From contig PWMT01000069.1 in the NCBI GenBank assembly GCA_003558085.1, positions 1 through 6,996 of the forward strand: 6,996 nucleotides of DNA, given 5' to 3'. This stretch comes from Methanobacteriaceae archaeon. Lineage in GTDB: Archaea > Methanobacteriota > Methanobacteria > Methanobacteriales > Methanobacteriaceae. The notes below the pieces were generated by a model. The model worked only from the letters and a program-made list of their open reading frames with translations. It did not search any database and had not been told where the DNA came from. Below, one piece after another: positions 1 through 6,996 of the stretch; the stretch's first letter is position 1, and each line of letters begins with the position of its first letter. The position numbers and the translations under genes were made by a program.

Positions 1-163
1 AATTTGAAAACCCATCAAAAAGAGAGTGAAAACCATCAGAAACTATACTCAAAGAATCTGTGTACCAACCAAACCCTAATTTAATCAAAGATACTGCTAA
101 ATTCAAAACTAAGATCAATATTAAAATATTTCTTATTCGTCTATAATAATTATTAATTGGCAT
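1..163 (-). CDS. Cation diffusion facilitator (CDF, FieF-like) family transporter, N-terminal part; runs off the window
   Basis: Not in the ORF track. Manual translation from ATG 163 gives MPINNYYRRIRNILILILVLNLAVSLIKLGFGWYTDSLSIVSDGFHSLFDGFSN, a hydrophobic TM1 followed by the CDF TM2 signature S-x3-SDGFHSxxD (HxxxD metal site). AGGA lies just upstream. Confidence 0.9.
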   Translation of the reverse strand, partial: MPINNYYRRIRNILILILVLNLAVSLIKLGFGWYTDSLSIVSDGFHSLFDGFSN

Positions 164-329
164 GAATATCCTGGGAAACTATTTTAATCTGGCTATAAAA
201 CCATATTGCTTACTATTATACTTTCCATGAAAAGCTTAGAATTATCATATCCATATTATTAAATCTTAAACTATTAGCATCCCTTATTTATATGTTGAGG
301 ATTTTTATCATTTTATTAGCATTGATAAG

Positions 330-848
330 TTAAGGATTTTGATCATCTTTATTAGTAAATATACTAGAAATTTTCCCCAATACTCCGCCACCTTTTAATC
401 TATGAATCAACTCTTCCTTAGATTCTAAGCGGCTTTTAAGATCTGATAAATCTTTCTCTTGGGTTTTGACTTTTTTTTCTAGTTTTTCTATCTCCTCTTC
501 TAATCTTTTTAATTTTCTAATTTTAATATCCACTTCTAAATTATCATAATATTTTAATTTTTCCTTAATAGTTTTATTTTCCTGTTCCAGTGAAATTATC
601 TTTTCTAACTGTTCTGCAAAATCATGCCGACGCTGATTAATTAGATTGTTCATTTTAAAAAAATCTTCCGCCTTTAATATAGATACATCCTGATCACAAT
701 CAAAGGGTTGATCCTGCTTAAGAATGATAATATACTGTTTGGAACTATAAGTGTGAATATCACCAGATTTTATTTTTTTCTTAGTCTTTCGGGTGTAGCA
801 CTTAATTTTAGAGTGAACAGTTTTAATTAAAGGCTCATAAGGAAGCAT
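330..848 (-). CDS. Hypothetical protein: basic N-terminal domain, long coiled coil and a short C-terminal amphipathic segment
   Basis: The track ORF 330..860 begins at TTG; ATG 848 follows GAGGA and is the more likely start. Heptad-like K/E/L-rich region (LKRLEEEIEKLEKKVKTQEKDLSDLKSRLE) is followed by GGGVLGKISSIF. Confidence 0.75.
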   Translation of the reverse strand: MLPYEPLIKTVHSKIKCYTRKTKKKIKSGDIHTYSSKQYIIILKQDQPFDCDQDVSILKAEDFFKMNNLINQRRHDFAEQLEKIISLEQENKTIKEKLKYYDNLEVDIKIRKLKRLEEEIEKLEKKVKTQEKDLSDLKSRLESKEELIHRLKGGGVLGKISSIFTNKDDQNP

Positions 849-937
849 GTAATTCCTCAAATATATTATCTATTAATTAATATATGTTTAAAATAATTGC
901 TTTAATCTTGCTAAGAAGGGATAAAATAAAGTTTAAT

Positions 938-2086
938 TTATAATGATTTAAGCATGATGTCCATGATACTGGCTTTTTTTGATTTATATTTTGATCCGCC
1001 CATAAGCGGAATAGATGAACTTAAAAAGTCTTTATTAGCCCGATCAGTTATTTCCTTGAATATCATCTTATAGGCCGCACACTGATGATCCACCCCATCA
1101 ATTTCCATTTTACTGGTCTTTTTATCTATGGTTAAAGCGTTATAGGGACATCCTCCTCGGCAAAATTTAATGTATTTACAATCTGCACATTCTTTATCAA
1201 CCAGTTCCATCCATTTATGTAGTTTTTTCCAGGCCGGCGATCGAGAAAGTTCTTCCATACTGGGATGATCTTTTACATTACCCATTAAATATTCTTCCAT
1301 TCCTACAAAGCGATAGCAGGGATATATGCCTCCATCAGGTCCAACCGCAAAGGTATCACCCACACAATCAGCATAAGTGCATACCACTCCCCTCCTGACA
1401 AACACTCCCTTGCAGAGATGATCAATGTTTTTTATTTCAATTTCACCCATATGGGCTAAATACTGATCCAAAAGATATACCAATAAATCCCCATATTCTT
1501 CAGGAGATATAGACCATTTATCAGGATCTTCGCTACGTAAAGAGGGTAGTGCTGGATGTAATTTTAGATTTAAATTATTATCCAAAAAGAATTGGAAAAT
1601 TTCTTCCTTTAATTTAATCGAATAAGAAGTGAAGGTGCTAATAAAACTTACTTGAACACCTTTTTCCCGGGCTATTTCATAGCCCTGCATAGTTTTTTCA
1701 AAATATCCGTCCCCTCTTTGATGATCATTGATAGAAGGGGGGCCATCCAAACTGGAACCAATGGGAATATCATAATCTGCGAAAAGCTGGGCTAAATCAC
1801 TGTTCATAAGCCACAAATTAGTCTGAATAGCAAATGCAGGGTTTAAATGGCTTAATTCCTGAGCTAACAAAGGTAGAGTTTTCTGGTAATATTCATATCC
1901 TGCTAATAATGGTTCCCCTCCGTGAAAAGTGAAGGTTACTGGTTCATCCCTGAAGTCTTTCAACCATTGCACCATCTCTTCAATGATTTCCAGTTTCATT
2001 AAATCTGATTTTTTATCCACTCCCCAGCAGTAACTGCAATTAGATGGACAATCCATAGAAGGAATGATCATTACATGAAAGGCCAT
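938..2086 (-). CDS. Radical SAM/SPASM enzyme, putative peptide-modifying (TIGR04083-like, methanogen type)
   Basis: CxxxCxxC (CPSNCSYC), FHGGEPLL, IQTN and SLDGP motifs. SPASM cysteines CTYADC..GGIYPC..CADCKYIKFCRGGC..HQC. N-terminus MAFHVMIIPS resembles the TIGR04083 family as I recall it. AGGGTG Shine-Dalgarno upstream. Confidence 0.9.
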   Translation of the reverse strand: MAFHVMIIPSMDCPSNCSYCWGVDKKSDLMKLEIIEEMVQWLKDFRDEPVTFTFHGGEPLLAGYEYYQKTLPLLAQELSHLNPAFAIQTNLWLMNSDLAQLFADYDIPIGSSLDGPPSINDHQRGDGYFEKTMQGYEIAREKGVQVSFISTFTSYSIKLKEEIFQFFLDNNLNLKLHPALPSLRSEDPDKWSISPEEYGDLLVYLLDQYLAHMGEIEIKNIDHLCKGVFVRRGVVCTYADCVGDTFAVGPDGGIYPCYRFVGMEEYLMGNVKDHPSMEELSRSPAWKKLHKWMELVDKECADCKYIKFCRGGCPYNALTIDKKTSKMEIDGVDHQCAAYKMIFKEITDRANKDFLSSSIPLMGGSKYKSKKASIMDIMLKSL

Positions 2087-2411
2087 AGCAACACCCTAAA
2101 AATTTTATACTTACAAATTCTGTAAAGATGATATTTATTATCATAGCTATAATATTTATAGTTAAAACACCCTGCTAAACTAAAACTTTCATTAACTTTT
2201 ACTTAGTTTTATTAAAATAAGAACTAATTTTTATAGTCATAACTAAAACAATTTTTTTTAAGATTAATTCATGTTCCAGCTTAGTATATAATTCTAAAAC
2301 AAAGTTTTAAGATTAAACCTATCTAAGGGGCTATAAATATCTGTATATAATCAAATAAGTTAAAAATTAATTATTTCTATTAATAATGGTTAGATATGGT
2401 TAAATCTAATC

Positions 2412-2660
2412 AAAAAAAATAAGGAAATGCTTTTAATATACATCGAATCATAGCTTATACTCTAAATTAATATTCTAGTCTAGAATTCAGCCATACTATT
2501 AGATATCATGAATGATCCTTAAGATTGGTTATACATGGAGGTGTACAACATGGAGGTGTTGTAAAATGTTTTAAGGATTCATTCTTTTAATAATATTACT
2601 ATATCTAATCTTTTTTCGATGTATAAGGCCTTGAATTATTTTATTGGGGTTAAATAATTC
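2412..2660. ncRNA. Candidate structured non-coding RNA (strand uncertain, minus favoured)
   Basis: Nested inverted repeats: 2437-2447/2615-2625 (11 bp), 2498-2506/2601-2609 (9 bp), 2510-2522/2571-2584 (13 bp, 1 bulge). They enclose two hairpins with TGGAGG loops. A further hairpin lies at 2633-2641/2652-2660. A8 at 2412-2419 would be a U8 terminator on the minus strand. No credible ORF. Confidence 0.45.
2533..2559. repeat. Direct repeat ACATGGAGGTGT x2 (15-bp period), each copy a self-complementary hairpin
   Basis: Exact copies at 2533-2544 and 2548-2559. Stems TACA/TGTA (2532-2545) and TACAACA/TGTTGTA (2544-2563) surround identical TGGAGG loops. Confidence 0.9.
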
Positions 2661-2682
2661 TACATCCATATATCTAAAAACT

Positions 2683-2733
2683 CTTAAAAATAATTTTTCA
2701 CAAATTACACCCCATTTAGACCCAAATTAACCC
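2683..2733 (-). promoter_or_regulatory. Helically phased direct repeats next to a possible BRE/TATA element
   Basis: CCC at 2711, 2721 and 2731 (exact 10-bp spacing; CCCATTTAGA CCCAAATTAA CCC). CAAATTA occurs at 2701 and 2723. On the minus strand these are followed by GAAAAATTA-TTTTTAAG (TATA-like, 2690-2683). Confidence 0.4.
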
Positions 2734-2768
2734 TGATATTAATTAAATTATAAACTTAAAATTAAGCA

Positions 2769-3095
2769 TCAATTACGGGTAATTTTAAATAATATAGATA
2801 AAGCTACCAGTTGCACTATATTTATAAAACTCAAAGGGATAATCGGGAGATAAATCTGTTGAACCATCATATTTAAGGGATAAAATAACTGAATACCTAA
2901 AAAAATGGATGCTACGAAATTTTGAAGAAAAAGTAAAAAAGCAAAAACCATTAAACCCAGGGAAAACTTAGATTTTATTTCTTTATAAGTTTTAGTGTAC
3001 AACGTAATTAAAGCTAGTACCAGGGACATATTTAATATTCCTATAGCCAATGCCACGGCATTCAATAGATAATATTCTTCATTGCCAATTAACAT
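2769..3095 (-). CDS. Small membrane protein (about 3 TM helices), likely partner of the upstream winged-helix regulator
   Basis: Three hydrophobic stretches around YTKTYKEIKSKFSLGLMVFAFLLFLQN. Its ATG lies 1 nt after the regulator stop (TGAtATG), suggesting translational coupling. Confidence 0.8.
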   Translation of the reverse strand: MLIGNEEYYLLNAVALAIGILNMSLVLALITLYTKTYKEIKSKFSLGLMVFAFLLFLQNFVASIFLGIQLFYPLNMMVQQIYLPIIPLSFINIVQLVALSILFKITRN

Positions 3096-3096
3096 A

Positions 3097-3387
3097 TCAT
3101 TCCCTCTCTTTTTTCTTCAATTCACTCCAAATTTGATTAAAGGCTTCATAATTTTTTATCATAATATCTGAGAGAAAATAAATTTCCCCATACTTTTTAC
3201 CTTCAGTAGTTACTATTTTATTTTCTTCTAAAATTTTAAGGTGGTGTCTTATAGTTTTATAATTTAAATTAAGCTTTTCAGCTAATTGATTAGCATTATT
3301 AGGACTTTCATATAATTCCATAATTATTCGAGCCCGATTAGGACCTCCTCCAGATCCAGCGATTAACCACCAAAGTATTTTATTCAT
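3097..3387 (-). CDS. Winged helix-turn-helix (ArsR-like) transcriptional regulator
   Basis: [18 protein letters not shown]...[38 protein letters not shown] is an archaeal ArsR-like wHTH pattern. ATG 3387 follows GGGGTTGA and is preferred to the track start at 3399. Confidence 0.9.
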
Positions 3388-3472
3388 TTTCAACCCCAAT
3401 AAATTTTAAAGAGGTAAGTAATTAGAACATTTTTCATTTCAAATTACATATTAATGGCCATTATAATTGAAC

Positions 3473-3634
3473 TTAATCCTCTTTTTTCTTTGGTTTAAAT
3501 TCATATCCACATTCTTCACATATTATTCCTTTTGTAGTTGCATGAGCCCGATGTTCATCTTGAATTTTCCTTAAAACTTTTTTATCCGGGCATCCGCATA
3601 CTGGACATTTTTGCAGCAGTTCTTCCATTTTCAT
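3473..3634 (-). CDS. Cys-rich small protein, TIGR04165-like (two CxxCG motifs); putative substrate or partner of the radical SAM enzyme
   Basis: Not in the ORF track. Manual translation: MKMEELLQKCPVCGCPDKKVLRKIQDEHRAHATTKGIICEECGYEFKPKKKED* (53 aa), with CPVCG and CEECG motifs plus a fifth Cys. This matches the described methanogen peptide family found near TIGR04083 enzymes. Confidence 0.88.
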   Translation of the reverse strand: MKMEELLQKCPVCGCPDKKVLRKIQDEHRAHATTKGIICEECGYEFKPKKKED

Positions 3635-3837
3635 ATAATTAATGTTCAATTTAAATGCACATTAAATTTTTGGTATATGCTCTATAATGATTTATTGAAT
3701 TTTAAAATTTAATAAAGATTTTAAGAAAACCTTATTTAAGGATATGAATTGTAAAAAATAGCTTTTTATTATTAAATATTAACTGAATATGAAAAATTAA
3801 GTCTATCCCTGGCTTTACTGCCATTTAAAACTGGAAT

Positions 3838-3852
3838 AAAAAAATAAAAAAA
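3838..3852 (-). terminator. Oligo-U tracts downstream of heliorhodopsin (archaeal intrinsic terminator candidate)
   Basis: Two A7 runs on the + strand (3838-3844, 3846-3852) just beyond the stop codon. Confidence 0.45.
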
Positions 3853-3860
3853 TTTATTTT

Positions 3861-4685
3861 TTAAAAGGGAGCAAATATGCCAATAAATACCAGCCAGGCC
3901 AAGGCTGTTTTAGCAATTAAGCTCAGCAAAATATATACTCTTTCACCATAGAGATAATCTTTCCACTTACCAATTCCTTTGTACTGCATTATCATGTTTA
4001 TTGAAAAAGTATTGAACATGATAAAGTAAATAAGCAGTGTTAAATAGACGAAAGTAGGTGGCTGTGTCTCCGCAGAACCCAGAGCAGCTATAAAGTAAGC
4101 AGCCATCACCACCCAGGGTGTGAATCCAGAAATACATCCTAAAAGGTATGGTGACCAGTCTGTCTTTTTAGGATACTGGTTAATCTTCTCCATGAGATAA
4201 CCAAACATGATCATCATAGCATTTAGAACAAATATCATCACCAGTGACCATACATCCCAGATCCCTAAAAATTGGGCTATAAGCACTATCATTATAGAGC
4301 TAGAGAATGCGTATTCATACCAGCGATAGGGATTCATTCCTTTTTTAAGATTTTCATTGTATTTTTTGTTTCTAAGAAAGGCAATCACGAAATGAGCTAT
4401 AGCAGATATTAATAGGAAGGAGGCTAAAATAACTCCTAAATTCTCCACAGTGAAAACTACTTGTGGATCTGGTATTACTTGAAAAGTAGGTGGGGTTAGT
4501 GTAACAATTTCAAAATCAAGATAAAAGGTGTATAGATCCCTACTCCACTCCAACCATAATCCCAAGATTACTAATAATATTCCTTGGAATAAGTGTAGCA
4601 TTCCTGCCCCAATATTGAGCTTTCTTAAACTCTTGAAACTTATGGGTGATTTGTCAATTAATTCTCTTCTCAATTCATTATCCAT
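3861..4685 (-). CDS. heR: Heliorhodopsin (HeR)
   Basis: Seven hydrophobic segments with a long loop after TM1. HeR signature residues: H31/Q34 (LHLFQG), H98 (SAIAHF), NPYRWYEYAFSSS (R121, counterion E124, S128), E166 (FGYLME), and YLYGERVYILLSLIAKTALAW with the Schiff-base lysine K259. Confidence 0.96.
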   Translation of the reverse strand: MDNELRRELIDKSPISFKSLRKLNIGAGMLHLFQGILLVILGLWLEWSRDLYTFYLDFEIVTLTPPTFQVIPDPQVVFTVENLGVILASFLLISAIAHFVIAFLRNKKYNENLKKGMNPYRWYEYAFSSSIMIVLIAQFLGIWDVWSLVMIFVLNAMMIMFGYLMEKINQYPKKTDWSPYLLGCISGFTPWVVMAAYFIAALGSAETQPPTFVYLTLLIYFIMFNTFSINMIMQYKGIGKWKDYLYGERVYILLSLIAKTALAWLVFIGIFAPF

Positions 4686-4802
4686 TTAAACCCCCCTTAG
4701 GTATTAATATCTATTATTATAGTTAATATTATATTTTTTGGTACAGGAATTTTTTATTAATCTTAATTTAAGAGCATTAATTAATATTAAAAACAAATAA
4801 AT

Positions 4803-4816
4803 AGATTATATAATCT
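4803..4816. promoter_or_regulatory. Perfect 14-bp palindrome AGATTATATAATCT containing a TATA box readable on both strands
   Basis: Self-complementary, with TTATATAA at 4806-4813, in the 186-bp divergent gap between heliorhodopsin and SOUL. Confidence 0.55.
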
Positions 4817-4834
4817 TTAACACCCATATCAATT

Positions 4835-4872
4835 ATTAATAAAGGTTATATTAATTAATAGAGGTTATATTA
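4835..4872 (+). repeat. 19-bp tandem duplication covering the SOUL ribosome-binding site
   Basis: ATTAATAAAGGTTATATTA (4835-4853) and ATTAATAGAGGTTATATTA (4854-4872), 18/19 identical. Confidence 0.85.
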
Positions 4873-5432
4873 TGCCTACTGAAAGTCCCCAGTATAATGT
4901 AGAATATAAAGAAGGAAAATTTGAAATTAGGTTTTATCCGGGTTATATTTTAGCTCACGTAGATATAAAAGCTGATTTTGATAAAGCCCTAGGACAGGGA
5001 TTTGGTATACTGGCTGGTTATATTTTTGGAGATAATCAGGGAAAAGAGAAACTAGCCATGACCATTCCTGTCTCTCAAGAGGATTTATCTTCATCTAAGA
5101 ATAATTCTAGGTCCTCGGAAGCTAAAGAAGAAGAAATTCTAAGTAATATTCATCGTATATCCTTTATCATGCCTTCTAAATACGATTTAAAAACTCTTCC
5201 CCAACCGAATGATGATAGAATAAACTTCAAAGAAGTAAAAAAGGTTAGGATGGCCGTATTAAAATTTTCAGGAAGAGTTAATTCTACTTTGGCTTCGCGC
5301 AAAATTAATGAGCTTAAAGCTTGGATATTGGAGAAAGATTTTGACCCTAAATCTCCTTTTATAGTGGCCCAATATAATCATCCTGCAGTTCCTGGATTTC
5401 TCAGGAAAAACGAAATACAGGTTAAAATTTAA
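4872..5432 (+). CDS. SOUL heme-binding family protein
   Basis: SOUL-family motifs: E-x-P-x-Y, FEIRFY, GFGILAGYIFGDN, KLAMTIPV, ISFIMPSKY..TLPQPND, AVLKFSG, AQYNHP..PGFLRKNEI. GAGGT Shine-Dalgarno upstream. No signal peptide evident. Confidence 0.93.
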   Translation: MPTESPQYNVEYKEGKFEIRFYPGYILAHVDIKADFDKALGQGFGILAGYIFGDNQGKEKLAMTIPVSQEDLSSSKNNSRSSEAKEEEILSNIHRISFIMPSKYDLKTLPQPNDDRINFKEVKKVRMAVLKFSGRVNSTLASRKINELKAWILEKDFDPKSPFIVAQYNHPAVPGFLRKNEIQVKI

Positions 5433-5615
5433 ATTGCTAATTAATTTAAGAAATTTTATAGCAGACTCTCTCTCTCCTTTTCATTCTATATATTAAATTT
5501 AACTTATTTATCGAAACATTTCTGAGGACTTTTAACCCTCAAATCCCTGAAATTCTATTTCCTTTATTAAACATCTCCTCTATAAGTAGTGCTCTATTTA
5601 TTAAGGGATTTATGT

Positions 5616-5641
5616 TCCTAAATTATAATCCTAAATTATAA
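5616..5641. repeat. 13-bp tandem repeat TCCTAAATTATAA x2
   Basis: Exact copies at 5616-5628 and 5629-5641 in the intergenic region upstream of the hypothetical ORF. Confidence 0.8.
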
Positions 5642-5741
5642 TAATTATCGTTTAATTTTTATTAAATTACTTTTCATTTGCCCTCTTACTTAAGAGAGAA
5701 TAATATTCTGATTGTATAATAAGTTCTGGGAGGAGATGATA

Positions 5742-6107
5742 ATGAAACTCAGTATAGTTGAATTAGGTGAAGATGAAACAGTTTTTTATAACCTGGGCGT
5801 GTTTATGGTAGGTGAAAAATTATTGATATTTCCCTATCCAGAATTTAAGGAATTTTATGAGGATTTAATCTTTCATTTAGATTGTTTAGATGGTGTAATT
5901 AAGGAAGGATTTGTTGCTGAGAAAATGACTCCGGAAAGATCCCTGGAGCTGGCCAAGTATTATCTGGATGAAGTTAAGGACCAGGTAGATAAATTACTAA
6001 GTTATGATATTCAAACTACCTTAGAGGGATATCAGCAAGCACTAAAATCACCTCCTAAAAGGTTAAAATATGCTAAGGAAAAACCACAATGTCTTTTAGG
6101 ATTATGA
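5742..6107 (+). CDS. Hypothetical protein, acidic, probably cytoplasmic
   Basis: The track ORF 5712..6107 begins at TTG; ATG 5742 follows GGAGGAGAT (5729-5737) and is the more likely start. Purine-rich coding-like composition; no motif recognised. Confidence 0.65.
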   Translation: MKLSIVELGEDETVFYNLGVFMVGEKLLIFPYPEFKEFYEDLIFHLDCLDGVIKEGFVAEKMTPERSLELAKYYLDEVKDQVDKLLSYDIQTTLEGYQQALKSPPKRLKYAKEKPQCLLGL

Positions 6108-6287
6108 AACACAAAAAATGATATTGTTTTCTCTAAATAAACAAGATTTAAATAATTGAAGACTATAATGAAATTTTTCCACTTTAAAAAAAAATATTTA
6201 AAACTTTAATATTGTTTATAAATAGTTTAAGTAGCCAGTCTAATGCAAATTAAAGTTTTTTTAGTGGAAATTTTTAAGAGTAATACT

Positions 6288-6302
6288 CAAAGTATTTATA
6301 TA
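6288..6302 (+). promoter_or_regulatory. Archaeal BRE-TATA promoter for the pseudomurein-binding protein gene
   Basis: CAAAGTA followed by TTTATATA (6295-6302), about 55 bp upstream of a perfect Shine-Dalgarno GGAGGTGAT (6358-6366). Confidence 0.6.
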
Positions 6303-6369
6303 AATTAAAATTTAAGTATATATTATTTAATAGTGTCCTTTTTTTAAATTAGGGCAGGGAGGTGATAAA

Positions 6370-6996
6370 ATTACGCGAAAATTATTTTTGAGTCTAATAT
6401 TAATAATTGGCCTAATAACCATGCTAAGTGTAAACGGAATCTACGCAGAAGAAACCGAAAACACCTGTCAAGAACTACAAACTGCAGATATCGGAGAAAA
6501 TGAAATAGAACTCAATGCTGAAGATGAACCACTACTAAAATATGCTGCTGGTGCTGAAACAGAAAATACATTAACCTCCACTGGCAATTCCTATAGCCTA
6601 GCCCAAATGCAAGATGCCTCAAACAGAGTTAGAAATTTCATCGAAAACAATAGAAGACTACCCAACTTTGTAACCATCAACAACCAACAAGTACAAATGT
6701 CTGACTTCCTACACATGCTAAGCACAACCACCATAAACTTGGACCAATTAAATACGGGTCGAATAACCCATTATAAGGTTGCTGCTCCCACCCACAGTCT
6801 AGACCAAATTAACAGGGGAAATATTCAAAAATCAGAATATTTACAACTTGCACAAGATATCAGAAATTATATAGAAAGTAATGGGAGGGCTCCACAGTCT
6901 ATCAGTTCCAGTCAAGGCCTGATTGGTTATGAATCTCAGATTTTTCTTTATTCTCGAATTGTATCCTTCCACCAGGCAAATGGAAGATTACCTAAT
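6370..6996 (+). CDS. Secreted pseudomurein-binding repeat (PMBR) protein, N-terminal part; runs off the window
   Basis: Not in the ORF track; frame is open to the window end. Signal peptide (I)TRKLFLSLILIIGLITMLSVNGIYA, an acidic linker, then three PMBR-like repeats: YSLAQMQDASNRVRNFIENNRRLPNFVTI (6592-6678), IQKSEYLQLAQDIRNYIESNGRAPQSI (6823-6903) and IGYESQIFLYSRIVSFHQANGRLPN (6922-end). Start codon uncertain (ATT 6370, TTG 6388 or ATG 6421). Confidence 0.88.
   Translation, partial: MTRKLFLSLILIIGLITMLSVNGIYAEETENTCQELQTADIGENEIELNAEDEPLLKYAAGAETENTLTSTGNSYSLAQMQDASNRVRNFIENNRRLPNFVTINNQQVQMSDFLHMLSTTTINLDQLNTGRITHYKVAAPTHSLDQINRGNIQKSEYLQLAQDIRNYIESNGRAPQSISSSQGLIGYESQIFLYSRIVSFHQANGRLPN

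Follow-up and report, generated by a model that had tools for sequence, protein, structure and literature searches.

A candidate anti-Shine-Dalgarno RNA behind a conserved promoter block upstream of a radical SAM gene in Methanobacteriaceae

The non-coding gap at positions 2412-2660 of the window, i.e. the whole 6,996-nt stretch of Methanobacteriaceae DNA analysed here, may encode on its minus strand a folded non-coding RNA of about 250 nt with anti-Shine-Dalgarno (anti-SD) loops, a reading built on predicted folds and genome comparison to which we give roughly even chances. The region is best read as specifying an anti-SD regulatory RNA, which may be an sRNA of its own or a leader subject to attenuation. 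An earlier note made from the letters alone had already proposed a structured RNA of this size. Each element that it described (stems, a pair of identical loops, side hairpins, TATA-like element, U8 tract) is present at the position it gave; its minus-strand reading, with a TATA-like start, anti-SD loops and a U8 end, is favoured, whereas its plus-strand decoy or sponge is not retained. The elements of the locus are as follows.

2684-2735, minus strand: promoter/operator block with 11-nt periodic repeats ATTTGGGTCTA / AATGGGGTGTA / ATTTGTGAAAA, then the BRE/TATA-like ATTATTTTTAA
2690-2683, minus strand: TATA-like element TTTTTAAG
2660-2662, minus strand: probable transcription start, 22-24 nt past the end of the TTTTTAA at 2684
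2633-2660, minus strand: 5'-terminal hairpin P1, 9 bp (GAAUUAUUU/AAAUAAUUC) with loop AACCCCAAUA, present in the MFE folds
2437-2625, minus strand: large multi-stem domain closed by an 11-bp perfect inverted repeat (2437-2447/2615-2625, 100% complementary)
2498-2506/2601-2609: 9-bp perfect repeat inside this domain
2510-2584, minus strand: inner hairpin P2, 13 bp plus one bulged base (arms 2510-2522/2571-2584), carrying the apex
2533 and 2548: starts of the 12-nt direct repeat ACATGGAGGTGT, spaced by 15 nt, which puts TGGAGG (plus) or CCUCCA (minus) in two apical loops
2533-2562, minus strand: tandem 15-nt duplication with two anti-SD units, CACCUCC at 2558-2552 and 2543-2537, loops CCUCCA
2449-2495, minus strand: side branch of 7 bp and 10 bp including the palindrome 2472-2486, seen in the MFE fold only
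2412-2419, minus strand: U8 tract (A8 on plus), a likely archaeal termination signal, giving an RNA that would measure about 243-250 nt
2123-2169, minus strand: island without differences in the close relative X5, containing TATAAATA (2160-2153), a candidate separate promoter of the radical SAM gene
938-2086, minus strand: downstream gene for a radical SAM/SPASM peptide-modifying enzyme (rSAM), TIGR04083 (NCBIfam 613.7 bits, cut-off 300; Pfam Radical_SAM and SPASM)
3473-3649, minus strand: Cys-rich peptide TIGR04165, the family partner of the rSAM enzyme (NCBIfam 71.5 bits, cut-off 60), heading a row of genes on the same strand

In the proposed mechanism, transcription would start at about 2661 from the promoter/operator block (2735-2684) and the RNA is predicted to fold into the hairpin 2660-2633 followed by a long hairpin domain, whose apex (2562-2533) would expose the two CACCUCC/CCUCCA motifs. 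Oligo-U stops archaeal RNA polymerase, and most transcripts would end at the U8 tract (2419-2412), leaving a stable RNA of about 250 nt. The 16S rRNA 3' tail docks on Shine-Dalgarno (SD) sites. The exposed loops may pair with the G-rich SDs of mRNAs (GGAGGUG/GGUG) and keep the 30S subunit off them, the mRNA of the adjoining downstream rSAM gene being a possible target.

Shuffle-controlled folding on both strands, proposed in the earlier note as a check, placed the minus strand far ahead of its shuffles. As minus-strand RNA, positions 2412-2660 reach -50.6 kcal/mol (z -5.12) and none of the 200 dinucleotide shuffles was as good, versus -49.6 kcal/mol and z -2.14 for the plus-strand RNA, which was equalled by 3 of 200; with mononucleotide shuffles the z-scores were -4.58 and -2.47, respectively. 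Seventy 249-nt segments drawn at random from the same genome, all with a GC content of at most 0.28 and scored with mononucleotide shuffles, had a mean z of -0.54 (sd 1.44), one of them reaching z <= -4.5 and five z <= -3. The segment of the inner hairpin alone (2504-2586) gave z -3.37 on the minus strand versus -3.45 on the plus strand (-17.2 vs -24.2 kcal/mol). The loop of P1 has a predicted probability of being unpaired of 0.95, and the defining trait of anti-RBS sRNAs, an unpaired loop complementary to the SD, is found twice in the form of CACCUCC, with predicted probabilities of 0.82 and 0.77 in the fold of the full 602-nt leader. On the minus strand of the window the U8 tract is the first run of five or more T past the predicted start. 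In eight of nine loci no such run occurs within 240 nt past the start, A5+ runs numbering 1-4 per locus, and no bacterial-type intrinsic terminators were found. The nine sequencing runs listed for the window are all DNA metagenomes.

The promoter/operator block provides the main evidence on the strand. The TATA-like element pointed out in the earlier note on the minus strand belongs to this 52-nt block, which is conserved across related Methanobacteriaceae genera and can be aligned to sequence preceding the rSAM orthologue in L030 (same genus), L031, L032, L034 and L035. It was found in 6 of the 20 upstream regions examined, the window counted, and also on the metagenome contigs L132 and L133 (2 of 22 loci checked). 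A scan for a 32-nt block pattern allowing at most 3 mismatches gave about 170 real matches, against about 5 for a reversed-pattern control, and detected the pattern in 84 of 314 family genomes with 1-7 copies each, before other genes too. The 1.86-Mb assembly that contains the window (G000) has a single match, on the reverse strand, which is the window's own site. With this block, transcription would begin near 2661, on the first base of the 5' hairpin, and the 5' hairpin of L031 and L032 starts at the same distance from the block. In L030, T runs are found at the position aligned to the U8 tract, ahead of a shared GATTAGATTT. With the conserved block, the homologous hairpins and the z-scores of the whole region all favouring minus over the plus alternative, the strand that the earlier note had left open is largely settled for minus.

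The block drives a protein gene in every other instance, which makes a plain long 5' leader a strong alternative, one that we regard as possible rather than probable. Such a leader would act in cis: the block would be the rSAM promoter, the transcript would carry a structured 5' UTR of 575 nt with the U8 tract as a conditional attenuator, and the loops would sequester the rSAM ribosome-binding site. All 27 other distinct instances of the block that were examined precede protein genes, the distance ranging from 22 nt to about 240 nt; the ATG in L108 and L119 lies exactly 22 nt past the TTTTAA of the block, which looks like a leaderless mRNA. Moreover, the element always lies upstream of the rSAM gene on the same strand, and the first anti-SD unit of the window, CAACACCU, can pair with the rSAM start region GGGUGUUG over 8 contiguous positions (7 Watson-Crick and 1 G-U). 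The apex of L031 and L032 holds, beside CACCUCC, a GGUGUU(U) that duplicates the rSAM SD region; the anti-anti-SD, anti-SD and SD parts of a switch are thus all present. Of the features expected of a leader or riboswitch, position and hairpin architecture are conserved and covariation is weak (2 of 16 pairs).

Several observations argue against the long leader. An oligo-U run as long as the U8 tract should stop most archaeal transcription, and the conserved island with TATAAATA, 67-74 nt before the rSAM ATG, resembles the gene's own promoter; none of the letters of this island (2123-2169) differs in X5, and replaced sequence lies on its flanks. The loops are about 450 nt away from the SD, and L030 and L032 have not kept the extended complementarity to the rSAM start, their pairing being limited to CACC/GGUG. 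A crude duplex scan over 3244 start regions of G000 ranked the rSAM start region 821st and showed no enrichment of neighbours. Within the same assembly ATGGAGGTG occurs at 11 sites, two of which are the element itself and only one of which precedes an ORF of at least 40 aa (C174:12473). Neither this search for extended complements nor the duplex scan of G000 yielded a convincing specific target.

Hairpins related to that of the window are found behind the block in other loci, starting 59-64 nt past it in L030, L132, L133, L031, L032, L035 and L102, and 97 nt past it in the window. Those of L030, L031, L032 and L102 have z-scores of -3.65 to -5.74. In L032 and L102 the sense strand folds better than the antisense strand owing to G-U pairs (z -4.03 and -3.65 vs -1.73 and -2.84). 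The stems of the relatives differ in sequence and CACCUCC is present in every apex. The inner hairpin P2 of the window is the homologue of the anti-SD hairpin of the relatives, and the comparison shows that a tandem duplication of 15 nt turned the single-loop form of related genera into that of the window. The earlier note had equated CACCUCC with the anti-SD of the 16S rRNA 3' end, and the motif indeed matches the 3' tail in the same-family genomes G027 and G028, which reads GGAUCACCUCCUU; these genomes were used because the 16S copy of the window's own genome is cut off at about 857. Of this 3' end, 9 nt (AUCACCUCC) recur in the loops of L030 and L031 and 7 nt (CACCUCC) in the window, where they are present twice. 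The anti-SD motif is specific to rSAM-linked leaders. Around the 27 other promoter copies, CCTCC occurs at 1.67 per kb downstream as well as upstream, i.e. without enrichment.

Sister modules carry GACCCCC on their predicted hairpin tips. The second module of the relatives is missing from the window, where it has been lost, and module content varies greatly among species: L033 is devoid of the module and L036 of the promoter block. When the family was scanned with the short pattern for P1 of the second module, 30 matches resulted, no more than with the reversed-pattern control, and the scan is thus uninformative beyond the known loci.

X5, a metagenomic relative about 90% identical to the window and the one close relative seen, shows where the element is conserved; the contig concerned is 13.5 kb long and covers 2050-2800. 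Positions 2501-2589 differ by 2 substitutions, both loops being kept and 2535-2561 unchanged. The TATA region is conserved, as is P1 apart from one inserted base. The adjoining stretch 2590-2627 accumulated 8 substitutions and 6 single-base indels; these indels frameshift the minus-strand ORF 2669-2571, and the conservation is therefore not due to coding. The 5' arms of the outer 11-bp and 9-bp stems, on which the earlier note had laid weight, have diverged by substitutions and indels in X5, their partner region (2396-2500) is replaced by 113 letters, and no counterpart of either stem was seen in other genera. Two of the changes in the 11-bp stem, C2621U and C2618U, would be compatible with wobble pairs, on the minus strand alone, provided that G2441 and G2444 are retained. 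The side branch 2449-2495 lies in the replaced stretch and consequently lacks comparative support.

Formal covariation, another check proposed in the earlier note, is weak. Double changes affect 2 of the 16 pairs of the anti-SD hairpin, and 49 of 500 shuffles scored as high. RNAalifold on a MAFFT alignment of five relatives gave only -2 kcal/mol, without a usable consensus because the 3' arms were misaligned. Among the 191 MFE pairs compared between close pairs of sequences, none showed a compensatory change, 4 had one-sided changes that keep the pair, 10 were broken and 4 gapped. In one of the close pairs the changes fall preferentially outside the base-paired positions (p 0.021), but the other shows no such preference (p 0.66).

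The covariation tests were not significant, which speaks for a region without function as RNA, made up of neutral palindromes in AT-rich spacer DNA that follows a real promoter, or of the remains of a decaying module in which CACCUCC is kept by descent. We regard this explanation as unlikely. The variable module content, with some rSAM loci having none, the absence from the window of the relatives' second module and the five AT-rich control windows at z <= -3 are also in its favour; against it, a single one of the 70 control windows equals the z-score of the full domain, the position of the hairpin relative to the promoter is fixed in five sequence types, the loop motif stays while the stems diverge, and X5 has 2 changes in the 89 nt of hairpin and apex as opposed to 14 in an adjoining 41-nt stretch.

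Searches by homology did not place the element in a described family. With Rfam 15 at E <= 1, the sole match in the window was ylbH (20.4 bits, gathering 50) at 3166-3226, outside the region, and eight related loci gave two weak unrelated matches, CRISPR-DR61 and snoZ103, in agreement with the earlier note, which had recognised no described family. The BLASTN search that it proposed, run with 2400-2700 against 60 relatives, returned no homologue and no collinear match, just short AT-rich chance matches. A covariance model (R1) was built from L030, L132 and L031 and run over 20 sources with filters off. It recovered the sequences it was trained on as well as their reverse strands, detected L032, L035 and L102 at 12.6-13.7 bits and missed the window's hairpin at E <= 10. 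The element 2412-2660 is single-copy in G000, the next-best BLAST match being 23 nt long; this and the lack of collinear matches in the relatives rule out a MITE or dispersed repeat, the outcome that the earlier note had named as contrary to its proposal.

It is improbable that the nested palindromes act at the DNA level by binding a dimeric regulator, such as an adjacent ArsR-family protein, as an operator or roadblock downstream of the promoter. Both the window and L030 do have an ArsR-type HTH gene two genes upstream, and other leaders of the same promoter type contain clear short palindromes CGAACNGTTCG. However, no ArsR gene was found at the loci of other genera, the 60-170 nt that separate the arms are far too many for an operator, and it is the unpaired loop motif that is conserved, the stem sequence differing among genera.

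Plus-strand readings (an SD decoy or a sponge for ribosomes, a GGA-loop RNA that would titrate a CsrA-type protein, mini-ORFs led by the two GGAGGUG sites, or a 20-aa Cys/Trp-rich rSAM substrate peptide, MILKIGYTWRCTTWRCCKMF, at 2512-2574) are very improbable, even if the inner hairpin is the more stable on that strand, GGAGGTG is followed twice by an ATG at suitable spacing and a small ORF lies near a peptide-modifying rSAM gene: the z-score of the whole region is only -2.14 there, a T6 run (2611-2616) lies downstream of the apex, no conserved promoter was seen on plus and the region is antisense to a conserved one, the start, length and frame of the small ORFs are not kept in relatives, and the family partner of the rSAM enzyme, the TIGR04165 peptide, is already encoded nearby. 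A CsrB/RsmZ-type sponge, which the earlier note had considered along with the SD decoy, was rejected: CsrA (PF02599) had no match in G000 (95.9% complete), control matches being obtained in E. coli, B. subtilis and T. maritima, and there are just two GGA loops. The apex ORFs (20-32 aa) were likewise rejected as coding sequences or RiPP precursors; they have no counterparts of the same frame or length, the X5 indels disrupt the minus-strand ORF and both X5 substitutions are non-synonymous in the plus-strand 20-aa ORF (T8K and C17W).

The anti-SD regulatory RNA proposed here can be compared to several known systems. Passages of a published account (PMC5867862) describe two sRNAs of M. mazei, sRNA154 and sRNA41, in which an anti-RBS sequence in a loop masks the RBS of the target and represses the initiation of translation, and state that the function of archaeal sRNAs is still poorly understood. 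Like these, the candidate would be an intergenic RNA of a methanogenic archaeon with a predicted anti-RBS loop; the likeness is one of description, and no similarity in sequence or structure was noted. Unlike these RNAs from Methanosarcinales, it has two identical loops that match the 16S tail itself and follows a conserved promoter that is present in multiple copies, in the neighbourhood of a TIGR04083 rSAM gene. To our knowledge, very few archaeal regulatory RNAs have a worked-out mechanism. Searches of the CC-licensed PMC and bioRxiv literature (Methanobacterium sRNA/anti-SD, dRNA-seq, TIGR04083/TIGR04165) found no description of this element, nor of any regulatory RNA of Methanobacterium-type methanogens.

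In staphylococci, RsaE and RNAIII pair with G-rich SDs through unpaired C-rich loop motifs, the motif being UCCC. These RNAs are bacterial and unrelated in sequence, with UCCC instead of the full CACCUCC, and we know of no archaeon that has their partner proteins. In bacterial leaders and riboswitch platforms, too, an anti-SD stretch is able to base-pair with the SD of the gene that follows, and the GGUGUU of L031 and L032 lies beside the anti-SD; in contrast to such platforms, the candidate is separated from the SD by about 450 nt, has no recognisable ligand-binding domain and no Rfam match, and shows a strong U8 and a likely second promoter between the loops and the gene. The motif is the same as in the 16S 3' tail (GGAUCACCUCCU), but in the predicted hairpin loop of a candidate small intergenic RNA and not in the ribosome. 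The two plus-strand hairpin loops with GGA recall CsrB/RsmZ sponges, which differ from the candidate in that it has only two such loops, no CsrA homologue beside it and comparative evidence in favour of the minus strand.

We also put forward, as a rather doubtful extension, a modular RNA family of Methanobacteriaceae behind the multi-copy promoter. Its members would be mimics of the 16S tail (AUCACCUCC, GACCCCC) that compete with the ribosome for SDs and may thereby couple a stress or nutrient regulon to the translation of strong-SD mRNAs, that of the TIGR04083 rSAM included; the tandem duplication of the window would be a dosage-doubled variant.

The principle itself would not be new, since the masking of SDs by C-rich loops is established. 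If real, the candidate, which is directly testable in cultured relatives, would represent a new family of anti-SD RNAs in a second order of methanogens, together with a defined promoter/operator by which a small regulon could be recognised in many Methanobacterium-like genomes. It would also provide a regulatory handle on an rSAM enzyme present in almost every methanogen examined, the TIGR04083 orthologue being found in 78 of 81 family genomes.

The window is contig C98 of an assembly of 1.86 Mb in 175 contigs. Its nearest protein relatives are Methanobacterium or Methanobacteriaceae MAGs, and its sequence is present in DNA runs from salt-lake and soda-lake metagenomes. The candidate structured RNA (2412-2660) lies in a gap within a row of minus-strand genes.

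Genes and other features of the window
3649..3473, minus: Cys-rich peptide of family TIGR04165, first in the minus-strand gene row
3399..3097, minus: ArsR-type HTH protein, after the peptide gene
3095..2769, minus: 108-aa protein without significant family match, after the ArsR-type gene
2768..2087, minus: 682-nt gap containing the candidate RNA, between the 108-aa protein gene and the rSAM gene
2086..938, minus: radical SAM/SPASM peptide-modifying enzyme (rSAM), TIGR04083, 613.7 bits against a cut-off of 300
after the rSAM gene in minus-strand order, minus: 176-aa protein with weak coiled-coil-type matches
4872-5432, plus: SOUL haem-binding-family protein, ordinary for the lineage
6388-6996, plus: pseudomurein-binding-repeat protein, ordinary for the lineage

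The TIGR04083 rSAM is near-universal among methanogens and ANME, and an orthologue was found in 78 of 81 family genomes. This maturase (938-2086, minus) and the TIGR04165 Cys-rich peptide (3473-3649, minus) form a pair, which in the window is split by the RNA gap as well as by the genes for the ArsR-type and 108-aa proteins; the peptide gene of L033, the rSAM-upstream locus of a relative, stands directly before rSAM. The window also carries an intact heliorhodopsin gene (Pfam PF18761, E 1.9e-93; 3861-4685, minus), in a methanogen from salt-lake/soda-lake metagenomes. Its start region contains a G6 Shine-Dalgarno-like run (AAGGGGGGUUUAAAUG), part of which complements the AACCCC loop in the candidate RNA's 5' hairpin.

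Inverted repeats, side hairpins, a TATA-like element and an A8/U8 tract had been described in the gap by the earlier note, and all lie where it had placed them. The two identical loops were likewise recovered; made by a 12-nt direct repeat, they result from a 15-nt tandem duplication of an anti-Shine-Dalgarno (anti-SD) unit, and both units are predicted unpaired (P 0.82 and 0.77) in the fold of the whole 602-nt leader. The proposal of a structured RNA gained support from folding of 2412-2660 against dinucleotide shuffles, with a minus-strand MFE of -50.6 kcal/mol (z -5.12, 0/200 shuffles as good) and a plus-strand MFE of -49.6 kcal/mol (z -2.14, 3/200). Mononucleotide shuffles gave z -4.58 for minus and -2.47 for plus. 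When 70 stretches with GC <= 0.28, drawn at random from this genome, were treated by this last method, their mean z was -0.54 (sd 1.44) and one reached -4.5 or lower, so the structure stands out without being one of a kind. The genome has a single copy of the sequence, which excludes a MITE, and a family match in Rfam was absent for the window and eight related loci.

Alignment of rSAM-orthologue upstream regions revealed a conserved minus-strand block at 2735-2684, just upstream of the candidate RNA, composed of three 11-nt periodic repeats of the type ATTTGGGTGTA and then GAAAAAYTAYTTTTAA. It is present in six of the 20 upstream regions examined (the window, L030 from the same genus, and L031, L032, L035 and L034 from other genera), in two of 48 further genome-contig loci, both duplicates of L034 and L035, and in two of 22 metagenome loci checked (L132 and L133). 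A search of 314 family genomes with a 32-nt pattern (<=3 mismatches) found it in 84, with 1-7 copies each, or ~170 real matches versus about five with a reversed-pattern control; the window's own genome has one match, the window's site. The block is oriented toward downstream protein genes in 27 other distinct instances, and at two instances (L108 and L119) an ATG follows its TTTTAA by exactly 22 nt, which is the layout of an archaeal TATA box ahead of a leaderless mRNA. Because of this spacing and orientation, the block is read as a putative promoter with operator. We infer a start at about 2661, which would be the first base of the 5' hairpin (2660-2633); in L031 and L032 this hairpin begins at an equal distance from the block. 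Conserved block and start geometry thus settle the strand question for minus, as far as sequence alone can, against the weak plus-strand leaning of the earlier note.

The promoter/operator type (32 nt, TTTGGGTGTAA-N2-TGGGAAAAACTAYTTTTAA) was not found in the largest genus sampled (0/103). Elsewhere it precedes genes for MVYD.. small membrane proteins, Cys-rich membrane or secreted proteins, an FtsX-like permease, a DUF2769 Cys-rich protein and NYN-domain proteins. In six instances (L104, L109, L113, L122, L124 and L125) the palindrome (A)CGAACNGTTCG(TA) stands once or twice between promoter and MVYD.. membrane-protein gene; it looks like the operator of a second, dimeric regulator. No CCUCC enrichment was detected in leaders behind the other promoter copies.

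A 13.5-kb contig from a lake-water metagenome run (X5), belonging to a ~90% identical relative of the window, was aligned piecewise to the gap.

Differences between the gap and the X5 relative
2628-2711: 5' hairpin, start and TATA region; two substitutions and one inserted base
2590-2627: diverged piece; 8 substitutions and 6 single-base indels
2501-2589: inner hairpin and apex; 2 substitutions, with 2535-2561 unchanged
2396-2500: diverged piece; 113 other letters instead
2357-2395, minus: island just downstream of the U8 tract; two differences
2170-2356: diverged piece; 195 other letters instead
2123-2169, minus: island with TATAAATA at 2160-2153; zero differences

Coding is ruled out as the cause of this conservation, since the X5 indels frameshift the minus-strand ORF 2669..2571 and both substitutions in a 20-aa plus-strand ORF are non-synonymous. 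The footprint supports the putative promoter, the 5' hairpin, the inner hairpin and the loops. The nested stems claimed earlier are all present in the window, and the inner hairpin (2510-2584) is conserved in X5, but the outer 11-bp (2437-2447/2615-2625) and 9-bp (2498-2506/2601-2609) stems are unsupported, their 5' arms being changed; this was judged from the 5' arms, whose partners fall outside the visible X5 alignment.

In relatives, a short 5' hairpin behind the block is followed by a long hairpin, which begins 59-64 nt past the block versus 97 nt in the window. The apex carries CACCUCC in every long hairpin compared, and the stems differ in sequence among lineages (5'/3' arms AUUAUGAAGAGCCC/GGGCUUCUUCAUAAU, AUUAUGAAGAAGUC/GACUUCUUCAUGAU and UAGAAUACUUCAGAAAA/UUUUCUGAGGUUUCUA in relatives, AAUGAAUCCUUAA/UUAAGGAUCAUU in the window). 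L030 and L031 have a longer form of this motif, AUCACCUCCA. At its 3' end, the 16S rRNA of two genomes from the same family reads GGAUCACCUCCUU; the copy in the window's own genome is truncated.

Folding z of the long hairpins (sense; antisense)
window, 2504-2586: -3.37; -3.45
L030: -5.74; -4.91
L031: -5.17; -5.52
L032: -4.03; -1.73
L102, another instance of the block: -3.65; -2.84

G-U pairs explain why sense folds better than antisense in L032 and L102. For the window's inner hairpin alone the strands tie in z, and plus is the more stable (-24.2 vs -17.2 kcal/mol).

Automated consensus folding on sequence-based alignments failed (-2 kcal/mol), and the window's hairpin escaped a covariance model built from three relatives. 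The anti-SD hairpin yielded a single ungapped alignment, of 3 sequences, in which two of 16 pairs changed on both sides; 49/500 shuffles were as good. The close pairs L032/L102 and L030/L132, with 191 MFE pairs, showed 0 compensatory changes, 4 one-sided pair-keeping changes, 10 broken and 4 gapped pairs, mostly in peripheral predicted helices. Substitutions were rarer at paired positions in one close pair (4% vs 11.6%, p 0.021); the other showed no significant avoidance (6% vs 7.3%, p 0.66).

Module content is fluid: relatives possess one or two copies of a second, RNA-like module (L030:1183-1281; L034:2936-3005; L032:2789-2866 and 2899-2984; L031:2878-2947; L128:1590-1674), which is missing from the window's genome. 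It comprises GUAACCA-N-UGGUUAU, a 7-bp hairpin that is UAACUA/UAGUUA in one genus, followed by a long hairpin formed by GCCCUUAG/CUAAGGGC, whose loop is often GACCCCC(C). Across relatives the 7-bp hairpin shows one both-side pair change, C-G to U-A; its covariation score was reached by 4/500 shuffles. L034 has the second module only, and L033 has neither the block nor any module. Copies of the second module follow this promoter type at the rSAM locus; one genus also has it ahead of a DUF2769 gene. Rfam gave no match for the module. The window's island 2357-2395 (minus) aligns with it, the hairpin being lost (UUUAACCAUAUCUAACCAUUAUUAAUAG).

Archaeal RNA polymerase is stopped by oligo-U tracts. 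Sense-strand T5+ runs are absent from the 240 nt past the predicted start in 8/9 loci, representing 4/5 independent lineages, L034 having two; A5+ runs number 1-4 per locus in the same stretches, although A and T are about equally frequent there. The U8 tract (2419-2412) is the window's first T run past the start, and at the corresponding position L030 too has T runs, ahead of a shared GATTAGATTT.

The best-supported reading is a putative non-coding RNA, about 250 nt long and read from the minus strand; an anti-SD regulatory role for it, with U8 as its main end point, we hold to be an even prospect. Through apical loops that resemble the 16S tail, it would base-pair to Shine-Dalgarno sequences and so keep the 30S subunit from binding, acting either in trans or in cis, the latter on the rSAM message. 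An uninterrupted run of 8 pairs is possible between the window's first anti-SD unit and the rSAM start region (GGGUGUUG); this extended pairing is not conserved in L030 or L032, the start region ranks 821/3244 in a crude duplex scan, and just one ORF of the genome is preceded by the complement of the extended loop.

A cis-acting leader of rSAM is a possible but doubtful alternative. In L031 and L032 the apex that holds the anti-SD also contains, next to it, GGUGUU, a copy of the rSAM SD region; this pairing of elements hints at a switch. Against such a leader stands the 47-nt island 2123-2169 (minus), identical in the X5 relative, flanked by replaced stretches and located before the rSAM ATG. 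It holds GGGTGTTTTAACTATAAATATTATAG, begins with GGGTGT as the distal block does, and is likely the rSAM gene's own proximal promoter, which would favour a separate U8-terminated RNA over a continuous leader. Absence of any RNA function appears rather improbable, and an element acting at the DNA level very improbable. Plus-strand readings, among them the CsrA-type GGA-loop ligand suggested earlier, are scarcely credible, CsrA not being found in the genome.

The M. mazei sRNAs sRNA154 and sRNA41 are archaeal precedents for anti-RBS action (PMC5867862). Known anti-RBS sRNAs share the proposed way of working, whereas the window's candidate RNA falls outside every described family; no description of it was found in the CC-licensed PMC and bioRxiv literature. 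Two by-products, the regulon of the conserved promoter/operator and the second RNA-like module, deserve study of their own.
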